Translations under genes and position numbers: made by a program | Part shown: positions 1 to 64,000 of the stretch, in pieces | Layout of the letters: each line of letters begins with the position of its first letter | Numbering within the stretch: position 1 is the first letter of the stretch | The notes under the pieces: model-generated | Seen by the model: the letters and a program-made list of their open reading frames with translations, nothing else | Database searches by the model: none | What the model was told of the DNA's origin: nothing | NCBI GenBank assembly: GCA_937872895.1 | Contig: CALMUP010000005.1 | Span: 1 to 64,000, forward strand | Length of the DNA: 64,000 nucleotides | Origin: an uncultured Verrucomicrobiota bacterium | Lineage (GTDB): Bacteria; Verrucomicrobiota; Kiritimatiellia; CAIVKH01 | Direction of reading: 5' to 3'

Positions 1-517
1 GGCACATCCGTTTTCGACGTGCCGGAGGGTCGAGCTCCCGCGAGACCGATTCAACGCCAAGGCTTATGTAAACGATTCCTGACGCGACGCACTGGATCTG
101 AATAGGGGCAAGATGATGATCCCTGCCTTTATCGGCGAGCGAAGCGAGACGATGCGTGACCACCTGGATTCTTCAGGTATCCCGCACCAGCGGGATAGCA
201 GAACGGTTGCCGGATTTGCCGTGATTTCAAGGCGGAGCAGCGGGGGCAGGACTCGTGTCCGCCCCCGCTGCTCCAACGCAGAAAGCGCGGTGAATCCGGC
301 AGCCGTTCTGCGGCCTGAAGAATCCAGGTATCATCAAATACCGCGCTCTTGGCCTCTCGCTTGCAGGATGACTATATTCAGATCAGAAACCCAGGCCTGC
401 GCCCGGCTTGACCACGGCGCCGCGATTGATCATCGCTTTCGCGCCACAATCTATGTATGATGGCCTTTTAAGGAAGCACCCATTACCACCTACACCATCC
501 GCGAACTGGCCGAACGT

Positions 518-1513
518 TTGTCAGGCACCCTGGCCGGTGACGCAACCCTCGACATCCACGGCATCGAACAGATTGAACGCGCCGCTGCCGGCCAGCTCAC
601 CTTCATCGGTTCCCGCAGCTACCTCCCCCAGTGGGAGACCTCCCGCGCATCCGCCGCGATCGTCAACGCCGACCTCCCTGTCGAACCCGGCCCCGGCCGC
701 GCCCTGATCCGGGTGGCCAACGCCGATCTGGCCATGGCCGAAGCCCTCGCCTTGTTCGAGCTGCCTGCCGCCACCCTGCCCGCCGGTATCCATGCCTCCG
801 CCCACGTCGATCCGACCGCCACCATCGGCCAAGGCGCATACATCGGCGCCGGCTGTTATATCGGGCCCGGCGTGCGCATCGGCCAAGGCACCCGGCTGTA
901 CCCGAATGTCACCATCCTCGATGAAACCGTCATCGGCGACGGCTGCGTGTTGTGGCCCGGCGTGGTCGTGCGCGACCGCTGCCGGATCGGCCACGGCTGC
1001 ATCCTGCATGCCGGCGTGTCCATCGGGGCCGACGGCTTCGGCTACCGGCCGTCCGCCGACCGGCGCAGCCTCGTCAAGATTCCCCACATCGGCTCGGTGG
1101 AGATCGGCAACGGGGTCGAGATCGGGGCCAACAGTTGCGTGGACCGGGGTAAATTCAGCGCCACCGTCATCGGCGACGGCACCAAGATCGACAACCTCGT
1201 GCAGATCGGACACAACTGCCGCATCGGGCGTTGTTGTGTCATCGCCGCCTGCACCGGCGTCGCCGGCTCCGTCACCATGGGCGACGGCGTGATGGTCGGC
1301 GGTTGCGTGGCCATCAAGGACCACACCACCATCGGCAGCGGTGCCCGCATCGGCGGCGGCTCCGGTGTCACCGCCGATGTGCCCGCCGGCCAGACCGTGG
1401 TCGGTTACCCCGCCCGCGAACACCAGGAAACATTGCGCCAATGGGCGGCCTTGAAGAAATTGCCGGAACACCTGCGCGCCGCCCGCGGCCGCACCGGCAA
1501 CGAGAGCCCATAA
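518..1513 (+). CDS. lpxD: UDP-3-O-acylglucosamine N-acyltransferase (LpxD)
   Basis: Hexapeptide-repeat (left-handed beta-helix) protein; N-terminus '..TIRELAERL..GDATL.I.GI' and overall layout match LpxD. The annotated start is TTG; similarity continues upstream to about 482 with no ATG, so the true start is uncertain. Confidence 0.85.
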   Translation: MSGTLAGDATLDIHGIEQIERAAAGQLTFIGSRSYLPQWETSRASAAIVNADLPVEPGPGRALIRVANADLAMAEALALFELPAATLPAGIHASAHVDPTATIGQGAYIGAGCYIGPGVRIGQGTRLYPNVTILDETVIGDGCVLWPGVVVRDRCRIGHGCILHAGVSIGADGFGYRPSADRRSLVKIPHIGSVEIGNGVEIGANSCVDRGKFSATVIGDGTKIDNLVQIGHNCRIGRCCVIAACTGVAGSVTMGDGVMVGGCVAIKDHTTIGSGARIGGGSGVTADVPAGQTVVGYPAREHQETLRQWAALKKLPEHLRAARGRTGNESP

Positions 1514-1569
1514 TCGCACTCGCCATGTCGCCACCGGCACGTTACGGTTTTGGTAAGAAGGAGCATACC

Positions 1570-1719
1570 ATGAAATCGATCATGATCGCCCTGTCCATCG
1601 CCGCCATCGCCCTGTGCAGCGGCTGCTGCAGCATCTGCTCGAAGAAATCCGAATCGGCCTGCAACTGCAAAGGTGGCGCCGACTGCACCTGTGCCGAGAA
1701 CTGCACCTGCAAGAGCTGA
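1570..1719 (+). CDS. Small secreted Cys-rich peptide, metallothionein-like (49 aa)
   Basis: ATG at 1570 preceded by AAGGAG; signal peptide MKSIMIALSIAAIALCSG; mature ~31 aa with 9 Cys in CxC/CC motifs (CNCKGGADCTCAENCTCK). Confidence 0.5.
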   Translation: MKSIMIALSIAAIALCSGCCSICSKKSESACNCKGGADCTCAENCTCKS

Positions 1720-1729
1720 AGCACCCGCC

Positions 1730-4700
1730 TCAGCGATAGGCAGACATGCTGATCTGTTGCTGCATCATCTGCACAAGCTCCCGGATCACCTCGTGATACG
1801 CGATCATCGCGCCCGGAGTCCGGATCGAATCGTTCGATGAGATGCGGAACGAGGGCCGGTACCGACCCCTTCGCCGGGCATCGCCTTCCATCTTTTTCTC
1901 CTCCTCGAGACGTTGCGCGCTGGCCGCCAAGGGATACACCTGCTTAGGCGGTTCAGGGACCTTCGCCCGGGTCGCCTCGACGACCCGCCACAAGGCGCGC
2001 AGGTCGTGCACCTGATCGATGTCCGGTCGCCCGTGGCGGGACAACGGATCAAGCCGTAACGCCGTGAAGACCACGGCATCCCGATCCTCAACCGGAACCT
2101 GCATGTACTCCCCCAGTTCGCCCATCTTCTTCCACGCATTCAGGTAATCCGGCGCACGTTCCGTCGCCTGCCGGAACGAATCCAGCGCCTCCGCATAACG
2201 GCCCTGTTCCATCCGCAGGTATCCAAGCAGGTAATGGACCTGCGGCTTTTCCGGGTTCTGCTCGACCAGGGACGTGAAGACGCGCTCGGCGATTCCCTGC
2301 GCCCGCGGACTGTCAAACGCGCCTTCGCACCCGAAACAGTGACTTTCCACCTTCCCGAAACTGTCCGGCATCAACTCATAGGCTCGCTGGTAATGACGCT
2401 CCGCCTCGTCCAGGCGACCGAGCTCCTCCAGTTGAATCGCCATGCGCGACTGGATGCAATACGCATCGGCAAAATACCCCAACGCTTCCTCGTAGAGAGC
2501 CACCCCGCGCGCGATCAAGCCGGCGTCGTAAAACGCATCCGCCTCCTCCGACAACCGGATGGCCCGGATCACCCCGGCCAGGAATGCCGCCTGCTCACCG
2601 TCACCCTGCGCCTCGGCCATGGCACCCAACTCCTCGTACACGCGCATCCGGGTACCCCGACCCTGTTCACCATCCGACGGATCCACCGCAACGGCCTGTT
2701 GCGCCACGGCCTTGGCCGCATCCAGTTGACCGTCGAGCCGGAGCAGATGGGCTTTCCAGATCAACGGCCGTTCCTCGTATGGATCAAGCGCATACAGGCG
2801 GTCGAGGTGCTCCACTGCAGCCAGGCCCTTGATGGCCACGAACCGCTCATAGGCCGGATCATACCCGCCCCTGCGCAGCAGCTCCGCCTCGAGAATCCGT
2901 ACCGCCTCGGCTTCCCTTCCGGCGGCACGCAGGGCATCCGCAGCGATCACGGAAATCGACGGAAACGATTCGCTCTTTCCCCCGAAGCCATACCCGAAAT
3001 ACGACCCGGCGAGGTCGGCCAGATCGGCCACGCCCCACCACGGGTTGCGGTCGAGCAACACCACCACATCATCAAACCGCCCGGCGGCATGGTACAATCC
3101 CGCCAGCGTCGCCATATCCTGCATCATCCCGTAACTGGACATGAAGCCATAGTCTGAATCCCGGGCGGCCCGATGTTCCTTCAGGCTTTGCTGAAGCAGG
3201 GCCTCGGCCTCGGGTCCGCGTCCGGTCGCCACCAGCAGGTGGACCAGCGATGACACGTCGCTGCTCCCGAATCCGCGTTCCCGACCCGGCGCAAACAGCA
3301 AGGCCTGCGCGGCCGCCAGCCCTTCCTCGACCCAGGATTCCTGCTGCAACAGCCGACCCAGGCGGGCCAAGGTCAACCCGAGCTCAACCGCCGTTTCCTT
3401 CTGGTTGTTTACCGCATCGGCCAGACGCGAACGCAACAGCGCCACGCCTTCATCGACCTGATCAACGGCAAGGCGGGCATCCTGCAACAACGCATCGAGT
3501 TCCTCGCGCTGCTCCTGCGACACCTGCTCGCTCGCGGCGTACCGATCGACAAACGCCACCATCGCATCACCCTTCCCGAGTTTGACCGACACGTGCATGT
3601 AGTACTTCCAGAAGGGCCGGCCGGGATCCTCCTCCAGCACACGCTCCAGCCACTGCTGGACCTGCCCGGTGTAGCCGTATTGCTCCAATTGCCGGAACAC
3701 ATCATCAGACAGGACCTGCTCGCGCATCGTCTCGGGGATGGCCGCAGCGACGCGGTGCGCATCCTCGATCCGGTCGGCCACGATCAACCCGAGCAGGTAA
3801 TATCCCTGCGCCGTGCGAAATGCCCGCTGCCGCGGTGAACGCTCCAGATCGCGCGCGACCGAGCCGCGGACCGACCGGCTCAACGAACCCATGACCTGCC
3901 GGAACATCGTGTTCATGGTGACGAGTTCCTTGCCCGCCGGATCCTTGGCCACGTCGCCCTCCGGGAACGCCTGCTGCAACGCCTCGAACAGGTTCAGGCC
4001 ATCCAGGGAATGGGCCATCGCCCACTGCGGTGACCGCATCTGCGGCACCAGTTCCACGGCGAGTTCACGGGCCAATTGTTTGGTCGCCGATCCGTGGCGG
4101 ATGGTTACCGTCGTGTTCGGAAGCACCAGGGCCTGCCGCAGCAAACGCTCCGCCTCCTCAGCCCCCAGCAGGGTCACCAGGTCGGGAAGCTGGAGTTCCT
4201 CCTCGTCCTCGTCGCCCACCTGACGCGCCGCGATGTCCTGCTCGAGAAAAGCCACCACCATCGACGCATCACCGGCAATCAACGCCTTTGCCTTCATGAC
4301 CTTGACGACGTGATCGACCAGGTAGGAACCAAACCCCTCCTTGCCTTCATCCCCAAGGCGCTTGATCAGCGACTCCGCCTCGGTCATGAAAGCACCGGTC
4401 TGCCCGGTCAGCGTATGGACCAGCATCCGCAACAGGGATTCCAGGGACCGCCGGGCCGGGTCCTTCGGTTCGGGACGGGCATCGACCAATCCCGCCAACG
4501 CATCCCACGCTTCGGGCGACGGCAAGGCCAGGATCAGCCGGGCCATGGACGGCGCCTGATCCTCGGACGATGCGAACGCGACCAGATCCTGGCGTCGAAG
4601 GGAAAGCAACCGGTCATACAAGTCCAGCCAGGCGCGGGCCGCTTCATCCGCAGCAAGCGCGGAAGCGCCATCCTCCAACGCCTTCAGGTCATTCAGCCAG

Positions 4701-4843
4701 ACGGTGGCACCATCGGCCTTCTCCACCGGAGCAGGCTCGACCGCCAACGAAGCCAGCAGCTTTTCCGCGCCCAGGTAGTCGGCCCATCCGGCACCCGCTC
4801 CCATCAAACCGAGCAACACCCATCCACACGTACGCATCCTCAT
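1730..4843 (-). CDS. Large secreted TPR-repeat protein (1037 aa)
   Basis: N-terminal signal peptide (MRMRTCGWVLLGLMGAGAGWA); long coherent ORF with recurring TPR-like A/L/Y/G helical repeats. Confidence 0.7.
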   Translation of the reverse strand: MRMRTCGWVLLGLMGAGAGWADYLGAEKLLASLAVEPAPVEKADGATVWLNDLKALEDGASALAADEAARAWLDLYDRLLSLRRQDLVAFASSEDQAPSMARLILALPSPEAWDALAGLVDARPEPKDPARRSLESLLRMLVHTLTGQTGAFMTEAESLIKRLGDEGKEGFGSYLVDHVVKVMKAKALIAGDASMVVAFLEQDIAARQVGDEDEEELQLPDLVTLLGAEEAERLLRQALVLPNTTVTIRHGSATKQLARELAVELVPQMRSPQWAMAHSLDGLNLFEALQQAFPEGDVAKDPAGKELVTMNTMFRQVMGSLSRSVRGSVARDLERSPRQRAFRTAQGYYLLGLIVADRIEDAHRVAAAIPETMREQVLSDDVFRQLEQYGYTGQVQQWLERVLEEDPGRPFWKYYMHVSVKLGKGDAMVAFVDRYAASEQVSQEQREELDALLQDARLAVDQVDEGVALLRSRLADAVNNQKETAVELGLTLARLGRLLQQESWVEEGLAAAQALLFAPGRERGFGSSDVSSLVHLLVATGRGPEAEALLQQSLKEHRAARDSDYGFMSSYGMMQDMATLAGLYHAAGRFDDVVVLLDRNPWWGVADLADLAGSYFGYGFGGKSESFPSISVIAADALRAAGREAEAVRILEAELLRRGGYDPAYERFVAIKGLAAVEHLDRLYALDPYEERPLIWKAHLLRLDGQLDAAKAVAQQAVAVDPSDGEQGRGTRMRVYEELGAMAEAQGDGEQAAFLAGVIRAIRLSEEADAFYDAGLIARGVALYEEALGYFADAYCIQSRMAIQLEELGRLDEAERHYQRAYELMPDSFGKVESHCFGCEGAFDSPRAQGIAERVFTSLVEQNPEKPQVHYLLGYLRMEQGRYAEALDSFRQATERAPDYLNAWKKMGELGEYMQVPVEDRDAVVFTALRLDPLSRHGRPDIDQVHDLRALWRVVEATRAKVPEPPKQVYPLAASAQRLEEEKKMEGDARRRGRYRPSFRISSNDSIRTPGAMIAYHEVIRELVQMMQQQISMSAYR

Positions 4844-4997
4844 GGCAGACCCTCCTTGCCTTGTTTACGAACGAATCACCTCCACCTGCACATCAACGCG
4901 GACCGGTAACGGTGCTGAGCGATGGATCAGCACCCCCTTGCTGCATCCGACAACCGCCGGACCGGCCATCAGCGGACGAACCCGCCGGGATCACGGG

Positions 4998-5381
4998 TCA
5001 GAAGATCGAGTTGTCTTCTTCCTTCCAACGTACCGTAACCGGATGAATGGTATCCTTCATGAAGTCGATGGTCAGCGAGCCCGGCTTCTGGTTGTCCTTT
5101 TCAGCATTCGTGAACTTCACCTTGTGCGTGCCGGTCGGGACATCGTAGTCGCGGGTTTCGCCCGGAGCGACCGTGCCCAGGTAGTCGCCATCGAAATAGA
5201 CATTCGTGATGTCGTCCGACACGATCACGCGCAGGGTTGATTCGCCGGAGATGGCGACCGGTGCACCCGGCTTGTTATCCTTGTCCTCGCCGCCACCACT
5301 GTCGCAGCCAACCCCCATGGCAGACACCAACATCATGCCCAGCACCACCACCGACCTCAACCAGGGACCACGGACCTTCAT
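4998..5381 (-). CDS. Putative lipoprotein (hypothetical)
   Basis: Signal peptide ending ...AMGVGC, then a Cys; small beta-rich periplasmic-looking domain. Confidence 0.5.
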   Translation of the reverse strand: MKVRGPWLRSVVVLGMMLVSAMGVGCDSGGGEDKDNKPGAPVAISGESTLRVIVSDDITNVYFDGDYLGTVAPGETRDYDVPTGTHKVKFTNAEKDNQKPGSLTIDFMKDTIHPVTVRWKEEDNSIF

Positions 5382-5420
5382 GGGTTACTCCTTTTGTATG
5401 TCTTAACACGGTGCGTTCGA

Positions 5421-6854
5421 TCAAGCGACTCCGCCAGGCGCGGCCGGTTTCGCAGGCGCGGCCGCCGCGGCCTTCGGATCTTCGATCACCCGGCCCAGGT
5501 ACGCGGGCAATTCGACGCCGGCCATCGCGGCAATGTCCTGCAGGGGCGGCACGCTCTTGATCAGGTTCGAGACGAAGTTGGACGTGGAGGAACCCTTGCC
5601 GTCACCCGCCCCGGAATCCCAGACGGTGATCTTGTCGATCTTCAGCTTGCTGATCGCCTCGACCTGGCGGGCCACCAGATCCTCGAGTTTCTCGACGAGC
5701 AGGAAGGTCGCAGCCGCCTTGGCGTCGCCGCCGCAACTCTCGACCAGCACCTGGTAACCCGCCGCCTTGCCTTCCAGCACCTGCTGCACACCCTTGGCCT
5801 CGGCCTCGAACTTCATCAGGATTGCATCGGCATCGCCCCGCGCCTCGCGGCGCACCTTCTCGGCATTCGCCTCGGCCATGATCTCGATGTTGCGCTTCTC
5901 GATCTCGCGCTTCACCACTTCCTCGGCGGTCAGGCGCTCCTGCTCGGCCCGGTACTGCGCCTTCTGGATCTCCACCATCGCTTCGCGCTTGGCCACTTCG
6001 GAAAGCTGCATCGCCGCCGCCTGCTTGACCACCAGGGCGGCATTGGCATCGGCAATGTTCGCCCGGGCCTTGTTTTCGCCCTCGACCGCCTCGGCCTCCT
6101 GTCCCTCGACATAGATACGCTGCATCGCCTCGGCCTTCTTTTCGCCCTTCGCCGCCTCGGCCAGGTTCTCGGCCACGCGGATGGTCCGCACCCGCACCGC
6201 CTCGGCCTCGCCGATCGCACCGGTCTTGTCCTGTTCAGCCACATCGACCTTGGCGCGGTTGATCGCCTCCGCCGCCGCCTTCTTGCCGATGCTCTCGATG
6301 TACTGCGACTCGTCGGTGATGTCGGTAATGTTGACGTTGATCAGGTACAACCCGACCTTGTTCAGCTCGGGCTCGACGTTCTTGCGGATCGACTCGAGGA
6401 AGCTTTCGCGGTCCTGGTTGATCTGCTCGATGGTCAGGGACGCGACGGTCAGGCGGAGCTGGCCGAAGATGATCTCCTTCACCATGTCCTCGATCGCATG
6501 CTTGGGCAGCCCGAGCAAACGCTCGGCCGCATTGTTCATGATCGACGGATCGGTGCTGATACCGACGGTGAACGTGCTGGGCACGTTGATGCGGATGTTC
6601 TGGAGCGACAGCGCATTCTGCAGCGGGATCCCGATGGTCATCGGCGTCAGGCTCAGGAACGCATAATCCTGGATCAACGGCCACACCAACGCACCGCCAC
6701 CGTGCATACAGACACTCGACTGGTTGCCGGACACCTTGCCGTAGATGACCAGGATCTGGTCCGACGGACACCGCTTGTACCGGGTGGCCAGGAAGACCAC
6801 GGTGGAAATAATCAGGACGGCAAAGGCAATAATGATCAACGGCCACATATCCAT
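5421..6854 (-). CDS. Flotillin-family SPFH/band-7 protein (YqiK-like)
   Basis: N-terminal TM (MDMWPLIIIAFAVLIIS), SPFH domain, long Ala/Glu/Lys-rich coiled-coil region. Start placed at ATG 6854 with a GAGGAG RBS; the ORF-track start at 6953 is likely an over-extension. Confidence 0.85.
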   Translation of the reverse strand: MDMWPLIIIAFAVLIISTVVFLATRYKRCPSDQILVIYGKVSGNQSSVCMHGGGALVWPLIQDYAFLSLTPMTIGIPLQNALSLQNIRINVPSTFTVGISTDPSIMNNAAERLLGLPKHAIEDMVKEIIFGQLRLTVASLTIEQINQDRESFLESIRKNVEPELNKVGLYLINVNITDITDESQYIESIGKKAAAEAINRAKVDVAEQDKTGAIGEAEAVRVRTIRVAENLAEAAKGEKKAEAMQRIYVEGQEAEAVEGENKARANIADANAALVVKQAAAMQLSEVAKREAMVEIQKAQYRAEQERLTAEEVVKREIEKRNIEIMAEANAEKVRREARGDADAILMKFEAEAKGVQQVLEGKAAGYQVLVESCGGDAKAAATFLLVEKLEDLVARQVEAISKLKIDKITVWDSGAGDGKGSSTSNFVSNLIKSVPPLQDIAAMAGVELPAYLGRVIEDPKAAAAAPAKPAAPGGVA

Positions 6855-6873
6855 GGTCAGCTCCTCGGGATGG

Positions 6874-7428
6874 TTAAACCTTGCGTACGGAAAGCGTGTT
6901 GCCGGCAATGATGCGGACCACCTTGACCCGCGCCCCGGTGGGAATCTCCACACCGTCCTCCGCGACCGCGTTCAGGTGGCGGAGCCGGTTCTGGAAACTG
7001 ATCTGCACCTGGCCCGATTGTCCGGCGCGGATCGTCAGGTACACCGTACCCTCCTGACCCACGGCGTTTTCAATGCGCTCGGTGCCATCGGCCTGCAACC
7101 GCTTCATGAAGACAAACAACCTGCTGATAAACCAGGTCGTGAATACGCCGGCAACGGCACCGCTGCCCACGGCCACCAGGTGCGACGCACCGTGTTGGCG
7201 TGAAAGGGTAAACGCGACCAGGCCGAACATCATGAAAAACGCGGTCAAGCCCTGCAGCGAGATGAACTTGAAGCTGATATCCGCATCAGCCAGGCCGGTA
7301 TGGCTGTCCCCGCCATCGATTCCGAGCAGCATAAGCACGGTCTGGAGGAGGAACATTGCCCCGCCAAACAGGGCACACCCGATGTAGAACTTCTCGATCG
7401 CCGTCAACCCAGCAAAAAATTCCACCAT
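6874..7428 (-). CDS. NfeD-family membrane protein (YqiJ-like), flotillin partner
   Basis: Multi-TM N-terminus plus C-terminal soluble OB-fold-like region; immediately upstream of and co-oriented with the flotillin gene (classic nfeD-flotillin operon). Confidence 0.75.
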   Translation of the reverse strand: MVEFFAGLTAIEKFYIGCALFGGAMFLLQTVLMLLGIDGGDSHTGLADADISFKFISLQGLTAFFMMFGLVAFTLSRQHGASHLVAVGSGAVAGVFTTWFISRLFVFMKRLQADGTERIENAVGQEGTVYLTIRAGQSGQVQISFQNRLRHLNAVAEDGVEIPTGARVKVVRIIAGNTLSVRKV

Positions 7429-7541
7429 GACCAGCCTCCTTGGTCGATCGCCGCATCGTACCGTGCAGCGTTTCCTTGTGCGTCCATGATAGGGTAAAGC
7501 GGATGACCGGGCGAGCGAAAAGGACCCGCGGAGACCAGAAA

Positions 7542-8087
7542 TCAGACCAACAACCGTCCCCGGAAGCCGCGTGCGGCGTAGTAGGACTGCGCGCCGTTGT
7601 GGTAGATGAAGACCCGGCCGTACCGGTAGTCACCAAACAAGGCACCGCCCAGCGCGCGCAGTTCCGCCGGTGTCCTGAGCCAACTGGAGGTCTTGGTGTC
7701 GAACGTCCCCACCCGCTGCAAGGCCCGGTACTGCTCCTCGTCGAGCAATTCGACCCCCAGCGCCGCCGCCGCATCCACCGCATTGCCCGCCGGTTGATGC
7801 TCCTTGCGCGAGGCCCACCCCTCCCGGTCGTAACACAAGCTGCGCCGTCCGGCCGGACTCTCCGCCGCACAATCGCAGAACACCACCTTGCCCGATCCGG
7901 CCTCGACGCCGATCACATCCGGCTCCCCGCCCGAGGCCTCCATCGCCGCCAACACCCGCACCGCTTCCGGACGTTTGGCCAGCCGCGCCGCCACCACCGC
8001 CCACGCCACGCCCTCGTGGCGCTCCGGGTGCCGCTCGAACCGCGCCGCGAGCACCGACAGGAACTCCGATTCCTTCTTCTTGCTCAT
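7542..8087 (-). CDS. DUF4256-family protein
   Basis: Sequence closely follows the DUF4256 pattern (..GGEPDV.G......F.DC.AESP.GRRSLCYDRE....RKEH.P...A.D.A...G.ELL.E..YR.LQ..G.FDTKTSSW..TP...R.LGGALF.D.RY..VF.YHNGA.SYYA.RGFRG.L.V). Confidence 0.7.
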   Translation of the reverse strand: MSKKKESEFLSVLAARFERHPERHEGVAWAVVAARLAKRPEAVRVLAAMEASGGEPDVIGVEAGSGKVVFCDCAAESPAGRRSLCYDREGWASRKEHQPAGNAVDAAAALGVELLDEEQYRALQRVGTFDTKTSSWLRTPAELRALGGALFGDYRYGRVFIYHNGAQSYYAARGFRGRLLV

Positions 8088-8100
8088 CGAGCCCCCTTGT

Positions 8101-8421
8101 TCACTTGACCTTGATCTTCGCCAACACCCGCTCTGGATCGCGCTCGACCGCCTCGCGGCAGTGCTCGGCGCAACAATGAAGGCTGTACTCCTGCAGCTTC
8201 GCCGTGATCGACGCCTTGCCCTTCATACCGAGCCGGCAGTTGGCGCAATCCTCCACCACCAGGTCCACCGTCCCGTCGTGCGCGTCCGCATACGCCAACA
8301 CCGCCACCGCCTGTTCCGACAACGTAACCGGCCCGGCCTCCGCCCCACGCTCCTCCCGACCCGGCCCGCAGCCCGCCGCCAGCAAGGCGACGCCAAACCA
8401 CCACGCATGTGTCATTCTCAT
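8101..8421 (-). CDS. Cys-rich putative lipoprotein (possible YHS/TRASH-like metal-binding domain)
   Basis: Signal plus LLAAGC lipobox; CxxC ... Y..HCCAEHC motif resembling YHS/TRASH metal-binding domains; 13 bp upstream of the DUF4256 gene on the same strand. Confidence 0.4.
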   Translation of the reverse strand: MRMTHAWWFGVALLAAGCGPGREERGAEAGPVTLSEQAVAVLAYADAHDGTVDLVVEDCANCRLGMKGKASITAKLQEYSLHCCAEHCREAVERDPERVLAKIKVK

Positions 8422-8564
8422 TCAGGAACCTTACTCCCCACTCAATCGCCCTGGCAATGCCGGACTCGGACCCTGTGCCGCCAACGACTTCGCGGTCTCT
8501 CTGGTAAAATAGAATGTAACCGACCGGATGCTCCGCGCGAATCAGAGGAAAAGGAACCGCCATC

Positions 8565-9158
8565 ATGAATACGAACACACCTACCCGCTCCACCTCACCG
8601 ATACTCCAACAAGGGCAACGATGGTCCCGCTTCGCCCCGCTGCTTATCGCCACGGCCGGGACCATCTTCCTGCTGGCCCGTCCCGGCGCATGCCCGTCGG
8701 GTGGTTGCGCCCTGACCGCCGCCCTAGCCGGAATCACGCCGGATCCGGTGACGGATGCATCACCGGGTTGGCGCTTTACCGCCCTCAACGGCACAACCTA
8801 CTCCGACGAGTCGCAACAGGGACACATCACCGTCATCGCATACTGGGCCACCTGGTGCCCACCCTGCCGCAAGGAAATCCCCGTGCTCACGGGTGTACAC
8901 GAACGATTCCGCGAACGTGGCGTGACTGTGCTCGGCGTCTCGATGGATGAACTTCCCTCCGAAACCCTCGCCTCCAAGGCAAACGACCTCGGCATTGCCT
9001 ACCCGGTGATCCAAGGCGAAAGCGCACCGCTATTTTTCGGTCCCATCGACGCCATCCCCACCCTGGTAATCCTTGACCGGGAGGGCCGGGTAGCCCTTCG
9101 CCACACCGGTTTCCTTCCGGCCAGGGATCTGGACAAAGCCATCACCCAACTCCTGTAA
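8565..9158 (+). CDS. TlpA/ResA-like thiol-disulfide oxidoreductase (thioredoxin fold)
   Basis: Signal/TM N-terminus, WCPPC active-site motif, AhpC/TSA-TlpA family layout. Confidence 0.8.
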   Translation: MNTNTPTRSTSPILQQGQRWSRFAPLLIATAGTIFLLARPGACPSGGCALTAALAGITPDPVTDASPGWRFTALNGTTYSDESQQGHITVIAYWATWCPPCRKEIPVLTGVHERFRERGVTVLGVSMDELPSETLASKANDLGIAYPVIQGESAPLFFGPIDAIPTLVILDREGRVALRHTGFLPARDLDKAITQLL

Positions 9159-9179
9159 CCCCACGAAAGGAATTCCACC

Positions 9180-9740
9180 ATGACCGCAAACCTGCTCCGT
9201 ATCGGTACCCTGATCGCCGCCTTCGTCCTCCACGCCCACGCGGCACCTCTCACCCTGACCAGCCACCGAATTACCTGGTCCGGATCCATGCCCATCCAGA
9301 CCCACAGCGGCACCATCACGCCCGACACGGTACATGCCACCGTGGACAACGATTCCCTCACCGAATTACGCGTCACCATCGACATGGCATCGATCCGTAA
9401 CGAGGACATCAGGAAGGAAAGCTCCCGCCGCAAACTCGAAGGCCACCTGCGCAGCGCCGATTTCTTCCACGTCGATCAGTTCCCGCAGGCGACGTTCGTC
9501 ATGAACACGTTCGATGGTTCAACCCTCTCCGGCGATCTTACCATCCGGGGGGTCACCCGGCCCGTGACGATGCCCGCCTCGCTGACCCGCACGGATTCCG
9601 GAGGCTGGCGACTCGCAACAACCTTCACCTTCAATCGACAGGATTTTAACGTGAACTACCAGAACAGCGGGCTCTTCGGCACAGCCAAGAACAAATTGAT
9701 CGCCGATGACGTCACGGTCGGCATTGATCTCACCTTCTGA
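9180..9740 (+). CDS. YceI-family periplasmic protein
   Basis: Signal peptide; YceI-like beta-barrel pattern (..ADFF.V..FP.A.F......G.....G.LT..GVT.PV......). Confidence 0.8.
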   Translation: MTANLLRIGTLIAAFVLHAHAAPLTLTSHRITWSGSMPIQTHSGTITPDTVHATVDNDSLTELRVTIDMASIRNEDIRKESSRRKLEGHLRSADFFHVDQFPQATFVMNTFDGSTLSGDLTIRGVTRPVTMPASLTRTDSGGWRLATTFTFNRQDFNVNYQNSGLFGTAKNKLIADDVTVGIDLTF

Positions 9741-9808
9741 ATGCTCAGCACGACCCGGCCCTCCGGCACTTCCATTGAACAACCCCGCAGCGCCACGGTC
9801 GAAGCCGC

Positions 9809-10636
9809 ATGCCCATCACCCGGCGACAATTCCTCCGCGGCGCATCCCTGGTTGGCGCAGCCGGCGCCATCCCCATGCTGCGCGGCCTGTCCGTGGAATT
9901 GAACACACGCGAACTCCCGCTCTGGAACGACGACGGCCCCGCCCTGCGGCTGGCCCACCTGACCGACCTCCATTCCTCGACCGTCATCTCCCTCGACCAC
10001 ATCCAATCCGCCATCGACCTCGCCCTCTCCGCCCGCCCCGACCTCGCCTGCTTCACCGGCGACTACGTCAACGGCGTCGCACCCGACCCCGACGGCCTCG
10101 TCCGCGTCCTGCGCCGCCTCGCCGACCACGTCCCGTGCTTCGCCTGCCTCGGCAACCACGACGGCGGCCGCTGGTCCGCCAACCGCGGCGGACCCGCCAC
10201 GCCGGACGCGGTGATCGACCTGCTCCGCGCCGCCGGCATCCACGTCCTCCACGACACCACCGAGGCAGTCACCCTCCACGATCGCCGCCTCCTGCTCACG
10301 GGCGTGGCCGACCTCTGGAGCAGCGATGTTGATCCGGCCCATGCCGGCTTCGCTCCCGACCCCGATCCCCGTATCGTGCTCGCCCACAACCCCGACACCA
10401 AGGACGCGCTGCGCCACCAACCGTGGCAGCTCATGCTCAGCGGCCACACCCACGGCGGCCAGATCCGCCTGCCGTTTTTCGGCGGACGCCTCACCGCACC
10501 CGTCAAGGACGACCGCTTCATCGAAGGCCTCCTCCCCTGGCACGACCGCCACCTTCACATCAGCCGCGGCATCGGCGCCCTCGGCGGCGTCCGCTTGAAC
10601 TGCCCACCCGAAATCAACCTGCTCACCCTCACCTGA
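9809..10636 (+). CDS. Tat-exported metallophosphoesterase (calcineurin-like)
   Basis: Twin-arginine motif TRRQFLRG; metallophosphoesterase motifs (LTDLH, GDYVN, GNHD, GHTHGG). Confidence 0.8.
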   Translation: MPITRRQFLRGASLVGAAGAIPMLRGLSVELNTRELPLWNDDGPALRLAHLTDLHSSTVISLDHIQSAIDLALSARPDLACFTGDYVNGVAPDPDGLVRVLRRLADHVPCFACLGNHDGGRWSANRGGPATPDAVIDLLRAAGIHVLHDTTEAVTLHDRRLLLTGVADLWSSDVDPAHAGFAPDPDPRIVLAHNPDTKDALRHQPWQLMLSGHTHGGQIRLPFFGGRLTAPVKDDRFIEGLLPWHDRHLHISRGIGALGGVRLNCPPEINLLTLT

Positions 10637-10783
10637 TCCACAACCACGCCCACCCGGATTACTTCCGCATCGGGAAATTGCCGCTTCCAGTCGCTTCGCG
10701 TGGTTCAAGATTCCCCCATCGCAACGGACACCCTATCGTGGCATCAGAAGCCATTCGGATCGTCCGTCCATCGGAGGTGTGCC

Positions 10784-11395
10784 ATGAAACGGATCGTCGC
10801 CCTGATCGTGTTCGCCCTGTCCGCACTGATGCCGGTATTCGCCGAAGTCAGCGTCACCAACGTTATCGTCACGCGGATGGACCTGCCGTTCGGCACCAAC
10901 AACTTCACCGTGCCCTCCGGCAAGATCTTCTACATCGAACAGGTGATCGTCGGCACGACCAACGCCCGCGTCTCGTTCTACCAGACGGTCAACATCTCGA
11001 GCTTCGTCGAAGTGGTATTCGCACGCGACCAACTCGTCACGTCGTTTTCACCCTCGCTGAAACTGACCTCGGGTCACCTGATCTTCGTCAGCACGGGCAC
11101 CGCCGTCCTGACCGGCCTGCTCGTCGACCCCGCCGACGTCTACGCCGCCATCCCGGCCACCATCAGCCCGATGTCCGTCGCGTCCGGCGGCGCGATCGCC
11201 GGCTCGGTGCAGCTCGACTCACCCCGTCCCGCGCTGGTCGAACTGCAAACCTCCGAGTCACTCGGCTCCTGGCAGGATGCTCCGGACATCGCCTTCGCCC
11301 GCGGCACCGCAACCGCGAGCTACGATTTCCTGACCTCCCGGCTCGAAGACCGTCTCTTCCTCCGCGCAACCGCCCGTGCCCGCCCACCTCGCTAA
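10784..11395 (+). CDS. Secreted hypothetical protein
   Basis: ATG 10784 with GGAGGTG RBS; signal peptide MKRIVALIVFALSALMPVFA; no recognised domain. Confidence 0.5.
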   Translation: MKRIVALIVFALSALMPVFAEVSVTNVIVTRMDLPFGTNNFTVPSGKIFYIEQVIVGTTNARVSFYQTVNISSFVEVVFARDQLVTSFSPSLKLTSGHLIFVSTGTAVLTGLLVDPADVYAAIPATISPMSVASGGAIAGSVQLDSPRPALVELQTSESLGSWQDAPDIAFARGTATASYDFLTSRLEDRLFLRATARARPPR

Positions 11396-11621
11396 CCCGA
11401 CCTATTTCGGACCACCACTCCCGAACAGAAATCAACCGATGATAACTAACCCGTTCCCAAAGAAGGGGTAACGCGATCATCACGTTTTTTCTTTATCAAA
11501 TTATCAATTTTACGCATATCCGGGTACTTTTACAACGGTAGGGCGCGGCGTGGGGCTGCGCGGGAATTTCACGGTCTGTTGGCGGGTACCCAGAATGGAT
11601 AGGGAAAATCAACGGAGGTTC

Positions 11622-14600
11622 ATGGTTTCCGGGGCGCGTACCGCCCTGTGCGGCATGGGCCTGATTCTGGCTTCCACCGTGTTGGCCTCGACCGACTTTG
11701 ATGGCGACGGCTACGACGATGTCTGGCAGCACCGGTACGGGGTGACCATCGCCGCCTTTCCGCCCGATGCCGATAACGACGGCGATGGCGTGAGCAACCG
11801 CGACGAGTCCCTCGCCGGCACCCACCCCGGTGATCCAACCGAAGCGTTGAAGGTGATGGATGCCACCCCCGCCGGCACCAACCTGACCCTCGAGGTCGCC
11901 GCCAAACCCGGTAAACGCTACCAGCTCCAATCCATCGCCCCCGGCGAACTCACGTGGACCGACGAGGAAGCGGTTATCTCCGGCGAAGGCGCCCTGGTCC
12001 CGTTGTCCGGCGCCCTGGCCGATCCCGCCCGCTTCTACCGCGCCACCACCCGCGACCAGGATTCCGACGGCGATGGCGTGTCCGACTACGCCGAGGCGAT
12101 CCTCGGCACCGACCCACACGCCGCCACCAGCCCGGACAATGCCTCCGGCGGCGCCGCCAACGACCTCGAAACCCTGCGCAGCCTGCTCTCCGTCACCGCC
12201 TCGGTCATCACCCCCGACGCCTACCGCAAAGAGGGCACCGCCGCAGTGATCCGCATCACCCGCACCTACGGCACCATGCCGCTGACCATCCCCTTCGTGA
12301 CCAGCGGATCCACCAACGCCACGAAAGGATCCGCCACGCCGTCCGACTTCGCCCTGGTCGGTGCCACCCTCTCGAACGTGGCCTTCGCCGCCAACGAATC
12401 AACCCGCGACCTCTTCGTGCATCCACAGCTCGCCACCGGCGCGAAGGTGCCGCGCACGTTGCGGCTGACCCTCCAACTGACCGGCGACCAGCCGGCGACC
12501 AACGCCCCGGTGGTCGCCGTGCAGATCAAGGACGCCACCGCCACGCCGCAGAACCGCCGCCTCTACGTCGCCTACCTCGGCCGCGAGGCCGGCGTACCCA
12601 CCACCGCGTCCGGTGTCGCCACCGCCCTCGTCGAGGGCGACAACGATTCCGCCGCCATCAACCTCACCTTCGCCAACCTGTCGTCCGTGCAGAACAACGC
12701 CTACATCCGCCTCGGCACCGGCCTCGACGTGCAGTTCATCCCGCTTGGCCAGGTGTCGGGCTTCACCTGGTTCATCCGCGCGAAGCAGTACCTGCTGACC
12801 GACCAGGCCATGCTCGACGCCCTCGCCGCCGGCGAACTGTTCGTCAGCGTATCCAGCGCGAACTTCCCCTCCGGCGAAATCCGCGGCACCTTCCAACTCG
12901 CCAACGGATCGATCGCCGATCCGCCCGCGCCCCCGGCCCCGCCACCCTACCTCGACCCGGCCTTCCCGAACCTCGCCGCCTCCGGCGTCACCAGCAATAC
13001 CGCCCTCGACCGCGACATTGCCCGCTTCCTGATGCAGGCCTCCTTCGGCCCGACCACCGAAAGCATGCAGGAGGTGCGCGACCTGATCGCCGCCCACAGC
13101 AACAACATGCTCGCCGGCTACGCGGCCTGGATCGACCGCCAGATGGACCTCGCCCAAACCCCCTCGCCCTCGCTGCGCAAGCTGGTGCAGGCCGCCGATA
13201 CCGAGGAGTACATCCTCCGCAACAACAAGCCCGTCACCTACAACAGCGACCCGCAGTTCGGCGGCAACTCGTTCCAGTTCTCCACCTCGAGCCGCCTGTG
13301 GAACCCCGACTCGATCCACCAGAACAACTATCCGTTCTCCAGCAACCTGCGCCGCGAATGGTGGACCCTCGTGCTGAACAGCCGCGACCAGCTCCGCCAG
13401 CGTTTGGCCATGGCCCTGCACGAGATCGTGGTGATCTCGACCGACAACTCGACCGTCGACGACTACCACTACGGCACCGCAGGCTACTGGGATATGCTGG
13501 CCACGAACGCCTTCGGCCCCTACCGGACCATCCTCGAGAAGGTCACCTACAACCCGCTGATGGGCGTGTACCTGAGCCACCTGAAGAACCAGAAGAAAAC
13601 CGGATCGATCAGCCCCGACGAGAATTTCGCCCGCGAGATCATCCAGTTGTTCTCCGTCGGCCTGATCCAGCGCCACCTCGACGGCAGCCTGAAGCTCGAG
13701 CCGCAGACCGCCCTGCCCATCGCCACCTACGACCAGAACGATGTCACCGAAATGGCCCGCGTCATGACCGGCCTGAGCTTCGGCTACGTGAACACCCCGG
13801 TGACCAACGCCCCCACCTACCCGACCCCGAGCACCCAGCGCATCGGCCCGGAAATCACCAACAACAACTTCTTCGCCAGCAACGGCCACCGCATCTGGCA
13901 AGCCCCCTGGACCAGCGACATGGCCCTGTTCGCCGCCTACCACGACTTCAACGAGTACACCGCCTACACCGGCCTCCCCCTGCCCACCGGCGTGGTCTCC
14001 GCCTCGAAAATCCTCTTCCGCGGCAAACCCGGCCAAACCATCATCCCGCTGCGCGCGACCAACGACGCCAACGGCCGCCTCGATATCGCCGACGCCCTCG
14101 ACGCCCTCGCCAACCACCCGAACACGCCCGTCTTCATCTCCCGTCTGCTCATCCAGCGCTTCACCACCGCGAACCCCAGCGCCGGCTACCTGCACCGCGT
14201 CGCCACCACCTACCAGCAATCCGGCGGCAACCTCGGCGAGACCGTGAAGGCCATCCTGCTCGACCACGAGGCCCGCAGCCTGGACATCGCCGACGGCATC
14301 GCCACCGCCGGCAAACCCAAGGAACCGCTCCTGCATTTCCTCGCCATGGTGCGCGGCCTGAAGTGCCTCACCGGCGCCCCGCTGTCCGCGCTGGCCACCA
14401 TGCCCGTCACCTTCACCGCGATCGAGTCGCCCCAAACCACCGCCTACGACCCGGCGGAATACGCGAAGTTCCCCACCAACAGTTGGCGCTTCCGCTGGTT
14501 CGATACCACCTCCGGCCTGACCCAGACCCCGCAGTCCGCGCCCTCCGTGTTCAACTGGTTCCTGCCCGACTTCATCGTGCCCGGCCCGCTGGCCGAAGCC

Positions 14601-15272
14601 GGCCTGGTCGCCCCCGAACTGCAGGTCGCCACCGAGGGCAACGTGGTGAACATCCTCAACTCCCACTACAACCTGCTGTTCACCTCCATCCCGCCCGGCA
14701 CCACCAACGAGCCGGGCATGAGCCTCGACGACTTCCGCTGCCTTGCCCAGTACCAGACCGCCGGCGGTTCCCAGTTGTCCGTCCCGCAGTACGCCGTCGA
14801 TGCCGGCTACTTCAGCGGCACCACCTTCGATGCCTCGCCCGGCGGCACCGGGGTGCCCAACACCATCGACAGCGAACGCGACAACGTGCGTCCGGATTTC
14901 ACCGAGCTGACCACGCTGTACTCGAACGTGTACATGCAGACCATGGCGGCGATCTATGCCCCCGGCGCGGTCCCGGCCTCGCCCATCAACACCAACCGCT
15001 TCGCCGCCCACACCGCCGCCGCCATCGCCGTGATCGACCAGTGCGACCTGCTGTTCGCCGCCGGCGCGCTGAAGGCGAAATTCGGCGACCTCCCCGCCAC
15101 CACCCCGAACCCGCGCCAGGCCATCATCGATGCGCTGCGCAGCGGCCGGATCGGCAGCACCACCTCCTTGCCCGCCGACACCAGCAACGGCTTTGAACGC
15201 AACGCCCAGACCCGCGTGAAGAACATCGCCTACCTGGTCATCACCTCACCACCGGCCATCATCCAGCGCTAA
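11622..15272 (+). CDS. DUF1800-domain protein with N-terminal Ca-binding (thrombospondin-type-3-like DxDxDG) repeats and a CHRD domain
   Basis: RBS GGAGG then ATG 11622; signal peptide; repeated D.D.DGDGV.D motifs; CHRD-like segment (..GE.RG.F); long C-terminal region matching DUF1800. It immediately precedes a DUF1501 gene, the canonical pairing. Confidence 0.8.
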   Translation: MVSGARTALCGMGLILASTVLASTDFDGDGYDDVWQHRYGVTIAAFPPDADNDGDGVSNRDESLAGTHPGDPTEALKVMDATPAGTNLTLEVAAKPGKRYQLQSIAPGELTWTDEEAVISGEGALVPLSGALADPARFYRATTRDQDSDGDGVSDYAEAILGTDPHAATSPDNASGGAANDLETLRSLLSVTASVITPDAYRKEGTAAVIRITRTYGTMPLTIPFVTSGSTNATKGSATPSDFALVGATLSNVAFAANESTRDLFVHPQLATGAKVPRTLRLTLQLTGDQPATNAPVVAVQIKDATATPQNRRLYVAYLGREAGVPTTASGVATALVEGDNDSAAINLTFANLSSVQNNAYIRLGTGLDVQFIPLGQVSGFTWFIRAKQYLLTDQAMLDALAAGELFVSVSSANFPSGEIRGTFQLANGSIADPPAPPAPPPYLDPAFPNLAASGVTSNTALDRDIARFLMQASFGPTTESMQEVRDLIAAHSNNMLAGYAAWIDRQMDLAQTPSPSLRKLVQAADTEEYILRNNKPVTYNSDPQFGGNSFQFSTSSRLWNPDSIHQNNYPFSSNLRREWWTLVLNSRDQLRQRLAMALHEIVVISTDNSTVDDYHYGTAGYWDMLATNAFGPYRTILEKVTYNPLMGVYLSHLKNQKKTGSISPDENFAREIIQLFSVGLIQRHLDGSLKLEPQTALPIATYDQNDVTEMARVMTGLSFGYVNTPVTNAPTYPTPSTQRIGPEITNNNFFASNGHRIWQAPWTSDMALFAAYHDFNEYTAYTGLPLPTGVVSASKILFRGKPGQTIIPLRATNDANGRLDIADALDALANHPNTPVFISRLLIQRFTTANPSAGYLHRVATTYQQSGGNLGETVKAILLDHEARSLDIADGIATAGKPKEPLLHFLAMVRGLKCLTGAPLSALATMPVTFTAIESPQTTAYDPAEYAKFPTNSWRFRWFDTTSGLTQTPQSAPSVFNWFLPDFIVPGPLAEAGLVAPELQVATEGNVVNILNSHYNLLFTSIPPGTTNEPGMSLDDFRCLAQYQTAGGSQLSVPQYAVDAGYFSGTTFDASPGGTGVPNTIDSERDNVRPDFTELTTLYSNVYMQTMAAIYAPGAVPASPINTNRFAAHTAAAIAVIDQCDLLFAAGALKAKFGDLPATTPNPRQAIIDALRSGRIGSTTSLPADTSNGFERNAQTRVKNIAYLVITSPPAIIQR

Positions 15273-15286
15273 CGGGGCCCCACCGC

Positions 15287-16948
15287 ATGCACCTGAACAT
15301 CAAGACCAAGACCACCCCGAGCCACATCACCCGGCGGCAATTCATGATCCGCGGCGGCTGCGGCCTGATGAGCCTGACCAGCCTGGTGAACATCCTCGCC
15401 CAGCTGAAACTGATGCAAGGCGTGGTGAACGCGCAGGGCGCGCCGACCGACGACTACCGCGCCCTGGTCTGCGTATTCCTCGCCGGCGGCAACGACTCGA
15501 ACAACCTGCTGATCCCCTTCTCCGGCACCGCCAACACCCACTACACCACCAACCGCGGCGCCCTCGCCATCCCCGTCTCCGGCCCGAACCCGCTGACCAA
15601 CCTCGCCAACACCCAGCTCATCACCAACCCCGCCCACATCACCGCGGCCGATCCGCTCGGCGGCTACCTCGGCACCTTCGCGGTGCATCCGCTGTGCGGT
15701 GCGATCCGCGACCTGTTCAACGCCGGCGAACTCGGCTTCGTGGCCAACGTCGGCACCCTCACCCAACCCGGTATCACCCGCGCGACCTACGCCAGCTCGT
15801 CGAAACCGCCGCAACTGTTCTCCCACGCCGACCAGGTGACCCAGTGGCAGAGCAGCGTGCCCGACCAGCCGTTCACCAGCGGCTGGGGCGGCCGCATCGC
15901 CGACCTGATCAACCCGACCGCCAACACCGCCAGCGCGGCCTCGATGTCGATCTCCATCGCCGGCGTGAACAGCTTCCAGGTCAGCCCCACCGGCGCGGTG
16001 AATCCCTATGTAATGCGGAGCAACGGACTGGTCAGCCTGAGCGGCTACGGCACGAACTACTCGGACGCGCTGTTCGATTCGACGGTGAATTTCCAGGACT
16101 CGAACTACCGCTCCACCGAACGCGGCCAGCGCCTGCGCGCGTTCGAGCACATCCTGCAGTTGAGCGACATCAACCTGATGGAGAACGCCTACAAGGGCAT
16201 CGTCACCAGCGCGCGCCTGACCGAGTCGGTCGTCGGCCAGGCCCTGCTCGCCACCGCCGCCGGGAACGGCACCACCCTCGACACGCACTTCAACAACGCC
16301 TTCGCCAACGCCGAGGCGGGCATCACCGCGAACAACGACTTCACCAACCAGATGAAGATGGTCGCGCGCCTGATCGCCGGTCGCTCCTCGCTCGGCAACC
16401 AACGCCAGATCTTCTTCGTCCAGCTCGGCGGATTCGACACCCACACCACCCAGATCCCCACCACCGGCAACCAGTACGCCGGCGGCCACACCGGCCTGAT
16501 GAACGTGTTGAGCCGCACCCTGAAGGCCTTCCGCGACTCGCTGCAGGCCCTCGGCGCCTGGAACAACGTGGTCACCTTCTCCGCGTCCGACTTCACCCGC
16601 ACCTTCACCGCGAACAAGCTCGACGCCAGCGCGGGCAGCGACCACGCGTGGGGCGGCCACACCTTCGTGATGGGCGGACCGGTGGCCGGCGGGCGCATCT
16701 ACGGGAAATTCCCGGTGCTGCTGCTCGGCAACGCCGCCGGCAGCATCGACGCCACCGGGTCCAGCGGTCGCTGGATCCCCAGCACCTCGGTCGACCAGTA
16801 CGCCGCCGTGCTCGCCCACTGGCTCGGGGTCAGCACCACCGACCTGCCGGAAATCTTCCCCAACCTCACGCGCTTCACCGCCGCGCCGTTCACCGACATC
16901 CTGCTGCCCAACCAGACGCCCAACCTCGGTTTCCTCAACACGCTGTAA
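15287..16948 (+). CDS. DUF1501-domain protein (sulfatase-like fold, Tat signal)
   Basis: Tat motif TRRQFMIRGG; DUF1501 features (..FLAGGNDS.N..IP, ..GGFDTH.., ..SDHAWGG..); 15 bp after the DUF1800 gene. Confidence 0.85.
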   Translation: MHLNIKTKTTPSHITRRQFMIRGGCGLMSLTSLVNILAQLKLMQGVVNAQGAPTDDYRALVCVFLAGGNDSNNLLIPFSGTANTHYTTNRGALAIPVSGPNPLTNLANTQLITNPAHITAADPLGGYLGTFAVHPLCGAIRDLFNAGELGFVANVGTLTQPGITRATYASSSKPPQLFSHADQVTQWQSSVPDQPFTSGWGGRIADLINPTANTASAASMSISIAGVNSFQVSPTGAVNPYVMRSNGLVSLSGYGTNYSDALFDSTVNFQDSNYRSTERGQRLRAFEHILQLSDINLMENAYKGIVTSARLTESVVGQALLATAAGNGTTLDTHFNNAFANAEAGITANNDFTNQMKMVARLIAGRSSLGNQRQIFFVQLGGFDTHTTQIPTTGNQYAGGHTGLMNVLSRTLKAFRDSLQALGAWNNVVTFSASDFTRTFTANKLDASAGSDHAWGGHTFVMGGPVAGGRIYGKFPVLLLGNAAGSIDATGSSGRWIPSTSVDQYAAVLAHWLGVSTTDLPEIFPNLTRFTAAPFTDILLPNQTPNLGFLNTL

Positions 16949-16958
16949 GCCGCACGGC

Positions 16959-17513
16959 ATGACCACACGCCGGACATGCGGAATGGTTCTATGGGCGGTG
17001 GCCGCCGCGGCACTGGTCGCATGGATGGTTCGTCCGGGCGAACCGGAGACACCTGCGCCGATGGTCCTCTCCCATCCGACACCCGACACCCCGCCGTCCC
17101 CGACCACCTCCGCGCCCATCGAACCACCACCGCCCGCTCCTGAACCGGTCATCGCGGACTTCGCCGCCGACCTCGAGCGGGCCGTGCTCGATGCCGAAAA
17201 CCCGGAGGCGCACCGGCAGGCGGTCGAGCAGGTCCTGTTCTTCTACCGCCGCGCCTTCGGGGAAAATCCGGTCGGTCAGAACGAGGACATCACCGCCGCC
17301 CTGCTCGGGGCCAACCCGCAACGCCTCGCCTTCCTGCCGCACGGCAGCGCCGCCATCGCCAACGGTCAACTTGTCGACCCGTGGGGCACGCCCTACTGGT
17401 TCCACTCGCTCAGCGGCCAGCAGATGGAAATCCGCAGCGCCGGCCCCGACCGTGAGCTCTTCACCCCCGACGATGTCGGCGAAGGCGGGGAGCCGGAGAA
17501 ACCGCGCGAGTAG
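16959..17513 (+). CDS. Membrane-anchored Pro-rich protein with pseudopilin (GspG)-like C-terminal motif
   Basis: N-terminal TM, PT-rich linker, C-terminal '..NGQLVDPWGTPYWFHSLSGQQMEIRSAGPDRELFTPDD' resembling the GspG/type IV pilin globular C-terminus, but no prepilin GFTLIE motif. 11 bp after the DUF1501 gene. Confidence 0.5.
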   Translation: MTTRRTCGMVLWAVAAAALVAWMVRPGEPETPAPMVLSHPTPDTPPSPTTSAPIEPPPPAPEPVIADFAADLERAVLDAENPEAHRQAVEQVLFFYRRAFGENPVGQNEDITAALLGANPQRLAFLPHGSAAIANGQLVDPWGTPYWFHSLSGQQMEIRSAGPDRELFTPDDVGEGGEPEKPRE

Positions 17514-17532
17514 TGCGGAAAAGAAATGATTC

Positions 17533-17568
17533 AACCACCCGCTTCGCGGGTGGTTGATTTCTTCTCCC
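17533..17568 (+). terminator. Rho-independent terminator
   Basis: Perfect hairpin CAACCACCCGC-TTCG-GCGGGTGGTTG followed by ATTTCTTCTCC. Confidence 0.75.
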
Positions 17569-17583
17569 AATTCCTGGAAACAC

Positions 17584-17610
17584 AAACCGGCCGGCTTTCC
17601 AAGGTCTGGA
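17584..17610. repeat. Partial (27 nt) copy of the groEL terminator/att sequence (copy A)
   Basis: aaaccggccggctttccaaggtctgga is identical to the starts of the 160-bp repeats at 18391 and 25763, then diverges; corresponds to half of the terminator hairpin (break in the loop). Confidence 0.8.
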
Positions 17611-17670
17611 CCGCCTCCTTGACACACGTACTATGGTCACACATACTATGTGGATACCTGGAGCTTTCTC

Positions 17671-17898
17671 ATGAAAAACGTGACCCTTGCCATGGACGAG
17701 GATTTGCTGGAGGCCGGACGGGCCTATGCCCGGGCCCACAACACCTCGCTGAACAACCTGATCCGGGAGTCCTTGCGCCGGACAGTGATCAAGGAAGCAC
17801 GCGCGACGTGGGCCGGCGAGTTCCTTGCCGTGGCCGACAAGGTAAAGGGCGACTCGCGCGGCAAGACCTGGAAACGGGAGGAGCTGTACCGTGGCTAA
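17671..17898 (+). CDS. Type II antitoxin (VapB-like)
   Basis: Small ORF (MKNVTLAMDEDLLEAGRAYARAHNTSLNNLIRESLRR) typical of antitoxins; overlaps the downstream PIN gene by 8 nt. ATG 17671 preferred over GTG 17650. Confidence 0.6.
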   Translation: MKNVTLAMDEDLLEAGRAYARAHNTSLNNLIRESLRRTVIKEARATWAGEFLAVADKVKGDSRGKTWKREELYRG

Positions 17899-18310
17899 GC
17901 GCGGCAAGGTGTTCATCGACACCAACCTGTTCATCTACGCGTTGGACCGGCGTGTTCCCGCCAAACGCAAGGCGGCCGCGAAGGCGTTGCGCGCGATCGA
18001 GGCGGAGGGCAACGGGGTGGTTTCCACCCAGGTGTTCCAGGAGGCGTACGTCGCGGGCACGACCAAGCTCGGTATCGCACCGCAGGACATGAAGCAGGCC
18101 ATCGTCTCCCTGCGCACGCTCGAAGTGGTGCAGGTGGATGTCGACCTGATCCAGGCCGCCATCGACTGCAGCATCCTGCAGCGGCTCTCCTTCTGGGATT
18201 CCCTGATCATCGTCGCCGCCGAAAAAGCCCGCTGCACCGAACTGTGGACCGAAGACCTCAACCACGGCCAACGCATCCAAGGCATCCGGATCCACAACCC
18301 GTTCATGTAG
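17891..18310 (+). CDS. vapC: PIN-domain toxin (VapC-like)
   Basis: PIN-domain residues (FIDTNLFIYALD ... TEDL..); overlaps the upstream antitoxin; GTG start. Confidence 0.8.
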   Translation: MAKRGKVFIDTNLFIYALDRRVPAKRKAAAKALRAIEAEGNGVVSTQVFQEAYVAGTTKLGIAPQDMKQAIVSLRTLEVVQVDVDLIQAAIDCSILQRLSFWDSLIIVAAEKARCTELWTEDLNHGQRIQGIRIHNPFM

Positions 18311-18380
18311 TTCACGGATCCGAGCGGCGGTGACGCGATGACCCGGTGACACTAGGGCGTCACGAAGTCATCGCGCCACC

Positions 18381-18428
18381 TCGATACAAAAAACCGGCCG
18401 GCTTTCCAAGGTCTGGAAAACCGGCCGG
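18381..18428 (-). terminator. Duplicated copy of the groEL intrinsic terminator
   Basis: On the minus strand: CCGGCCGGtTTTCCAgaccTTGGAAAgCCGGCCGG followed by TTTTTTT. Confidence 0.7.
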
Positions 18429-18550
18429 TGAATCAGAACGCGTTCGCGTCAGATCTTAGTACATGTCGCCCATGCCGCCGCCCGGTGGCATGGCGGGAGC
18501 TTCCTTCTTCTCGGGAATCTCGGTGATCATGCACTCGGTGGTCAGGAGCA
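18391..18550. repeat. 160-bp direct repeat, left copy (attL-like); terminator plus 3' end of groEL
   Basis: 100% identical by eye to 25763-25922. Confidence 0.9.
18456..18550 (-). pseudogene. Displaced groEL 3' fragment (last ~31 codons, ...[13 protein letters not shown])
   Basis: Identical to the real groEL 3' end at 25828-25922; lacks the rest of the gene. Confidence 0.85.
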
Positions 18551-18579
18551 AGACGAAACTCGACCCAACAAATTGAGCA

Positions 18580-21500
18580 TCACATTTTGATCGTTTTTTG
18601 TAACCAGTCGCCCTGAAGGATTAACTTACCACCGGACAGAAGCAGATCTATTTGGCTGTCAATAAGCTCCCTAAGCGCAGGCCCAGTAACGCTGAAGCCG
18701 AGAAAACGAGCTACGGCACTGGGTAACTCCTCACGGCGAGCACCATGCCCTGCATCTACAAACACCATAATTGCCTCCTGCACTTCAGGTGGTGGCAGGT
18801 ACTCGGGCTTCCTCAGTGTCGAGGAAGAAGTGCTCACCCGACTTCTGGGCTTAACCGGTGCACCCGGGATACTGAGGAACCCATTACTACGAACGCATCG
18901 CTTTTGGGTTAACAGTGTATGCACGGAATTTCCTACGGCGCTTTGAATTCGCGCTCCAGCCCGACTCAGACCCCACAATCCGCGAATGCGCACGACAACC
19001 TCATCTTCATGAATGGGTCCTTCAATGCTCACAATCCGGTGAACGATATCTCCGAGCTCTCGGGGGGACAGAAGATGGATTTCTTTTTTCGGCACCGCGA
19101 ACTTGGCTTCCTCATAGATAACTGCCGTCAATTCGGATGATCGTTCGTCTTTCGAAATGGCCAACACCTCACGCGAAATACCTGCGTCATCGCTAGCCGA
19201 TACTCTGACCGATACGATGGGCGCAGCGGCTACCTCTTCGCTTTGTGCAATATTTTTAGCTTTTTGAATTGCTGACTGGATTTTCCGGAGCTCATCAGTT
19301 CTACGCTGGAACCAATCCGTGCTCCATACCCGATGAATGATCCATCCATGATTCTCCAGGACCGCTTGCCGAAGCCGATCGCGCTCTCTCGCTGAACGCG
19401 ATGAATGGTATGATGCCCCATCGCATTCGATCCCCAGTATGTATCGGCCATGCAACTCCTGATCAACGACGGCAAGATCGATAAAAAATCCGGCAATACC
19501 GACCTGACTATGAACCTCGTAACCCAACGACTCTACAGCGCGGCGAATGGACTCTTCGAGGGGCGATTGCTCCAGCTTGCCCGAAGGTGCCGCCAACGAC
19601 ATACGACCCGTTCTTGCGAAGGAAAGAAACGCCTTTAATGCTGCCACACCCCGACCAGGTGCGCGCTCAAGATCAATTTGATCCTCGGTTATGCTTGAAA
19701 AGACTTCACATCGCGTTTTGGCGCGCGAGATCAGGACGTTTAAACGTCTTTCCCCACCCTCGGCATTGAGCGCGCCAAACGTCATTGCCATGTACCCGTT
19801 TTCATCAGGGCCATATCCTACCGACAAAAAAATAACATCCCGCTCATCACCCTGAACGTTTTCCAGATTCTTGACAAAAAACGGTTCAGACTCGTGACCA
19901 TAGAAGAAACCTTCGAGGTCTGGGTGCTCGCGACGCAAGAGTTCCAGTTCATCCAGGATGGCCTGACGCTGTTTGATGGAGAATGCGGCAACGCCTAAGC
20001 TCAATTGCGGCGTTTTTCGCGCATGCTCAATTACCGCCTTGGCAACGACCCTCGCCTCAACGCGATTAACGGCAGCACGACCACGCTCAAAGACTCCATC
20101 AGGAACATGGTTGAATTTTAGCCCAAGACCAGCAGCTGCGGAATGTGGACTGGGGACAATAAACAGGCGGTCCTCATAGAATTCATGGTTCGATACGGCA
20201 ATCAGCGTATGATGCCGACTTCGGTAATGCCAGCGAAGCATTTTGGAGGGGATCCCGCGCGCGAGGCAAAGACCGAGAATACTCTCCATGTCGCCAGCTT
20301 GTACAATATCCTGAGGGACCTCCTCGTCCTCTTCTTCAGATCCGTTCGTCATTCGCTGGAAAAACCGGGTTGGCGGAAGCTGTTTGCTATCACCCACGAC
20401 AACAATCTGTTTGCTTCTCGCAACTGCGCCCAGCGCATCAACGGGTTGAACCTGACTCGCCTCGTCAATAACCAGTAAGTCAAACTCGACAGCACCCGCC
20501 TCAAGAAATTGCGCGACGGATAGAGGACTCATCATAAACACGGGTTTAATGGCCTGAATGACTGAACCGCAGTCTTTCAGCAAACGCCTAACCGGGCGAT
20601 GCCCGCGCTGACGCTCCATTTCACCGCGAAGGATTCCCGAGGGCCCCACCCCAACGAACGCTGGCATCTTGCTGAAATGAGCATGCAAGACCCGGTACTT
20701 GGCAAGCGTCAGTCGCGCTTTATCCATTTCCTTGAAGTCGTTTACATGTGTGTTGTGCAAGGCGCCATCAAACCGCGCAATGTTCGGCTTATCCTTGACG
20801 ATTCGCCGAAAGATTTCGGCATAATAGGCATGGTCGAAAACCGCACCGGCAACTTTTGGCGTAAGCCGGCCGGAGTCGAGCTCCGTAACGATGGGTGAAA
20901 GCCCGTTTTCAAGCGCGTCTCGGCGTAGCAAGTAGTATGAATTCCATTCAGAAAGCGAATCAAGCCTGATGAGCCACGTAGCGCCACGATCGCGCAACAT
21001 ACTCAGGGGCACATCTTCCTGCTGAATAACATTAAACGACTCCTGCCAATCAAGCCTTAACTCGGCCTCCACAACCGATCGAGCCGCGCAAAATGCTGCA
21101 GCCTTGGCGCGTACAGAGTCAACTGTGGATCGCAACGCTTCAGGACGCTCCTGGACTACCGCAAACACCTCGCGGAAATCAGCGTCCAGTCCGACCGCCT
21201 GCTGTTCATCCACCCACTGAATGATTGCATGAAGCTTTTCACAATCCGAGTCCGCTCCCTGCCAGTTCGACCCGAACACGGCACGTCCATATTCCTCGTT
21301 CGCGGTGATTTCCTTGAGGATGCGCTGCCCCTCGATGATTTGATCAACTCGCCCGAGAAGATTCCTGGGCAGCTTTGTGGATGGATTTTTCAGCGCACCA
21401 CGCAAGGTGGCCACCGAACGTCGATAACTCCCATTCAGGAATCGGAAAAATGAAGTGCCGTGAGATGCAACCGGACCCCGAACATCAGAGAAGTCTTTTT

Positions 21501-23361
21501 GCCAAGCATCATCCACAACAAGCGGTTCCACATTGCGAAGTTCTTTATAGCGCTGAAGGCTCGCCACCAACTTTATGATTTTGTCGCCGTCGGTATCCCA
21601 TGCCGGGTTCTTGATTGCGCTTCGATCAAGGTATTCCGGGGCTTTCGCCATAAACTCCGCAATTACACAGTATGACTCCACTTCCGTCGTTGAATCGGGA
21701 ACATCCTGCTTAATCATGGAAGCTAGTCGGCCGGCCTCAGCCAGAAGGGTTTGCAGGTGCTCGTTCATCCTCGCGATTACGTCGCGAATGCCGGTTAGAT
21801 CTATCTGCAGCACGGTTTCTCGACGGACGCCACGCCATAGGTGCTGGCACGGGGGGCCGATATGCTCTATTCGACTGACGACCTGCTGGAGCAACGATCG
21901 GCGCAGAGCGGCCACATCGGCGTTCCATTCGGGAGCATCGGGAAGCGACAATCGTGAATATTCAGAAGGAACATCCGGGAGTGCGGACAGGGCTCCCATC
22001 GCGCGAAAGGCCGATACATTGGTGTTTCCGTACGGTTCGTGCAGAGTGTTGCTATGCATCGACAACACACTACGCAGGCGCTCGAGTTTAGGTAGAATTG
22101 ACTCCAGTTTCGCCATGTCGGGACGGGTTAACTGCCAGGTCCGCCCGATTTCGTTAATCACCGCTCGCTTGCTGGTCTTGTTGCTGTGCAGCTCAAGGCA
22201 AAGATCGCCAAGCCCTTCTCGCTCCATACGTCGCTTAACGACCTCAAGTGCGGCCAGTTTTTCGGCTACAAAAAGCACTTTCTTTCCATCCATCACCGCC
22301 GTCGTGATGATATTGGTAATCGACTGACTCTTCCCTGTCCCGGGCGGCCCCTGAATAACCAGCAGTTGATTTTTGCGAACGGTCTCGATGGCAATGGCTT
22401 GCGAACTGTCGGCATCGACGACGTGGTCTAATCGGTCCACAGAAATCAGTTCATCAAGATTGGCATTGTCGGGAATCGGATCGCCCTTTACGGCAAATCC
22501 ATCCTGCAAAAGCCCTGTAATCAGTGGGTGACCATGAATCTTCTTTTCACCCGGCCAGCTCTCTGGATTCAGGTCACGGTACATCAGGAATTTCGCGAAG
22601 GAGAAAAAGCCGAGCGTAATGGCGTCCGGAAGGACTTCCCATCGTTTGGCCGACTCAACCACCCGCGCCACCGATGCGAAATACTCGGCAGGCACAAGTG
22701 ACTCCTCGTCTGGAAAGGATGGCAGGGTAATTCCGAATTCGGCCAACAGTTTTTCGGAAAGCGAGTAATTCTGGAGAATTTCCTCTTCCCTCCAGCGCAA
22801 GATCAAGCGATCCGACACCGTCCGACGACTTAACTCGACCGGGACCAGAATCAAAGGAGCAAAGCGCTCTATATCCGAAGATTCACTCTCGAACCACTTC
22901 AGTTGCCCCAGGGCCAGGTACAAGACATTAACGCCTTGTTCTTCGATCATCGCCTCTGAGTCACGGTACAAGTCGATCAATCGGCGCTGTAACCCCTCGG
23001 GCGAGAGTGCGGTCTGCAGCCGTAGATCAATATGCCGCTTGGCCGTGCCATTTGATTCAATCTCATCCTCGTTCGGAATCGGCACACCAATTTCGTCATC
23101 GGCACCCTCCTCGCCCTCTTTATCCTGACCATCCTGCTCTTTCTGCTTGCCGGGGAGAAAACTCAGCGCCTTTTTCTCGGTCACGAGCAGGCGATACACC
23201 TCGGAGGCCTGTTCGTCATAAACATTGACAAATCGGCCTGTTTTTAGCGGGATCGACAGCAACCTGTTGCGGCAGGACAAGTCGAGCAATAACCGGCGCG
23301 CCTGATTAAGGATTTCCAGCGATTTAGATCCCATAGCTGGCAAACTTAATGCAGCGTACAC
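18580..23361 (-). CDS. DUF4011 / SF1 helicase (AAA_11 + AAA_12) / Vsr-DUF559-like endonuclease / DUF3320 protein (Hhe-like architecture)
   Basis: N-terminal DUF4011 signature (..[15 protein letters not shown]..); Walker A '[11 protein letters not shown]'; helicase C-terminal '[16 protein letters not shown]'; Vsr/DUF559-like nuclease core '..FFIDLAVVD....[43 protein letters not shown]'; DUF3320-like C-terminus. Start may be ATG at 23334 rather than GTG at 23361. Confidence 0.85.
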
Positions 23362-23608
23362 ACCCCGCGCAACACTAGTCTTCTGGAGCGCAAGTGGCCA
23401 ACCTATAGATAAGACATCTCACACCGCGTGCGTTTGCAGTACAGGCAAGAAAACATAGAATAAAATGGATCCATGAAGGAGGAATCCTAAAAGTCTGACC
23501 TGCCTAGAAGTCGGTAGATCCTCACGTCTCGCAGAACTCATTTCGACGTTTTCACCCGCGCTTCAATACTCTAGTTATTGAAACCTTGTGGCCAGTCCCT
23601 GCGCTGCC

Positions 23609-24265
23609 CTAACTTCGACATATCACCAAATCTACGGGCACAACTCCTTCTATCGTTTTGATGAAATTGTCAACACGAGCATCGATGATAACGATGTCTT
23701 CTTTAATCCAGCCGAAATAGGATTTCTGTTGTTTCGTGAATCCAACATTCTGCATGAAGTCATCAATTTCGTTGTCGCTTGGGTGAGGAGATTTCTGGTC
23801 CATAGCAGTCCACCAAGGCTGTGAAATTACGAAACTCGGCTGATGACCATTTGCGGTAATCAAAAGCGATTTTCGCATTAGCAATCCTTCCAGACGTATA
23901 TCGGAGCGGAAAATCTCGTTCATCAACTGGATTCGCTGAAGATAAAATAATGGCGTCGCAGCCTTTTGAACGCCTTTCGGTTCTGGTGTTACGCCGAAAC
24001 ATCCGGCATAGGTTATTTTGAGAGCACGATTATCTGAAGTGCGATGAAACACCTCATGTTCGGCGGTAGCGATACCGTATTTTTTAAGTCCCTCGCAACA
24101 TCCCAAGGAGAGTACCGCGTTTTCAGCGGTTGCCCATTTGATTATACAATCGCTTTGTCGGTCAATTTCTTGCGAATCGCAATTGATGCCGACATTTGTA
24201 TATCCACTTGTTCGGAGGTAGGTGGCGGCTGATGCCGCAAGGCATCCATTTGTTGAATTAACCAT
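23609..24265 (-). CDS. Hypothetical protein (island cargo, 218 aa)
   Basis: Coherent ORF in the low-GC island; no recognisable domain. An in-frame stop lies 3 codons upstream of its ATG, so it cannot be a simple frameshift continuation of the upstream ORF; overlaps that ORF by 124 nt. Confidence 0.45.
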   Translation of the reverse strand: MVNSTNGCLAASAATYLRTSGYTNVGINCDSQEIDRQSDCIIKWATAENAVLSLGCCEGLKKYGIATAEHEVFHRTSDNRALKITYAGCFGVTPEPKGVQKAATPLFYLQRIQLMNEIFRSDIRLEGLLMRKSLLITANGHQPSFVISQPWWTAMDQKSPHPSDNEIDDFMQNVGFTKQQKSYFGWIKEDIVIIDARVDNFIKTIEGVVPVDLVICRS

Positions 24266-24897
24266 GATGGAGCACTAGGTTTTTGAGCGGGATCAAGATG
24301 AGTAACCTCCGCCTTGTTCCAAAATTCTTCAAACCGGGCCTCCAAGTCTCGTCCCATTTGGGGCTCATTGAAAAAAACCTCGGCTTTGATCGTGTCCGCC
24401 GGGCTATCCGGTGCCAATTCACCGTGCAGCTTCTCTAGACGGACTATTTTGGAGTCGCACACAATGAAATGTTGCAGCTTTTCCTTTGCCTTTAGCCGTG
24501 CAAGGGTGAACGTGCCTGCGAATTCATGCGCAAGTGCCACTAACCATTCAGGATAATCCGGCGCAATTACAATCATGCGGGCTGTACCGCTTGCTTTTTG
24601 TACGCGTTGCAATGCATCCGTCAGATGCCTCAACAAAGCAGCGTAAAAGCCACCGCAACCGCATCCAGTAACAATATTTATGCTTTTGTGCGTGTGAAAA
24701 AGCATCGTCTCTGTGTATTCCAGAGCGTCAGGATAACAATCGTTTTCCAACTTAATGGTCTCACCCTTCTCGAGGACAGCACCGACAATATCTTTCAAGC
24801 AGTGAGACGGATTGGCAGCTTTCGCCTTATAATTTGAAATCGCCTGCGCGATTGTCATGCTTCCCGCTTCATTTCTTTGTTGCTGGCTCATCATCAA
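24142..24897 (-). CDS. Hypothetical protein (island cargo, 251 aa)
   Basis: Coherent ORF in the low-GC island; Gly/Cys-rich segment IVTGCGCGGFYAALL; no recognisable domain. Confidence 0.5.
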   Translation of the reverse strand: MMMSQQQRNEAGSMTIAQAISNYKAKAANPSHCLKDIVGAVLEKGETIKLENDCYPDALEYTETMLFHTHKSINIVTGCGCGGFYAALLRHLTDALQRVQKASGTARMIVIAPDYPEWLVALAHEFAGTFTLARLKAKEKLQHFIVCDSKIVRLEKLHGELAPDSPADTIKAEVFFNEPQMGRDLEARFEEFWNKAEVTHLDPAQKPSAPSWLIQQMDALRHQPPPTSEQVDIQMSASIAIRKKLTDKAIV

Positions 24898-25751
24898 CCC
24901 TTTTCACTCAAAAAAGAGACGCGCTTGGTATCAAAAATGCTCAAAAAGGCAGTACAAAAACGACTATGCTTCAGCGCAAGAATGGGGTAAGCACAAAATC
25001 TCGTGTACAACCCTATGGAATGCATTCGTGTACCAGTAATTGGCCATGGTATTTCCCATCGATACACTTATAGACTAAACACATTTACATACTAATCGAG
25101 CATAGCGCAGAGTAAAGGGAAAATGGGCTACCATTGCTCAAAATTACTCTGACGAGTGGCTTGGATTCTTTACCTCGCTTCACAAAGTTGACAACAAAGC
25201 CCCAAAAAGTAATACATAATTCACACGTATTCAAATACTTGCAACAAGAATGCCCCCTCGACAACTCAAGGCTACCGCGTTGAGTATCCGCCTACTGGAG
25301 CAAGAGCACCCACGCAACATGATAGCCTAGTTCTGACAGTGTTTACTTCGCTGCGGCAAGTATGGGCAAATCCTTCACGTTCGCCTTGATGACCAGCCGC
25401 ATCAAGCAGGCGGCTAAAAGATTCTTCACCTTACCGGACGTCCACTATTGGGCCTTGACCGACGACATCGCGACGATCCTCTCTTGGCTTTCCCAATGGA
25501 AGCACCCGCCCCCGCCCAATCAAGAAAGAAGATCCATTCAACGCAAAATGGCATGGCGTTTCAATTACCCCGAAACGGGATTGTCTCACCTGTAACATTC
25601 TGACTTGCAATCAAATGCGACTTTCCGGCATTCGTTGTGACTGTATCGACATAAACACGCTCACCAAACAAACTTCAGGGTTCGCGCCCACTATGAATCC
25701 AAAGCTGGATCGTTGCATCTCTCGACTATTTCCAATAAACCATCTTCCAAG

Positions 25752-25800
25752 TCTTGTAAAACAAACCGGCCGGCTTTCCAAGGTCTGGAAAACCGGCCGG
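25752..25800 (-). terminator. groEL rho-independent terminator
   Basis: Minus strand: CCGGCCGGtTTTCCAgaccTTGGAAAgCCGGCCGG followed by TTTGTTTT; 28 nt after the groEL stop. Confidence 0.8.
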
Positions 25801-25827
25801 TGAATCAGAACGCGTTCGCGTCAGATC

Positions 25828-27456
<1,629 letters not shown>

Positions 27457-27544
27457 GTTTCTATACTCCTGTTAGTGATGATGACATTGCTGCGTGCGCG
27501 GCTCACCCGGAGGGTTCGCCCGGCATTCAGCATGATCGAATGGG

Positions 27545-27832
27545 TTAGTCGAGGATCCCGAGGATGTCTTCCTCGCGCACGATCTGGTAATCCTTGCCGT
27601 CGAACTTGACTTCGGTGCCGCCGTACTTCGGCATCAGGACCTTGTCGCCCTTCTTGACGTTGAAGGGGATCTTGTTGCCCTTCTCGTCCAGCTTGCCGGT
27701 GCCGACCGCGATCACGGTGCCCTGCTGGGGCTTTTCCTTGGCGGTATCGGGAATGATGATGCCGCCCTTGTTGACTTCCGACTCCTTGAGGGGCTCGACC
27801 AGAACGCGGTCGCCCAACGGTTGTATCTTCAT
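27545..27832 (-). CDS. groES: Co-chaperonin GroES (Hsp10)
   Basis: [14 protein letters not shown]... 95 aa; AAGGAG RBS; the ORF-track N-terminal extension is spurious. Confidence 0.95.
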
Positions 27833-27916
27833 GTGCTGCGTACTCCTTCTTTCGTTTGGATGATGTGCCATGAACCCGCATCCCGGCGGCACCCGCCGCC
27901 GGGTTGCGGAAATCGG

Positions 27917-29860
27917 TTACTTGTTCTTCTTGTCGTCGTCGACCATCTCGAAGTCGGCGTCGATGACGGTGTCGTCCTTGCCCTTGGCTCCGCCCGCGGC
28001 GTTGCCGCCCGGGGCGCCGGCGGAGGGACCGCCGGGTTGCGGACCCGCGCCCGGGGGCGGGGTCTGCTTGCTGTAGAGCTCGGTGCCGGCGGCCTGCAGG
28101 GCGGTGGTCAGGGCCTCGAGGTCGGCCTTGATCGCGTCCGGGTTGTCGGTCTTGATCGTTTCCTTGAGCTTGGCGGCGGCGGCTTCGATCTTGCCCTTGT
28201 GCTCGGCGGAGATCTTGTCGCCGTTGTCCTTGAGGAACTTCTCGGCCTCGTAGCCCATGGCGTCGGCGCGGTTGCGGGACTCGACGGCGTCGCGCTTCTT
28301 CTGGTCGTCGCTGGCGTGGGCCTCGGCGTCCTTGACCATCTTCTTGATCTCGTCCTCGGAGAGGCCGCTGTTGGCGGTGATGGTGATCTTCTGCTCCTTG
28401 CCGGTGCCGAGGTCCTTGGCGCTGACGTGGAGGATGCCGTTGGCGTCGATGTCGAAGGTGACCTCGATCTGCGGCACGCCGCGCGGGGCCGGGGCGATGC
28501 CGGCGAGGCTGAAGCGGCCGATGGTCTTGTTGTCGGTGGACATCTTGCGCTCGCCCTGCAGGACATGGATCTCGACCTGCGGCTGGTTGTCGGCGGCGGT
28601 GGAGAAGATCTCGCTCTTCTTGGTCGGGATCGTGGTGTTGCGCTCGATAAGCGGGGTGAAGATGCCGCCGAGGGTCTCGATGCCGAGGGTCAGCGGGGTG
28701 ACGTCGAGCAGGAGCACGTCCTTCACCTCGCCCTTGAGCACGCCGCCCTGGATGCCGGCGCCGACCGCGACGACTTCGTCGGGGTTCACGCCCTTGTGCG
28801 GCTCCTTGCCGAAGAACTTCTTCACGACTTCCTGCACCTTGGGCATGCGGGTCATGCCGCCGACGAGGATGACCTCGTCGATCTGCGCGGCGGTCAGGCC
28901 GGCATCGCGCAGGCAGTTCTCGACCGGGCGCAGCGAACGCTGGATCAGCTCATCGACGAGCTGCTCGAGCTTGGCGCGCGACAGGGTGACGGTGAGGTGT
29001 TTCGGGCCGCTGGCGTCGGCGGTGATGAAGGGCAGGTTGATCTCGGTCTGCTGCGAGCTGGACAGTTCGCACTTCGCCTTCTCGGCCGCTTCCTTCAGGC
29101 GCTGCAGGGCCATCGGGTCCTTGGAGAGGTCGATGCCGTTCTCCTTCTTGAACTCGGAGATCAGCCACTCGATGATGCGCTCGTCGAAGTCGTCGCCGCC
29201 GAGGTGGGTGTCGCCGTTGGTGGCCTTGACCTCGAACACGCCGTCGCCGATCTCGAGCACGGAGATGTCGAAGGTGCCACCACCGAGGTCGTACACCGCG
29301 ATCTTCTCCTCCTTCTTCTTGTCGAGGCCGTAGGCGAGCGAGGAGGCGGTCGGCTCGTTGATGATGCGGAGCACCTCGAGGCCGGCGATGCGGCCGGCAT
29401 CCTTGGTGGCCTGGCGCTGGCTGTCGTTGAAGTAGGCCGGCACGGTGATGATCGCCTGGGTGATCGTCTCGCCGAGGTAGGCCTCGGCGTCCTGCTTCAG
29501 CTTCTGCAGGATCATCGCGGAAATCTCCGGCGGTGAATAGACCTTGTCGGCGATCTGCACGTGGGCGTCGCCGTTCGGGGCCTTCACCACTTCGTAGGGG
29601 ACGCGCTTCTTCTCGTCGCTGATCTCGTCGAACTTCCGACCCATGAAACGCTTCACGGAGAAGATCGTGTTCTTCGGGTTGGTCACCGCCTGGCGTTTCG
29701 CCGCCTGGCCGACCAGCCGCTCGCCACTCTTCGAAATCGCCACGATCGACGGCGTGGTGCGACCGCCCTCGGCGTTCGGAATCACCACCGGCTCGCCACC
29801 CTCCATGATCGCCATGCAGGAGTTCGTCGTACCCAAATCAATACCCAAAACCTTTGACAT
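27917..29860 (-). CDS. dnaK: Molecular chaperone DnaK (Hsp70)
   Basis: [22 protein letters not shown]...; full-length Hsp70. Confidence 0.97.
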
Positions 29861-29953
29861 ATCCGTGTCCTCTCGTTGAATGCTCGCGCCTCACGCGCAC
29901 AACCGTACATAGCAGCGAGCGTGCCAAGAGGAGGGAGGGATGAGCGATGAGAG

Positions 29954-29982
29954 ATGGTTAATGGTTGATGATGAATGGGTTA
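29954..29982. repeat. Heptamer (ATGGTTR) tandem repeat block, plus-strand orientation
   Basis: atggtta atggttg atgatga atgggtt; in the dnaK upstream region. Confidence 0.6.
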
Positions 29983-30084
29983 AGAAATATAAACCATAAT
30001 GGCGTGCCGGCTCCGCCACCCGCGATATGAGTCACTTTGTCTCATACGAGACGGATCTGGCACACCCGCGTGTCCCAGTCACCC

Positions 30085-30170
30085 CAACCCACCATCAACC
30101 ATCAACCATTAACCATCGCCCATTCCCATCCCCCATTCCCATCAACCATAAACCATCAACCATTCTTCAT
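30085..30170. repeat. Heptamer tandem repeat array (about 11-12 units of CAACCAT, i.e. ATGGTTG on the dnaK strand), inverted relative to the 29954 block
   Basis: caccatcaaccatcaaccattaaccatcgcccattcccatcccccattcccatcaaccataaaccatcaaccatt. Confidence 0.7.
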
Positions 30171-30514
30171 CATTCCTCCCTTGCGGGAGAAGACGAGGAT
30201 GATGCCGATCAGGGTGGCGAGCGGGATGGGTCCGCGGATCGGGGTGAAGACGTAGGCACCGCAGGCGAAGCAGATCAGGACGGTGATGGCGGGGGGCACG
30301 CGGTTGTAGACGCAGCCCCAGATGCCGATGGCGACGCCGAGGATGAAGCCGGGGATGCCGAAGACGATCATGTTGGCGACATCGAGCAGGAAGCCGACGA
30401 GGATCGGGTTGACCCCCCACGGGGCCTGGGCCTCGGCCGCCTTGGCGCCGGTGGTGTTTCCGCGCGGGGGGAGGACTTCGGGTTCGACGACGGTGGATTC
30501 GTTATGAAGGTTCA
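30156..30514 (-). CDS. Small membrane protein (hypothetical, ~119 aa)
   Basis: GTG start with GGAGGA RBS, overlapping the upstream gene's TGA (ccGTGAacc); two predicted TM helices (ILVGFLLDVANMIVFGIPGFILGVAIGIWG / ITVLICFACGAYVF). Confidence 0.5.
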
Positions 30515-30988
30515 CGGCTGGTCCTCCGTTGGGGCGGGACTTGGTTCCTTGGACAAACGCAGGAGCTGATCGAGATGGTCCACGTAGGCCTGGGGTCCGC
30601 CGGCACGGTAGCCGCCGGTACGGGCCAACGTTTTTCCCTCCGGCGTGGTCAGGAGGATCGTCGGGAAGCCCGGCACCTCGAAACGCTGCTTGAGGGCGCG
30701 GTTCTGGGCGGCCAGGGCCTCCGGGAGCGGGGTGCGGCGGGGGGAGTCGATGAGCACACAGACGAAGCGCTGGGTGGCAAAGGTGATAAAGGCCGGCGTG
30801 GAGAATACCTCGTTGTTCAACCGGATACACCAGCCGCACCAGTCCGATCCGGAAAAGTTGAGCAGCATCGGCTTGTCTTCGCGGCGGGCGCGTTCCTGCG
30901 CGGCGGCGAAGTCGGTGAGCCAGACATCGCCGCGACTGGCCGTGGCGAAAACCAGCAGGACGATCAGGAACAAGGCCGGGCGCTTCAT
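30512..30988 (-). CDS. Secreted thioredoxin-fold protein (CGWC motif; DUF255/thioredoxin-like)
   Basis: Signal peptide MKRPALFLIVLLVFATASRG; 'LLNFSGSDWCGWCIRL' thioredoxin-like motif. Confidence 0.7.
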   Translation of the reverse strand: MKRPALFLIVLLVFATASRGDVWLTDFAAAQERARREDKPMLLNFSGSDWCGWCIRLNNEVFSTPAFITFATQRFVCVLIDSPRRTPLPEALAAQNRALKQRFEVPGFPTILLTTPEGKTLARTGGYRAGGPQAYVDHLDQLLRLSKEPSPAPTEDQP

Positions 30989-31521
30989 GTCGTGCCTCCC
31001 GCGAGGGTGGACGGACTTGGACACCGGGCGATCACGGCAGCCCGCGCGACGGCGAGCGGGGCTTCGCCCTCGGTGAGGGCAAGGACCCGCCGGCGCAGTT
31101 GGCGCGATTTCTCGATCAGGGCCTCCGTGGAGGCATCGACCGTGTTGTCGAGCACATCGGCGAGCTTGATCAGGCGGGCCTCCCACGGGCCGGCGGCGAG
31201 CTGGCGGTCGTAGTGTTCCTCGCGGTGGGCGGAAGGAAGGGACATGTTTTTGGTGAGGGTGGCGACCATGATCGCCACGCGTTCACCGAAGTGCTTGTGC
31301 AATTCGTCGTAATCGGTCTGGGTATCCTCGATGGTGTCGTGGAGCAAGGCGGCGGCGAGCACCTCGCCGTCGGTGCAGCCAAAGGTGTCGCGCACGATCA
31401 TGGCCACGCGGAACGGATGGGCGATGTAGGGGGTCTTGCCGTCCTTGCGCACCTGGTGCCGATGTTTCCACGCGGCGAACGACGCGGCGCGCATCCAGAT
31501 GTCACTGATACTTTCGTTCAT
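30985..31521 (-). CDS. HD-domain hydrolase (RelA/SpoT-type HD; small alarmone hydrolase-like)
   Basis: 'YIAHPFRVA...AALLHDTIEDT' HD motif as in the (p)ppGpp hydrolase domain; stop overlaps the next gene's start by 4 nt. Confidence 0.7.
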   Translation of the reverse strand: MNESISDIWMRAASFAAWKHRHQVRKDGKTPYIAHPFRVAMIVRDTFGCTDGEVLAAALLHDTIEDTQTDYDELHKHFGERVAIMVATLTKNMSLPSAHREEHYDRQLAAGPWEARLIKLADVLDNTVDASTEALIEKSRQLRRRVLALTEGEAPLAVARAAVIARCPSPSTLAGGTT

Positions 31522-32675
31522 GATGGCTCCACCGCGCCTCCCGCCCGGTAAAAGGTCACCGGCAGGCCCCCGTTGAGGAACGAGGCCACCCGCGTGACCG
31601 GCAGGCCGAGGTGTCCGGCCCAGCGCGGCGAGGAGGTCACCAGGTAGGTATGCCACAACGGACCGAGGGTACGCCAGACCGAACCCATGCGGGCGTACAG
31701 GTTGCGCAGGTCGGGGCCACCGCGCACGCGCTCGCCGTAAGGGGGATTGGTGATGATCCAGCCGGATGGCGCGGGGGCGGTGAAATCGCTGATGCTCTGG
31801 CAGGTAAAACGAACGAGGTCCCCCACCCCGGCGCGTGCGGCATTGGCCTCGGCGGCGGCGACGGCCCCGGCATCACGGTCGCTGCCGAGCAACGGCGGCA
31901 GGCCGGTGCGGCGCGGTGGCGGCACGGTGGCGAGCACGGAGCGCCACGCCGCGGCATCGAACGAGGGCCAGTCCATGAAGGCGAACCGGCGCGTTGCACC
32001 GGGCGGGATGCCGGCGGCGAGCAGGGCGGCTTCGATGACGATCGTGCCGGATCCGCAGAAAGGGTCGGCCAGCGCGGCGGCGGGATCCCATCCCGCGGCG
32101 AGGACCAGCGAGGCCGCAAGGGTCTCGCGCAACGGGGCCTTGGCCACCTGCTGCCGGTAGCCGCGGCGGTGCAGGTGCGCGCCGGAGCTGTCGATGGCGA
32201 TGGTGCAGCGGTTGCGGACGATGCGCACGAAGACCTGCAGCGCCCCGGCCTCGTCCTCGTCGCCCGGCTCGGCCAGCGGGCTCGGCTTCCCGAGCGCATC
32301 GCTGATCGCCCCGGCCACCCGTTCGGCGATGCCTTTCTTGTGGTAGAGCGCGGAGCCGTGGGTCGTGACCTTGATCCGCACCGGCGCGCCAGGCGCGAGG
32401 TAGGCGGACCAGGGCAGCCGCGCGGCTTTCTTGCGCAGCTCGCTGAAGGCGGCGGCGAGGAACGGTTCGGTGTTGATGCGCACACGGGCCGCGGTGCGCA
32501 GGTGGAGGTTCAACGCGTAGAGGGTGGCGTGGGTGACCTGCGCGCCGAGCAGGCCGGGCTCGGCGAGGCCTTCGGTCGAGCGTTCCTCGGCCACGCCGAG
32601 TCCGCGCAACTCGGCACGGGTGAGGTGCTCCAGGCCGGGTGTGCAGACGATCGAGATGGGGAGGAGTTCGCTCAT
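31518..32675 (-). CDS. THUMP-domain class I SAM-dependent RNA methyltransferase (RlmL N-terminal-like, COG0116)
   Basis: THUMP-like N-terminus, 'DPFCGSGTIVIEAAL' SAM-binding motif I, 'NPPYGER' catalytic motif. The ORF-track 797-aa version is an over-extension; start placed at ATG 32675. Confidence 0.75.
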   Translation of the reverse strand: MSELLPISIVCTPGLEHLTRAELRGLGVAEERSTEGLAEPGLLGAQVTHATLYALNLHLRTAARVRINTEPFLAAAFSELRKKAARLPWSAYLAPGAPVRIKVTTHGSALYHKKGIAERVAGAISDALGKPSPLAEPGDEDEAGALQVFVRIVRNRCTIAIDSSGAHLHRRGYRQQVAKAPLRETLAASLVLAAGWDPAAALADPFCGSGTIVIEAALLAAGIPPGATRRFAFMDWPSFDAAAWRSVLATVPPPRRTGLPPLLGSDRDAGAVAAAEANAARAGVGDLVRFTCQSISDFTAPAPSGWIITNPPYGERVRGGPDLRNLYARMGSVWRTLGPLWHTYLVTSSPRWAGHLGLPVTRVASFLNGGLPVTFYRAGGAVEPS

Positions 32676-33961
32676 GCGCCGCCGGCCTGGCGTCCGATCC
32701 AGGCCCCGAGTTCGACCAGGTTGGCCGGGTGCTCGGAGGTGGGGATCGAGGTGCGCCAGGCAACCTGGCAGGACCGCCCGTGGGTGCCGCCGACGCGGCG
32801 CGTGTCGAGGCTGACGCTCAACGGCGGCCAGCCGAAGAACAGTTCGCACGGATCGAAGCCCGGTTTGTTGTGGATGTCGATGTGCGTCGCGTAATCGGGG
32901 GCCTCGCGGCGGTCCTCCCACCACGGGTAGGCGAACCACGCGCCCGGTTCGGCCAACAGAATGAGCTCGCCGCTGTTCGGATGATCGAGGCCGACCTCGG
33001 CCGCCTGCGCGCGCGTCCAGACCCTGGCCACGCCGGGCATGCCGACGAAACTCTGGCGGACGAACTCGATCTTCGCCGGATCGGCCACAAACACATGCGC
33101 GAGCTCGTGGTCCACCATCGCGAACGCCTCGTAGTGGAAGAAGTCGGGATACCGCATGCCGCGCACGGTGCGGGTGCGGAACAGGCCGGCATCGACCAGG
33201 CGCCGGTTGGGGAACACCGCGCCGCGCTGAACCGGCTGGATCGCGTAGTCGCCGTAGATCACATGGTTGTAGCCGCACGCCGCACAGGCGTCGATGAACT
33301 GCGCCAGGTAGCCTTCCAGCGACCGCGCGGCGGCGGCCGCCTTGCCGTGTTCCGGGCCGTGGCGTTGCAGGTCGTAGTCGAGATGCGGGAGGTAGCCGAA
33401 CACCACGTCCGGCGCGGGATCCTTCATCACCCGGGCGAGGGCCTTGATGATCCATGCGCTGGATTTCCCGGAGGCGAGCGGACCCCAGTAGTGCATCAGG
33501 TTGAACGGGGAGCCGAGGTCGCGGCACAGGTCGGCATACAATGGCTCGGGCCGCGAGTGGCAATCCTGGATCATGCCGCCTTCGTGCTTGTGGATCGGGC
33601 GCGGCGAGACCACGAGGTCGAGTGCCTCGCCAAGGCTCTGCTGCCAGAACAGCATGCCGATGGACCGGCCGCGCCGGCGGGCCTCCTCCCAGACACGCGG
33701 ACCCTGCACCAGCGAGGCCGCCTGTTCCCAGAACAACACCTTCTTCAGGTCGCGGAAGAACAGGCCGTTGGCGACCATGCCGTGGCGCGCGGGCATCGAG
33801 GCGGTCCGCACCGAGGCCTGCACGGTACAGGTCACGGCGGGAAAGGCCGAGGTGGCCGGTTCGAACCTCGGGAGCGCAGAGCCCGCCAACCGTTTGGTGT
33901 AGAAATCCCACCCCAACGCCGCGACCTGCAGCACCGCCAGTTTTTTCCTCGGAACAGCCAT
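32672..33961 (-). CDS. Alkaline-phosphatase-superfamily protein (nucleotide pyrophosphatase/phosphodiesterase-like)
   Basis: 'FPAVTCTVQASVRTASMPARHGMVANG' parallels the NPP active-site Thr region (FP..T.PN..T..TG..P..HGI..N); overlaps the downstream start by 4 nt. Confidence 0.6.
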   Translation of the reverse strand: MAVPRKKLAVLQVAALGWDFYTKRLAGSALPRFEPATSAFPAVTCTVQASVRTASMPARHGMVANGLFFRDLKKVLFWEQAASLVQGPRVWEEARRRGRSIGMLFWQQSLGEALDLVVSPRPIHKHEGGMIQDCHSRPEPLYADLCRDLGSPFNLMHYWGPLASGKSSAWIIKALARVMKDPAPDVVFGYLPHLDYDLQRHGPEHGKAAAAARSLEGYLAQFIDACAACGYNHVIYGDYAIQPVQRGAVFPNRRLVDAGLFRTRTVRGMRYPDFFHYEAFAMVDHELAHVFVADPAKIEFVRQSFVGMPGVARVWTRAQAAEVGLDHPNSGELILLAEPGAWFAYPWWEDRREAPDYATHIDIHNKPGFDPCELFFGWPPLSVSLDTRRVGGTHGRSCQVAWRTSIPTSEHPANLVELGAWIGRQAGGA

Positions 33962-34078
33962 GCCGCCACGCTACCAGAAGAGGGCGATCAATGCCGTCCT
34001 TTTTTCACGGGGCACCCACCTGCCTGCGGCGCGTATCCGCTCACTTGCAAAGCAGGATCGGTGGCGTAGGTTGGTGGG

Positions 34079-35557
34079 ATGTCCGCGATCACCCTGATTT
34101 TCCCGCACCAGTTGTTCGATCCGCATCCCGCGCTCGACCCGCGACGCCCGGTGTGGCTGGTCGAGGACAGCCTGTTCTTCGGCGCCGATCCGCACCAGCC
34201 GCTCGCGTTCCACCAGCACAAGCTGGTGCTGCACCGGGCCAGTATGCAGGCCTACGCGGAACGGCTGCGGCGCAAGGGCTTCACCGTTCATTACCTCGAG
34301 CATGCACCGGGCCAGGCTACCGGCGAGTCGTTGCCCAGGGCCGATGCCGTCTGGCTGGCCGATCCGGTGGACTACCTGCTCGAACGCCGCCTGCGCCGCT
34401 GGGCGAAGCAGCACCGGGCGGAACTCCGCCTGCTTGAATCGCCGATGTTCCTGACCCCGCGCGACTGGTTCGAGCCGTGGTTCGACGGGCGCAAGCGCTA
34501 CTTCATGGCCGACTTCTACACCGCGCAGCGCAAACGGCTGGGCATCCTCGTGGAGCCGGACGGCAAACCCACCGGCGGCGCGTGGAGCTTTGATACGGAG
34601 AACCGCAAACGCTGGCCGGCGAAGCAGGAGCCGCCGCCGGTGTATGCCCCGCCCGCAGGTCCGGGCCTGCGGGCGGCGATCGCCCATGTGGCGGAGCGCT
34701 ACGCTCACCATCCGGGCCGGGCCGATACGTTCTGGCATCCGGTCACCCACGAACAGGCCCTGGCCGCCCTGCACCACTTCCTGCGGCACCGGCTGTCCGG
34801 CTTCGGCGACTTCGAGGATGCGATCACCCGCACCCACCCCGTGCTGCACCACTCCGTCCTGACCCCCGCGCTGAACACCGGCCTGATCACCCCGGCCACC
34901 GTCGTGCGGGAAACCCTCGCCCACGCGGCGAAGCATGCTGTCGCGCTCAACGACCTCGAGGGCTTCCTCCGCCAGATCATCGGCTGGCGCGAGTTCATGC
35001 GCATCGTGTACGTACGCGAAGGCGTACGCCAGCGCACCGCGAATTTCTGGAACCACCGGCGCCGGTTGTCCGGCGCCTGGTACGACGGGACGACCGGGCT
35101 GGCCCCGCTCGACACGGTCATCCGCCGCGTGATCGATCGGGGGTACTGCCACCACATCGAGCGGCTGATGGTCGCGGGCAATGCGATGCTGCTGTGCGAG
35201 ATCGATCCGAACGAGGTGTATCGCTGGTTCATGGAACTGTTCATCGACGCCTACGACTGGGTCATGGTGCCGAATGTCTACGGGATGAGCCAGTATGCCG
35301 ACGGCGGCCTGATCACGACCAAGCCGTACCTGTCGGGCTCGAACTACCTGAAGAAGATGAGCGATGTCCCGGAAGGTCCGTGGTGCGGCACCTGGGACGG
35401 CCTGTACTGGCGGTTCATCGACCGGCACCGGGATTTCTTCGCGGCCAATCCGCGGCTCTCCATGATGGTCCGCACGCTGGAGCGGATGACCCCGGAGCGA
35501 CGCGACCTGCTGATGAAGCAGGCCGAGGGGTTCCTCGAAGGCCGCGACCAAGGTTAG
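34079..35557 (+). CDS. FeS-BCP-type cryptochrome/(6-4) photolyase family protein (PhrB/CryB-like, COG3046)
   Basis: N-terminal 'ITLIFPHQLF.....VWLVED..F' and C-terminal '..YLKKMSD...GPWCGTWDGLYWRFIDRHRDFF' match the bacterial photolyase-related family. Confidence 0.8.
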   Translation: MSAITLIFPHQLFDPHPALDPRRPVWLVEDSLFFGADPHQPLAFHQHKLVLHRASMQAYAERLRRKGFTVHYLEHAPGQATGESLPRADAVWLADPVDYLLERRLRRWAKQHRAELRLLESPMFLTPRDWFEPWFDGRKRYFMADFYTAQRKRLGILVEPDGKPTGGAWSFDTENRKRWPAKQEPPPVYAPPAGPGLRAAIAHVAERYAHHPGRADTFWHPVTHEQALAALHHFLRHRLSGFGDFEDAITRTHPVLHHSVLTPALNTGLITPATVVRETLAHAAKHAVALNDLEGFLRQIIGWREFMRIVYVREGVRQRTANFWNHRRRLSGAWYDGTTGLAPLDTVIRRVIDRGYCHHIERLMVAGNAMLLCEIDPNEVYRWFMELFIDAYDWVMVPNVYGMSQYADGGLITTKPYLSGSNYLKKMSDVPEGPWCGTWDGLYWRFIDRHRDFFAANPRLSMMVRTLERMTPERRDLLMKQAEGFLEGRDQG

Positions 35558-35569
35558 AATGTCATGCGC

Positions 35570-36520
35570 TCAACTCGCCGCGAACGCGCGGGCCAGCCAG
35601 CGGTTCAACGGCCACGCGACCAACAGCAGGAAACCGACGAACAAGCCGCCTGCGGACTCGGCATGACCGACCACCACCGCGGCCTGCATCGGGATCAAGG
35701 CCGAGATCATCATGCCGATGGCCGGTGGATGGATCGTGCGCAGGTCGATGGTGCGTGTGCGGCCGGACGGCAGGTGCACTACCGGATGCGTGCCGAGGCG
35801 GATCGCCGATTGCAGGGTGATCAGCACCGCGAAGATCAGGCAGAAGAAGGCCCGCGTATTACCTTCTGAATTCCACTGCGGCGCATGCCAGAAAACATAC
35901 CCGCCGCCCACCACGCAGATCAACAGGGGAAGCCATCGGTCGAGTTCATACTGACGCGCCGCCATCTCGCGCGACGCCAGCCAGGTGACCGCCGCGACGT
36001 AGGCCCACCACCACACGAACAGCACCAGGTATTCGTGCGACCAGGTTTCCGGATGGGCCGCTACCACCCCGAACGAAAGGTTGAGCGCCCGGCACAGGCC
36101 CATGCTCACCGCCCCGATGGCACGGTGCGTGCGGGCAAGCAGGTTGTAACCGGAAATGGCCACGACCAACGCCACGCCGCCGGCCAACATCGCACCACCG
36201 CCCGCAGCGGCGAGGAACAAGCCCGCAGTGAACACGACTCCCAGCAACCATGTCGCCGCCCGCACCGATACCGCGCCGGATGGCAACGGGCGGTTCGGTC
36301 GCTCATGCTGGTCGGTGGCGCGGTCGGCGAGGTCGTTCATGACCAGGCCGCCGATGTAGAACAGCAGGCTGGCCATCACCGCGGCCGGTACGGCGGGTTG
36401 CGACAGCCCTGCCGATCCACCGACCAGCACGCACCCGGCCAGAACATCACCCGGAACGGTGACGAGGTTGGGCAAGCGGATCAGCGCCAGCCAGGCGGGG
36501 ATGGAACGGGTTTTCGACAA
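35570..36520 (-). CDS. UbiA-family prenyltransferase
   Basis: Polytopic membrane protein with 'NDLADRATDQHERPNRPLPSG' (UbiA Asp-rich motif). Confidence 0.75.
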   Translation of the reverse strand: MSKTRSIPAWLALIRLPNLVTVPGDVLAGCVLVGGSAGLSQPAVPAAVMASLLFYIGGLVMNDLADRATDQHERPNRPLPSGAVSVRAATWLLGVVFTAGLFLAAAGGGAMLAGGVALVVAISGYNLLARTHRAIGAVSMGLCRALNLSFGVVAAHPETWSHEYLVLFVWWWAYVAAVTWLASREMAARQYELDRWLPLLICVVGGGYVFWHAPQWNSEGNTRAFFCLIFAVLITLQSAIRLGTHPVVHLPSGRTRTIDLRTIHPPAIGMMISALIPMQAAVVVGHAESAGGLFVGFLLLVAWPLNRWLARAFAAS

Positions 36521-36605
36521 CGGACAATCTCCCTGATACGTAGGTGGTACCCTGCCAGATTTACTTTTCCCTGTAAATCAACGTTCGCGTCGGTACACTG
36601 TCTCA

Positions 36606-36881
36606 ATGTTCCAGATACAGGCGACGATCCAGAACGAGCACGGCATCCACTGCCGACCCACCGCGTTGATCATGCGATCGATCGGCGACTACAGCGGGCG
36701 TATTGAAGTGGTGTGCGGTAACGGCCGCTCCAATCCGCGGTCGATGCTCGGCCTGATGTCGCTCGGCCTAGCCAAGGGCGTGGAGATCGTCATCGAGGTG
36801 GACGGCCCCGACGAGGAGTCCATGGGCCTGCGCCTGAAGGAACTGTTCGAGACGCATTTTGATTTCGTCCGCGACGACTAA
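36606..36881 (+). CDS. HPr-family phosphocarrier protein
   Basis: 'NEHGIHCRPTA' (active-site His) and 'RSMLGLMSLGLAKG' (regulatory Ser region); 91 aa. Confidence 0.7.
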   Translation: MFQIQATIQNEHGIHCRPTALIMRSIGDYSGRIEVVCGNGRSNPRSMLGLMSLGLAKGVEIVIEVDGPDEESMGLRLKELFETHFDFVRDD

Positions 36882-36903
36882 CCGCGGACCCGGAGACGAA
36901 CCG

Positions 36904-37773
36904 ATGAAACGACTGGCTGTGCTGTTGCTCACCCTCGCGCCCATGCTCGCCCCGGCCCAGGGGTTCCTGATGTGGCAGGCCCAGAAGGACGACCGGGTGA
37001 TCCACCTGCTGGCCGCGATCCCGTTTCTCTCCGCCAACGTGGCGACCGATCTCGGACCTGATGTCATCGCCGCCTACAACGAATCGAAACTGGTCGCGTT
37101 CGAGGCGGAACCTGATCCGGAACGGCGCAAGGAAGGGCACCGGCTGATCATCCAGGCCGGCCGTTATCCCGAGGACGACACGCTGCTCAACCACCTGACC
37201 CCCGCCCTGCGCAAGACCTACCAGCGGCTCGCCACCGAGTGGGCGTTGAACACCGACAACCTGAACCGGCTGAAACCGTGGATGGCGGCCCAGACCCTGC
37301 TGCGCATTGCGATGACCCAGTCGAAGGTCCGGCTGGGCGACGACCTCGAGAAGCTCTTGTATGTGCGGGCGAAGATCGATGACCGGCCCATGGCGTTCCT
37401 GAATACCGCGCAGCGCACGGTGGATCTCTACACCAGCCTCGACGATGCGTTGCACCTGCGCATCTTCGAGAAGGCCCTGGGCGATGCCCGCACCCTGACC
37501 AACCTGCTGCCTGCGGTGGAGACCGCCTGGCGCGCCGGCGATGCCGACACCGCGACGTCGCTGGTGCGCGGGAGTTTCGCCGGCTTCGAAGATGTATACC
37601 GGGCCCTGTTTCCCGGCCGCAACGCCGCCTGGGCGGAGGACCTCGATGCGCACAGCGTGATCGAGGGCGACATCCTCGCCATCATCGGCCTGAGCCACCT
37701 CGTGGGCGAGGACAGCGTGCTGGACGCGCTCGCCGCGCGCGGCTACCGGATCGCCCAGGTCGTTGCGCCCTGA
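36904..37773 (+). CDS. TraB/GumN-family protein (secreted)
   Basis: Signal peptide MKRLAVLLLTLAPMLAPAQG; family motif '..AIIGLSHLVGEDSVLDALAARGYRI'. Confidence 0.7.
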   Translation: MKRLAVLLLTLAPMLAPAQGFLMWQAQKDDRVIHLLAAIPFLSANVATDLGPDVIAAYNESKLVAFEAEPDPERRKEGHRLIIQAGRYPEDDTLLNHLTPALRKTYQRLATEWALNTDNLNRLKPWMAAQTLLRIAMTQSKVRLGDDLEKLLYVRAKIDDRPMAFLNTAQRTVDLYTSLDDALHLRIFEKALGDARTLTNLLPAVETAWRAGDADTATSLVRGSFAGFEDVYRALFPGRNAAWAEDLDAHSVIEGDILAIIGLSHLVGEDSVLDALAARGYRIAQVVAP

Positions 37774-37794
37774 AAAAGCCCGCCCGGGCGAGGA

Positions 37795-38442
37795 TCAGTT
37801 CGGATTCTGCCACGCCTTGATGAAGGCATCGGCCTCGGCAATGGCCTTGTCCATGTCGGCAATCAGACGGCTGACGTCGCCCTTGATCTTCACCACTTCG
37901 CCCTGGATGCTGGAGATGGCGGCACTGTTCAGGTTGTGCTTCAGGAACAGCACCTGATCGCGGAAGGAGGCGAGCACGGGATCCATCTGGGCCGATGCGG
38001 TCTTCATCGCCTTGATCATCTGTTCGTACCGGGCCTGGGAGGCCTTGAGCTGCGCTTCGCTCTGCTTGCGCAATTCGGCATTCGTGTAGGTCTTGATCTC
38101 CGCCTTCCACTCCTTGAACAAGGCTCCGCTCACCGATTCGATGCTGGCGATGCGGCTATGCACCTCGTTCACATCGGCCTCGGTCTCCTTGAACAATGCA
38201 TTGAACTTGTTGTAGGTCTTTTCGAGATCGCCCGACTTGATCTCCACCACGGCGGAGAATTGTTCGAGGGTGGTCTTGATCGTTTCCTTGGCCTCGTCCT
38301 GCGCCTTGCGCGCACCGAGCACGCGATCAACCATGATCTCGCGCTTGTCGATGCCAACCTTCTCCATGGCCCCGTAATAGGCGCTCTTGCATCCACTGAC
38401 AGACAGGGCGGCCAACAGGCCGATGATCCAAAGGTTCTTCAT
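37795..38442 (-). CDS. DUF2959-family lipoprotein
   Basis: Lipobox LSVSGC; 'SAYYGAMEKVGIDKREIMVDRV' and 'VLFLKHNLNSAAI' segments match DUF2959. Confidence 0.65.
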   Translation of the reverse strand: MKNLWIIGLLAALSVSGCKSAYYGAMEKVGIDKREIMVDRVLGARKAQDEAKETIKTTLEQFSAVVEIKSGDLEKTYNKFNALFKETEADVNEVHSRIASIESVSGALFKEWKAEIKTYTNAELRKQSEAQLKASQARYEQMIKAMKTASAQMDPVLASFRDQVLFLKHNLNSAAISSIQGEVVKIKGDVSRLIADMDKAIAEADAFIKAWQNPN

Positions 38443-38459
38443 GCCATGCTCCTTGCGGG

Positions 38460-39512
38460 TTATCCGTATTGTTCAGCAATCCACTTCTGGTAATCGCCAC
38501 TGCGCACCCGCTCAACCCACCGCGTGTTCTCGAGGAACCAGTGGACGGTCTTGCGTATGCCGGACTCGAACGACTCCTCGGGCTTCCAACCCAGCTCGCG
38601 TTCCAGCTTGCTGCAGTCAATGGCATAACGACGGTCGTGGCCGGGGCGATCCTTCACATAGGTGATCAGCGAACGGCGGGCCACGCCCGGCTTCATCTCG
38701 CCGAGCACATCGTCGAGGATATCGCAGATCGTGGTGACCACATCGATGTTCTTCATCTCGTTGCGGCCACCGATGTTGTAGGTCTGTCCCTTCCGTCCGC
38801 GGTTCATGATCTCCCAGATCGCGATGTTGTGGTCGCGCACATAGAGCCAGTCGCGCACGTTCTGGCCATCGCCGTAGACCGGCAGGGGTTTGCCGTCGCG
38901 GGCGTTGAGGATCATCAGCGAAATGAGCTTTTCCGGGAACTGGTAAGGTCCGTAGTTGTTCGAGCAATTCGAAATGGTGACCGGGAGCTTGTAGGTCTCG
39001 TGGTAAGCGCGGACGATGTGATCGGACGAGGCCTTGGAGGCGGAATACGGACTGTTCGGGGAATACGGGGTGTCCTCGACGAAATAGCCGGTGTCACCCA
39101 GGCTGCCAAACACCTCGTCGGTGCTGACATGGTGGAAAAGGGTGATCCGGTCCATGCGCTCGCGGGCCAGTTGCACCAGGGTGTAGGTACCGACGATGTT
39201 GGTCTGGATGAAATCGTCGGGACGGACGATCGACCGGTCCACGTGCGATTCGGCGGCAAAGTGGGCGATGGCATCCACCTCGTACCGGTCCAGTGCATCG
39301 GCCATTGCCGCACGGTCACAGATGTCGGCCTTGATCAGGATGTAGCGGCCGGCGAACGCATCCTCGAGATCGGCCAGACTCTCGGGATTTCCGGCATAGG
39401 TTAGCTTGTCGACGTTGACGATCCGTCCCTTGAAGTCCGTTTCGGTCAGGAGGTAACGAATGAAATTCGCGCCAATGAAACCACAGCCTCCGGTAACCAG
39501 CAGATTCTTCAT
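38460..39512 (-). CDS. rfbB: dTDP-glucose 4,6-dehydratase
   Basis: MKNLLVTGGCGFIGANFIRYLL...; SDR-extended, YxxxK; full-length RfbB pattern. Confidence 0.9.
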   Translation of the reverse strand: MKNLLVTGGCGFIGANFIRYLLTETDFKGRIVNVDKLTYAGNPESLADLEDAFAGRYILIKADICDRAAMADALDRYEVDAIAHFAAESHVDRSIVRPDDFIQTNIVGTYTLVQLARERMDRITLFHHVSTDEVFGSLGDTGYFVEDTPYSPNSPYSASKASSDHIVRAYHETYKLPVTISNCSNNYGPYQFPEKLISLMILNARDGKPLPVYGDGQNVRDWLYVRDHNIAIWEIMNRGRKGQTYNIGGRNEMKNIDVVTTICDILDDVLGEMKPGVARRSLITYVKDRPGHDRRYAIDCSKLERELGWKPEESFESGIRKTVHWFLENTRWVERVRSGDYQKWIAEQYG

Positions 39513-39637
39513 GAAGGGACTCCCATGTCCCCAAGAAGCTAGGGCTCGGACGGGCTTTTAGCAAACCTTTTTGGGTCGGTGGCGCAGCCGGAATCACGGG
39601 ACCGGGTTGACCCGAAAGGTGCGATCATCCGACGGGT

Positions 39638-39832
39638 TCAACCCCGTATGTCCAGCTCCACGTAATCCTCGCCGACCGAGGTGCAGGGACACAGCTCGAG
39701 GCGATAGCGGATTTCCTCTCGCAGGGCATCGAGGGCGTTGGTTGGACTGAGGGCGCGGGTGGCGAGACCGAGGTCGGGGCACTCGGCAATGTATTCGCCA
39801 TCATCACTGTGCAGGCTGACCGTGTACTTCAT
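39638..39832 (-). CDS. HicB-like (UPF0150) small protein, antitoxin-domain only
   Basis: MKYTVSLHSDDGEYIAECPDLGLATRALSPTNALDALREEI matches the HicB N-terminal RNase-H-like fold signature; 64 aa, no DNA-binding tail, no adjacent HicA. Confidence 0.5.
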   Translation of the reverse strand: MKYTVSLHSDDGEYIAECPDLGLATRALSPTNALDALREEIRYRLELCPCTSVGEDYVELDIRG

Positions 39833-39913
39833 GACATCTACAGCATACCCCTGCACCGGTCATCCGTAGAGCCCGGTCTTGCCATCCGGCCGGCCGAAGC
39901 GTAGGTTGATCGT

Positions 39914-40309
39914 ATGAAATCCATCCCCGCGCTTCTCGTTGCCGCGTTGTGGCTCATCGCCCCCACCCTGCCGCTCCACGCCGAAACAACCGAGGTTTCG
40001 GACGGCGGTCAAGTCATCCAGCTTCGCGATGTGCTGAATCACGGCGAAGCGGGCATCCTGGTGTTCTACGCGCCGTGGCACACCGAATCGGTCAGCCTGA
40101 AGGAGGAGATGGAATCCTGGGCCAACCAGTACAATCTCACCGTGGTGCTGGTGGACGTGGTTGATGAGCGGACGCAGGTGTACCAGCAATTTGATCTCGA
40201 CCGGCTCCCGGCCATGCTGATTTTCGACACGAGCCACGACCAGGTGGGCGGTCAACTGGACTCGGTCTCCGAGCTCGAGGACGCCCTGCGCGACGCCGGC
40301 CTGATCTAG
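39914..40309 (+). CDS. Secreted thioredoxin-fold protein lacking CxxC (WHTES in place of WCxxC)
   Basis: Signal peptide; 'ILVFYAPWHTESVSLKEEMESWA' thioredoxin-like beta-alpha-beta but no Cys. Confidence 0.45.
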   Translation: MKSIPALLVAALWLIAPTLPLHAETTEVSDGGQVIQLRDVLNHGEAGILVFYAPWHTESVSLKEEMESWANQYNLTVVLVDVVDERTQVYQQFDLDRLPAMLIFDTSHDQVGGQLDSVSELEDALRDAGLI

Positions 40310-40321
40310 GTAACGCCAGGA

Positions 40322-40888
40322 TCAACCCGGATAGACCGGCAGGATGTCCGGGCTGAGCTCGGCCAAGCGCGGCAGGACGGCATCCTTGGGAGACAGGGAT
40401 GGCGAAGCGACCGGCCATTGCACGGCGAGATCCGGATCATCCCAGCGGATGCCCGTGTCATCGGCCGGCATGTAGAGTTCCGTGCACTTGTACATGACCG
40501 AGGCGGTTTCGCTCAGCACGAGGAACCCGTGGGCGAATCCTTCCGGAACGTACAACTGGTGATGGTTTTCCCCGGACAGCAGGTGCCCTTCCCATTGGCC
40601 ATAGGTCGGGGAACCGCGGCGGATATCGACCGCGACATCGAAGATCTCCCCGCTGGCCACATAGACCAGTTTTCCCTGCGGATGGTTGCGCTGGTAATGC
40701 AACCCGCGCAAAACCCCGCGCCGGGAAAAGGAAAAATTGTCCTGCACGAACGGGCGGGGGATGCCGGCTTCGCGGTACTTCGCGGCATGGAATGTTTCGG
40801 TGAAGAATCCGCGTTCATCGGGAAATACCCGCGGTTGAACGAGCACGACACCGGGCAGTTTTCCTGGAACATGGGGTAGCGCGGACAT
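40322..40888 (-). CDS. rfbC: dTDP-4-dehydrorhamnose 3,5-epimerase
   Basis: '..RVFPDERGFFTETF....GLHYQ..' RmlC cupin signature; start at ATG 40888 (the ORF-track start is an over-extension). Confidence 0.9.
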   Translation of the reverse strand: MSALPHVPGKLPGVVLVQPRVFPDERGFFTETFHAAKYREAGIPRPFVQDNFSFSRRGVLRGLHYQRNHPQGKLVYVASGEIFDVAVDIRRGSPTYGQWEGHLLSGENHHQLYVPEGFAHGFLVLSETASVMYKCTELYMPADDTGIRWDDPDLAVQWPVASPSLSPKDAVLPRLAELSPDILPVYPG

Positions 40889-40890
40889 GG

Positions 40891-41766
40891 TCAGTACTCC
40901 GGATGATCGGCCAGGGTGAGCAGGTATTTTCCGTAATCGTTCTTGGCCAACGGGGCGGCCAGCGCGCGTACGGCATCCGCGGTAATCCACCCCTTGCGGA
41001 AGGCGATCTCCTCCAGGCAGGCGATCTTCAAGCCTTGCCGCTCCTCGATGGTCTGGACGTAGTTCGATGCCTGCAAGAGGGATTCGTGCGTGCCGGTATC
41101 GAGCCAGGCAAATCCCCGACCGAGCAATTCAACCTGGAGGTCACCGCGCTTCAGGTACACCCGGTTCAGGTCGGTGATCTCCAACTCACCCCGCGGCGAG
41201 GGCTTCAGGTTGGCCGCGATGTCCACCACCTCGTTGTCGTAGAAGTACAGGCCGGGTACGGCGTACCGCGATTTCGGTTGCTTCGGCTTCTCCTCAATAT
41301 CGAGAACCTTGCCATCCGCATCGAACGAGACCACCCCGTACCGCTCGGGATCCTTGACCAGGTAGCCGAATACCAGCCCGCCCTTGGTCAATGTCCCGGC
41401 CTTCTTGAGGATGGCCGACAGGTCGTGGCCGAAGAAGATGTTATCGCCCAGGATCAAGGCCACCGAATCCTTGCCGATAAACGGCGCCCCGATGATAAAG
41501 GCCTGGGCCAAGCCCTCCGGACGCGGCTGGACGGCATAGGAGAGCTTGATGCCGAGTTGTGCGCCATCGCCGAGCAGTTGCTCGAACCGCGGCAGATCCT
41601 CGGGCGTCGAGATCACCAGGATTTCGCGGATGCCGGCCAGCATCAGGACCGACAACGGATAATAGATCATCGGCTTGTCGAACACCGGAAGCAACTGCTT
41701 GCTGACCACCCGGGTGATCGGGTAAAGCCGGGTGCCCGAACCGCCGGCGAGGATGATGCCCTTCAT
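40891..41766 (-). CDS. rfbA: Glucose-1-phosphate thymidylyltransferase
   Basis: [28 protein letters not shown]...; start ATG 41766. Confidence 0.9.
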
Positions 41767-41884
41767 GACGTAACCTCCGTATGCATGTGTTCCGAGTATA
41801 TGCCCCAACCACCCGGACCTGACAAGCCGGCTTATTGGCCGGTCTTCGACTTGCCGCCAAACGCGAGCAGGCGTAGGTTGTGGC

Positions 41885-43093
41885 ATGCACCTTCTCAGAG
41901 TATGGTTATTCCTTGGTGTCAGCGTGCCCATCACCGCCCTGGCCCAACCCGACGTTGGCCTGACCGGCCCCTACCCGGTACGCGAGTTCCTGTACACCGC
42001 CCCTGCCGGGACCAACCCGGCCTATTCCGCCCTGGTGTATTATCCGGCCGAGCCGAACGATCCGGCCCGGGCCGCCGCAGCCGCCGCACCGATGCCGGTG
42101 ATCGTGTTCGGACATGGCTTTCTTTCTCCGCCCGAATTGTACCGGGCGACCTGCCGCCATCTCGCCAGCTGGGGCTTCGCGGTGATTGCCCCGCGCACCG
42201 CGCTGGAACTTTTCCCCAGTCATGCCGCCTATGCGGCGGACCTGCGTGCATCAGCCACGGTGCTGATGGAGCTCGGCGCTGATCCGGCGTCGCCGCTGTT
42301 CCAGCGCGTGGACACATCGGGCGCTGGCTTCACCGGCCACTCCATGGGTGGCGGCGCCTCGTTGCTGGCCGCCGCCGAGGATCCGCGCACCCGGGCCGTG
42401 GCAGTGTTGGCGGCGGCGGAAACCCGTCCCTCGGCCATCGAAGCCGCCGTGAACATCGAGGTGCCCGTGCTCTACATCACCGGCAGCCATGACACCTTCA
42501 CACCAAATCCCTTCCATACCCGGCCCATGATGGCCAACACCGCCCATGCCGCCTGGATGGATATTCGCGGCGGTTTCCACTGCGGGTTCATCCTGGTCCC
42601 GTTGCCCCAGGCCGTTTGTGATGCAGGTTCAATCACACGAACCGAGCAACTGGCCATCACCCACCGGTTGCTGACGGCGTACTTCCTGTCCCGGTTCCGC
42701 GGTGATACGACCGGATGGAACGAGATCTGGGGACCAACCCCTGACCTTGACCGCGCGCTCACCGTGCGCCGCACCCCGATCGCCGACCTGCGCACCGCAA
42801 CCTCGATCGCGATACCCGCCGGTTCCGCGCAGGCAATTCCCGTCACGGTAGTCAATCGCAGCGCGACCGAACGCACCCTGACCGTCGCGGTGGATCCCAC
42901 CCCGTTCGTCGCCACGGTCACGCCACCAAGCCTGGCGGTACCTCCTGGCCAGGAAGGCCGGTTTACCGTCACCTTCACCGCGCCTGGCAACGGGGGCACA
43001 AGGCGTGGCGTTGCACTGTTGCGGACCTGGGATGTGGATGATCCCTCGGACGGCGGTGATTATGGTTGGTTGCGGGTTCGACGCAGCCGGTAG
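41885..43093 (+). CDS. Secreted alpha/beta-hydrolase of the cutinase/PET-hydrolase/chlorophyllase-like (dienelactone hydrolase-like) family with C-terminal extra domain
   Basis: Signal peptide; '[13 protein letters not shown]' nucleophile elbow, 'ITGSHDTF' Asp, 'GGFHCGF' His; order and spacing as in PETase-like lipases. C-terminal ~120 aa Thr/Val-rich beta domain. Confidence 0.65.
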
Positions 43094-43157
43094 CTCCGCG
43101 CGGAGGCGCACCTGTGATGCTGCCCCGGCAGCAATGGGTGCCGAACGGGGGCGGTGC

Positions 43158-44642
43158 TCAGGGGCGCTTCATTGCCGTGGCCAGTCGGCCGAGGGTCGCG
43201 ACGGCGTGATCGATGCGCTCGGACCACGGGTGCCCGCAGTTCAAGCGCAGGCAATTCCGGAATCCCTGGCGGGCGGAAAAGATCGGGCCGGGCGCGATGC
43301 TGATGCCGGCCGCGATGGCCTCGTCGAACAGGCGCATCGCATCGGCCGGCTCCGGCATCTCCACCCATAATACGAAACCGCCTTGTGGTCGGCTGATCCG
43401 TGTTCCTTCCGGAAAGTACCGGACCACGGCTTCACTCATGCGCTGGACCTGCTGGGCAAAAGTGCGACGCAAGCCGCGAATCATATGATCATACCCGCCG
43501 GATTGCAGGAACTCGGCGATGGTCCACTGCAGCGGGGTCGGGGTGGAAAGCGACAGCGCACTTTTACACCGGACGACTTCGTCGTGGTAACGTCCGGCCG
43601 AGACCCACCCCACGCGGTAACCGGGAGCCAGGGTCTTTGCAAAGGATGAGCAGAACATTACCAGTCCCTTGGTGTCGAACGCCTTCAGCGCGGGCGGACG
43701 GTGGATGTCGAAGGCGAGGTCGCCGTAGATATCGTCCTCGATCACCGGGGTATCATAGCGCACCGCCAACTCCACCAACCCCCGCTTGTGGTCCTCGGGC
43801 ATACAGCTACCCAGCGGATTGTTGAAGTTCGCCATGACCAGCACGGCCTTGACCTTCCGCTTGCGCAGGGCGGCCTCCAGGCCGTTGAGATCAATCCCGG
43901 TGCTCGGATCGGTGGGAATTTCCAGGGCTTTCATCTTGAGACGCTGGATCATGCGCAGGAACCCGTAGTAGGTGGGCGACTCCACGGCGATGGTGTCCCC
44001 CGGGCCAGCCACCGACTGGAGACACATGGCGACCGCCTCGGTGCAGCCGCAGGTGGTCAGGATCTCCTCGCTGGTCAGGCGGCACCCGAGATCCAAGGCC
44101 CGGCGGGCCAACTGGCGGCGCAGTTCAAGCAGGCCGGGTGGCAGGTCATAATCATTGATACGCGCACCGAGGCGGCGACCCAACGAGGCTCCAAGGCGGG
44201 ACAAGCGGGCCTGCGGGAAGAGATCGGATTGCGCGCAGGCCGCGCCGAGCGGGATGATCGACGGGTCGCGGGCGGCGTCATACACCTTCAGCACCAGGTC
44301 ATCGACACTCACCGTGCTCGCCGCGCGCGGGGGCCGAATCACCCTCGGCTCGGGAGGCAGCTCCAAGGTGCGTGGCTTGACATAGAATCCCGATTGCGGA
44401 CGCGCCTCGATCAGCCCGCGGTTCTCCAGCAACAGGAAGGCCTGAAGCACCGTGGAGATGCTCACCTTCTGATGCCGGCTCAAGCGACGAACCGACGGCA
44501 CGCGATCGCCCGGCTTCAAACTACCCTCTTCAATCAGCCGACGGATCGAGTCCGCCACCTGCTCGTACAACAACGTTTTTGTTTTTGCCGTGGAGATCAT
44601 TTGTTCCTGACGCATGGAGAATGTAGCGCAATCACGCCGCAA
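43158..44642 (-). CDS. MocR/GabR-family transcriptional regulator (GntR HTH + PLP aminotransferase-like domain)
   Basis: N-terminal 'LYEQVADSIRRLIEEGSLKPGDRVPSVRRLSRHQKVSISTVLQAFLLLENRGLIE' GntR HTH, then a fold-type-I aminotransferase domain. Start may be an internal Met (44615 or 44600). Confidence 0.8.
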   Translation of the reverse strand: MRRDCATFSMRQEQMISTAKTKTLLYEQVADSIRRLIEEGSLKPGDRVPSVRRLSRHQKVSISTVLQAFLLLENRGLIEARPQSGFYVKPRTLELPPEPRVIRPPRAASTVSVDDLVLKVYDAARDPSIIPLGAACAQSDLFPQARLSRLGASLGRRLGARINDYDLPPGLLELRRQLARRALDLGCRLTSEEILTTCGCTEAVAMCLQSVAGPGDTIAVESPTYYGFLRMIQRLKMKALEIPTDPSTGIDLNGLEAALRKRKVKAVLVMANFNNPLGSCMPEDHKRGLVELAVRYDTPVIEDDIYGDLAFDIHRPPALKAFDTKGLVMFCSSFAKTLAPGYRVGWVSAGRYHDEVVRCKSALSLSTPTPLQWTIAEFLQSGGYDHMIRGLRRTFAQQVQRMSEAVVRYFPEGTRISRPQGGFVLWVEMPEPADAMRLFDEAIAAGISIAPGPIFSARQGFRNCLRLNCGHPWSERIDHAVATLGRLATAMKRP

Positions 44643-44764
44643 CGGGCAGATACAGCATGCCCCACCCCGGCACAGTACAGTTTAAGGACAACTGTAACTG
44701 TGTACATTACAATTTATTCACGCTATGACTGTACCTGCTTGCGGACGGGTGAAACGATGGGGGC

Positions 44765-45106
44765 ATGAAAACGGGCGTGGCATGGATCCGTGATGGATGG
44801 CGGTGGATGGTTGCGTGGGCCCCGGGTAGCCGGGAGGGACTTCGCACCGCAGCGGTAGTGCAGCACCTCGACGCAGGCGACGTGCTATCCGTAAGGCGAT
44901 CTGAACGGGGCGTAGTGCGGGACGGGCGCCTGTGGCTCACCGATGGCGGTTGCCGCGGGGACCTCATCCTCGAATGCGGATCGGTTCTGCACGGATCGTG
45001 GCCCGGACGCACGGTCATCCAGGCCCTTGAGCCCACCGACATCGAGTGGTTCACATCATGCCGGAGAAGGCCGCAGCGACACGCACCGGCTCGGTTCGGT
45101 TCATGA
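44765..45106 (+). CDS. Possible small beta-barrel (DUF2917-like) protein, divergent from the MocR regulator
   Basis: '..HLDAGDVLSVRRSERGVVRDGRLWLTDGG..GDLIL..G' resembles DUF2917. High-GC ORF, low confidence. Confidence 0.3.
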   Translation: MKTGVAWIRDGWRWMVAWAPGSREGLRTAAVVQHLDAGDVLSVRRSERGVVRDGRLWLTDGGCRGDLILECGSVLHGSWPGRTVIQALEPTDIEWFTSCRRRPQRHAPARFGS

Positions 45107-45147
45107 TCAAGAACGCGTTGAGGTCCCTTCACGACGCAGAGCCGCCT

Positions 45148-45274
45148 GGGATCGATCATGGGAATGTCGCAACGGGGGCGGCCCGCCTACGCAAGGCTAC
45201 GGCGTGGCAGCCTTCGCTCTCCGCTGCGCATCAGGGTTGGCTGGCATGCCAAGCCGTAGCTCGGAGCGCAGCGG
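45148..45274. repeat. 127-bp direct repeat, copy 1 (solo)
   Basis: 3 mismatches to 45541-45667; contains an ATG ATC GAT CCC (MIDP) start on the minus strand, but the downstream ORF is degenerate. Confidence 0.85.
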
Positions 45275-45303
45275 CAGGAGATGTGGGTGTGTTCGGCCCG
45301 CCT

Positions 45304-45552
45304 TCAGAAGTGCTTGCGGGCAAATGCTCGTCCAGAACCTGTTTTCAGATAACGCTCGAAATCCCTGGCCTTATCCCCCGAATTGAATCGGATGACGGTT
45401 TCAACGCGCCATGGGCGGCAACTGGACGTATGGGGAACTCCGCCTTCGTTATGCTTCTTCAAGCGTGCGACCAAGTCCTTGGTGCAGCCGGTGTAATGTC
45501 GTTCCGGGTATTGCTCGCTGACGAGGATGTACACGTATACGGGATCGATCAT
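45304..45552 (-). CDS. GIY-YIG-family nuclease (small, 82 aa)
   Basis: 'VYVYILVSEQYPERHYTGCTKDLVARLKKHNEG' GIY-YIG signature. Its start codon and first residues lie inside repeat copy 2. Confidence 0.7.
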   Translation of the reverse strand: MIDPVYVYILVSEQYPERHYTGCTKDLVARLKKHNEGGVPHTSSCRPWRVETVIRFNSGDKARDFERYLKTGSGRAFARKHF

Positions 45553-45667
45553 GGGAATGTCACAACGGGGGCGGCCCGCCTACGCAAGGCTACGGCGTGG
45601 CAGCCTTCGCTCACCGCTGCGCATCGGGGTTGGCTGGCATGCCAAGCCGTAGCTCGGAGCGCAGCGG
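45541..45667. repeat. 127-bp direct repeat, copy 2 (carries the GIY-YIG start/5' region)
   Basis: Near-identical to 45148-45274; ends 11 nt before the tRNA-Ala 3' end; internally palindromic (ccgctgcgc...gcgcagcgg). Confidence 0.85.
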
Positions 45668-45678
45668 AGAGCGAAGGC

Positions 45679-45754
45679 TGGTGGAGCGGAAGGGAGTTGA
45701 ACCCTCGACCTTCTCATTGCGAACGAGACGCTCTCCCAACTGAGCTACCGCCCC
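45679..45754 (-). tRNA. tRNA-Ala (anticodon CGC), CCA encoded
   Basis: Minus-strand GGGGCGGTAGCTCAGTTGGGAGAGCGTCTCGTTCGCAATGAGAAGGTCGAGGGTTCAACTCCCTTCCGCTCCACCA; folds as a cloverleaf with G3:U70 and anticodon loop TTCGCAA. Confidence 0.85.
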
Positions 45755-45811
45755 AACCAAAGTGCCCGAAAGCTAGCAAAGTGGGTTTCGAAGTGCAAGC
45801 GGTTATCGGGA

Positions 45812-46672
45812 TCAGCGGCCGGGTCCGCCGGTCGGTGGCGGGCCGTCGCCCCAGCCGCCCCGGCCTCCGCCCATGCCGCGCATGGCATTGCGGAAGATCT
45901 GGTTGACCGAGGTCAGGTCGATGACCTCGGTCAGGTAGTCGGCGAAGGCGCGGGCGTCGGCGTCGGTGTAACCGAGGTCCTTGCCTACCTGGAAAAACTC
46001 CTTGTCGCGCTCCTTTTCCAGCAGCGGGGACAGTTCCCGCATGTTGTCACGCAGGGTGCCGACCAGTTCGCGCCGTTGCTCCTGGGGCAACCCGGCGTCG
46101 AGCCGTTCGGTCAGCTTGAGCGACTGGGTGAGCAGGTCCATCATGCGTGCATATTCCTCGGCCTCGGCATCGGTCATCGCATCGGTCGGAGTCTGCAAAA
46201 AATACGAGGCTTTCTTGGCGATGTCGTAGCGGGCTTCCTGGCGGGCCTGCTCCCGACGCGCCACGATTTCCTGGTAGCGCTCCGGATCGGTAGCCTGCAA
46301 GTCCTCGAGCCAGGAACGCCGGGGGGCATTGGTGGCGACGGGTGTGGCCACCGCATCGGGCACGACCACCGCCGGCGTGGAACGGGTGGCTGCGGCGCGC
46401 AAGGCCCCGATCTCGGCTTCCCGTTCCGCGAGCTTCGCCTCCAGGGCCACGATCCGCGCGTCCTCACCCGGCACGGACTCCGATGGCGGGAGCGGCGCTG
46501 GGGAACCGGCCGCCGCGGATACGCCGTGATCCGGTCGGGCGATTTGCGCGGCGCGCAGGGTTGCCAGTTCCTGTTGCCACGCCACGGCCCGGGAGCGGTG
46601 CACCCATGCCATCGACAATCCCGCGACCCCGATCACGAGGCACACCCCCATCATCCATCCTGATCGCTGCAT
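45812..46672 (-). CDS. Membrane-anchored hypothetical protein (coiled-coil, Gly-rich tail)
   Basis: N-terminal TM; Ala/Glu-rich helical region; GGGRGGWGDGPPP tail; no domain recognised. Confidence 0.45.
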   Translation of the reverse strand: MQRSGWMMGVCLVIGVAGLSMAWVHRSRAVAWQQELATLRAAQIARPDHGVSAAAGSPAPLPPSESVPGEDARIVALEAKLAEREAEIGALRAAATRSTPAVVVPDAVATPVATNAPRRSWLEDLQATDPERYQEIVARREQARQEARYDIAKKASYFLQTPTDAMTDAEAEEYARMMDLLTQSLKLTERLDAGLPQEQRRELVGTLRDNMRELSPLLEKERDKEFFQVGKDLGYTDADARAFADYLTEVIDLTSVNQIFRNAMRGMGGGRGGWGDGPPPTGGPGR

Positions 46673-46681
46673 GGCTTCTCC

Positions 46682-48073
46682 TCAGGTCATCGCCCGAATC
46701 TGTTCCCGGATCATCCGGGTGTAGTGTTCAACCAGCGCGGCCGCCTGTTCCACGCCTTCCGCCTCGGCGGTCACCCGCATGACCGACTCGGTGTTGGATC
46801 GCCGGACGTGTACCCAACCATGATCGAGGTCGATAAAAAGACCGTCAAGCAGGTTGATGCGGGCAGGGTCGTGGGCGTGGCGAATATGACGGAGAATGGG
46901 CGGGGCCTGTTCGGCGCGGATCGGCACTTTTCCGCGCGCGATCACGAAACGCGGCAGGGAGCCGACCAGGTCGGAGACCCGCTCGGGCCGGCTGGCCAGC
47001 ATCTCGAGAATGACCGCCATGCCGGCAAAACTGTCGCGGCAGGGATGGATCGCAGAGATCATCACGCCGCCGATGTTCTCGCCACCAACCACCGCCCCGT
47101 GCTTGAGCATCGCCTCCGCGACGTTGATTTCGCCGATCCGGGTTCGCACCACCGGGCACTGGTATTTCGCGGCGATCAGGTCCACCGCCTTGCTGGTCGG
47201 CACGTTCACGCAGACGGGGCCACGGCCATGGGCCTCGAGAACCTGCCATACCGCGAGCGCCAGGGTCAGGTCCTCGCCGATTGGTTGCCCCTGGTCATCG
47301 ACGATGGCCAACCGGTCGCCATCCGGATCCTGGGCGAATCCGATATCGCACCGGTGTTCCAGGACCGTGCGGCTCAAGCGCCCGAGATGCTGGGGGAGCG
47401 GCTCCGGCTCGCGCTCAAACTGTCCGGATGGCGTATCGAAAACCGGGTACACCTCACAGCCAAGCAACGTGCCGAGCAGGAACGGCGAGTACAGGGCGCC
47501 GACGCCGTTGCAGCAATCGATGGCAACCTTGAGCCGCCGCCGGCGGATCGAGCGGACATCGACGAACTTGAGGATCCGCTTGAAGTGTTCCTCGGTGGGA
47601 TAAGGATCGGTACGGATGCGCCGGATCTCATTTTCCTGGACCAGCGGGAAATCCTGCTGGTGGTAGACATCAAACAATTCCTGCGCGCGGGATTCGGACA
47701 GGAACAAGCCGTCCGGCCCGATGAATTTCAACGCATTCCAATCGGCCGGATTATGGCTGGCGGTGATGGCGATACCACCGCGGGCACCGGTCCCCGGGAC
47801 CATCATCAGCAATGTCGGGGTCGGGCAAATGCCGGTCAACACCGGTGCACACCCCACACTTTGCAGGCCGGCCACGACGGCGTGCTCGATCATCGCCCCG
47901 GTCGGCCGGGTATCACGGGCGATCAGCACCGGACCAGGACCGACGAAGGTGCCGAACGCCTGCGCAAAGGTTGCCGCCAGCTGGGGGGTGAAGGAGACAC
48001 CCACTACACCACGCACGCCGGATACGCCTACCTTCAGCGCTTCCTTGATGGATTGGGGGGTGCGTTCGCTCAT
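46682..48073 (-). CDS. Alpha-D-phosphohexomutase (phosphoglucosamine/phosphomannomutase-like)
   Basis: 'VGVSGVRG' and catalytic 'ITASHNPADWN' motifs; 4-domain phosphohexomutase layout. Confidence 0.8.
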   Translation of the reverse strand: MSERTPQSIKEALKVGVSGVRGVVGVSFTPQLAATFAQAFGTFVGPGPVLIARDTRPTGAMIEHAVVAGLQSVGCAPVLTGICPTPTLLMMVPGTGARGGIAITASHNPADWNALKFIGPDGLFLSESRAQELFDVYHQQDFPLVQENEIRRIRTDPYPTEEHFKRILKFVDVRSIRRRRLKVAIDCCNGVGALYSPFLLGTLLGCEVYPVFDTPSGQFEREPEPLPQHLGRLSRTVLEHRCDIGFAQDPDGDRLAIVDDQGQPIGEDLTLALAVWQVLEAHGRGPVCVNVPTSKAVDLIAAKYQCPVVRTRIGEINVAEAMLKHGAVVGGENIGGVMISAIHPCRDSFAGMAVILEMLASRPERVSDLVGSLPRFVIARGKVPIRAEQAPPILRHIRHAHDPARINLLDGLFIDLDHGWVHVRRSNTESVMRVTAEAEGVEQAAALVEHYTRMIREQIRAMT

Positions 48074-48077
48074 GGGA

Positions 48078-49433
48078 TCACAGCGATGCTCCGATCATGC
48101 GAACCATCCGGTCCGCGTTCTTCTCGGCCTTCTCGCGCTGGACCGATTCCGAGATGACCCGTACGATCTGCTCGGTATCGGATGCACGTGCATGCAGCCA
48201 ACCGTCTTCCCAATCGATGCGGAATCCATCGGTGGTGTCGAACGCGACCGCGCCCGCGAACGCATCCCGCTGGCCACGGATATGCTCGATGGCGCCATAT
48301 CCGCGGCGTGAGCCGCAGGTAACCGAGCGCTTGACGATGTGGTATTGCGGCAAGTCGTGGATCAGGCCGGACAACGGCCGGTTGCGCACCGCCATGGCCT
48401 CCAGCACCAAGGCCATCATCAGGAACCCGTCAAAGCCGCGGTTGAAGGCGGGCAGCATCACTCCACCACTGCCCTCTCCGCCAATCACCCCGCCCTCGTC
48501 CTCCAACGCAGCATGGATGTAGGCCTGGCCGACCTGGGTCTTGACCACCCGGCAGTGGTGGCGGGCGGCGAGATCGTCGATGCAGCGGGTCGTGCAACTG
48601 TTGGTCACGACGGTACCGGGCTTGCGGCGCAGGATATAATCGGCGATGACCGCGAAGGTGTATTCCTCGCTGGTGGGTTCCCCGGCTTCCGTCACCATGG
48701 ACATCCGGCTCATGTCGCTGTTCAGCACGAATCCGACCTGTCCCTTGACGTGGCGGATGAACGAGGCCATCTGGAGCGCACTGCGCGGTCGCGGTTCGGC
48801 TTCGCGCGGCAGGTAGCCAGAGGGCTGGTCGTTGACGGCGATCAGGTTGAAGCCGAATTCATGGGCAAAGGTCTTCAGGTAGGGCGAACCGGCGCCGACC
48901 AGCGGATCAATCATCACGGTGAACGCGGCGTTGCGGATCGCCTCGACATCGATGTGGCGGGCCAGGGACGTGAAATAGGCGTCAGCAAGGTCACCCACTT
49001 CCTGGACGCGACCGATCGATCCGGATCGCTTGCGCAGGAAATCGCCGGCATGAAACAGGTCGAGCACGGTTTCACCGCCGACCGGGGCGATGAAGGCACC
49101 ATCCGGTCCGATCAGGGTAAGCGAGTTCCACCCCATGCCATTATGGCCACCGGTGATGGAAACACCTCCGGCGGCGCGGAACGGCTTCACCGCGAACTGG
49201 AGCATCGGGGTCGGGCAGATCCCGAGGTCCACCACTTCGCACCCGCAACTGACCAGTGCGGAGAGCACGGCGGAATGCAGCATCGGACTGGAGTAGCGGG
49301 TATCGCGTGCGAGGAGCAGCTTGCCGCCATCGACGAAGGTGCCGTAGGCCGCCGCGAAATCCATCACCGTACGGATGGTCAGCGACTGGCCGACAAAACC
49401 CCGCAGACCAAAGCTGGCCAGGCGAAGGCTCAT
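48078..49433 (-). CDS. Phosphohexomutase paralog with substituted active-site motif (TGGHNG in place of TASHNP)
   Basis: Same family layout ('SFGLRGFVG', 4 domains) but the phosphoserine position reads 'ITGGHNGMGWN'. Start placed at ATG 49433 (the ORF-track N-terminal extension is a GC artefact). Confidence 0.7.
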   Translation of the reverse strand: MSLRLASFGLRGFVGQSLTIRTVMDFAAAYGTFVDGGKLLLARDTRYSSPMLHSAVLSALVSCGCEVVDLGICPTPMLQFAVKPFRAAGGVSITGGHNGMGWNSLTLIGPDGAFIAPVGGETVLDLFHAGDFLRKRSGSIGRVQEVGDLADAYFTSLARHIDVEAIRNAAFTVMIDPLVGAGSPYLKTFAHEFGFNLIAVNDQPSGYLPREAEPRPRSALQMASFIRHVKGQVGFVLNSDMSRMSMVTEAGEPTSEEYTFAVIADYILRRKPGTVVTNSCTTRCIDDLAARHHCRVVKTQVGQAYIHAALEDEGGVIGGEGSGGVMLPAFNRGFDGFLMMALVLEAMAVRNRPLSGLIHDLPQYHIVKRSVTCGSRRGYGAIEHIRGQRDAFAGAVAFDTTDGFRIDWEDGWLHARASDTEQIVRVISESVQREKAEKNADRMVRMIGASL

Positions 49434-50239
49434 GAGGCCTCCTTGTCGCGCGCGGGTTCGGCGGCCGTCATCAACGATGCCGAGCCGGCGGCCCGCTTGC
49501 GGTCCCAGGCCAGCACCACCCAGATGCATCCCTCGTACAGGATGACCAGCGGAATGGTCATGATGACCTGCGAAACCACATCGGGCGGAGTCAGGATGCA
49601 GGCGATGATCAACGCCCCGACGATGGCATGGCGGCGGTGGTCGCGCAGCCACACCCCGCTGACGACGCCGAGCCGACCGAGAACGAGCAACACCATCGGG
49701 ATCTCGAAGGCGAGGCCGAAGGCAACCAGCACCTGCACCGAAAAACGGACATAGCTGCTGAGGGTCCACAACGGCGAGACCCCGAGCCAGTCATTGAAGA
49801 GGTACATCGCCGACAGGGCGAACGGCAGCGTGTACACATAACCAAACAGCACGCCACCGACGAACAGAACGATGCCGAGCGCTCCGGCCTGACCGGCCAG
49901 TCGTTTTTCCGTTGCGGTCAAGGCCGGAAGGATAAACTGGCCGATGGTGACTACGAGCAGCGGGGAGCTGATCAGGATGCCGCCCCAGAAGGCGATGTGC
50001 ATGGCGGACACGAAGGCACCGGCAACTTCCATCGACTGGAGCATCGCATCGGGGTTTTCAGTGACGAGGTACAACGGCTGCTTCAGCAGTCCGAGCAGGA
50101 ATGGAGCCAACGGAAAGGCGATGACCATGCCAAGGGCAACCACGGCGGCGGATCGCAACAGGGTTCGCCGCAGATCCTCGAGATGATCGAGGAACGGCTT
50201 GACCAGGCCGTCATCGGCGTTATGCGCGGTCGGACTCAT
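49430..50239 (-). CDS. tatC: Sec-independent protein translocase TatC
   Basis: '..DGLVKPFLDHLEDLRRTLL..' N-terminus and 6-TM TatC layout. Confidence 0.85.
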   Translation of the reverse strand: MSPTAHNADDGLVKPFLDHLEDLRRTLLRSAAVVALGMVIAFPLAPFLLGLLKQPLYLVTENPDAMLQSMEVAGAFVSAMHIAFWGGILISSPLLVVTIGQFILPALTATEKRLAGQAGALGIVLFVGGVLFGYVYTLPFALSAMYLFNDWLGVSPLWTLSSYVRFSVQVLVAFGLAFEIPMVLLVLGRLGVVSGVWLRDHRRHAIVGALIIACILTPPDVVSQVIMTIPLVILYEGCIWVVLAWDRKRAAGSASLMTAAEPARDKEAS

Positions 50240-50510
50240 TTCGTTCGACGGCTTGGGCGGATGGTGTAACGCGGAGTTCCTCCTCCGCGTGAACGGCGGT
50301 CGCGAGTTGCCCCGACGTGGACTTGGCGGCGGGGCGCGGTGGCGGATCGCGGTCGAGATCGGCACGCATGATCTCGTCGGTCACCTCGCGGCTGGCTTTG
50401 CGGAAGGCCTCCATGGATTTGCCGAGGTTCCGGGCGATGGTAGGAAGGTTCTTCGAGCCGAACAGCAACAGGGCCGCGATCAGGATCAACACGATCTCCC
50501 CGCCGCTCAT
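50220..50510 (-). CDS. tatA: Sec-independent translocase TatA/E
   Basis: MSGGEIVLILIAALLLFGSKNLPTIARNLGKSMEAFRKA; TM then amphipathic helix; overlaps the tatC start by ~20 nt. Confidence 0.8.
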   Translation of the reverse strand: MSGGEIVLILIAALLLFGSKNLPTIARNLGKSMEAFRKASREVTDEIMRADLDRDPPPRPAAKSTSGQLATAVHAEEELRVTPSAQAVERNESDRA

Positions 50511-50660
50511 CGAGCTGCCAAAAAAACCAAGCCAACAAGATCCTTCAATCATCACGGCATGCACACTCCTCTGGCCGGGAACCTACCATAGTTCGTTCCG
50601 AAAAACAAAGAGGCGTTCTCCGGGGAGAACGCCTCTGCCTCGAATCGGATGACCGATCGA

Positions 50661-51185
50661 TTAGTACAAGCTGAACGTGGCGCGACGGTTCTGGCCCCAC
50701 GAGGATTCGTCGTGGCCGAACGCGGCCGGCTGCTCTTCGCCATAGCTGACGGTCTTGATGCGTTCCGCCTGGATGCCGAGGCCGATGATGTATGCACGAA
50801 CCGCCTGGGCACGGCGTTCGCCCAGGGCCAGGTTGTACTCGTTGCTGCCGCGCTCATCGCAATGGCCTTCGACGACCAGGCCGGTGCTGGGGTTACCGCG
50901 GAGGAACTCGGCGACGGCGTCGAGCTTGGAACGCTCCGACGCGGCAACTTGCGAGCTGTCGTAATCGAAATATACCGGCGCGAACTGGCTGGCCACCGCC
51001 TGGAGGTCATCGGGGTTCATGGCCGAGCCGTAACCGGCCGTGCCATCCATCGGACCGAGGGCTCCACCGAATTCATCATAACCACCGGCGCCAGCACCGG
51101 CCTTGGGTTTGCGCTTGCAGCCAACCATACCCGAGGAGGCGACCACCGCCACCAACGCCACCAGCCAAATCACTTTACGCATCAT
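50661..51185 (-). CDS. pal: Peptidoglycan-associated lipoprotein (OmpA-like, Pal)
   Basis: Lipobox MVGC; OmpA-like domain (..FDYDSS.......L......L........EGHCDERGSNEYNLALGERRA..V). Confidence 0.8.
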   Translation of the reverse strand: MMRKVIWLVALVAVVASSGMVGCKRKPKAGAGAGGYDEFGGALGPMDGTAGYGSAMNPDDLQAVASQFAPVYFDYDSSQVAASERSKLDAVAEFLRGNPSTGLVVEGHCDERGSNEYNLALGERRAQAVRAYIIGLGIQAERIKTVSYGEEQPAAFGHDESSWGQNRRATFSLY

Positions 51186-51223
51186 AGTTTTCGAGCTCCA
51201 CTCTTACGGACGATTAAATGATC

Positions 51224-52435
51224 CTACGGCGACCACTTCGGCGAATACCAGTCGCCTTCATAGTCGGTCAGAAGTATGGGGGCGTCCCCCATCGTGTCAA
51301 TGAGATAAACCTTCGATTTGTACTGTTTGGTGATGGCACAGGCGATGTGCCGTCCGTTGGGGGCCCAGGAGGGATCCTCGTGGTCGGCATGATCGGACGT
51401 GATCTGCCGGATTTCCATGGTTTGCGGGTTGACCACGCAAATCTGGAATTTTCCGCCGATCAGGCTGGAGAAGACGATATCGCCGTGCGGTCCCCAGTCG
51501 GGCGAGACGTTCTGGCGACCGCGGGTGGTGATCTGGCGGGGTTGCCCGCCGGAGCGCGATACGACGAACAAATTGGGGGTTCCGGTCTGGTCGGAGACAT
51601 AGACCAGCTGTCGTCCGTCGGGCGACCAGCCGGGGCTGGCCTCGACGGCGCGCGGGGTGCTGGTGATGCGGGTCAGGGAGCCATCGGCGAGGCGCATGAG
51701 GTAGAGGTCGGGGTTGCCGTCCTTGGAGAGGATCACCGCCATATCCCGGCCGTCCGGTGAAACCGCGCCGCCCGTGTTCAGGCCGGCGAAATTGGAGACG
51801 CGGGTGCGTTTGCGGCTGGCCAGGTCGATCCGGTACACGGCGGGGAATTTGCGCAGGAAGGACGTGTAGTAGATCTGCTGGCCATCCTTGCTCCATCGCG
51901 GGGCCATGCTGACGGTCTTGTCGGCGGTGAGCGGGTACAGTCCGCGGCCATCGGAATCGGCCATGTACAATTCCTTGCTGCCGGTGCGGTTGCCGACCAT
52001 GAGCAGCTTGGATGAGGCAAATCCCTTGCGGCCGGTGATGGCATAGACGATGTCGTCGGCGGCCCGGTGGGCGGCGGCGCGGATACCGGCACCTTGGCCG
52101 GGATACGTCTGGTTCAGCAGGACTTGGCGGGAGCTGCGCTGCACCAGTTGCAGGGCGGCTCGCACGGAGGTGCCATCCGAGGTGATGCTGCCAACCACCG
52201 CGTAGTCGGAGGCTTGCGGTGTCCCGCGTTCAATCCAGCCGGAACGGAGCAAGCTGGTTTGCAACACGCTGAAGAACTCGCGCGAGGGACCGTCGGCTCC
52301 GGCCTGCAGGGTGCTGAGATCAATCCCGGTCTTGCCGGTTCCCTTGGCGATGCGGATATCGGCATTCTGGGCCTGGGCCGCAAAGGCGGCGGCGATGGTC
52401 ATCCAGGTTGCGATGGTGATGCGGACGTTCATCAT
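51224..52435 (-). CDS. tolB: TolB (periplasmic WD40-like beta-propeller)
   Basis: Signal peptide, TolB N-terminal domain, repeated 'SP.WSPDG' blades; position between tolA and pal. Confidence 0.85.
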   Translation of the reverse strand: MMNVRITIATWMTIAAAFAAQAQNADIRIAKGTGKTGIDLSTLQAGADGPSREFFSVLQTSLLRSGWIERGTPQASDYAVVGSITSDGTSVRAALQLVQRSSRQVLLNQTYPGQGAGIRAAAHRAADDIVYAITGRKGFASSKLLMVGNRTGSKELYMADSDGRGLYPLTADKTVSMAPRWSKDGQQIYYTSFLRKFPAVYRIDLASRKRTRVSNFAGLNTGGAVSPDGRDMAVILSKDGNPDLYLMRLADGSLTRITSTPRAVEASPGWSPDGRQLVYVSDQTGTPNLFVVSRSGGQPRQITTRGRQNVSPDWGPHGDIVFSSLIGGKFQICVVNPQTMEIRQITSDHADHEDPSWAPNGRHIACAITKQYKSKVYLIDTMGDAPILLTDYEGDWYSPKWSP

Positions 52436-52466
52436 GTGGTCACTCCATACAGGTTATTCCGGTTTG

Positions 52467-53216
52467 TCACATGGACAGGCCGGATGACTCAAAAGCGATT
52501 CGAACATCGATATAGGGTTCGCGAACACTGTCCGGAAGCGGAGGAAGCGTCGATACGGCGCGTAACGCCTGCATCACCGACTCATCCATCCCCGGATTGC
52601 CCGAACCCGACACCAGATTCCTCTGCATGATCGCGCCGTTCTTGGCAATACGAATCGATACGGTGGTGGTTAATCCGGAAATTCCCGGTGGCCGGTTCCA
52701 CGCCGCGTAGAGGATCGGGTAGATCCGACCGTAGTACGCGCCGAGCGCACTGGGTGAACCGGTGGCGGCGGCGGAACTTGCCGACGACGACGTCGGCAGC
52801 GCGGAACTCAACAAATCGCGCACCTGGTTTTCGTTGATACGCGGCTTGGCCGGTTCGACGGGTTTGGGCTGGTCCTTGCGCACGATGCGGTTGGTATTGA
52901 CCTTGATCTCCTGCGGTTTCTTGACTTCCTGCTTGACCGGCTTGGGCTCGGGTTCCTTGATCGGTTCCGGGTCGGGCTTGGGGGGTTCCGGGGGCTTTGG
53001 CTTCGGTGGCTCGGGTTTCGGTGGTTCCGGTGCAGGAGCGGGCGCGGCGGCGGGCGCGGCGGGGCCGGGAGCGACGAATTCAACAAAGATGATCTCTTCC
53101 GGTTTTTTCGGTTTGGAGCACCGGTTGAGCATCGGCCACACGACCAACAACAGGATGACCACGGCATGGGCGGCCAGACTGGCTTTGAATACGCGGTTGT
53201 TGGATTGCTCGGTCAT
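52467..53216 (-). CDS. TolA/TonB-family energy-transducer (Pro-rich spacer + TonB_C-like domain)
   Basis: N-terminal TM, PEPPKP-rich region, TonB-C-like C-terminal domain; context favours TolA. Confidence 0.65.
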   Translation of the reverse strand: MTEQSNNRVFKASLAAHAVVILLLVVWPMLNRCSKPKKPEEIIFVEFVAPGPAAPAAAPAPAPEPPKPEPPKPKPPEPPKPDPEPIKEPEPKPVKQEVKKPQEIKVNTNRIVRKDQPKPVEPAKPRINENQVRDLLSSALPTSSSASSAAATGSPSALGAYYGRIYPILYAAWNRPPGISGLTTTVSIRIAKNGAIMQRNLVSGSGNPGMDESVMQALRAVSTLPPLPDSVREPYIDVRIAFESSGLSM

Positions 53217-53632
53217 CGCCGGCCAGGTTCATCCGGCGTGGTCACGAGCGCCATGCGGGTGATGGATGCCTCGTTGAGGATGCGCAGGATCTCGACCACT
53301 TTCCCGTAGTGCAGCTTCTCGTCGGCACGGACCATGATCGGGGTTTCGGGTGCGGCGGCGGCGATGATCTTCATCTCCGCCGACAAGTCCTCGAGCGTGA
53401 CCGGCACCCGGTCGAGAAACACCTGCCCCTGCAGGTCGACGGTGACGGAGCGGGCTTCCTTCTGGTCCACCGCCTGGCTCTTGCCCTTGGGCAGGTTGAT
53501 CGGAATCCCCTGCTCCACCAGCGGCATGGTGATGATGAAGGTGATCAGCAGCAGGAAGGTGAGATCGATCAACGGGGTCATGTTGATCTCGTTCATCGGC
53601 TGCGGCGGCTTGATGGTCGAACGGCGGGGCAT
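53213..53632 (-). CDS. TolR/ExbD
   Basis: 'MNEINMTPLIDLTFLLLITFII' ExbD/TolR signature. Confidence 0.8.
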   Translation of the reverse strand: MPRRSTIKPPQPMNEINMTPLIDLTFLLLITFIITMPLVEQGIPINLPKGKSQAVDQKEARSVTVDLQGQVFLDRVPVTLEDLSAEMKIIAAAAPETPIMVRADEKLHYGKVVEILRILNEASITRMALVTTPDEPGRR

Positions 53633-53645
53633 GGCAGGTTCCCGG

Positions 53646-54377
53646 TCAGTCGCGGATGAACTGGCGCTGCATGTCGGCGACCAGGGCATCGGCGAAGTTG
53701 TCCATCTGTACGGTAAGGTACCTTATCTGCCCGGTCAGCAGGTTGTAGCCAACCGCCGAGGGAAGCGCGACGATCAGTCCGACCACCGTGGTGAGCAGGG
53801 CGCCGGCGATGCCGGGCGCGACGGCGGTGAGTTGGACCGAACCGAAAATAGCCATCGCGGAAAAGGCATTCATGACGCCCCATACCGTGCCGAGCAGACC
53901 GAGCAGCGGACTCGAACTGACCGCCGTGGCCAGGCCGCCCATCTTCTGTTCCAGCACGAGAACCTGGTCGGCAATCTCGCGCTCGGCGGCGTTGCGGACG
54001 GCACCGATCTGGGTCAGATTCAACCGCGGCGAGGCCGCGAGGCCGAGTGAACCGGCATCAAGCCCTTCGCGCGATTCCATTTCAACCCCGACGGCCAGAC
54101 AGGCTTTCTCATAGACCCGGAACACCGGGCTTTCCGGGTACCGTTGGCGCTGGAGAAACAATCCCAGCGGGTGGGCGTCGCGGCGGTACGCCTGGACGAA
54201 TCGCTCGGACATGGCCCGCGCCCGTTTCAGTTCGCGGAATTTATTGACCATCAGCGACCAGACCCATACGGACATTCCGCACAAGATGACGATGATGATC
54301 TTTCCGGACGGATCGCTGGTGCTGAAGGAATAGAGGAAATTGGCGAGCGGAAGCGGGAATACAGATGTCGGCATCAC
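53646..54377 (-). CDS. TolQ/ExbB (MotA/TolQ/ExbB proton channel)
   Basis: 3-TM layout with conserved '..TAVAPGIAGALLTTVVGLIVALPSAVGYN..'. Confidence 0.8.
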   Translation of the reverse strand: MMPTSVFPLPLANFLYSFSTSDPSGKIIIVILCGMSVWVWSLMVNKFRELKRARAMSERFVQAYRRDAHPLGLFLQRQRYPESPVFRVYEKACLAVGVEMESREGLDAGSLGLAASPRLNLTQIGAVRNAAEREIADQVLVLEQKMGGLATAVSSSPLLGLLGTVWGVMNAFSAMAIFGSVQLTAVAPGIAGALLTTVVGLIVALPSAVGYNLLTGQIRYLTVQMDNFADALVADMQRQFIRD

Positions 54378-54550
54378 GGTATCAAATCCTTGGACAATGG
54401 GTGAACAGCATGGCCCCTTATAGCACGAAATCCGACCGGGTCAATGGAAGGCGCACCGGCTGGATCGGACCATAAAAAAACCGTCTTGGCGGGCGAACCC
54501 GCGCAAGACGGTTGATTCATCACGAAAGGACCGCGAACGGTCCCGCCGGA

Positions 54551-54955
54551 TCAGCCGCGGAAACCGTAGCCTCCGCCGGAACGACGCTGGGAATAACCGC
54601 CGTCGCGGTCGCCGCCGCCGCGATCAAAGCGATCACCGCGGTCGCGTCCACCACCGCCGCCACCGCCTCCCCAACCACCACCGCCGCCGCCTTCACGGCG
54701 CGGGGGACGGTCTTCACGGGGCTTCGCCTCGTTCACGCGGATCGGACGTCCATGCAGGTCCTGGTCATTCAAGCCGGAGATGGCCGCACGGGCCTCCTCG
54801 GCGTTGGGCATCTCAATGAAGCCGAAGCCCCGCGATTTACCCGTGAACTTGTCGACGATGACGCTGGCCGAAGAAACCTGGCCATACGCTTCAAAGGCCT
54901 TGCGGAGATCCGAGTCGGTCGCTCCGTAAGGAAGATTCCCAACGAATATATTCAC
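54551..54955 (-). CDS. RRM-domain RNA-binding protein with Gly/Arg-rich C-terminus
   Basis: MNIFVGNLPYGATDSDLRKAFEAYGQV......KSRGFGFIEM RNP1/RNP2 motifs, then GGGGGWGGGGG/RG tail. Confidence 0.8.
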   Translation of the reverse strand: MNIFVGNLPYGATDSDLRKAFEAYGQVSSASVIVDKFTGKSRGFGFIEMPNAEEARAAISGLNDQDLHGRPIRVNEAKPREDRPPRREGGGGGGWGGGGGGGGRDRGDRFDRGGGDRDGGYSQRRSGGGYGFRG

Positions 54956-55327
54956 ACGCTATCCTACTACTTGTCGCTTCTTGTTCTTGTTCCCGCAGCG
55001 CCTGCCTAGCGACGGAGACACTTGCTGCTTGGCGGTAGTGTTAGTCGGTGTTTCCCCGATATACAAGCGGATTTTTGTTCAGAATTCTTTACCATGCCCC
55101 TGTAAACAAAGGCGATTCTACTCGTAAGGCGTCCAACCCGGAGGCCGGCGCGGCATCGCGATTTCCGGGGCAAACCCGCCAGCCCTCACTTCGTCCGGCA
55201 GTACAACCGTCCGCGACAGCCAGCTTTATGGTTGCCGCGACCGGCGGGAGAAGGCTATTCATGCGTCGAACATGAACGTTACCGTCCACGCCTGCTCCAC
55301 CACAATAACCTCCGCGGATACGCCTCG

Positions 55328-56404
55328 ATGAGCCGAAGCATCGGGATCGCCGGCGCCGGGACACTGGGCCGCATGCTGGCACTGGCGTTCCACCGCCGCG
55401 GCTGGGAAGTAACGATGTTTGACCGCGGATCACGCGGCGGCAACGAGGAACCGGTGCCCTCCACCGGGTTGGTGGATCCCTACCTTTCCCTGACCCGCGA
55501 GACCCAGGCCGTGGCGCAACTGGGGGAGTACGCGACGGAACAATGGCCGGCCTGGATCGAGTCCCTCCCGGCTCCGGTCCACTTCATCGAGAACGGCGCA
55601 CTGGTCGTGGCGCATCCACGCGACCAGGCGCTCCTCGATGCAAGGCTGGAAACCCTGGCCGAACTGGCACCGGTGGACGATGTCGTGACCGAATGCGCCG
55701 CTGCGGATATCAAACAACTGGAGCCTGCGCTGGCCGGGCGGTTTGCGCGCGGATTGTTCTTCCCGCTGGAGCAGCACCTCGATCCGTGTTCGTTGCTGCG
55801 CGCACTCGCCACAGCCATGGATGCCGCCGGTATTCCCTGGCACGAGAACTGCCCGGTGGAACAGGTGGAGCCACGGGGCATCACCAGTGCCCGAGGACGA
55901 TCAATCTTTTCCTGGGTCATCGACGCGCGCGGCCGGACGACCGATGCCGAGGCATCCGACCTGCGCCTGCGCCGGCACGAGCGGGTGCGGGTGCATGCAC
56001 CCGGCATCGCCCTCTCCCGCCCGGTGCGTATCATGCACCCGAGCCAGGAAATAACCCTTGTCCCCCAGGCGGATCACCGTTATGTCATCGGATCCATCGT
56101 GTCGGATGGCGACCCGCAGGCGCCGATCACCGCGCGCGCCCTGCTCGAACTGCTTTCCGCCGCCCATACCGTGCACCCGGCCTTCGGCGAGGCAACGGTG
56201 CTCGCCGTCCGCTCCGTTCCGGTACCAAGCCTGCCCGGCGGGATGCCCCGACTCGTGCCACACCAGGGTTTGTTGACGGTGCAGGGTGCGGCCGCCCACC
56301 CGTGGTGCGTGCTGCCGGCACTTGTCGATAGTGCCCTGTCGTTCATCGACACCGGCGAAGTGCACCCGATGGCCGACGGGGTGATGGAGGCATGGACCTT
56401 GTAG
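55328..56404 (+). CDS. FAD-dependent oxidoreductase (glycine oxidase ThiO-like)
   Basis: 'IGIAGAGTLGRMLALAF' dinucleotide-binding motif; DAO-family length; followed by thiG. Confidence 0.7.
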   Translation: MSRSIGIAGAGTLGRMLALAFHRRGWEVTMFDRGSRGGNEEPVPSTGLVDPYLSLTRETQAVAQLGEYATEQWPAWIESLPAPVHFIENGALVVAHPRDQALLDARLETLAELAPVDDVVTECAAADIKQLEPALAGRFARGLFFPLEQHLDPCSLLRALATAMDAAGIPWHENCPVEQVEPRGITSARGRSIFSWVIDARGRTTDAEASDLRLRRHERVRVHAPGIALSRPVRIMHPSQEITLVPQADHRYVIGSIVSDGDPQAPITARALLELLSAAHTVHPAFGEATVLAVRSVPVPSLPGGMPRLVPHQGLLTVQGAAAHPWCVLPALVDSALSFIDTGEVHPMADGVMEAWTL

Positions 56405-56428
56405 CGCGGTATCGCGGAGGAGTTTCGC

Positions 56429-57211
56429 ATGTGGACGTTTGGTGAAAAAACATACAGCAGCCGATTGATCATCAACCTGAGCGGTTTCTCCTCGCCCGAG
56501 GTGGCCGGTGACGTGCTGGCCACCGCCGGCGCGGAAATCGTCGACGTGGCGGTGCGCCACGGTGCGGTGCGCGCCGACGAACTGGCCACGCAACAGCAAT
56601 GGATCGAGGAAACCGGCCTGACCCTGCTTGCGGCGACCGCGGGTTGCACCAATGCCAGGGACGCGGTGGCCACCGCCTACCAGGCCCGCGACCAGCTCGG
56701 TTCGCCGCAGGTGATCCTCGAGGTTGCCGGTCATGCCGCGGAAGCATGGCCCGACACCGCCGCGACCCTCGACGCCGCCGGGAAGTTGATCAAACAGGGA
56801 TTCGACCTGATCGCGGTCACCAACGGCGATCCGGTCACGGCACACCGGTTGCTCGAACTCGGATGTTCCGGCCTGCTCTTGCGTGGCGGCGCGCGGGGAC
56901 GGTGGCGCGGCATGGCCGACATCATGGCGCTACGGCCGTTGCGTGCGCTGCTGCCCAACGCGGTATTGATCCTTGATGCCGACCTGGCCCGGCCATCCGA
57001 AGTCGCCCTCGCCCTGGAAGTGGGTTTTGATGCCGTGCGAACCGGGCGCGGACTGTCCGGAGCACGCGATCCGATCGCCATGGGCGAGGCGTTTGCCGAT
57101 GCGGCCCAGGCCGGACGCATCGGATTCGATGCCGGGTTGGCCACGCCTCCCGATGCCGGTGGAAACGACCCCGTGCTGGGCACGCCGTTCTGGCACACGC
57201 TGCCGGACTAG
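56429..57211 (+). CDS. thiG: Thiazole synthase ThiG
   Basis: '..KTYSSRLIINLSGFSS.....GAEIVDVAVR' and the rest follow ThiG TIM-barrel sequence order. Confidence 0.7.
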   Translation: MWTFGEKTYSSRLIINLSGFSSPEVAGDVLATAGAEIVDVAVRHGAVRADELATQQQWIEETGLTLLAATAGCTNARDAVATAYQARDQLGSPQVILEVAGHAAEAWPDTAATLDAAGKLIKQGFDLIAVTNGDPVTAHRLLELGCSGLLLRGGARGRWRGMADIMALRPLRALLPNAVLILDADLARPSEVALALEVGFDAVRTGRGLSGARDPIAMGEAFADAAQAGRIGFDAGLATPPDAGGNDPVLGTPFWHTLPD

Positions 57212-57738
57212 CCCGCCCGGAAACGCAGCACCAGCGACTGCTGTTCGCTGGTCATGTTCACTTCCATGTGCTGCTTCACGTACGTGATGCTCTCGGCCGG
57301 GCTCATGCCTTCCACCGCCTGCACCACGCAGCACGCGCCGATGGAAGTCCGCCCGACCCCGGCGTGGCAGTGGATCGCCACATCGTGATCCTCGAGCAGC
57401 ATCACCGCCGTCTTTACCATCTCCTGCAACATCGGCAGGTTTGGAGCCTGCATGTCGAGGAACGGATACTGCGTGAACGAAATGCCGGCCTTCTTGTAGA
57501 GCGCCTTCAGGTCGCGTCCGGTCTTCGTCTTGATCTCGGCGTCGTTGACCAGGATGAACACGTGCTGGATGCCGTGCTGGCGGTAGCGCGCCAGCAGGTG
57601 GTTGCCCTTGTCGTAGGCGCCGTAGGGCATCGGACTGACCCACAGGCGCCCCGGTGTGCGCACCGGGATCGAGCGGATCGTCCCTCGTTCATGCCGCGTG
57701 GAAATGCGGGTGATCAAGTCGAGGACTTTCTTTTTCAT
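57208..57738 (-). CDS. Cys-based dual-specificity/protein-tyrosine-phosphatase-like protein
   Basis: 'IHCHAGVGRTS' HCx5R P-loop; ~175 aa; overlaps the upstream exonuclease gene stop by 4 nt. Confidence 0.7.
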   Translation of the reverse strand: MKKKVLDLITRISTRHERGTIRSIPVRTPGRLWVSPMPYGAYDKGNHLLARYRQHGIQHVFILVNDAEIKTKTGRDLKALYKKAGISFTQYPFLDMQAPNLPMLQEMVKTAVMLLEDHDVAIHCHAGVGRTSIGACCVVQAVEGMSPAESITYVKQHMEVNMTSEQQSLVLRFRAG

Positions 57739-58340
57739 CGGGATGGTTTCCGGGGTTTGCGGAATGCGGCCAGATCCTCGACATGAACCGAGGCCCATGC
57801 CGGTTGCCGCACCAGGTGGCAAAGCAGCAGTGCGCTGGCCGCCGCATCATACAAGGCGTCATGGGTGGTGCGACCGGGAAGATGTTTGGTCAGCGTGCCC
57901 GTCAGGTCCAACACCGCGATCACGTAGCCGAGATCATGGCGCGGCAGGTCCGGATAGGCATGACGGACCAGCGCCAGCGTGTCGATCCATGGACCAGGCC
58001 GCTGCAACGGCCAGGCCTGGCGCAACACCTTGCGCTCCGCCGCGGCATTGTGCGCGACCAGTGTAGTGCCGAGCAACCAGGTGCGCAACGAAGGCAGCAG
58101 GTCGGGCAGCGTGCCGGCTGCGGCCAGCTCGGCGCGGTGCACCCGCCAGGATCCCGGAGCATGGGGACTGAACGGCCGCTCAGCGGGAATGTGCAGCCAG
58201 TGCTCGGCCGCGCCGGCGAAATCAGGCACACCGCCACGCACCGGGACCAGCCCGATCTGCCACGGCTGATCCGGATAGCCGGGCACCGATCCCGTCGTCT
58301 CGAAGTCCACCGCCACCAGCGTTGTTTCATGCAGCAACAT
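57735..58340 (-). CDS. DEDDh 3'-5' exonuclease (DnaQ/epsilon-like)
   Basis: Exo I 'VAVDFETTG', Exo II 'LVAHNAAAERKVL', Exo III 'HDALYDA'. Confidence 0.75.
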   Translation of the reverse strand: MLLHETTLVAVDFETTGSVPGYPDQPWQIGLVPVRGGVPDFAGAAEHWLHIPAERPFSPHAPGSWRVHRAELAAAGTLPDLLPSLRTWLLGTTLVAHNAAAERKVLRQAWPLQRPGPWIDTLALVRHAYPDLPRHDLGYVIAVLDLTGTLTKHLPGRTTHDALYDAAASALLLCHLVRQPAWASVHVEDLAAFRKPRKPSR

Positions 58341-58492
58341 GGGCCGATAACCTATCGGCTGGATACCGCCCGGTCAACGGCAACAGCCCCGCTTCATTCG
58401 GTCATGGAAACCCCTAACCTGCAATCGGGTGACTTCAAGATTGCCCCGGCGATGCACTTCCAGATAATCGGGTCCCATAACCGGAGCTTTCC

Positions 58493-59908
58493 ATGAAACC
58501 ATCGATCACATCGGGACTCGGACCAACCAAGACCATTGGACTGGTCCTCGCCATCTTCGCTTTCTTCGTCCCCTTCTTCATCACCTTTGAGAACCTGTCC
58601 GAGCCGGGCCACCGCGTCCTCGGCATCTTCATGATGGCCGTGGTATTGTGGATTACCGAGGCCATCCCGCTCCACGCCACCGCCTCGCTGATCATCTTCC
58701 TCTGCATCCTGCTGGTCAGCGACAAGGCCATGCTGCCGCTGCCGGAAGGGTACAAGGCCCCGACCTACAGCAGCTTCTTCTACTCGCTCGCCAACCCGGT
58801 GCTGATGTTGTTCCTCGGCGGCTTTTTCCTCGCCGACGGCGCAGCCAAGTACAAATTGGACAAGAATCTGGCCAAGACCCTGCTGAAACCCTTCGGCCAG
58901 AAACCAGCGAACATCATGCTGGGCCTGATGCTGATCGTGGCGGTGTTCTCGATGTTCATGAGCAATACCGCGACGACAGCCGCCTTCATGGCTGTCGTGT
59001 TGCCGGTGATCGCCCGCCTGCCCGCAGGAGACCGGGGCCGGATCGCCTTGGCGCTTTGCATCCCCATTGCCGCCAATGTCGGCGGCATGGGCACGCCGGT
59101 CGGCACACCGCCGAATGCCATCGCCCTGGGTGCGCTGAACAAGGCCGGCATCCAGATCAGTTTCATCGAGTGGATGGTCATGATCGTGCCCTTCATGCTG
59201 ATCGTGCTCGTCGTCGCCTGGCAGCTGCTGGTCCGCTTGTTGCCCACCAAGGCCGAGACCTACACCGTCGAGATCGACGCGACCTATGACCGAAGCCCGC
59301 AGGCATGGATCTTCTACGTGACCGCAGCCGTAACCATCCTGCTGTGGTTCACCGAACCGTTGCACGGGATCCAGTCCGCCATCGTCGGCTTCCTGCCCGT
59401 CGTGGTCATGCTGGCCACCAAGCTGATCAGCGACAAGGAGTTCCATTCCATGCAGTGGAGTGTGCTCTGGCTGGTCGCCGGTGGCATCGCGCTGGGGGAT
59501 GGCGTCGGCAAGACCGGGCTGGACACCTGGATGATCGGCCTGATTGATTGGCAGGACATGGCTCCCGGCATGATTGCCGGCGCCTTATGCCTGGTCGCGT
59601 TGTTGTTCAGCACGATCATCTCCAACAGCGCCACCGCGAACCTGCTGGTGCCGATCGGCATCAGCCTCGCCACCTCCCCGGAAATCGCCATCAGCCCGGT
59701 CGCCTCCGCGATCTTCATCGCCATCGGCTCTTCCTTGGCCATGGCCCTGCCAATCAGCACCCCCCCGAACGCCATCGCGTACAGCACCGGCCAGGTCCAG
59801 ACCAAGCAGATGGCCCTGGTTGGCGGTATCATTGGTGTAGTCGGCCTGCTGATCTTCGTCTTCATCGCCCCGGTGGCTTGGAACATGTTGGGTCTGCTGG
59901 CGGACTGA
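58493..59908 (+). CDS. DASS-family (SLC13-like) anion:Na+ symporter
   Basis: Two 'GTPPNAIA' / 'STPPNAIA' hairpin motifs, ~12+ TM. Confidence 0.85.
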   Translation: MKPSITSGLGPTKTIGLVLAIFAFFVPFFITFENLSEPGHRVLGIFMMAVVLWITEAIPLHATASLIIFLCILLVSDKAMLPLPEGYKAPTYSSFFYSLANPVLMLFLGGFFLADGAAKYKLDKNLAKTLLKPFGQKPANIMLGLMLIVAVFSMFMSNTATTAAFMAVVLPVIARLPAGDRGRIALALCIPIAANVGGMGTPVGTPPNAIALGALNKAGIQISFIEWMVMIVPFMLIVLVVAWQLLVRLLPTKAETYTVEIDATYDRSPQAWIFYVTAAVTILLWFTEPLHGIQSAIVGFLPVVVMLATKLISDKEFHSMQWSVLWLVAGGIALGDGVGKTGLDTWMIGLIDWQDMAPGMIAGALCLVALLFSTIISNSATANLLVPIGISLATSPEIAISPVASAIFIAIGSSLAMALPISTPPNAIAYSTGQVQTKQMALVGGIIGVVGLLIFVFIAPVAWNMLGLLAD

Positions 59909-59921
59909 GCTATCCTGATCC

Positions 59922-61409
59922 ATGATGACCAACCGCACATTGCTGGCCGGATTTCATGATCCCGACGATCGTGTCGAGTCGCACATGATCGAGGAGATCG
60001 ATGCCGCGCTGGGCCATCCGCCGCGGCTGGACCTCCCGGTCGGCACGATGATCTTCCGGCAGGATGACCCGCTCGACGGCATCTACATCCTGATCGATGG
60101 CAAGGTGTCGCTGTTCCAGTTGATCGACGGAAAGGAGGTCATCTTCCACTCCCAGACCGTCGGCCGCATCCTCGGCCTGCTCGCCCTGACCCGCCAGAGC
60201 CGTTCGTTCTTTCACTGCCGCGCCGTCACCCCGGTCACCTTGCTGAAGATCAGTTTCGCCGACCTCGACCGCGCCCTGCAGCAGAGCGACTCGCTGCTGG
60301 TGTCGTTCATCACCGTGCTGTTGCGATCTATGGCCCGGCGCAACAAGCGGCTGGTCGAGCTGCAGACCGAGGTGCTCGGCCTGAACAAGAGCCTGGCCAG
60401 CGAGCGCGACACCCTGGCCAGGACCCTGCGTGAACTGCGCAAGGCGCAGGCCCTGCTGGTCGAATCGGAAAAGATGGCCACCCTCGGCCAGTTGTCCGCC
60501 GGCGTGGCCCACGAACTGAACAACCCCGTGGCGGCGATCCAGCGCGCCGCCGACTTTGTTCACCAGGACCTGCTCCAGATGGTCGCCGACCTGCCCGACG
60601 CCACCACCTACCGCGCCATGCTCGACCGCTCGTTCACCCAGGCCCCGCTCTCCACCCGCGAGCAACGCGAACGGCGACGCGAACTCGCCACCGAACTCGT
60701 CGATGAAGCCCTCGCCGAACGCCTCGTCGCCATCGGCATTACCGACGCCGCCGCCTACCACGACCTTGTTGCAACATGGCGCGGATCGGCCGGCGACCAC
60801 ATCACCCGCCTCGAGCGCATGCACCAGCTCGGTGGCGCACTGCGCAACATCGTGCGCTGTGCCGACCGGATCGGCGGCCTGGTCAAGAGCCTGCGCGCCT
60901 ACGCCCGTGCCGACCACGACGAGGCCGTCGCCATCAACCTGCACGAAGGACTTGATGACACCCTTCGCCTGTTCACCAACCGGATGCGCGAGGTGATCGT
61001 CGAACGCGACTTCGGCGACCTCCCTCCGGTGCGCGGCCTTTCCGGAGAATTGAACCAGGTCTGGACAAACCTGATCGCCAACGCCCTCGACGCGATGAAA
61101 AACCAGGGCCGCCTGGTCATCGCCACCCGCGCCCTGCCCGACGGCCTGGTCTCGGTCAGCGTGATCGATGACGGACCCGGTATCGCCCCGGAAAACCTCG
61201 ACAAGATCTTCAACCTCCGTTTCACCACCCGGCAGGGACGCGTCGAGTTCGGCCTCGGCCTCGGCCTGTCCATCAGCCGCAACATCGTCACCCGCCACGG
61301 CGGCTCGATCTCCGTCGAGTCCCGCCCCGGCCGCACTGAATTCTGCGTCAAACTTCCGGTGTCGCGACCGGACCCCACCCTTTCCAACCAGCAGGAGCCC
61401 GAGCCATGA
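59922..61409 (+). CDS. Sensor histidine kinase with N-terminal cyclic-nucleotide-binding (cNMP) domain
   Basis: cNMP-like beta-roll ('GTMIFRQDDPLDGIYILIDGKV'), HisKA ('GVAHELNNP'), HATPase_c (N/G1/G2 boxes). Confidence 0.8.
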   Translation: MMTNRTLLAGFHDPDDRVESHMIEEIDAALGHPPRLDLPVGTMIFRQDDPLDGIYILIDGKVSLFQLIDGKEVIFHSQTVGRILGLLALTRQSRSFFHCRAVTPVTLLKISFADLDRALQQSDSLLVSFITVLLRSMARRNKRLVELQTEVLGLNKSLASERDTLARTLRELRKAQALLVESEKMATLGQLSAGVAHELNNPVAAIQRAADFVHQDLLQMVADLPDATTYRAMLDRSFTQAPLSTREQRERRRELATELVDEALAERLVAIGITDAAAYHDLVATWRGSAGDHITRLERMHQLGGALRNIVRCADRIGGLVKSLRAYARADHDEAVAINLHEGLDDTLRLFTNRMREVIVERDFGDLPPVRGLSGELNQVWTNLIANALDAMKNQGRLVIATRALPDGLVSVSVIDDGPGIAPENLDKIFNLRFTTRQGRVEFGLGLGLSISRNIVTRHGGSISVESRPGRTEFCVKLPVSRPDPTLSNQQEPEP

Positions 61410-61888
61410 ACCGTATCGTCATCGTTTGCGTGGAAGATGAAGCCGAAGTCCGCGAAGCCGTCGTGCGCGACCTCGCACCGTTCAAACCCCTGTTCCGCAT
61501 CGAGGCTGCCGAAGATGTAGAGGACGCCCTCGCCGTGCTGCGTGAAGTGGCCGTCGACGAGGAACCGGTCGGCCTCGTCCTCTGCGACCACCTGCTTCCC
61601 GGCAAGCGTGGCGTGGACTTCCTGATCGACCTCCAGAACAACCCCGCCTACCAGACCACCCGCAAGGTGCTGATCACCGGCCAGGCCGGCCTCGACGACA
61701 CCGTGCGCGCCGTGAACCAGGCCCGCCTGAACCACTACATCGCCAAACCCTGGCAACCCGCCGACCTCCAAGCCGTGGTGCGCAAGGAATTGACCGACTA
61801 CGTGCTCGCCACCCAGGACAGTCTGATCCCCTACATCGCCATCCTCGACGGCCCCCGCCTGCTCGACGCCATCGCCCAGCGCGGCTAG
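61406..61888 (+). CDS. Response regulator (receiver domain only)
   Basis: Receiver fold with phospho-acceptor 'LVLCDHLLPG' and 'ITGQA'; overlaps the kinase stop by 4 nt. Confidence 0.8.
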   Translation: MNRIVIVCVEDEAEVREAVVRDLAPFKPLFRIEAAEDVEDALAVLREVAVDEEPVGLVLCDHLLPGKRGVDFLIDLQNNPAYQTTRKVLITGQAGLDDTVRAVNQARLNHYIAKPWQPADLQAVVRKELTDYVLATQDSLIPYIAILDGPRLLDAIAQRG

Positions 61889-61927
61889 GCCCGCCGAACC
61901 ACCGCGCCCCCCGCCCGACCCGCCAAT

Positions 61928-61941
61928 CCCGGCCGGCCGGG
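61928..61941 (+). terminator. Possible terminator hairpin after the response regulator (weak)
   Basis: Palindrome CCCGGCCGGCCGGG followed by ..CATTTCC; poor U-tract. Confidence 0.3.
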
Positions 61942-62016
61942 CTAACCATTTCCTGCCAATTCGGGATTTGTATTCCGGGCCGGGTGCGTTTATGAGTACG
62001 TGCGGGAAAAACGCTT

Positions 62017-63426
62017 ATGCACGCACGACGCACCAAAATCATCGCGACCATCGGGCCGGCCACCTGGTCGCCGGAAAACCTCGAGAAACTGGTTTCCGCC
62101 GGCATGGACATCGCCCGCATCAACATGAGCCATGCCTCGGCCGACCAAGCCCGGGAAACCTGCCAGCGCGTCCGCGCGGTCGCCGACAAGGTCGGCCGAC
62201 GCGTCGGCGTGCTGATGGACCTGCAGGGTCCGGCCATCCGCACCGGCGAAGTGAAGGTCGCCCTCGACCTCAAGCCCGGCGAAACCATCGCCCTGACCGT
62301 GCGTGGCGAAGTGTCGGAGGAACAGCACTCCGTCGACGTGAACTACGACGACCTGGTCGATGACATCAAGGTCGGCGACGTCGTCCTCGTCGACAACGGC
62401 ACCATCCAGCTGAAGGTGCTCGAGAAGAAACGCAACCAGCTCAAGTGCGAGGTCCTGACCCAGGGCACGCTGGGCAGCCGCCGCCACATCAACCTGCCGG
62501 GGGTCCGGGTCAACCTGCCCGCCCTGACCGAGAAGGACATCACCGACGTCGAGCTCGGCATCGAGATCGGGGTGGACTTCATCGCCATGTCCTTCTGCCG
62601 CGAGGCCGAGGACGTGATGAAGCTGAAGGCAATCCTCGACTACCGCCGCGCCCACCAGAAGGTCATCGCCAAGCTCGAGGACCAGGAGGGCGTGCGCAAC
62701 CTGATCTCCATCATCGACGAGGCCGACGGCATCATGGTCGCCCGCGGCGACCTCGGCATCGAGGTCCCCTACGAGGAACTCCCGATCATCCAGCGCCGCA
62801 TCGTCAAGAGCTGCATCATCCGCGGCAAGCCGGTGATCGTGGCCACCCATATGCTCGAATCGATGATCGAGAACCCGTCCCCGACCCGCGCCGAGATCAC
62901 CGACGTGTCGAACGCGGTCTTCGAACAGGCCGACGCGATCATGCTCTCCGGTGAAACCTCGGTCGGCAAGTACCCGGTGAAGTGCATCGAGATCATGGAC
63001 CGCATCGCCCAGCGCGTCGAACGCAGCGGCGGCGCGAACTACGCCGAAATGGCCCGGATGGACAGCCTCGGGGCGAAGATGGTGAAGGCCGCGAACGTCA
63101 TGGCCCAGGAAGTCGGCGCGGAAGCGCTGGTCGTCTTCACCCGTTCCGGCAACATGGCCCGCAACGCAGCGTGGCTGCGCCCGATCCACACCCCGCTGTA
63201 TGCCTTCACCGACAACCCGAAACTGCTGAACCAGCTCACCCTGAACTGGGGCATCCGACCCTACATGATGGCCTTCGAGCAGGACCCCGCGAAGAACTTC
63301 GAACGCGCCATCGTGACCTTGAAGCAGCAGGGCCTGGTCAAGCCGGGCAGCCACGTCGTGGCCGTCACCGAGATCAACATCGGCGGCCAGCTGATCGACA
63401 CCATCCTGATGGAAACCGTCGAGTAG
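62017..63426 (+). CDS. pyk: Pyruvate kinase
   Basis: 'RRTKIIATIGPA' N-terminus, 'MVARGDLGIE' active-site motif, full length. Confidence 0.9.
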   Translation: MHARRTKIIATIGPATWSPENLEKLVSAGMDIARINMSHASADQARETCQRVRAVADKVGRRVGVLMDLQGPAIRTGEVKVALDLKPGETIALTVRGEVSEEQHSVDVNYDDLVDDIKVGDVVLVDNGTIQLKVLEKKRNQLKCEVLTQGTLGSRRHINLPGVRVNLPALTEKDITDVELGIEIGVDFIAMSFCREAEDVMKLKAILDYRRAHQKVIAKLEDQEGVRNLISIIDEADGIMVARGDLGIEVPYEELPIIQRRIVKSCIIRGKPVIVATHMLESMIENPSPTRAEITDVSNAVFEQADAIMLSGETSVGKYPVKCIEIMDRIAQRVERSGGANYAEMARMDSLGAKMVKAANVMAQEVGAEALVVFTRSGNMARNAAWLRPIHTPLYAFTDNPKLLNQLTLNWGIRPYMMAFEQDPAKNFERAIVTLKQQGLVKPGSHVVAVTEINIGGQLIDTILMETVE

Positions 63427-63433
63427 CCGCGCC

Positions 63434-64000
63434 GATGAACGGGCCACCTCCCAGTTCTGCCCCGTCGCGCCTCCGCGAACTCGTGGCGCCCCCCCTCATC
63501 GCCCTCGCCCTCGCCGCGTTGTTCCTGGCCACGTTCTTCTGGCCGTTGCCGCGGCACCTGCGCGACGGCATCGTCGAGAACACCCAGCCACCCGGCCACC
63601 CGGCGCTGATCCAACCGGTCAGCCCCGGCGACCCGCTCCAGTTGATGTACCACTTCTGGAAATTCACCGACATGCTGTCCGGCCACACCCCGTGGTTCCA
63701 CAACATCTACGAATTCAACACTGGCGACGATGCCGACCGCTACGAACCCTCCACCTACTATTTCCCGTTCTCGCTGTTCTTCGCGATCGGCTTCTGGATC
63801 GACGGCCACGCCGCCGGCTGGAACCTCGCGAGTTTTCTTTCGATCGCCCTCACCCTGTGGCTGACCTTCCTGCTGGCGCGCCGCTACACCGGCCACCCCG
63901 CTGCGGCCTGGGCCTGCGCCCTGCTGGCCATGGCCCTGCCCTACCGCTGGCTCTCCCTCGGTGGCGGCAGTCCGACCGGCTTCACCATGGCCTGGATCCC
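63434..64000 (+). CDS. Polytopic membrane protein, 5' part (truncated by window end)
   Basis: Start 8 nt after the pyk stop; multiple TM helices; no family assigned. Confidence 0.4.

Follow-up and report, generated by a model that had tools for sequence, protein, structure and literature searches.

A vapBC operon between a partial and a complete copy of the groEL terminator at a recombination hotspot of an uncultured Kiritimatiellia lineage

The intergenic region between groEL and a convergent gene for a T2SSG-like protein is a long-lived hotspot of recombination in a Kiritimatiellia/Verrucomicrobiota lineage. In the window, by which we mean the whole 64-kb stretch of DNA analysed here, the native flank is followed by a partial copy of the groEL terminator and by vapBC; then come a full copy, the 7.2-kb island, a second full copy and groEL. 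We think it fairly probable that vapBC was joined to this site long ago and the cargo of the island later, by site-specific tandem accretion at an attB, and that the resulting array then spread by homologous recombination. The sequence examined of this genome comprises the window and about 10 kb beyond groEL. The features of the locus, with the evidence for each, are as follows:

16983..17513, + strand: T2SSG-like (pseudopilin-G-like) gene of the native left flank, 176 aa (184 aa from an upstream ATG at 16959); open reading frame, weak Pfam T2SSG match
17531..17557, unstranded: bidirectional terminator hairpin of the T2SSG-like gene; −29.8 kcal/mol, z −6.5
17558..17583, unstranded: native spacer between the two terminators, here called flank25; alignment with the copy 3 side
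17584..17610, unstranded: copy 1, truncated groEL terminator that retains, in + strand reading, one complete arm, the loop and 4 nt of the other arm; exact match
17619..17653, + strand: vapB promoter region; sigma-70-type motif, repeats
17671..17898, + strand: vapB, 75-aa RHH-like antitoxin; Pfam DUF6364
17891..18310, + strand: vapC, 139-aa PIN-domain toxin, GTG start; Pfam PIN
18329..18380, unstranded: second hairpin, arms of 22 nt, within the 74 nt that trail vapC; z −3.3
18391..18550, − strand: copy 2 (X'), in which the hairpin (18393-18429) is followed by a spacer (18430-18455) and by an orphan piece of the groEL 3' end, 95 nt with its stop codon (18456-18550); identity to 25763-25922, tblastn of GroEL
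18551..25742, − strand: low-GC island, 7.2 kb; GC, GC3, profile matches
25743..25922, − strand: copy 3 (X), the 160-nt repeat preceded by a diverged flank25 (25743-25762); alignment, folding
25828..27456, − strand: groEL, 542 aa; Cpn60_TCP1, 'chaperonin GroEL [Kiritimatiellia bacterium]'

The 176-aa call of the T2SSG-like gene is identical in public contigs, and groEL is preceded upstream by groES and dnaK. The region between the T2SSG-like gene and groEL measures about 116 nt, more than half of which is taken up by hairpins.

The 27-mer AAACCGGCCGGCTTTCCAAGGTCTGGA has exactly three copies in the window even when up to three mismatches are allowed (17584-17610, 18391-18417 and 25763-25789), all of them on the + strand, and 100 dinucleotide-preserving shuffles yielded 0 matches. 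The original prediction had named membership in a widespread REP-like family as the finding that would speak against it; with all copies at this one locus in 64 kb, the motif is neither of REP type nor a chance match. Copies 2 and 3 form the first 27 nt of a perfect direct repeat of 160 nt (18391-18550 and 25763-25922, 160/160 identical), which can be extended to 166 nt with 2 mismatches and has a sharp end at 18550/25922. Within it come first the terminator hairpin of groEL, with arms of 16 bp around a loop of 5 nt (−39 kcal/mol, z about −5.5 to −7), then 26 nt of spacer, and finally the closing 95 nt of the groEL gene with its stop codon. In copy 2 the arms lie at 18393-18408 and 18414-18429 and the loop at 18409-18413. 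The groEL gene takes its working 3' end and its terminator from copy 3.

Alignment of the three copies bore out the claim that the 27 nt at 17584-17610 are identical to the start of both 160-nt repeats, and likewise the claim that only a vapB/vapC pair with an 8-nt overlap lies between the partial copy and the left repeat. The divergence of copy 1 had been placed exactly in the loop of the hairpin; this is wrong, as it sets in 4 nt past the loop, within the second arm. The similarity of copy 1 to copy 3 reaches about 20-25 nt into the flank outside the hairpin (89.6% over 48 nt, 17563-17610 against 25743-25789), and diverged copies of flank25 precede the full hairpin at 25743-25762 and also the middle copy in sister contig L095. 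Copy 1 no longer folds (z −0.24; copies 2 and 3 reach −5.5 and −7). It is a truncated groEL terminator, namely the distal half of the original, to which the native flank is still attached; in sister contigs L006 and L095 this flank leads into a full hairpin and groEL. The direct repeats that bound the island are 160 nt long, perfect and include the 3' end of the target gene groEL; those around vapBC amount to 27 nt exact or the 48 nt of imperfect similarity. From start to start, the island repeats are spaced 7372 nt apart. A search across the window for further degenerate att copies found none. The motif GGTC(T/A)GGA, which adjoins both 17610 and 18550, was considered as a break-point signal and rejected, since junctions in L091 and L095 are without it.

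The two genes between copies 1 and 2 are predicted to form a working type II toxin-antitoxin operon. We base this on a PIN domain scoring above cut-off, invariant acidic residues, low dN/dS, a promoter and the pairing of the toxin with a vapB-like gene in most related loci. VapC matches the Pfam PIN family PF01850 over residues 7-123 with 36.9 bits (cut-off 23.6), and in an alignment of 78 sequences its residues D10, E51, D103 and D122 (also E121) are invariant. Metagenome loci with VapC relatives have a vapB-like gene upstream in 73 of 80 cases. Values of dN/dS across three lineages (0.05-0.10 for vapB, 0.09-0.24 for vapC) indicate purifying selection, and GC3 is host-like in both genes (0.83 and 0.89, respectively, with host genes at 0.83-0.95).

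The vapB promoter has a −35 element TTGACA (17619-17624) and a −10 element CATACT (17642-17647) at a spacing of 17 nt, giving 10 of 12 matches where 0.2 would be expected by chance. It contains two 13-nt direct repeats CACAC(G/A)TACTATG (17623-17635 and 17638-17650), which are likely to be the VapB operator, and the promoter stretch with these repeats is conserved in L087, L090 and L093. By homology, VapC would act as a PIN ribonuclease and the RHH protein VapB as its neutralising partner; VapB probably regulates its own operon through the two promoter repeats, and the 8-nt overlap probably couples the translation of the two genes.

In the order of antitoxin and toxin, the overlap of the genes, the four acidic PIN residues, the repeated putative operators in the promoter and the small RHH-like antitoxin (RHH or AbrB in known systems), the operon resembles VapBC type II systems in general. 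It differs from known ones in that the antitoxin's match to DUF6364 barely exceeds the cut-off (27.7 bits against 27.3) and a FitA-like RHH match is weak, making the RHH assignment marginal, and in that the closest solved structure to the toxin, PcrIIC1, is distant (E 0.002). None of the VapC relatives elsewhere (78 loci, 40-57% identity) adjoins groEL, so that this toxin-antitoxin family is not tied to an element that targets groEL.

The island between copies 2 and 3 has a GC content of 0.51 and a GC3 of 0.43-0.56, compared to 0.83-0.95 in host genes, which marks it as foreign. It holds a helicase-nuclease gene of 1584 or 1593 aa (18580-23334 or 23361), a kinase-PolyVal-like open reading frame (23609-24265), a 251-aa open reading frame without assigned function (24142-24897) and 845 nt of non-coding DNA. 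The helicase-nuclease matches the PADLOC model PDC-S37 with 1812 bits over residues 16-1588; its NCBIfam ProA match, with 1470.4 bits, stays below the cut-off of 1500 and covers model positions 359-1902 only, and its Hhe match reaches 1024 bits against a cut-off of 2000. From these profile matches, the cargo is predicted to be a PDC-S37/ProA-like anti-phage helicase-nuclease accompanied by two further open reading frames. Rfam matches, tRNAs and informative small open reading frames were absent from the island and its non-coding end, and inspection of this 845-nt end by the same means revealed no visible remnant of an integrase. Searches of viral contigs found no relatives of the 251-aa and kinase-like proteins.

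Comparison with sister contigs allowed us to arrange the joints in time. The junction of the half hairpin with CCGCC(T/G)CC-TTGACA is also present in L093 and L095 (99% identity) and in L087 (about 88%), where the hairpin half carries several substitutions. The synonymous divergence between the window and L087, a sister species, is 0.33 for vapB and 0.37 for vapC, compared to 0.27 for the neighbouring DUF1501 gene. The junction is old, since it is common to L087, the dS of vapBC is at least at the level of DUF1501, and GC3 is host-like. In L090, GGACCnCnnCCTTGACA is joined directly to the T2SSG stop codon, and because it is retained there, this arrangement derives by deletion from the junction of half hairpin and vapB.

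The DNA between vapC and groEL is younger and variable, as judged from its foreign GC3 and from three distinct cargos in the window, in L090 and in L093/L095. The joint between X' and the helicase gene is common to the window and L095, and the two sequences part beyond 23354. In L093/L095, a module of about 755 nt, encoding a Zn-ribbon protein and a small open reading frame, sits in the first arm of the post-vapC hairpin (window position 18342), and L087, L092, L093 and L095 have a palindromic insertion in the loop of the T2SSG-like terminator. The original prediction of at least two successive events is therefore upheld by a junction shared with a sister species next to strain-variable DNA, and its proposal that the toxin-antitoxin pair is the remnant of an older element fits the old junction, the host-like GC3 and the variable cargo.

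The variants comprise vapBC with each of three different islands, vapBC with unrelated neighbours and one locus with another insertion. The vapBC operon is the only part retained in every variant, while its neighbours turn over. The series of occupancies proposed at the outset (none, toxin-antitoxin only, toxin-antitoxin plus island) did not emerge, as neither an empty nor a toxin-antitoxin-only allele was found among these variants. L006, with an identical GroEL followed by the hairpin and the T2SSG-like gene, was considered as an empty site and rejected after comparison with L095 and L093: it ends where L093 from the same sample ends, and its T2SSG-like gene is the duplicated, groEL-proximal copy B. 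An uninterrupted order of T2SSG-like gene, hairpin and groEL is thus seen in L006 and L095 only at the proximal end of the array. A DUF1501 scan of GTDB representatives for close relatives gave a single one (L007, 95%), whose contig stops short of the site.

L095 contains two copies of the T2SSG-like gene. Copy A is followed by a donor-type terminator with the palindromic insert and by the half hairpin. Copy B is near-full, lacking the first ~14 nt; over its first ~90 nt the identity with copy A drops to 80%, and beyond it lie the intact hairpin, a different spacer and groEL. Most simply, this looks like an array that entered by a homologous single crossover within the T2SSG-like gene, and not at the hairpin.

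In an old first step, we propose, the groEL terminator took up DNA with the vapBC genes, alone or perhaps within a larger element that has since decayed. The native flank has kept the distal hairpin half (17584-17610), and the groEL side carries the complete series of flank, hairpin, spacer and groEL 3' end. In a later step, foreign low-GC cargo was added between vapC and groEL, where a further copy of the terminator and 3' end of groEL bounds it, and part of this cargo has since been exchanged between strains. In the window strain the middle full copy is identical to copy 3, although it differs in a sister strain, and this identity may reflect a recent event or gene conversion. The original joins most likely arose by site-specific tandem accretion at an attB overlapping the groEL terminator, through a recombinase that may have acted in trans or may since have been lost; the vapBC islet, with att-like repeats and no integrase, would then be a remnant resembling a cis-mobilisable element (CIME). 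Later spread between strains would have proceeded by homologous recombination, as the structure of L095 suggests. No cognate recombinase was identified anywhere, an absence that is compatible with a CIME but leaves it without its trans-acting partner. Also speaking against site-specific accretion are the differing break points within the hairpin, the structure of L095, the lack of an empty or toxin-antitoxin-only allele among the variants and the VapC relatives elsewhere, none of which adjoins groEL.

Could general recombination account for the locus on its own? DNA fragments of related strains, circularised or linear, would have entered by RecA-dependent single crossovers of the Campbell type in any homologous segment that they carried, with the direct repeats as these segments, and the other joints would stem from illegitimate joining of ends at the terminators, whose long palindromes are fragile. 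Such a course of events is conceivable, yet on balance rather unlikely. Neither the island of the window nor the annotated cargo genes of the variants contain an integrase or other recombinase domain, and the repeats bounding the insertions vary in length (~12, 48, ~73, 160 and ~600 nt) and in their end points. These observations, together with the topology of L095, which is exactly what one crossover within the T2SSG-like gene would produce, favour general recombination, and they leave the term att, used for the copies in the original prediction, unproven. Homologous exchange must also be frequent at this locus, given the hybrid groEL genes of L095 and L001, and the vapBC and groEL genes of L090, which are far more diverged than its flank (dS 0.25-0.43 against 0.075), attest to allele swaps by homologous recombination. 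General recombination leaves unexplained, however, why the element-side copies bring along a ready-made groEL 3' end and terminator, a hallmark of elements that have the 3' ends of genes as their target. It also requires a first illegitimate event for every joint, and it does not explain the vapBC step, for which 27 to 48 nt of homology are too short for efficient integration by RecA. Moreover, the repeat pairs of 48 nt, ~73 nt, 160+25 nt and ~600 nt beside the two terminators all include flank25 and the first 13-17 nt of the hairpin, so that a single core site is possible.

A chromosomal recombinase might instead have placed modules without recombinases of their own (vapBC, Zn-ribbon, defence cargo) into palindromes, each insertion leaving a partial palindrome behind, by analogy to IMEX at dif and to pdif modules on Acinetobacter plasmids. 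Four separate insertions do lie in or at hairpins, none with its own recombinase; they affect the terminator of groEL in the window and in L091, the terminator loop of the T2SSG-like gene and the post-vapC hairpin. Hits by chance are to be expected, however, where hairpins make up most of such a short region, and the position of the break within the palindrome is not constant, following ...TCTGGA in copy 1 and CCGGCCGACTTT in L091. The GC-rich 16+5+16 palindrome is unlike dif when compared by eye with the consensus, and pdif-type sites are multi-copy, whereas this motif occurs at a single locus in 64 kb. We therefore regard such shuffling by a host recombinase as improbable, and we give about as little credence to the broader notion that defence and toxin-antitoxin arrays are built independently of integrases, through insertion of vapBC, Zn-ribbon module, helicase island and palindromic insert at terminator palindromes by a host-encoded or trans-acting hairpin-specific recombinase. 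If true, it would represent a chromosomal counterpart of pdif-module and IMEX shuffling, with terminators as sites and one partial palindrome per event. That the three copies lack a common history altogether, being either scattered members of a family of REP-like or terminator repeats or artefacts of assembly, is highly improbable. Metagenome assemblers do break or switch at repeats, as seen in contigs L092, L091 and L176, which end there, and in groEL 5' halves that switch between contigs; further, the search for dispersed copies in this genome covered only the 64 kb and the ~10 kb beyond groEL. Against this, the exact 27-mer is absent from three public collections (genome representatives, JGI metagenomes and viral contigs), a degenerate hairpin pattern matched only this locus among 175 fetched loci, and the similarity of the copies runs into non-palindromic flank. 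Independent assemblies of at least three samples, represented by ENA contigs, also show the same array, and the exact proteins of the window recur in two NCBI MAGs. The spacer sequence was not found in viral contigs.

Site-specific tandem accretion followed by homologous spread, which we favour, would make the array a familiar case of genomic-island build-up, unusual in its site and in having no integrase gene. Islands accreted in tandem, and CIMEs that have lost the integrase but kept attL and attR, have been described (PMC5704250), among others for ICESt1/ICESt3-type elements of Streptococcus thermophilus (reviewed in PMC5704250). The locus shares with these a decayed element without integration genes, target-site repeats at the borders and an array of gene, att, island, att, remnant and partial att. 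It differs in that no cognate integrase is known from any of the variants, that the exact part of the outermost repeat spans just 27 nt (48 nt if imperfect), that the remnant is a bare toxin-antitoxin operon of ~0.8 kb and that the host is an uncultured member of the Kiritimatiellia/Verrucomicrobiota.

Chaperonin genes are known as landing sites in other bacteria, and some staphylococcal pathogenicity islands integrate beside groEL. In Mycobacterium smegmatis, the 3' end of groEL1 is the attB of mycobacteriophage Bxb1 (PMC1470463), which thus also uses the 3' end of a chaperonin gene for the entry of foreign DNA. Bxb1, however, has its own serine integrase, a site of less than 50 bp, and disrupts groEL1, whereas at our locus groEL is intact, the repeat extends over 160 nt through the terminator and there is no integrase. 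A further report of groEL in an island (PMC6177240) concerns the gene as cargo only, not as an att site.

The locus also resembles defence-island hotspots with a toxin-antitoxin module at the edge, where a pair of conserved core genes encloses anti-phage cargo that turns over and the module is retained; in Shewanella, HipAB is said to stabilise a composite island. The original prediction had accordingly offered vapBC as an addiction module that stabilises the array. In contrast to edge modules of the HipAB type, vapBC lies outside the pair of repeats that would delete the island. The most likely deletion is the one between the 160-nt repeats, which removes the island and spares the toxin-antitoxin pair. 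vapBC can counter-select only deletions that include vapBC itself and cannot protect the defence island from loss, which makes it a persistent resident and not a stabiliser. Its persistence may reflect counter-selection of deletions that remove it, or its usefulness. With the toxin-antitoxin pair outside the repeats and the sole part kept in all variants, the locus clearly contradicts the widespread view that such a module at the border of an island stabilises it.

The findings indicate that the 3' end and terminator of groEL, which is among the most conserved bacterial genes, can act as a landing pad for repeated use by foreign DNA in a poorly studied, uncultured phylum, and that successive events can be traced in partial copies of its terminator. 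For annotation, the array is better described as an old vapBC operon next to a strain-variable PDC-S37/ProA-like defence island than as a single element. Users of metagenome-assembled genomes should be aware of breaks and switches in the assemblies, both at these repeats and within groEL.

Three occurrences of the groEL-terminator 27-mer AAACCGGCCGGCTTTCCAAGGTCTGGA were found in the window, at 17584, 18391 and 25763 (copies 1, 2 and 3), all on the plus strand; there were no further copies in the 64 kb at up to three mismatches, and shuffled sequences gave no matches. Copies 2 and 3 each form the first 27 nt of a direct repeat that is identical over 160 nt (18391-18550 and 25763-25922); allowing two mismatches lengthens it to 166 nt, and it has a sharp end at 18550/25922. 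Read in the sense of groEL, the repeat contains the final 95 nt of the gene, stop codon included, then a spacer of 26 nt and the terminator hairpin, whose 16-bp arms and 5-nt loop precede a run of T (−39 kcal/mol, z −5.5 to −7). The array comprises the following features.

Features of the array
17619-17647, sigma-70-type promoter (TTGACA, 17 nt, CATACT)
17671-17898, vapB, 75 aa
17891-18310, vapC, 139 aa, GTG start, 8-nt overlap with vapB
18329-18380, second hairpin, in the 74-nt tail after vapC
7.2-kb island between the 160-nt repeats, helicase-nuclease, 1584/1593 aa, domains DUF4011, AAA_11, AAA_12, MTES_1575 and DUF3320
same island, Kinase-PolyVal-like ORF, 218 aa (only 64 aa in public gene calls)
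same island, 251-aa ORF without a family match, overlapped by the Kinase-PolyVal-like ORF
25828-27456, minus strand, groEL

Copy 1 comprises a single hairpin arm, the loop and the adjoining 4 nt of the opposite arm, and has no fold (z −0.24). It had been described as diverging exactly in the loop, but the divergence lies 4 nt beyond it, in the second arm. Its match to copy 3 extends over 48 nt (89.6%), as the two also share some 20-25 nt of non-palindromic flank. The uninterrupted order of T2SSG-like gene (the native pseudopilin-G-like gene convergent with groEL), terminator, flank, full hairpin, spacer and groEL is seen in a sister locus, L006. As copy 1 is contiguous in the window with exactly the flank of this arrangement, it is the distal half of the ancestral groEL terminator. 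L006 itself was rejected as an empty site: it comes from the same sample as L093, adjoins that contig and forms the groEL-proximal end of an L095-type array.

The spacer between groEL stop codon and terminator (window 18430-18455 and 25802-25827; L006 11371-11396) occurs in two unrelated versions in near-identical strains, a gatctgacgcgaacgcgttctgattc-type in the window and L090 and tcgaacacggtaaacccgtctagatc in L006 and L095; the hairpin arm beside it also varies (TTTTCCA vs CTGTCCA). These differences may trace earlier exchanges there.

We also considered that the 27-mer might be a widespread REP-like motif. The search was negative within the 64 kb, among 175 fetched loci, where a degenerate hairpin pattern matched at the groEL-terminator locus only, and in three public collections, where the exact 27-mer had no matches. 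A similar groEL 3' end may be present at a second groESL locus.

Between copies 1 and 2, the vapB promoter is overlapped by two 13-nt direct repeats, CACAC(G/A)TACTATG. VapB matches DUF6364 (27.7 bits, cut-off 27.3) and, weakly, a FitA-like RHH; VapC matches the PIN domain (36.9 bits, cut-off 23.6), the solved structure nearest to it is a distant match (PcrIIC1, E 0.002), and its acidic residues D10, E51, D103 and D122 are invariant across 78 VapC sequences. GC3 is host-like in both genes (vapB 0.83, vapC 0.89; host genes 0.83-0.95), and dN/dS values of 0.05-0.10 for vapB and 0.09-0.24 for vapC reflect purifying selection since the half-hairpin/vapB junction formed. At 78 loci elsewhere, VapC relatives (40-57% identity) never adjoin groEL, so this toxin-antitoxin (TA) family does not belong to a dedicated groEL-targeting element.

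The 7.2-kb island is compositionally foreign, with a GC of 0.51 and a gene GC3 of 0.43-0.56, compared with 0.83-0.95 for host genes. Its helicase-nuclease matches the PADLOC candidate PDC-S37 over the full length (1812 bits), NCBIfam ProA without the first ~358 model positions (1470 bits, just below the cut-off of 1500), and also Hhe, so that the cargo (18580-24897, minus strand) looks like an anti-phage system. No recombinase, RNA family or tRNA was found in the island.

Sister contigs were obtained by exact-protein look-ups and compared via BLAST and junction listings. Two NCBI MAGs labelled Kiritimatiellia bacterium encode identical copies of the window proteins; the nearest GTDB representative is an uncultured Verrucomicrobia MAG.

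Sister loci compared with the window
L001-L005: array identical in arrangement
L093/L094/L095: half-hairpin and vapBC as in the window (99%); ~755-nt extra module (Zn-ribbon protein and small ORF) within the hairpin after vapC; joint of copy 2 and helicase as in the window, 98.6% up to window position 23354; beyond 23354, other cargo (Glycos_transf_3 protein), a second near-full T2SSG-like copy, intact hairpin, different spacer and groEL
L090: flanks 96.8% identical, vapBC only ~88%; cargo of AbiEii-like nucleotidyltransferase, 69-aa ORF and 339-aa coiled-coil-like ORF; then full hairpin, 35-nt repeat in 5.9 copies and groEL
L087: sister species (DUF1501 95% aa); half-hairpin/vapB junction as in the window, with substitutions within the hairpin half; downstream of vapBC, Rce1-like and Tricorn protease genes, not groEL
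L091: different insertion with an earlier hairpin break (CCGGCCGACTTT/...), then a second copy of the T2SSG terminator arm

In L087, vapBC is 88% identical to that of the window, with a dS of 0.33-0.37, close to the 0.27 of the flanking gene; in L090, its dS is 0.25-0.43, compared with 0.075 for the neighbouring gene DUF1501. Similarity of both to the window stops a few nucleotides before the vapC stop, at about 18301-18303. L090, where the vapB promoter is almost directly joined to the T2SSG stop codon, is a deletion derivative of the half-hairpin junction, since GGACCnCnnCCTTGACA is retained at the joint. By these comparisons, the junction is older than the split of the window lineage from L087, and the foreign, strain-variable cargo between vapC and groEL is younger. 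Recombination at the groEL terminator on no fewer than two occasions, separated in time, is therefore well supported, as originally proposed.

The proposal that the TA pair acts as an addiction module stabilizing the array fared less well, since vapBC lies outside the 160-nt repeat pair. A deletion between copies 2 and 3, which would be the easiest, would lose the defence island and leave the TA, which counter-selects only deletions that include it. The operon keeps an intact promoter and stop codon and is the only block common to all vapBC-bearing variants, while all sequence to its right changes; this matches a TA selecting only against its own deletion. The observation is confirmed, apart from the exact loop divergence, and its original interpretation is supported in part: successive events and a TA remnant stand, whereas the addiction module is not supported.

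The two full copies are identical (160/160) in the window and L001/L002; the L095 middle copy differs by CAG in place of AAA in the hairpin and by one extra 35-nt unit, suggesting that the copies of the window strain were homogenized or recently generated. This unit, CCGCGCCATGAAGTGAGCTTCGCTCTACTTCAGGG, occurs in 5.9 copies between groEL stop codon and terminator in L090 (5706-5912) and once in the L095 middle copy (reverse complement, ~6405-6440), and is absent from both window copies.

The groEL gene of L095 (5444-7072) is a hybrid, ~100% identical to the window over its last 460 nt and 52-88% over the first 1170 nt (76% aa overall), with Aminotran_3 and TetR as upstream neighbours vs dnaK in the window. 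L001 matches the window throughout, apart from 165 differences that all lie in the 5' half of groEL (L001 ~18600-19500; window 26500-27400). Hybrids are thus present in two independent assemblies and reflect either two groESL loci recombining or assembler switching at the common 3' end; they point to frequent homologous exchange, or such switching, at the locus.

The gene is followed by a repeat with its own 3' end, then by the island, a second repeat, the remnant and a partial repeat. Such a tandem array of island and TA remnant at a gene 3' end is of an already known type: tandem accretion with a decayed, integrase-less remnant (CIME, cis-mobilizable element) has this standard layout (PMC5704250). 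A groEL 3' end is also a known attB, that of phage Bxb1 (PMC1470463). Unusual here are the groEL terminator as target, the absent integrase and the uncultured host. We moderately favour an original site-specific accretion at the groEL terminator, which would have been followed by homologous spread between strains. A single core site is possible, because the repeat pairs bounding insertions beside the two terminators all contain flank25 (the native spacer 17558-17583 between the T2SSG-like gene's terminator and copy 1) and the first 13-17 nt of the hairpin.

Several findings count against site-specific accretion: neither the window island nor the annotated cargo genes of the variants yielded a recombinase, hairpin break points vary between insertions, and repeat lengths range from ~12 to ~600 nt. 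The hybrid groEL genes were counted on the same side, as was L095, whose topology is that of a homologous single crossover inside the T2SSG-like gene. This topology implies that a recipient whose site was empty took up the complete array in a single piece. Recombination of a general or illegitimate kind alone seems less likely to us than site-specific accretion, and a host-recombinase/hairpin-module model, REP or artefact explanations are more improbable still.

The ~755-nt module (L095, reverse complement, 5517-6272; L093 5512-6267) is inserted at the equivalent of window 18342, in the first hairpin arm, bounded by an imperfect ~12-nt repeat, TGAC(G/A)CGATGAC. It encodes a protein of 195 aa, whose zinc ribbon is of the topoisomerase type, and an ORF of 45 or 65 aa. 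In L090 (4931-5561, minus strand), the 143-aa AbiEii-like or NTP_transf_5-like nucleotidyltransferase (weak matches) and the 69-aa ORF directly downstream, with an 8-nt overlap, may be a second TA pair at this hotspot.

A palindromic, MITE-like insertion with the ends GCTAGAGGAAGAGGAG.../...CTCCTCTTCCTCTAGC, absent from the whole window, lies within the terminator loop of the T2SSG-like gene in several sister strains (L093 4605-4714; L095, reverse complement, 4610-4719; L087 ~4675-5300; contig ends of L092 and L091). Its length is ~110 nt in L093/L095 and ~620 nt in L087, and the frequent ending of contigs at it suggests that it is multi-copy in those genomes. The long L087 form contains an orphan groEL 3' fragment (5084-5190), 93% identical to window 25850-25955, with end points differing from those of the 95-nt fragment at 18456-18550.

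Follow-up and report, generated by a model that had tools for sequence, protein, structure and literature searches.

Does the very large gene on the minus strand of this window (the whole stretch of 64,000 nucleotides that was analysed) encode an anti-phage protein, and is that protein Hhe, as the earlier note had suggested from its domain order? We conclude that this gene, located on a 7.2-kb island at the 3′ end of groEL, codes for a stand-alone helicase-nuclease from the Hhe/ProA/PDC-S37 superfamily, and that it is most likely a single-gene system directed against phage or other invader DNA (probability about 0.65). Judged from its sequence, it is probably a defence gene of a known kind and not a new kind of system.

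The ORF list and the translation confirmed the giant single frame at 18580..23361, uninterrupted on the minus strand, with 1593 codons from a GTG and zero internal stops. All of the motif strings quoted in the earlier note (52 protein letters and a further 14) were found in the translation. As the translation start, ATG 23334, yielding 1584 aa, is more probable than the GTG, because a 99%-identical homologue (P0001, 1584 aa) starts there and because DNA homology with a related contig (L001) starts at 23354, downstream of the GTG. Alignments over the whole length of the protein were obtained with more than 100 homologues, each 1570-1600 aa long, and its catalytic motifs are all kept across them, so the gene was rightly described as intact and free of frameshifts. 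It has an upstream region of its own (245 bp) and a strong terminator. The features of the gene are as follows:

18580..23334, minus strand: probable helicase-nuclease coding sequence, 1584 aa plus stop; the maximal frame reaches GTG 23361
22420..23334, minus strand: N-terminal domain with DUF4011 (aa 1-305), of mixed alpha/beta fold and without a relative of solved structure
22183..22419, minus strand: first part of helicase RecA1 (Pfam AAA_11/AAA_19/AAA_30; PDB sequence matches to IGHMBP2, Sen1 and Upf1)
22327-22350, minus strand: Walker A GPPGTGKS, aa 329-336, invariant in 36 homologues
20590..22182, minus strand: all-alpha insert of 530 aa (aa 385-915) that separates Walker A from Walker B, the family-specific region
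19660..20589, minus strand: remaining helicase core, aa 916-1225 (C-terminal part of Pfam AAA_11, and AAA_12)
within 19660..20589, minus strand: Walker B DEASQ (957-961), a 12-residue motif (978-989), QGDERD (1161-1166) and a 14-residue motif (1193-1206), all invariant or nearly so
19267..19557, minus strand: Vsr-like PD-(D/E)xK nuclease domain of MTES_1575 type (PF18741)
19417-19428, minus strand: nuclease residues E1303-C-D1305-G, which together with D1286, Y1309 and H1334-R-x-W-x-x-D1340-W are invariant in 36 homologues
18583..19137, minus strand: C-terminal tail, aa 1400-1584, with DUF3320 (Pfam), for which published work gives winged-helix domains

The four-part architecture proposed earlier (DUF4011, SF1 helicase, Vsr-like nuclease, DUF3320) was confirmed by a Pfam search, in which the domain matches were far above chance level. 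In the numbering of the 1593-aa frame, DUF4011 was found at residues 25-205 (137.8 bits, E 4e-40), AAA_11/AAA_19/AAA_30 at approximately 320-380 with a further AAA_11 match at 957-998, AAA_12 at 1037-1221, the MTES_1575 REase at 1269-1365 (116.8 bits against a cut-off of 38.2 bits, E 4.5e-34), and DUF3320 at 1435-1474 (51.5 bits). The nuclease had been announced as a DUF559/Vsr-fold core. The Vsr-like part of this claim stood, whereas the DUF559 model (PF04480) gave a weak match of 19.4 bits, below its gathering threshold of 20.6 bits and overlapping MTES_1575. On these sequence criteria, the nuclease is a Vsr-like PD-(D/E)xK enzyme of MTES_1575 type, since the threshold was passed and the acidic/His core is conserved. 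The motor is SF1B/Upf1-like, with Walker A, Walker B (DExx), motif III and motifs V/VI all intact. A sequence comparison with solved structures gave only Upf1-like motif matches (IGHMBP2, Sen1, Upf1). The 530-aa insert was modelled with a pLDDT of 87.6, and its structure matches were generic helical bundles only.

The protein was then assigned within the superfamily by profile scores. The best and only full-length PADLOC model was PDC-S37 (1812 bits, E = 0, residues 16-1588 on profile positions 8-1545 of 1550), followed by the PADLOC Hhe model with 749 bits in two stretches. The earlier note had counted a PADLOC classification into another family as evidence against its Hhe reading, and such a classification was obtained, though into a sister family. 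The NCBIfam Hhe equivalog (NF042953), whose cut-off is 2000, scored 1024.5 bits over three stretches, and relatives scored 1018-1081. The closest named family was the NCBIfam "anti-phage protein ProA" (NF058533), with 1470.4 bits, just under the cut-off of 1500. Its profile, 1903 positions long, was aligned without a break, residues 17-1557 to positions 359-1902, through both the middle insert and the DUF3320 tail; the first ~358 profile positions are absent from the helicase-nuclease. Relatives that are 55-57% identical pass the ProA cut-off (P0007 with 1501.5 and a Ralstonia protein with 1519.8). Compared directly with the PGAP-annotated Hhe, the protein is 41% identical over 610 aa comprising helicase and nuclease, and 37% identical over 476 aa at the N-terminus; the middle regions gave only short, insignificant aligned patches. 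The ECDG nuclease motif aligns with IECDG of Hhe. The glutamate of this Hhe motif has the number E1725 in the PGAP protein of 1911 aa and would be E1729 when counted from the sole upstream in-frame ATG, while the published mutation is E1731A. As far as sequence comparison goes, the helicase-nuclease is a homologue and no orthologue of Hhe, and its family is a sister of Hhe. Of the Hhe identity suggested before, the domain order and the homology (37-41% identity) therefore hold, and being Hhe itself does not (749 versus 1812 bits; 1024 versus 2000).

We infer a defence function from this homology, since the protein and the known anti-phage protein Hhe are members of one superfamily. Hhe was reportedly first described by Gao et al. 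in 2020. It is accessory in E. coli, being present in 309 of 5426 complete genomes, and on a Klebsiella plasmid it adjoins a type I R-M system and DUF262 genes. For hhe of E. coli alone, protection from lambda, T3, T7 and PhiV-1 is reported, and activity is lost when the nuclease site is mutated (bioRxiv 10.1101/2022.06.16.496414). When one single phage gene is expressed together with Hhe, toxicity results (bioRxiv 10.1101/2024.10.10.617714).

The gene had also been called island cargo, and this could be both upheld and sharpened. The GC content drops from ~0.64 to 0.51 over 18551-25756, and a 166-nt direct repeat is found at both ends. The island consists of the following parts:

18551..25756, no strand: island interior, 7,206 bp, GC 0.51 versus 0.643 in the rest of the window
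25757..25922, no strand: proximal copy of the direct repeat, the functional groEL 3′ end and its terminator (25765-25801)
18385..18550, no strand: distal copy of the direct repeat, an orphan last 95 nt of groEL and a terminator with a 17-bp stem (18393-18429)
23609..24265, minus strand: co-cargo gene for a 218-aa Kinase-PolyVal-like protein (PF18762, 27.2 bits versus a cut-off of 27)
24142..24897, minus strand: co-cargo ORF of 251 aa with no family match

The two repeat copies are identical at 164/166 bases (99%), and a terminator scan indicated that the distal copy acts as the terminator of the helicase gene. The GC3 of the island genes is 0.43-0.56 (0.56 for the helicase-nuclease) versus 0.83-0.95 in host genes. 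No integrase or recombinase domain was found by Pfam in the island ORFs tested, and neither the tRNA scan nor Rfam gave a match within the island, including its ~860 bp of non-coding DNA. A VapBC-like toxin-antitoxin cassette adjoins the island. In the near-identical genome represented by contig L001, the helicase copy is intact and 98.6% identical in DNA, but it is flanked by different cargo, and the repeat copies are arranged in tandem. The gene is clearly foreign and was acquired horizontally, as indicated by its low GC3, the bounding direct repeat and the differing cargo in L001.

The other island genes were considered as partners of the helicase and were rejected. Both upstream genes are absent from L001 and neither has a PADLOC match; the 251-aa ORF also has no match in Pfam, NCBIfam or PHROGs. 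The kinase-like protein has 25 homologues, most of them with PF18762, and elsewhere its gene stands on its own: once in a Mu-like prophage, with the terminase gene on one side and the Mu portal gene on the other, and once in a TA-rich island. With co-cargo of this kind and mixed family neighbourhoods, the earlier argument that the island context supports a defence role holds weakly.

The family is very large, with at least 7,951 clusters. Homologues at 50-57% identity were named from Nitrospirota, Acidobacteriota, Chloroflexota and Verrucomicrobiota, and such identity across phyla indicates horizontal spread. A partner-gene test was carried out on 40 non-redundant loci, whose neighbourhoods contributed 332 ORFs. 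Among the clusters of these ORFs, the largest spanned 5 loci, all belonging to distant relatives (30-32% identity), and no conserved partner gene, including any antitoxin or immunity gene, was found in the 40 loci. This result is consistent with a single-gene organisation. As a raw count, strong PADLOC matches were found in only about 6-8 of 150 sampled neighbours. Defence-type neighbours at some loci comprise an AAA_13 ATPase, Old, SspH, PDC-S02, PDC-S06, PDC-S11 and PDC-S18.

These neighbourhoods bear on another explanation, namely that the protein is a genome-maintenance helicase-nuclease acting on stalled forks, R-loops or damaged DNA and is no immune gene. IGHMBP2, Sen1 and DNA2-type enzymes are maintenance factors, and the first two are among the Upf1-like sequence matches of our protein. 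Family members are very numerous, uniform in length and strongly conserved over the whole 1,580 aa. Many are embedded among housekeeping genes (ilvD, carB, guaA, ftsK, thiG, murJ), and one relative is conserved across Ralstonia megaplasmids. In P. aeruginosa, a DUF4011 gene is a core gene present in every isolate (PMC10250203). The adjacency to BREX in IMG/VR contig L096 was discounted as defence-island evidence: the gene order there, a helicase and then a radical-SAM gene, corresponds to the core flank published for hotspot cDHS1 of P. aeruginosa (PMC10250203). Against a maintenance function, the gene is foreign here, with a GC3 of 0.56 where host genes have ~0.9, repeat borders and variable cargo; its taxonomic distribution is patchy; and Hhe, the closest homologue to have been characterised, is an accessory gene that acts against phage. 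In addition, several Ralstonia records contain an IS5-family transposase inside the region matched by the gene, and if this is an insertion, the gene is dispensable there. We consider a maintenance role unlikely.

We regard as rather improbable the explanation that the protein serves conflict between elements, or upkeep of the island, in preference to phage defence. It would kill incoming plasmids or competing islands, or it would be an addiction-like module stabilising the groEL-linked island. The integrase-less island does adjoin the VapBC-like cassette, and some relatives lie beside transposases, YD-shell toxins and TA modules, others on conjugative plasmids. The toxicity of Hhe together with a single phage gene also makes a self-harming output plausible. 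However, an addiction-like module fits poorly with the result of the partner-gene test, in which no antitoxin or immunity gene was conserved beside the gene, and the phenotype demonstrated for Hhe is anti-phage.

A broader reading, which we hold to be quite doubtful, is that the groEL terminator region is a cassette-exchange hotspot for integrase-less modules and that the short ProA-like clade is a functionally distinct branch. The modules would be the helicase-nuclease, the VapBC pair and the phage-derived kinase-like gene, swapped by recombination at module-borne copies of the 37-nt terminator hairpin and the 95-nt groEL 3′ fragment. The N-terminally truncated ProA-like clade would then differ from Hhe and ProA in its trigger or its target.

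That the gene is a decaying, non-functional passenger of a degraded island is highly improbable: the island lost or never had an integrase, part of it is non-coding and the score lies slightly under the ProA cut-off, but the 4.75-kb frame is unbroken, every catalytic residue matches the family consensus in end-to-end alignments, the gene keeps its own upstream region and strong terminator, and the L001 copy is intact too.

If the protein is, as we favour, a single-gene anti-phage system, its action may be pictured as follows. The motor would be loaded on a nucleic-acid strand in an ATP-driven manner and would translocate 5′ to 3′, a polarity inferred from the matches to the Upf1-like family (IGHMBP2, Sen1, Upf1). 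Its substrate would be exposed by phage replication or by DNA metabolism; both the trigger and the DNA target are presumed. Substrate sensing or autoinhibition could be provided by the DUF4011 domain, by the helical insert of 530 aa and by the winged-helix tail at the C-terminus. Sensing by the N-terminal domain and the insert is speculative, since structure comparison gave no informative fold match for either. The Vsr-like MTES_1575 domain (D1286, E1303, D1305, H1334) would then cut DNA, and the invader would be destroyed or, if cutting is indiscriminate, the infection would be aborted.

If active, the gene would be one more representative of a helicase-nuclease superfamily that is very large and has hardly been characterised, here from an environmental lineage that is probably Verrucomicrobiota-like. 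Experimental support within the superfamily exists for Hhe only, and apparently for ProA; our knowledge of defence systems is not changed by this gene. As a clean natural cassette with defined borders, it would be convenient for cloning. The comparison with Hhe separates constant parts (DUF4011, motor, Vsr-like nuclease) from variable ones (helical insert, DUF3320, N-terminal extension), and trigger specificity probably lies in the latter.

Among known systems, Hhe (NCBIfam NF042953, PADLOC PDLC02194; E. coli/Klebsiella) is likewise a single gene that encodes, in the same order as ours, DUF4011, a split SF1 helicase (AAA_11/AAA_12) and a Vsr-like nuclease (MTES_1575), and it too stands alone on mobile or accessory DNA. 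It differs in being 1911 aa long, with an insertion inside DUF4011, a middle region that is ~300 aa longer and no Pfam match to DUF3320. ProA is the best-scoring named family and aligns continuously through the insert and the DUF3320 tail, whereas the helicase-nuclease is under its cut-off and lacks the N-terminal profile positions; no publication defining ProA was found in the full-text literature searched, and we use its NCBIfam name. PDC-S37, a single-gene "phage defence candidate" of PADLOC-DB v2, matches in full length and in its single-gene organisation; it differs in standing, being a candidate predicted from genomic association and not a validated system, and the term was not found in the full-text literature searched. 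The integrase-less att-flanked island remnants, which resemble cis-mobilisable elements accreted at the 3′ end of a gene, have in common with ours the direct repeats carrying a second copy of the target gene's 3′ end, the foreign composition, the tandem repeat copies and the variable cargo, although here the target is groEL and not tRNA/tmRNA, the island has neither integrase nor excisionase, and its mobility is putative. The Upf1-like SF1B helicases (IGHMBP2, Sen1, Upf1) are similar in the Walker A and motif II-III regions, and there is a partial match to TIGR00376 (IGHMBP2 family). The similarity is limited to motifs, however: a nuclease is fused to our protein, and the 530-aa helical insert stands where 1B/1C-type accessory domains are expected, none of which was recognisable in the helicase-nuclease. 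The multidomain conflict proteins of MTES_1575 type resemble it in combining an SF1 helicase with a novel REase of the Vsr family and with a pair of wHTH domains overlapping DUF3320, while MTES_1575 itself has, in addition, domains of the transglutaminase and HEPN types (Anantharaman et al. 2013, PMC3710099), neither of which was detected in the helicase-nuclease by Pfam.

The giant open reading frame described in the earlier note was found on the minus strand, where it comprises 1593 codons counted from a GTG, and all peptide strings quoted for it were recovered in its translation. The true start is probably the ATG at 23334, which would give a protein of 1584 aa, because the 99%-identical protein of L001 (a contig of a near-identical genome from the source metagenome ENA ERZ761607) begins at the equivalent position, and the DNA homology between the window and L001 starts only at 23354, downstream of the GTG. 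The gene is preceded by a 245-bp intergenic region and followed by a terminator with a 17-bp stem.

Features of the window
11550-16948, DUF1800/DUF1501 pair, host backbone
17574-17610, groEL-terminator hairpin motif, third, partial copy
17650-17898, RHH/DUF6364 gene of a VapBC-like pair
17891-18310, PIN gene of the same pair
18381-18417, groEL-terminator hairpin motif
18385-18550, 166-nt direct repeat
18551-25756, low-GC island
18580..23361, minus strand, helicase ORF
23609-24265, low-GC gene of 218 aa
24142-24897, ORF of 251 aa with a TTG start
24898-25756, AT-rich segment
25757-25922, 166-nt direct repeat
25828-29860, dnaK-groES-groEL cluster, host backbone
45679-45754, tRNA-Ala(CGC)

The proposed four-part architecture was recovered by Pfam as DUF4011 (137.8 bits), a split SF1 helicase (AAA_11/AAA_19/AAA_30 at the Walker A motif, AAA_11 at motif II, and AAA_12), a Vsr-like nuclease, and DUF3320 (51.5 bits). 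The label "DUF559/Vsr-fold" stands for the Vsr-like nuclease but not for DUF559, which scored 19.4 bits, below the Pfam threshold of 20.6; the correct model is therefore MTES_1575 (116.8 bits vs a cut-off of 38.2). In the prototype MTES_1575, the DUF3320 region corresponds to two winged-helix domains (Anantharaman et al. 2013, PMC3710099). A sequence search against solved structures matched only the Upf1-like SF1B helicases IGHMBP2, Sen1, and Upf1, with the matches restricted to the motifs. Our analysis favours, with a probability of roughly 0.65, a defence role for the protein as a stand-alone anti-invader helicase-nuclease. The SF1B motor would translocate 5'->3' at the expense of ATP, a polarity borrowed from the Upf1-like family, and would deliver or license the Vsr-like nuclease. 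Substrate sensing or autoinhibition could fall to DUF4011, the helical insert, and the winged-helix tail.

The survey of gene neighbourhoods covered 40 non-redundant loci, taken from metagenome, plasmid, and viral collections and each containing a full-length relative (30-99% identity). When the 332 ORFs lying within 6 kb of the relatives were clustered, no neighbour cluster occurred in more than five of the 40 loci. The survey thus yielded no conserved partner gene, which supports a stand-alone gene, that is, a single-gene system. The largest cluster is a small upstream ORF confined to distant relatives at 30-32% identity and absent in the window. This ORF of about 70-160 aa is located on contigs L035 (2492-2704), L047 (9673-9933), L053 (9753-9965), L093 (9730-9948), and L036 (1697-2170). 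In that subgroup it may have a role as partner or regulator; the P. aeruginosa DUF4011 gene also has a conserved small gene beside it (PMC10250203).

Strong PADLOC matches were obtained for about 6-8 of 150 sampled neighbours (PDC-S02, PDC-S06, PDC-S11, PDC-S18, Old, and SspH), a few HTH regulators also being among them. Pfam assigned the sampled neighbours mostly to housekeeping enzymes, plus three DDE transposases. The locus contexts included ilvD/carB/guaA, ftsK/ahpC, a segment with many transposases, toxins, and TA modules, and an AAA_13 neighbour. In IMG/VR, five contigs carried long relatives beside phage tail/lysis genes, an integrase, NERD, and a BREX system. By these raw counts, an association of the family with defence islands appears to be present but modest. 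A housekeeping role in repair is considered unlikely.

On the IMG/VR contig L096 (1804-16458), a 37%-identical relative is immediately preceded by BREX genes for a PglX-like methylase, PglZ, and BrxL and followed by a radical-SAM gene. The same order has been published for the right flank of cDHS1, a core defence hotspot of P. aeruginosa at which the DUF4011 gene is core (PMC10250203), and the BREX adjacency was for this reason not counted as evidence of defence.

The earlier note had also described the gene as island cargo, and this was borne out by low GC, exact repeat borders, and a different cargo in L001. GC content drops from about 0.64 to 0.51 across the island. GC3 is 0.56 in the helicase gene and 0.43 and 0.49 in the two genes upstream of it, vs 0.83-0.95 in groEL, dnaK, DUF1501, DUF1800, and the neighbouring PIN/RHH pair. 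The DUF1800/DUF1501 pair is typical of Planctomycetes and Verrucomicrobia. The two bordering repeats are identical at 164 of 166 bases and join the 3'-terminal 95 nt of the groEL coding sequence to the groEL terminator hairpin. A search of the island for tRNA genes, integrases (Pfam on ORFs), and Rfam families found none; the sole tRNA gene of the window is far away. The AT-rich segment (about 860 bp, GC 0.46), which separates the island genes from the groEL terminator, contains no convincing ORF and no Rfam match; it might be regulatory or might be the remains of a recombinase gene.

In L001, the helicase gene (98.6% DNA identity to that of the window) is followed by the same groEL fragment and occupies the same position, between groEL and the TA/DUF1501 genes. 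Its surroundings differ from the window both upstream and downstream and include a Glycos_transf_3 and a Zn_ribbon_Top1 gene. L001 also has repeats of its own, with two copies of the groEL 3' end, three of the hairpin, and two of a 300-nt flank. The 5' edge of the helicase gene is the breakpoint of homology with the window, so the conserved unit consists of the helicase coding sequence, the groEL fragment, and the terminator. Together with the repeats in the window, this comparison points to the groEL 3' end as a putative site of insertion or exchange. The groEL bodies (L001 5444-7158 vs window 25743-27456) share only 83% DNA identity, although the genomes are otherwise ~98% identical, whereas the last ~95 nt of groEL, found in the repeat, are ~99% identical. 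Moreover, the gene upstream of groES encodes an aminotransferase in L001 and is dnaK in the window. These data suggest either an element-borne repeat segment or recombinational exchange of the left flank.

The VapBC-like pair (17574-18417 with its flanking hairpins) looks like a separately inserted cassette, since one hairpin copy in L001 runs straight into the downstream flank without TA genes. The 218-aa gene gave a marginal Kinase-PolyVal match (27.2 bits vs 27) and belongs to a small family of 25 homologues; those with organism names are from Verrucomicrobiota. Its closest homologue on a long contig (L012) sits moron-like in a Mu-like prophage, with the terminase and Mu-portal genes on either side, and another lies inside an island rich in TA modules. 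For the 251-aa ORF, Pfam, PADLOC, NCBIfam, and PHROGs all gave no match. At its 3' end it shares 124 nt with the next ORF taken at maximal extent, and the start codon of one or the other was therefore probably miscalled. Both genes are absent from L001 and were thus ruled out as helicase partners and regarded as independent cargo. A function in inter-element conflict or island maintenance is judged unlikely.

Homologues of the helicase protein form at least 7,951 clusters at E <= 1e-10. Nearly all of the best 120 are 1570-1600 aa long with identical Pfam content; the named sources among them (50-57% identity) are Nitrospirota, Acidobacteriota, Chloroflexota, and Verrucomicrobiota. A conserved relative of 1854 aa is present on Ralstonia megaplasmids, and several of these records have an IS5-family transposase annotated inside the matched region. 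Alignments of 114 and of 36 members revealed conservation over the whole length.

Motifs invariant or nearly so in both alignments (residues counted from ATG 23334)
329-336, Walker A GPPGTGKS
957-961, DEASQ
978-989, 12-residue motif
1161-1166, QGDERD
1193-1206, 14-residue motif
D1286, E1303, D1305, Y1309, H1334, D1340, nuclease residues

That a gene with these motifs is a dead remnant is scarcely credible.

The note had matched the protein to Hhe, a known single-gene anti-phage protein. It is a homologue with the same core architecture but not Hhe itself. The best and sole full-length PADLOC model was PDC-S37 (1812 bits, residues 16-1588 on profile positions 8-1545 of 1550), whereas the PADLOC Hhe model gave 749 bits in two stretches and the NCBIfam Hhe equivalog 1024.5 bits, under its cut-off of 2000. 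The NCBIfam model NF058533, "anti-phage protein ProA", scored 1470.4 bits, under the cut-off of 1500, and aligned from position 359 of 1903. Relatives 55-57% identical to the window protein reached 1501.5 and 1519.8 with ProA, right at the cut-off, and all about 1020-1080 with the Hhe equivalog. Our literature search found neither the publication behind the ProA name nor a paper naming PDC-S37.

The Hhe reference was the PGAP-annotated protein from a Klebsiella IncFIB plasmid, where hhe adjoins a type I R-M system and two DUF262 genes. E. coli hhe, with 99.8% DNA identity to the plasmid gene, was found in 309 of 5426 complete genomes. In this gene (L010 5413-11148), the published inactivating "E1731A" does not fit the PGAP numbering: the ECDG glutamate falls at E1725 and would be E1729 with the one in-frame ATG upstream as start. 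The preprint may have used a construct with a different start, or another allele. Hhe guards against lambda, T3, T7, and PhiV-1, and its nuclease-site mutant is inactive (bioRxiv 10.1101/2022.06.16.496414). A knockout screen suggests as its trigger the activity of T7 class II DNA-metabolism genes, as opposed to a single protein. Co-expressing it with one Bas63 gene is toxic, a result that would fit an abortive component (bioRxiv 10.1101/2024.10.10.617714). Hhe is 1911 aa long, has an insertion in DUF4011, and lacks a Pfam DUF3320 match, and the middle regions of the two proteins are hardly alignable. They share, however, 37% identity over 476 N-terminal residues and 41% over the last 610 aa (helicase and nuclease), the IECDG motif included. 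On these profile scores and this alignment, the window protein is classed as an Hhe homologue in a sister clade (PDC-S37, borderline ProA).

Follow-up and report, generated by a model that had tools for sequence, protein, structure and literature searches.

A conserved small protein module encoded across the start of a predicted Kinase-PolyVal kinase gene in a mobile two-gene cassette

The window analyzed here, a 64,000-nucleotide stretch of a contig from an uncultured Verrucomicrobiota bacterium of the Kiritimatiellia, carries two overlapping genes on its minus strand. The upstream gene, A-T (24142..24897, minus), appears in the ORF list with 251 aa from TTG 24897, although ATG 24894 or 24891 is its likely start; a public protein from a Kiritimatiellia MAG, HMO04922.1, has 249 aa and is 100% identical to it. 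Its product is predicted to be a PLD-fold protein ending in a C-terminal module, here called T. The downstream gene, B (23609..24265, minus), reads from ATG 24265 and encodes a predicted stand-alone minimal protein kinase of 218 aa. The two genes overlap by 124 nt (24142-24265), such that the last 40 sense codons and the stop codon of A-T coincide with the first 41 codons of B. Since the ATG of B begins at the third base of a Ser codon in the "...APSW..." of A, B is in the -1 (= +2) frame relative to A, and a TAG in B's own frame lies 3 codons 5' of this ATG. An initial annotation, made from the letters of the DNA alone, had described both open reading frames, their overlap in different frames and the upstream stop, and each of these is confirmed. 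The low-GC style of coding that it reported is also found (47-48% GC in the A/B region vs about 64% in the flanks).

Homology searches support both genes as real. A has 20 homologs, with E-values down to 1e-129, and B has 25, with E-values down to 1e-106; a profile search with the N-terminal part of A, the A-body, retrieved 529 cluster representatives. These matches set A and B far apart from the random ORFs conserved nowhere that the initial annotation had considered. Its view that the locus is not a simple frameshifted single gene stands as well, because the predicted folds of A and B differ and each protein has full-length homologs, which rules out one gene split by a frameshift. The pair itself is conserved in other genomes, and the overlap is kept in 38 non-redundant loci. 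An Rfam scan of positions 17000-27000 of the window gave no match, and a tRNA scan found a sole tRNA at 45.7 kb, so an integration-site clue is absent.

The initial annotation recognized no domain in either protein, a description that no longer applies. B is predicted to be a minimal Ser/Thr/Tyr-type kinase of the Kinase-PolyVal family (Pfam PF18762) with its putative catalytic residues intact. The profile match is borderline, at 27.2 bits against a gathering threshold of 27.0, and places residues 37-215 (23621..24157, minus) on profile positions 4-156 of 160. A precomputed PF18762 match exists for 17 of the 25 B homologs, and the homologs are conserved over their full length, residues 1-41 included. 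The structure model (pLDDT 85.1, pTM 0.84, with a helix at residues 10-19 at pLDDT ~90) supports a protein-kinase fold, in which an N-lobe and catalytic core are retained and the whole C-terminal subdomain is lost. The putative catalytic residues, assigned from motif position and the secondary structure of the model rather than by superposition, are K83 (ALK), D195 and N200 (DARxDN), and D212 (IDLV). Among 26 sequences, K83 is invariant together with the two family hallmarks, a Glu before strand 2 (E69) and a Gln in the last N-lobe strand (Q149), and D195, N200 and D212 are present in at least 90%.

Kinase-PolyVal domains were described by Iyer, Burroughs, Anantharaman and Aravind in 2017 as normally residing inside large multidomain proteins, with stand-alone versions noted in Bacteroidetes, and the family was viewed as a conflict effector (PMC5512222). 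The main text of that paper does not contain the word "overlapping," and a literature search returned no paper mentioning PF18762. B resembles the described members in matching the Pfam model at threshold, in lacking the C-lobe and in keeping both hallmarks along with the residues assigned as ATP-binding Lys and as catalytic Asp/Asn/Asp. It likewise comes from the PVC group, in which the family has been described, and its best viral structural match, in BFVD, is a 1229-aa polyvalent protein. On the other hand, B is a stand-alone protein both in the window and in nearly all related loci, where the kinase is mostly 218-271 aa long, rather than a domain of a giant polyvalent phage or conjugative protein. 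It also has a subfamily-specific N-terminal extension of ~36 aa, and its 5' end is overprinted by a conserved partner ORF.

Conservation and the structure model together indicate that B probably starts at 24265. In the window, no ATG, GTG or TTG occurs between codons 2 and 53, and the next possible start is residue 54, whereas from residue ~10 on the protein is conserved and belongs to the kinase fold, and the Pfam domain begins at residue 37. The suggestion in the initial annotation that B might start at a later non-ATG codon is therefore not borne out. Nor does a later start serve as a general solution, because the Met51 present in some homologs is not conserved. The aligned first codon of B is ATG in 19 of the 38 loci, though the base A makes up only 19% of third positions, and it is TTG or GTG in a further 10, so that a start codon is kept in 29. 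The other nine loci have CTG, and all nine have an in-frame start ~37 codons upstream. Public annotation shortens B to 165 aa from TTG 24106, dropping 53 conserved residues, a truncation by which the NCBI pipeline circumvented the overlap. No consistent Shine-Dalgarno motif was detected 5' of either the T or the B start, which makes some coupling of B initiation to T-frame translation plausible.

T comprises the final ~53 residues of A (24145..24303, minus; KPSAPSWLIQQMDALRHQPPPTSEQVDIQMSASIAIRKKLTDKAIV), and its family consensus is VIPAPxWLxxRMExLRxMPPPT[LS]xEVxxxxKASAEIRKKLxxKQPA. The module is conserved in 38 of 38 non-redundant loci, whatever body precedes it. The modularity of the region 5' of T is supported by the variety of these bodies, which are PLD-like, belong to at least three other unrelated types or are missing altogether, although some of those from GC-rich loci may not be true domains but simply frames that stay open. 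Free-standing T proteins number 36 and are mostly 53-61 aa long. T thus appears to be the constant partner of the kinase, usually as a small protein of this size and elsewhere as the tail of unrelated N-terminal domains. Conservation covers the whole ~50 aa, from a near-invariant M-P-P-P-T motif, 12-15 codons past the start of B, to an amphipathic basic helix at the C terminus, well away from the prolines. PPP is followed without exception by Thr (34 loci) or Ser (4 loci). The AlphaFold model of the window T contains two helices at pLDDT 58-72. A T profile found no meaningful match in Pfam, PHROG or the PDB and no recognizable DNA-binding or known antitoxin fold, and the bodies fused to T had no Pfam DNA-binding match.

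In the lineage of the window, T seems to be fused behind a PLD-fold A-body (residues ~14-200; 24298..24858, minus), which consists of an N-terminal helical region and a PLD-superfamily-fold domain. The AlphaFold model of A (pLDDT 84.6) supports a PLD-type alpha/beta fold, and the structures nearest to it are the nucleases Nuc, NucT and Zucchini, with equally good matches to the PLD-like, non-catalytic domains of TrmB/TrmBL2 and FAM83 (DUF1669). Sequence identity to the superfamily is only 12-15%. A Pfam search with A matched no PLD-family model, and searches of Pfam, NCBIfam, PADLOC and PHROGs with A, T and the membrane partner of the A family (see below) gave no matches. In place of the HxK(x)4D catalytic motif of the PLD/Nuc (HKD) superfamily, the A-body has a conserved H143-x4-D148-x4-R153-x-E155-x2-H158 without the HKD lysine. 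The window reads H143-F-I145-V-C-D148, with Ile at the lysine position, as in the family consensus, and Asp at H+5 rather than H+7. Across 39 diverse members, the strictly conserved polar residues are H143, D148, R153, E155, H158 and N52. The Gly/Cys cluster remarked on in the initial annotation, IVTGCGCGGFYAALL, does occur, but its conserved positions are limited to T77, G78 and F84, and because its cysteines vary among homologs it is not a conserved Cys motif.

A-body relatives that lack T appear to pair with a small membrane protein instead. In all four relatives examined, the A-body gene was followed, 0-32 nt on, by a gene whose product has ~160-180 aa and contains hydrophobic segments. 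Clear homology links three of these partners, and the fourth (L087) matches only weakly; the partner is a small three-helix membrane protein, not a kinase.

Selection in the dual-coding segment (24142..24265, minus) was examined in the 38 non-redundant related loci. Divergence of B at the three codon positions is 0.39/0.24/0.34 over codons 2-40 and 0.34/0.24/0.63 over codons 45-215, with third-position values of 0.336 in the overlap (bootstrap 0.308-0.367) vs 0.631 downstream (0.610-0.643). This third-position suppression spans ~35 codons; at codons ~36-41, as T reaches its end, divergence steps up to its baseline again. All 38 loci keep the T frame open over 37 codons or more, compared with 19.4 +/- 2.9 loci (maximum 27) in 500 synonymous resamplings, and among control windows 20.5% have this alternative frame open. 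In 31 of the 38 loci, the T-frame stop falls at exactly codon 40. A simplified omega test in the style of Wei and Zhang (PMC4316641), applied to 17 independent sequence pairs, yielded an omega_T of 0.31 and an omega_B of 0.40 in the overlap, and 0.85 for the alternative frame and 0.27 for omega_B in the control region. Moreover, the Ala codons 13-15 of B are GCC in 29-32 of the 38 loci vs 36% GCC usage elsewhere, a preference that fixes the PPP motif of T. Both frames are thus open and under purifying selection beyond the constraint imposed by the other, and the overlap appears genuine. A genuine long overlap is the one of the three options named in the initial annotation that the data support. 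No conserved RNA structure was found in 37 overlaps (RNAalifold consensus -2.1 kcal/mol, 0 compensatory pairs).

A and B probably form a self-contained, horizontally mobile two-gene cassette of ~1.25 kb. Mobility is supported by DNA homology to other A/B loci that is confined to 23610-24860 and by the occurrence of the cassette in five unrelated contexts: between the terminase and portal genes of a Mu-like prophage, next to a Mu-type transposase, next to IS1595, next to a ubiquitin-like system and AbiE, and in an island rich in PIN, RHH and PemK genes. The initial annotation had placed the pair in a defense island, and the cassette does sit in conflict-type islands elsewhere, in defense, toxin-antitoxin and prophage settings. 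Searches of 50,697 sequenced phages (INPHARED) and of IMG/VR with A and B gave no match, so the phage link rests on two prophage-like contexts. No PADLOC (2023) model matches any component of the cassette.

Several other explanations of the locus have to be weighed. Only A or only B might be translated across 24142-24265, and the other frame might be conserved as a side effect of codon bias, of DNA conservation or of constraints on the translation-initiation region. Two frames of one DNA must co-vary, GC-rich genomes hold alternative frames open more often, and the truncated B of the NCBI pipeline would agree with such an artifact. However, synonymous resampling predicts an open T frame in ~51% of loci, and it is seen in 100%, with a fixed stop position. 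The alternative frame that is constrained in the overlap is relaxed downstream, the suppression of B third positions stops where T does, and the RNA structure searched for was not there. B, for its part, is conserved past the stop of T, has no other start and carries a Pfam domain that needs the residues from 37 on. The resampling, the omega values and the third-position profile largely refute this explanation, which we consider highly improbable. A different possibility is programmed -1 ribosomal frameshifting, in which ribosomes translating A-T would slip into the B frame and produce a polyvalent-like PLD-kinase fusion, as in IS3 OrfAB or dnaX. The locus shares with these systems an upstream ORF in frame 0, a downstream ORF in frame -1 and an overlap of many codons, and any sequence that precedes B invariably uses the T frame and continues into B. 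A fusion would also accord with the usual location of Kinase-PolyVal domains within large multidomain proteins (PMC5512222), with the 1229-aa BFVD match and with the CTG at the aligned B start in nine loci. Yet the 37 aligned overlaps contain neither a conserved slippery X XXY YYZ heptamer nor a conserved downstream stimulatory structure. Furthermore, B keeps a start codon of its own in most loci, with A strongly enriched at its first base, the CTG loci have their in-frame start upstream, T is conserved as a protein to its very end, and B is conserved from residue 2. Programmed recoding, the remaining option of the initial annotation, is accordingly very unlikely.

T could also act in cis, as a regulatory ORF, upstream or overlapping, that controls initiation of B through its nascent peptide or its translation. 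Polyproline is an EF-P-dependent stalling motif, and both the position of the PPP motif shortly after the start of B and the lack of a Shine-Dalgarno motif there favor such a role. It is harder to reconcile with conservation of all of T, including the basic helix distant from PPP, or with the retention of T as the C terminus of unrelated folded domains, which is expected of a protein-interaction module and not of a leader peptide; we judge control in cis rather unlikely. Alternatively, the PLD-fold protein may be the effector, a phosphodiesterase or nuclease with a variant active site, and the kinase its regulator. The strictly conserved constellation in the A-body and the nucleases among its nearest folds point in this direction, whereas the missing HxK lysine, the altered Asp spacing and the equally good match to non-catalytic PLD-like domains point away from it. 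In addition, most loci have T and the kinase without any A-body, so the kinase works without one, and an effector role for A seems unlikely. The initial annotation had cast A and B as accessories of the adjacent DUF4011 helicase-nuclease defense gene. The helicase lies on the same strand across a 247-bp gap, belongs to the same low-GC island, and has a full-length match to the PADLOC candidate PDC-S37 and a match just below cutoff to NCBIfam ProA. However, PDC-S37 is presumably a single-gene candidate, going by PADLOC naming, the helicase gene has 52-55% GC vs 47-48% in A/B, and DNA homology between A/B loci ends at the cassette borders. A tblastn search with the helicase over the window and 79 loci matched only the window, and six further loci gave no match, so no recurrent co-occurrence with a helicase of this kind (Hhe / ProA / PDC-S37) was found. 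These observations support independence of the cassette from the helicase and make a functional tie between them hardly credible. A search of the literature on ProA as an anti-phage gene found nothing specific.

The reading that we favor, with a probability of roughly 0.55, is of a mobile cassette in which the dual-coded T is the regulatory partner of the kinase and the kinase is a conflict effector. The DNA for T would also encode the N-terminal ~40 residues of the kinase, one base out of register, with both products made and both selected. As the dedicated partner of the kinase, T may bind it as a regulatory subunit, either as an antitoxin-like inhibitor or as a docking adaptor, and in the window T would link the kinase to a PLD-fold domain that serves as a sensor or regulator. 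Host or phage proteins would be phosphorylated by the kinase in a conflict setting, such as toxin-antitoxin, abortive infection or prophage-moron systems. Through the overlap, the two genes would be held together genetically and translated in a coupled manner. In this scheme we infer that T binds the kinase, which way regulation runs, what the substrates are and what biological role the cassette plays. A bolder proposal, possible but somewhat doubtful in our estimate, is that T and the kinase make up an undescribed class of kinase-based conflict module. T would then be an obligate regulator of ~55 aa, an antitoxin or adaptor and possibly a phospho-acceptor at the invariant PPP-T/S, that was born by, or became locked into, overprinting of the kinase 5' end. 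Exchangeable N-terminal sensors such as the A-body would be plugged on via T, and the overlap would be both functional, through stoichiometry and coupling, and ancient.

Comparison with type II toxin-antitoxin systems that have kinase toxins, such as HipBA, lends context to this reading. Here too, a small upstream gene (T, 53-61 aa) and a larger downstream enzyme gene lie in the same direction and move horizontally as a unit, with homology limited to the cassette. T resembles modular antitoxins in being a conserved C-terminal candidate partner segment with a swappable N-terminal domain, and A/B likewise occurs in toxin-antitoxin or defense islands and in prophages. The differences are that the toxin-antitoxin genes overlap by a few bases, whereas here they share 40 codons or T lies entirely within B, that no DNA-binding domain is recognizable in T, and that the kinase is unrelated to HipA; toxin and antitoxin roles are putative in this case.

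Long same-strand overprinted genes are common in viruses and rarely established in bacteria (PMC5810103, PMC2268670). As in overprinted genes generally, A/B uses one stretch of DNA for two proteins in different frames, and purifying selection can be measured in each of them. Unlike the better-known bacterial cases, which are mostly lineage-restricted antisense ORFs, the A/B overlap persists in dozens of divergent lineages, among which B identity falls to ~45%, and it joins genes that are putatively paired in function. Well-supported long same-strand overlaps with dual-frame selection are rare in bacteria and are suppressed by annotation pipelines; because this one is deeply conserved, it would provide a clean system for asking why two putatively interacting genes share codons. 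Two uncharacterized mobile cassettes, one of T and the kinase and the other of a PLD-fold protein and a membrane protein, are exposed in defense, toxin-antitoxin and prophage contexts, and the orphan Kinase-PolyVal family gains its first candidate dedicated partner.

Two overlapping minus-strand ORFs are present in the six-frame ORF list and in the sequence, as the initial annotation described. ORF A (24142-24897) encodes 251 residues from a TTG that is followed by ATG codons at 24894 and 24891, and a public Kiritimatiellia MAG protein, HMO04922.1, is a 249-aa version of it. ORF B (23609-24265) encodes 218 residues from an ATG. They share 124 nt (24142-24265), and since the B ATG opens with the last base of the A codon for Ser in '...APSW...', B is read in the -1 (= +2) frame with respect to A. 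The previously noted stop three codons upstream of this ATG is a TAG. Homolog alignments show conservation of both the B N-terminus and the C-terminal tail of A. This tail, termed T, comprises the last ~53 residues of A, and its DNA also codes the first ~40 residues of B.

Neither protein had been assigned a domain initially, but B reaches the Pfam threshold for PF18762 (Kinase-PolyVal; 27.2 bits versus 27.0, residues 37-215), with precomputed matches in 17 of 25 B homologs, and A has a PLD fold. Lys83 (ALK), Glu69, and Gln149 of B are invariant in the homolog alignment, whereas Asp195, Asn200 (DARxDN), and Asp212 (IDLV) are kept in at least 90% of aligned sequences; their catalytic roles were set by motif position and model secondary structure rather than superposition. 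Glu69 and Gln149 match Kinase-PolyVal hallmarks described by Iyer et al. (PMC5512222). A lacks the HKD lysine and has the conserved motif H143-x4-D148-x4-R153-x-E155-x2-H158. Its Gly/Cys cluster, singled out earlier, is present as the first strand-loop of the PLD fold, but only Thr77, Gly78, and Phe84 are conserved there.

Selection was assessed in 38 non-redundant loci without indels in the overlap. Averaged over locus pairs, divergence at positions 1/2/3 of B codons is 0.39/0.24/0.34 over codons 2-40 (overlap) and 0.34/0.24/0.63 over codons 45-215 (control), with bootstrap 95% intervals at position 3 of 0.308-0.367 and 0.610-0.643, respectively. In 5-codon bins, third-position divergence stays at 0.20-0.38 over codons 1-30 and, around the end of T (codons 36-45), climbs back to 0.5-0.7. 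All 38 loci keep the T frame open for 37 codons or more, and in 31 the stop is at codon 40 exactly. When B synonymous codons are resampled, the T frame is open in 19.4 +/- 2.9 loci (500 resamplings, maximum 27), and only 20.5% of control windows are open in the equivalent alternative frame. Sorting substitutions by their effect in each frame across 17 independent nearest-neighbor pairs gives, for the overlap, an omega of 0.31 in the T frame (omega_T) and 0.40 in the B frame (omega_B), compared with 0.85 for the alternative frame and omega_B = 0.27 in the control region. Ala codons 13-15 of B are GCC in 29-32 of the 38 loci (36% of Ala codons elsewhere), which preserves the Pro-Pro-Pro of T. 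RNAalifold found no RNA structure in 37 overlaps (-2.1 kcal/mol, no compensatory pair). On these comparative sequence data, we conclude that both frames of the overlap encode selected protein.

The T module extends well beyond the window. Among 79 loci collected around homologs of B in species-representative genomes and in metagenomes, the frame of the A tail is open over the first ~40 codons of B wherever the B N-terminus is intact, so the overlap is conserved in other genomes. The same peptide recurs across loci (VIPAPxWLxxRMExLRxMPPPT[LS]xEVxxxxKASAEIRKKLxxKQPA), with Thr after PPP in 34 and Ser in 4. Upstream of T lies the A-body, at least three other unrelated bodies of 70-150 aa without a Pfam match, or merely about 20 residues. 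The A-body is limited to close relatives of the window: an Aquilonibacter MAG type, the type of locus L003, and the later-fetched L081. T also occurs alone: a profile search recovers 36 free-standing T proteins, none of which is named or carries a Pfam domain, and most of which are 53-61 aa long. Searches of Pfam, PHROGs, and PDB with T itself gave no match.

Several observations bear on where B begins. The window has no ATG, GTG, or TTG anywhere from B codon 2 to 53. Conservation in B reaches back to residue ~2, its Pfam domain starts at residue 37, Trp44 and Ala45, past the T stop, are at least 90% conserved, and helix 10-19 is modeled with pLDDT ~90. Across loci, the codon aligned with Met1 is ATG in 19 (against a background of 19% A at third positions), TTG in 7, GTG in 3, and CTG in 9. 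In loci without ATG there, a GTG or ATG in the B frame typically lies ~37 codons further upstream. A "long-B" subfamily with CTG at the Met1 position (L014, L016/L082, L021, L022, L035, L036, L038, L047, and L063) has this upstream start and a conserved (D)IDK motif; with that start, the 53-61-aa T gene lies wholly nested in the kinase ORF. Public annotation starts B at TTG 24106 (165 aa; HMO04921.1/HMP33770.1, Kiritimatiellia MAGs), avoiding the overlap and losing 53 conserved residues, and the 218-aa form is absent from a 15-billion-protein collection. Gene callers shortened B to 169 aa in locus L001 and skipped the upstream gene in L081.

A and B lie in a low-GC island of about 18.4 to 25.8 kb (GC 47-48% in the pair, 52-55% in the helicase gene, and about 64% in the flanks). 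One edge is a strong groEL terminator (25801-25765, 17-bp stem), and the other is marked by a plus-strand VapBC-like pair (17650-18310), in which a PIN-domain gene (17891-18310) overlaps a FitA/CopG-like RHH antitoxin-like gene (17650-17898; DUF6364 at threshold). Between the A start and the terminator, about 870 bp (24898-25765, ~47-50% GC) hold no convincing ORF, match nothing in Rfam, do not resemble the sequence flanking other cassette copies, and may be an insertion remnant. The neighboring 1593-aa DUF4011/SF1-helicase/MTES_1575-nuclease (18580-23361, minus strand; PADLOC, NCBIfam) had been called Hhe-like. This label is imprecise because the match to Hhe is confined to the C-terminal half; the full-length match is to PADLOC candidate PDC-S37 (1812 bits), and NCBIfam "anti-phage protein ProA" scores 1470, just below its cutoff of 1500. 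The helicase was not found in the related cassette loci examined, and at the DNA level the window resembles other A/B loci over 23610-24860 only, indicating that the cassette is a mobile, helicase-independent unit.

Other settings are varied. Intact A-T and B lie between terminase and portal in a Mu-like prophage (L081, with a MoxR-type AAA gene about 6.5 kb away), and in L084 the cassette adjoins Mu-type transposase genes. Further sites adjoin IS1595, separate a ubiquitin-like (E2/JAB/ThiF) system from AbiE, or fall in a PIN/RHH/PemK-rich island. A T/kinase copy sits within a DUF58 - VWA - BatA operon (L082:7108-11035), where the long-B start abuts the DUF58 stop. Sequenced phages and IMG/VR gave no match to A or B. 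An odd case is a kinase cassette within an essential gene, for a 1060-aa NAD-dependent DNA ligase (L061:1522-4701, plus strand; metagenome contig Ga0172372_10002433) with adenylation, OB, HhH, and BRCT domains. Its C4 zinc finger, recognized in the second half only, is interrupted by about 270 aa inserted in frame. This insert is a kinase domain of the B family that retains its catalytic motifs, and its alternative frame encodes a degenerate T-like peptide.

The A-body family, which has no Pfam or PADLOC model, numbers 529 cluster representatives in a search with a profile of A (E <= 1e-3); most are 190-215 aa long and stop short of T. In all four T-less loci with readable context (L080:160-1451, L086:521-1655, L087:6001-7138, and L089:6001-7181), the next gene lies 0-32 nt downstream and encodes a protein of 161-182 aa that has two or three hydrophobic segments. 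These partners have no Pfam or PADLOC match; three are clearly homologous, and the fourth (L087) matches weakly (E 0.03-0.07). The A-body is thus a reusable upstream component, normally paired with a membrane protein, that in the lineage of the window gained T and the kinase instead. The T-less pair is apparently a widespread two-gene cassette, seemingly undescribed.

Other readings of the overlap and its genes fare less well. That the second frame is conserved merely as a by-product is very improbable given an open T frame in 38/38 loci versus 19.4 +/- 2.9, an omega_T of 0.31 versus 0.85 in the control, and third-position suppression that ends with T. A -1 frameshift producing an A-B fusion fits the frame relation, but with neither slippery site nor RNA structure, and with B retaining its own start, it is quite unlikely. 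A cis-acting leader peptide stalling at PPP is possible as an added layer, although it accounts neither for conservation along the entire T nor for T as the tail of folded domains. The initial annotation tied A and B to the helicase, yet a role as its accessory genes is hardly credible, as it is absent from related loci examined and similarity, limited to the cassette, ends at 23610/24860. Conserved polar residues in A suggest some activity or ligand binding; an active effector nuclease is nevertheless unlikely, and the PLD-fold domain is probably a sensor or pseudo-enzyme.

The preferred reading is that T would bind kinase B as a regulatory subunit, a proposal drawn from the conserved C-terminal, partner-specific segment, swappable N-terminal domains, upstream position, mobility, and conflict or prophage settings. 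Modular antitoxins and adaptors follow the same logic. In the window, T would tether the PLD-fold domain to the kinase; the PLD-like domain of FAM83, which anchors CK1, serves purely as an analogy. Minimal kinases without a C-lobe often need partner proteins (OspG with E2~Ub), making an activator or adaptor role for T as plausible as an inhibitory one. The invariant Thr/Ser after PPP is a candidate phospho-site. Because the T stop coincides with B codon 40 and the Pfam match starts near residue 37, T may first have lain directly upstream of the kinase core, with the B start later moving upstream into T. Such a T-ancestral origin is plausible, and the slightly stronger constraint on T is consistent with it.

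The Kinase-PolyVal family and the PLD fold are already known. Literature searches on PF18762 found nothing beyond its listing in one survey, and "overlapping" is absent from the main text of the paper describing the family (PMC5512222). Bacteria have few long same-strand overlaps for which selection on both frames has been demonstrated (PMC5810103, PMC2268670). The cassette would be classed as a kinase-based two-gene conflict or toxin-antitoxin-like type, and what is new here is its unusual, deeply conserved dual-coding architecture.

Follow-up and report, generated by a model that had tools for sequence, protein, structure and literature searches.

A structured module at the 3' ends of tRNA and tmRNA genes and its association with a minimal GIY-YIG nuclease gene

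Among the described systems closest to the locus reported here, the distal repeats of the Escherichia coli tyrT operon (rtT RNA / Tpr) form a tandem series of ~100-200-nt units immediately behind a tRNA gene, share its transcript and harbour a small ORF; the units include 19 nt from the tRNA's 3' end and are known from enterobacteria only. Group I introns with a homing-endonuclease gene, including twin-ribozyme introns in which a ribozyme precedes the endonuclease ORF, have two tiers: the structured RNA makes insertion into the transcript of an RNA gene harmless, and the nuclease ORF is optional and expressed from a non-coding RNA precursor. REP/BIME sequences with RAYT and the hairpin ends of IS200/IS605 are GC-rich imperfect palindromes with a conserved GNAG/GTAG-like tetranucleotide, which occur in many copies and in arrays and are inserted beside a short fixed sequence without target duplication. 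The free-standing GIY-YIG homing genes, such as the Seg genes of phage T4, are small selfish intergenic genes beside conserved RNA genes; SegB lies in a tRNA gene cluster. Genes of this kind show presence/absence polymorphism and are tied to local duplication or amplification (compare PMC13096335 on SegB). The 5' HDV-like ribozyme of the R2 retrotransposon has been described for a site-specific element that shares its transcript with a strongly expressed RNA gene and whose 5' boundary is the processing site (PMC3414825). Slx1 of Slx1-Slx4 and the bacterial UPF0213 proteins (YhbQ/YazA/BH0048) have the nuclease-domain fold found here.

The locus analysed here lies in a 64,000-nucleotide stretch of DNA from an uncultured Verrucomicrobiota bacterium (the whole stretch is referred to as the window) and combines an 82-aa GIY-YIG nuclease gene with R, a highly structured module of ~110-170 bases that belongs to a widespread, apparently undescribed family. 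It shares the tandem units and the small ORF downstream of a tRNA gene with rtT, but has no sequence or Rfam relation to it, and R occurs across phyla and at any tRNA. The two-tier layout recalls group I introns, whereas R abuts the 3' end of the gene instead of lying inside it, has neither a group I core nor an Rfam match, and needs no splicing. Co-transcription, the position of the boundary and, in the R variants of type V, a similar order of helix strands are likenesses to the R2 ribozyme; in contrast, R comes without a reverse transcriptase, the defining HDV-like features are absent, the host is bacterial and the neighbour is a tRNA gene. Unlike REP and IS200/IS605 sequences, R is specific to tRNA/tmRNA 3' ends, always co-oriented with them, has four helices with long-range pairing, and its partner is a GIY-YIG nuclease, not a Y1/HUH enzyme. 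The protein, at 82 aa and with no DNA-binding domain, belongs to the Slx1/UPF0213 branch and not to the Seg/I-TevI branch; its family is chromosomal, missing from the phage collection searched, and always coupled to a conserved structured module, which sets it apart from the Seg genes. It differs from Slx1 proper in lacking a RING/PHD finger and an Slx4 partner, and from other UPF0213 proteins in its own YLK(S/T)GSGRxFA motif and a fixed genomic context, the context having been looked at in this subfamily alone.

Anatomy of the locus downstream of tRNA-Ala(CGC)

The original prediction had placed two near-identical repeats and a GIY-YIG ORF next to a tRNA-Ala(CGC) gene. The direct repeats (45148-45274 and 45541-45667) are 127 nt long with exactly three mismatches (45169, 45220 and 45233); a 30-nt core is found twice in the window and in none of 100 shuffles. 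The neighbouring tRNA-Ala(CGC) gene was confirmed, and repeats, ORF and tRNA all lie on the minus strand. The features of the locus are as follows.

44765-45106, plus strand: host DUF2917 gene, convergent (Pfam PF11142, E 4e-7; 61% identity to the orthologue in a relative, L146)
45148-45274, minus strand: R copy 1, 5'-truncated (without GCCTTCGC), with hairpin B, the 3' strand of helix A, module C, the leader and ATGATCGATCCC
45294-45303, minus strand: AGGCGGGCCG, directly 3' of the TGA stop, where the C stem's 3' half occurs an additional time
45304-45552, minus strand: ORF of the 82-aa minimal GIY-YIG (Slx1/UPF0213-type) nuclease (Pfam E 5e-10)
45541-45678, minus strand: full R, copy 2 ("alpha-type"), beginning at the first base after CCA and fitting all conserved helices
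45574-45600, minus strand: module C, with outer stem CCACGCC / GGCGGGC, a bulged A, a symmetric internal loop GTA/GTA and the inner hairpin GCCTTGC
45601-45622, minus strand: 3' strand of helix A with its extension (GCGCAGCGGTGA GCGAAGGCTG)
45632-45657, minus strand: 3' strand of helix X, CUA and the module B hairpin (CCGAGCTA CGGCTTGGCATGCCAGCC)
45659-45670, minus strand: extension of helix A / 5' strand of helix X, TCTCCGCTGCGC, partner 45611-45622
45671-45680, minus strand: 5' strand of helix A, CA (the last 2 nt of the tRNA's CCA) plus GCCTTCGC, an inverted repeat with its partner 45601-45610
45679-45754, minus strand: tRNA-Ala(CGC) with encoded CCA, whose last base is 45679 (ARAGORN; Rfam tRNA 65.5 bits)

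The palindrome noted earlier (ccgctgcgc...gcgcagcgg) is real and forms, in copy 2, part of a 22-bp helix (45601-45622 with 45659-45680). Because this helix reaches the last two bases of the CCA, the element beside the tRNA is longer than the 127-nt repeat and spans 45541-45678. The first bases of the X 5' strand can alternatively pair with GAG at 45652-45654, and both pairings covary in the family. Copy 2, which is the first row of our alignment A3, constitutes the 5' UTR and the first four codons of the nuclease ORF; the proposal that the repeat supplies the 5' UTR was thus borne out, and the start codon is supplied with it. No promoter or terminator consensus was found between tRNA and ORF in the window.

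The intact ORF starts in copy 2, and its ATGATCGATCCC, encoding MIDP, recurs in copy 1, as had been predicted. The sequence behind copy 1, which had been taken for a decayed second unit, contains no degenerate GIY-YIG gene by hmmsearch at maximum sensitivity or by blastn, and only 12 nt are shared; it is the 3' end of the convergent DUF2917 gene, which is the outer boundary of the insertion and stands outside the element. In copy 1, ATGATCGATCCC is joined straight to the host flank AGGCGGC..., so that copy 1 with its flank (ATGATCGATCCC followed by AGGCGGC) reads as an ORF-less allele of copy 2 with its ORF (ATGATCGATCCC followed by GTATAC...TGA and then AGGCGGG). The AGGCGGGCCG behind the stop codon is the mark of this ORF-unit junction.

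Position, fold and distribution of R

From the window alone one cannot see that the junction with CCA is exact, that the structure is conserved with covariation, or that R is spread over many phyla. R was defined as a family by the junction of CCA with GCCUUCGC, helix A, hairpin B (CGGCUNGGCANGCC) and a C domain (GYC-M-CGCC GNA ... GNA GGCGGRC); copy 2 of the window shows all four of these features and copy 1 all except the A 5' strand. In a genome-wide pattern scan, 71 of the 101 genuine loci had a same-strand tRNA or tmRNA ending in CCA and, from the very next base, R (opening with GCCTTCGC, at most one mismatch), and these junctions covered 16 amino-acid identities plus tmRNA in many bacterial phyla. 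Co-orientation of R and tRNA was 100%. Cultured carriers of R include Bradyrhizobium, Caulobacter, Maricaulis salignorans DSM 16077, Sphingopyxis bauzanensis DSM 22271 and Verrucomicrobiae DG1235. One copy of R is found between tRNA-Ile and tRNA-Ala inside a 16S-23S spacer (L100), and others between the tRNAs of one operon (L088, L085), positions that R can occupy only if it is transcribed and does not stop transcription completely.

The module has four helices and a length of ~110-170 nt (about 140 nt in the window), and at 76 of the 101 loci a same-strand tRNA or tmRNA immediately precedes it; on these properties R was rejected as a REP/BIME sequence, which is a single imperfect palindrome of 20-40 nt found in many intergenic regions whatever the type of neighbouring gene. 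An IS200/IS605-type element was likewise discarded: neither Y1 (TnpA) nor TnpB is present, and the GIY-YIG ORF is the only ORF associated with R.

In alignments that were anchored by hand with the structure already in mind, 91.5% of the paired cells of type V and 94.6% of those of the alpha type were complementary, as against 27-43% in slid controls. The helix A cells were 98.7% paired among 31 alpha-type sequences, helix X showed compensatory changes at 7/7 and 4/4 pairs, and the outer-stem cells of module C were 100% paired, with a Y-R covariation in the C stem of 47 T-A, 28 C-G and 1 T-G; its inner hairpin occurred in 65 distinct sequences. Three helices of R covary, and hairpin B was kept in sequences whose retrieval had not used B. 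The invariance of the 21-nt core in the genome set is circular, since this core was the search pattern, and it was independently confirmed only at up to three mismatches, in the set found by protein first. Type V has the strand order A5'-X5'-A3'-C-X3' and contains a pseudoknot; the alpha type, including the window copy, has none. At the declared pairs, G-U (28) outnumbered A-C (16), a weak sign for folding of the sense strand that does not decide between RNA and DNA. As most aligned copies are ORF-less, R is constrained on its own. A pairing of the B flank with the C 5' strand was dropped when no covariation was seen by eye, and a reading of hairpin B as a T-loop mimic was given up as its loop consensus, UNGGCAN, is unsuited.

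No family of Rfam 15 matched R in the window region and 12 related loci, searched at E<=1 for the window region and 8 of these loci and at gathering thresholds for the other 4; the confident matches there were tRNA, tmRNA, RNase P and rRNA only. A single sub-threshold group II intron match lay outside R (L110). No curated protein family describes the element, and a literature search that included conserved sequence strings found no description of R or of the ORF family. The plasmid collection held no family member by DNA or protein and the phage collection none by protein, so that no vehicle for spread between phyla is seen. Scans of viral contigs returned two chance DNA matches within coding sequence (L025, L026) and one protein match, the latter a prophage border with an attR-like tRNA fragment.

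The nuclease and its association with R

The ORF matched PF01541 (GIY-YIG) with E 5.2e-10 and 39.9 bits (cut-off 22.6). The catalytic residues are kept across 32 family members: Y6, Y8, G22, H34, N35 and E66 do not vary, and Y20 and R30 vary very little; judged by its sequence, the nuclease ORF is under selection. The AF2 model (pLDDT 95.4; E5-12, E19-24, H27-35, E48-56, H59-69, H72-81) matches the GIY-YIG fold, a three-stranded sheet flanked by helices, and its top Foldseek matches were all GIY-YIG domains. The closest relatives were Slx1 (7cq3, TM 0.75, 32% identity, E 3e-4) and BH0048 (Foldseek E 1.5e-3; phmmer E 2.7e-4), with 28-36% identity to Slx1 chains over 68-82 aligned columns; UvrC matched more weakly (E 0.7). 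The domain is nearer to Slx1/UPF0213 than to UvrC or I-TevI. The protein is a single domain that ends at residue 82 without a RING/PHD zinc finger, and the classical two-domain homing layout (GIY-YIG, linker and C-terminal DNA-binding domain) is absent from it; bacterial stand-alone Slx1/UPF0213 members are likewise described without a further domain (PMC1564403). Family alignment revealed the subfamily-specific C-terminal motif YLK(S/T)GSGRxFA, and the family comprises 2,765 cluster representatives at E<=1e-10 (50% identity clusters). NCBIfam, PADLOC and PHROGs yielded no meaningful match for the ORF. Without a DNA-binding domain the protein can hardly be imagined to home to a specific sequence, and the suggestion that the repeat is a homing target is weakened by this domain-only, Slx1/UPF0213-type nuclease.

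Among 64 ORF loci found by protein, each with at least 250 nt of upstream sequence, R lay upstream of 59 (92%) and a tRNA or tmRNA upstream of 47 (73%), which upholds the predicted recurrent unit of repeat and GIY-YIG ORF 3' of a tRNA gene. Conversely, 88 R loci comprised 14 with full and 5 with fragmentary ORFs and 69 without an ORF, an ORF-bearing share of about 16-22%. The original prediction would have lost ground to a ubiquitous, REP-like repeat unassociated with GIY-YIG genes, and the outcome is divided: R is indeed ubiquitous and ~78% of its copies are ORF-less, but it is not REP-like, being specific to tRNA 3' ends, and it precedes nearly all ORFs of the subfamily.

Traits expected of a selfish element, also anticipated, were seen in the apparent presence or absence of the ORF at the same tRNA in relatives, in ORF fragments and in tandem arrays that vary between strains (unit copy number in L005 vs L006), with recurrent R-ORF-R and R-ORF-R-ORF layouts. 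The orthologous tRNA-Ala locus of L146, a relative, holds a degenerate 87-nt remnant without an ORF, which could reflect decay and not an empty site. Downstream of tmRNA, R occurs without an ORF in L066 and with one in L078; the two have different flanks and downstream genes, and no distal boundary of the ORF unit could be obtained from the pair. No transposition or homing event was seen among the loci compared.

Interpretations of the R-nuclease pair

We favour, with a probability of roughly 0.45, a two-tier selfish element in which R would be co-transcribed with the tRNA as the 5' UTR of the nuclease, and the nuclease would promote recombination between R copies. The anatomy, the CCA junction, the covariation, the association counts, the protein fold and the polymorphism are observed, whereas RNA processing, translational control, the substrate of the nuclease and the mode of spread are proposals. 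The first tier is R, which sits exactly at the tRNA/tmRNA 3' end, would be transcribed from the tRNA promoter, and folds through helix A (with CA from the CCA included), helix X, hairpin B and a domain C bearing the GNA/GNA internal loop. This fold may allow host RNases, or possibly the RNA itself, to cut the trailer off the tRNA and so render the insertion harmless. The second tier is the optional 80-aa Slx1-like GIY-YIG gene directly 3' of R, with R as its 5' UTR and with the ribosome-binding region or start codon in or beside hairpin B or the C 3' strand. The nuclease may cut structured or branched DNA formed by R, and the ensuing recombination between R copies could copy the ORF into ORF-less R sites and yield tandem arrays. 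In the window, a 393-bp ORF-carrying unit would have recombined into a resident R at tRNA-Ala(CGC), giving the order tRNA, R, ORF, 5'-truncated R and host DUF2917 gene. The two-tier model does not account for the arrival of R at the exact CCA position.

As ORF-less copies retain covarying helices and invariant A, B and C sequence, even in AT-rich hosts (L033, L027), purifying selection on R itself is indicated, and this could also reflect a benefit to the host. R would then be a 3'-trailer RNA of tRNA and tmRNA with the small nuclease as its dedicated protein partner and no parasite involved; R might act as a signal for processing or quality control or as a regulatory switch, or it might shield tRNA 3' ends, which are integration hot spots. 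The two alternative partners with which the alpha-type X 5' strand covaries are switch-like, islands or prophages integrated in the same tmRNA or tRNA have left R in place (L009, L230), and the plasmid and phage collections searched are free of the family. We nevertheless consider a host role unlikely: R is patchily distributed, is tied to no particular tRNA identity and sits beside different tRNAs in related genomes, its array copy number varies, and degenerate remnants (L146) and ORF fragments exist, whereas one would look for a housekeeping signal at orthologous positions and among model organisms, and nothing of the kind was found in Rfam.

We give similarly little credence to R as a mobile element at the DNA level, whose single-stranded or cruciform fold, like IS200/IS605 ends or REP, would insert 3' of the ...CCA of tRNA genes with the Slx1-like nuclease as a structure-specific "transposase", with ORF-less copies that, like MITEs, would be moved in trans. 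The insertion point lies exactly downstream of a short sequence, no target duplication is obvious, and the unit itself terminates in ...GCCA, so that in arrays the next unit again begins after CCA, at GCC. The closest structural relatives of the protein cut branched and hairpin DNA, and ORF-containing and ORF-less copies occur in a proportion reminiscent of autonomous and non-autonomous elements. However, we know of no precedent for a GIY-YIG-only transposase, CCA by itself does not have the length needed to single out tRNA ends, and RNA is the better fit for the pseudoknot topology, for a GNA/GNA loop that is conserved though not complementary, for a start codon placed inside the fold and for the 100% co-orientation with tRNAs.

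Were R a new class of RNA that cleaves or processes itself, cut between CCA and G so as to trim the tRNA to its mature length and create the 5' end of the nuclease mRNA, this reading would be a special case of the two-tier explanation, comparable to the R2 5' ribozyme and to the ribozymes upstream of some intron-encoded endonuclease genes. The exact junction, the invariance of single-stranded and helix sequence across phyla, the tolerance of R within rRNA and tRNA operons and the match of the type V order A5'-X5'-A3'-C-X3' to P1-P2-P1'-P4-P2' of HDV-like ribozymes speak for it. It is improbable all the same, for the alpha type, including the window copy, lacks a pseudoknot, the site between CA and G lies within a helix, and no Rfam ribozyme family matched at E<=1. 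An HDV-like fold in particular, a nested double pseudoknot with P3/L3, P1.1 and a conserved catalytic C in a short J4/2, was rejected: the 5-11 nt between X 5' and A 3' leave no space for P3/L3, the linker before X 3', at the position of J4/2, varies in sequence and in length (5-35 nt) with no conserved J4/2, and the HDV clan of Rfam gave no match.

A pair akin to type III toxin-antitoxin systems, in which structured RNA repeats would counteract a toxic nuclease encoded just downstream, is very improbable: tandem, pseudoknotted units do stand directly upstream of the nuclease gene at some loci (L006, L012, L229), but most ORFs are preceded by one unit only, an ORF is absent from 69 of the 88 R loci, the units are 3-5x as long as known antitoxin repeats, the protein has a GIY-YIG fold and is not ToxN/AbiEii-like, no PADLOC match was better than E 0.02, and the specificity for tRNA ends is left unexplained.

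A broader and rather speculative proposal, to which we lend somewhat more weight than to a host role, is that R represents an unrecognised class of functional nucleic acid that is aimed at the universal CCA terminus of tRNA and tmRNA genes or has been built upon it, either as a self-processing RNA that frees the tRNA 3' end and the nuclease mRNA, or as the structured DNA end of a new mobile element with an 80-aa Slx1-like nuclease as its sole protein. If true, a large family of tiny Slx1-like nucleases, with its 2,765 cluster representatives, would gain a genomic partner and a testable role, and R, as a new RNA or DNA element, would bring the first biological role assigned to a large bacterial UPF0213-like clade. 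A widespread and strongly covarying element missing from Rfam would be placed at the base after CCA, among the most conserved positions of genomes and in some cases within rRNA operons, with a bearing on tRNA 3' trailer processing, on the use of strong RNA-gene promoters by selfish genes and on the frequent breaks of metagenome assemblies at tRNA genes. With one module of ~110-170 nt and one 80-aa protein, the pair would also offer a compact system for studies of structure-specific nucleic-acid recognition.

The repeat pair beside tRNA-Ala(CGC)

The two repeats that flank the GIY-YIG nuclease ORF are copies of R, a structured module of about 110-170 bases found directly 3' of the CCA of tRNA and tmRNA genes.

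Features of the locus (window coordinates)
43158-44642, minus strand: MocR-type regulator gene (GntR HTH and aminotransferase domain), adjoining the DUF2917 gene
44765-45106, plus strand: convergent DUF2917 gene (Pfam, E 4e-7)
45148-45274, minus strand: R repeat copy 1 (distal), 127 nt
45304-45552, minus strand: GIY-YIG ORF, 82 aa (Pfam GIY-YIG, E 5e-10)
45541-45667, minus strand: R repeat copy 2 (tRNA side), 127 nt
45679-45754, minus strand: tRNA-Ala(CGC)
45141-45153, 45181-45190, 45294-45309 and 45574-45583, minus strand: half-site AGGCGG(G/C)C

The original prediction of 127-nt repeats with three mismatches was borne out, the copies differing at exactly three positions, and the ORF does start inside copy 2, its first four codons (ATGATCGATCCC) being present in both copies. 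A 30-nt repeat core occurred twice in the window versus not at all in 100 shuffles. The tRNA-side copy is longer than 127 nt and contains a 22-bp helix (45601-45622 with 45659-45680) whose end takes in the final two bases of the tRNA-Ala CCA. The decayed second GIY-YIG unit proposed to follow copy 1 was not recovered: hmmsearch at maximum sensitivity and blastn detected nothing GIY-YIG-like there, and this DNA is the 3' end of the DUF2917 gene, which shares 61% identity with the orthologous gene of a relative. A 150-aa ORF starting at the MIDP codons of copy 1 (44707-45159, minus strand) was rejected as spurious, being antisense to the real DUF2917 gene.

In L146, a relative with an orthologous tRNA-Ala(CGC) and a neighbouring gene that is 86% identical, only 87 nt separate the tRNA from the same DUF2917 gene, and what this stretch keeps of R (elements described below) is a degenerate A arm and a remnant of the 3' side of C; it has no ORF. 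The window DUF2917 gene has a 3' end nine codons longer than in L146 and stops 42 nt from copy 1. The MocR-type regulator gene is syntenic in L146 and has no relation to the element. The L147 contig, from a 74% relative, ends just past CCA followed by GCCTTCGC.

The sequence AGGCGG(G/C)C is present at four minus-strand sites of the window: one within each R copy, one directly behind the ORF stop and one directly behind copy 1. These half-sites mark the junctions of the ORF unit and may be either recombination sites or plain remnants. Copy 2 and the ORF have ATGATCGATCCC abutting GTATAC...TGA, which in turn abuts AGGCGGG, and copy 1 with its flank, ATGATCGATCCC abutting AGGCGGC, reads as the ORF-less form of this arrangement. 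R-ORF-R with such sharp boundaries would most simply have arisen when a 393-bp unit carrying the ORF recombined into an R already in place. Unit copy number at one and the same locus differs between two other strains (L005 versus L006).

Recurrence of R and its association with the nuclease gene

Homologues of the ORF lie, on their own contigs, just 3' of a tRNA-Cys, tRNA-Leu, tRNA-Ala(GGC) or tmRNA gene, and share after the CCA the sequence GCCTYCGC ... GCGRAGGCTG YCMCGCCGNAG ... GGCGGRC. A genome scan with a 21-nt R core as pattern (one genome per species) returned at least 119 loci. Among the matches listed, at least 101 were genuine R loci, which also carry arms and modules absent from the search pattern, and 18 others look like chance matches in coding DNA. 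Hosts of genuine loci included Verrucomicrobiota, Kiritimatiellia, Lentisphaerae, Acidobacteriota, Planctomycetes, Alphaproteobacteria (Bradyrhizobium, Caulobacter, Maricaulis, Sphingomonadales) and others. Among the matches listed, a same-strand tRNA or tmRNA gene was directly upstream of R at 76 of the 101 genuine loci, and at 71 of the 101 the base following a CCA-ending gene opened GCCTTCGC (at most one mismatch), these 71 junctions spanning 16 amino-acid identities and tmRNA; R on the strand opposite its adjacent tRNA was not found among these matches. A purely local duplication is poorly supported as a reading.

Starting from R, 88 loci among the matches listed had at least 500 nt downstream, with a full ORF in 14, a fragment in 5 and none in 69. 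In the opposite direction, from protein to R, scanning metagenomes with the family alignment A1 gave 80 loci, 64 of them with at least 250 nt upstream: R preceded the ORF in 59/64 (92%), a same-strand tRNA or tmRNA gene lay within 500 nt in 47/64 (73%), and neither was present in 2/64. The ORF starts a few to about 25 nt past hairpin B or the C 3' strand (depending on the type of R, V or alpha, respectively), and sometimes inside. A second R, often 5'-degenerate, followed the stop codon at 16/72 loci, and R-ORF-R-ORF arrays are likewise seen (L056, L046).

In a 5.7-Mb genome (L012, 2480-3500), a diverged R variant (CCTTCGCTCG...GCAAGGCTGCCGCGACGAAGCC) forms at least four tandem units of about 172 nt, among which the ORF lies; this array has an IS66 transposase gene nearby and no tRNA within 3 kb, and the family is therefore able to leave the tRNA context. 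At L009 (1-300) and L230 (1300-1345), the latter the sole viral-contig match of the protein, what precedes R is not a whole tmRNA or tRNA gene but an attR-like 3' piece of one, suggesting that this gene was the integration site of an island or prophage and that R stayed on the distal side. At L110, a weak group II intron D1-D4 match (5842-5912, minus strand; 34 bits, below the gathering score) lies approximately 350 nt downstream of R. Metagenome contigs often start or end within R (L002, L003, L004, L147 and many below 1.5 kb). R repeats, here as long as the assemblers' 127-mer, break assemblies at tRNA genes, which will bias counts of the family.

Architecture and covariation of R

Helix A pairs CA plus GCCUUCGC with GCGAAGGC plus UG, and the final two CCA bases are part of it. 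Helix X begins at the final bases of the A 5' strand and has no fixed sequence, its complementarity always being kept. Hairpin B reads (A)CUA CGGCUNGGCANGCC(AGCC). In domain C, a symmetric, non-complementary internal loop (GNA/GNA) separates the outer stem, G-Y-C-(A/C bulge)-CGCC / GGCG-G-R-C, from an inner hairpin that varies. These elements are ordered A5'-X5'-A3'-C-X3'-B in type V, a pseudoknot topology, and A5'-(X hairpin)-B-spacer-A3'-C in type alpha, to which the window copy belongs. Units end in ...GCCA, so that the next unit in a tandem array again follows CCA and opens with GCC. At L130 (about 3180-3215), the X hairpin is swapped for a terminator-like hairpin and T run (AAAGCCGTCAAC...GTTGACGGCTTTTTTT), a variant that may end transcription inside R.

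Pairing in hand-anchored alignments built with knowledge of the structure (33 type V and 31 type alpha sequences; copy 2 is the first row of the alpha set)
Cells forming standard pairs: type V 91.5%; type alpha 94.6%
Standard pairs in slid controls: type V 32-42%; type alpha 28-43%
X pairs changed on both sides: type V 7/7; type alpha 4/4
C-stem Y-R pair, U-A : C-G: type V 18 : 15; type alpha 23 : 8

Over all copies, the Y-R pair of the C stem was T-A in 47, C-G in 28 and T-G in one, and the inner C hairpin had 65 different sequences, most of them able to fold. Type alpha shows a second covariation of the X 5' strand, with the segment that immediately precedes A3' (6/6 pairs). Columns 11-16 of the alpha alignment covary with both 46-49 and 109-114, so that two mutually exclusive pairings are both conserved; this pattern in the aligned sequences suggests that R may act as a conformational switch. 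Since most aligned copies lack the ORF, R is constrained on its own. In L033 and L027, the variable parts of R are AT-rich like the host and A, B and C are still GC-rich and fixed, a drift to host composition that argues for selection rather than recent transfer. Invariance of the 21-nt core is circular in the genome-scan set, for which it was the search pattern; the core was recovered independently, with at most three mismatches, in the protein-first set. Wobble at declared pairs (G-U 28 versus A-C 16) is weak evidence for which strand folds, and R could fold and function either in RNA or in single-stranded DNA.

Transcription, the nuclease and interpretation

At L100 (OY969085.1, 5875-6203), R fills the tRNA-Ile/tRNA-Ala spacer within a 16S-23S rRNA operon and is therefore part of the pre-rRNA transcript. 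In L088, R is found after tRNA-Thr and again after tRNA-Tyr within one operon, and two units lie between tRNA-Val and tRNA-Asp at L085. Its position inside these operons means that R does not stop transcription completely and has to be taken out of the precursors. Between the window tRNA and the ORF there was no sigma-70 promoter or intrinsic terminator consensus; a -35/-10-like pair was seen by eye upstream of the tRNA, and the same stretch precedes the tRNA in L146 and L147.

The nuclease family comprises 2,765 cluster representatives at E<=1e-10. Its alignment shows no variation at the catalytic Tyr, His/Asn and Glu and almost none at Arg, and a C-terminal motif, YLK(S/T)GSGRxFA, is specific to the subfamily. 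The AF2 model (pLDDT 95) best matched the Slx1 nuclease domain (TM 0.72-0.75 and 30-36% identity for the top matches), followed by UPF0213 BH0048 and At-HIGLE, with UvrC-type domains far lower; a DNA-binding domain is absent. The ORF protein had no match in NCBIfam or in plasmid and phage collections; the matches from PADLOC and PHROGs were weak and not significant, and none of the curated protein families names it.

Our leading reading, to which we assign a probability of roughly 0.45, is a two-tier selfish system of R and an optional nuclease gene, resembling in its logic a self-splicing intron that may or may not carry an endonuclease gene. R would sit at the tRNA or tmRNA 3' end, be co-transcribed and fold so as to be removable; the Slx1-like nuclease gene would use R as its 5' UTR, and the nuclease would act where R forms structured or branched DNA, leading to recombination among R copies. 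It is unlikely that R instead has a role beneficial to the host, or that the mechanism is purely DNA-level and transposon-like. We regard it as quite doubtful that R is a new self-cleaving RNA; a type III toxin-antitoxin system is poorly supported and most improbable. Rfam has no family matching R, and searches of open-access papers and bioRxiv, conserved sequence strings included, found no description of R. Kinship to known kinds lies in the selfish GIY-YIG gene and the non-autonomous structured repeats, and the chance of the CCA-abutting module being something categorically new is substantial.
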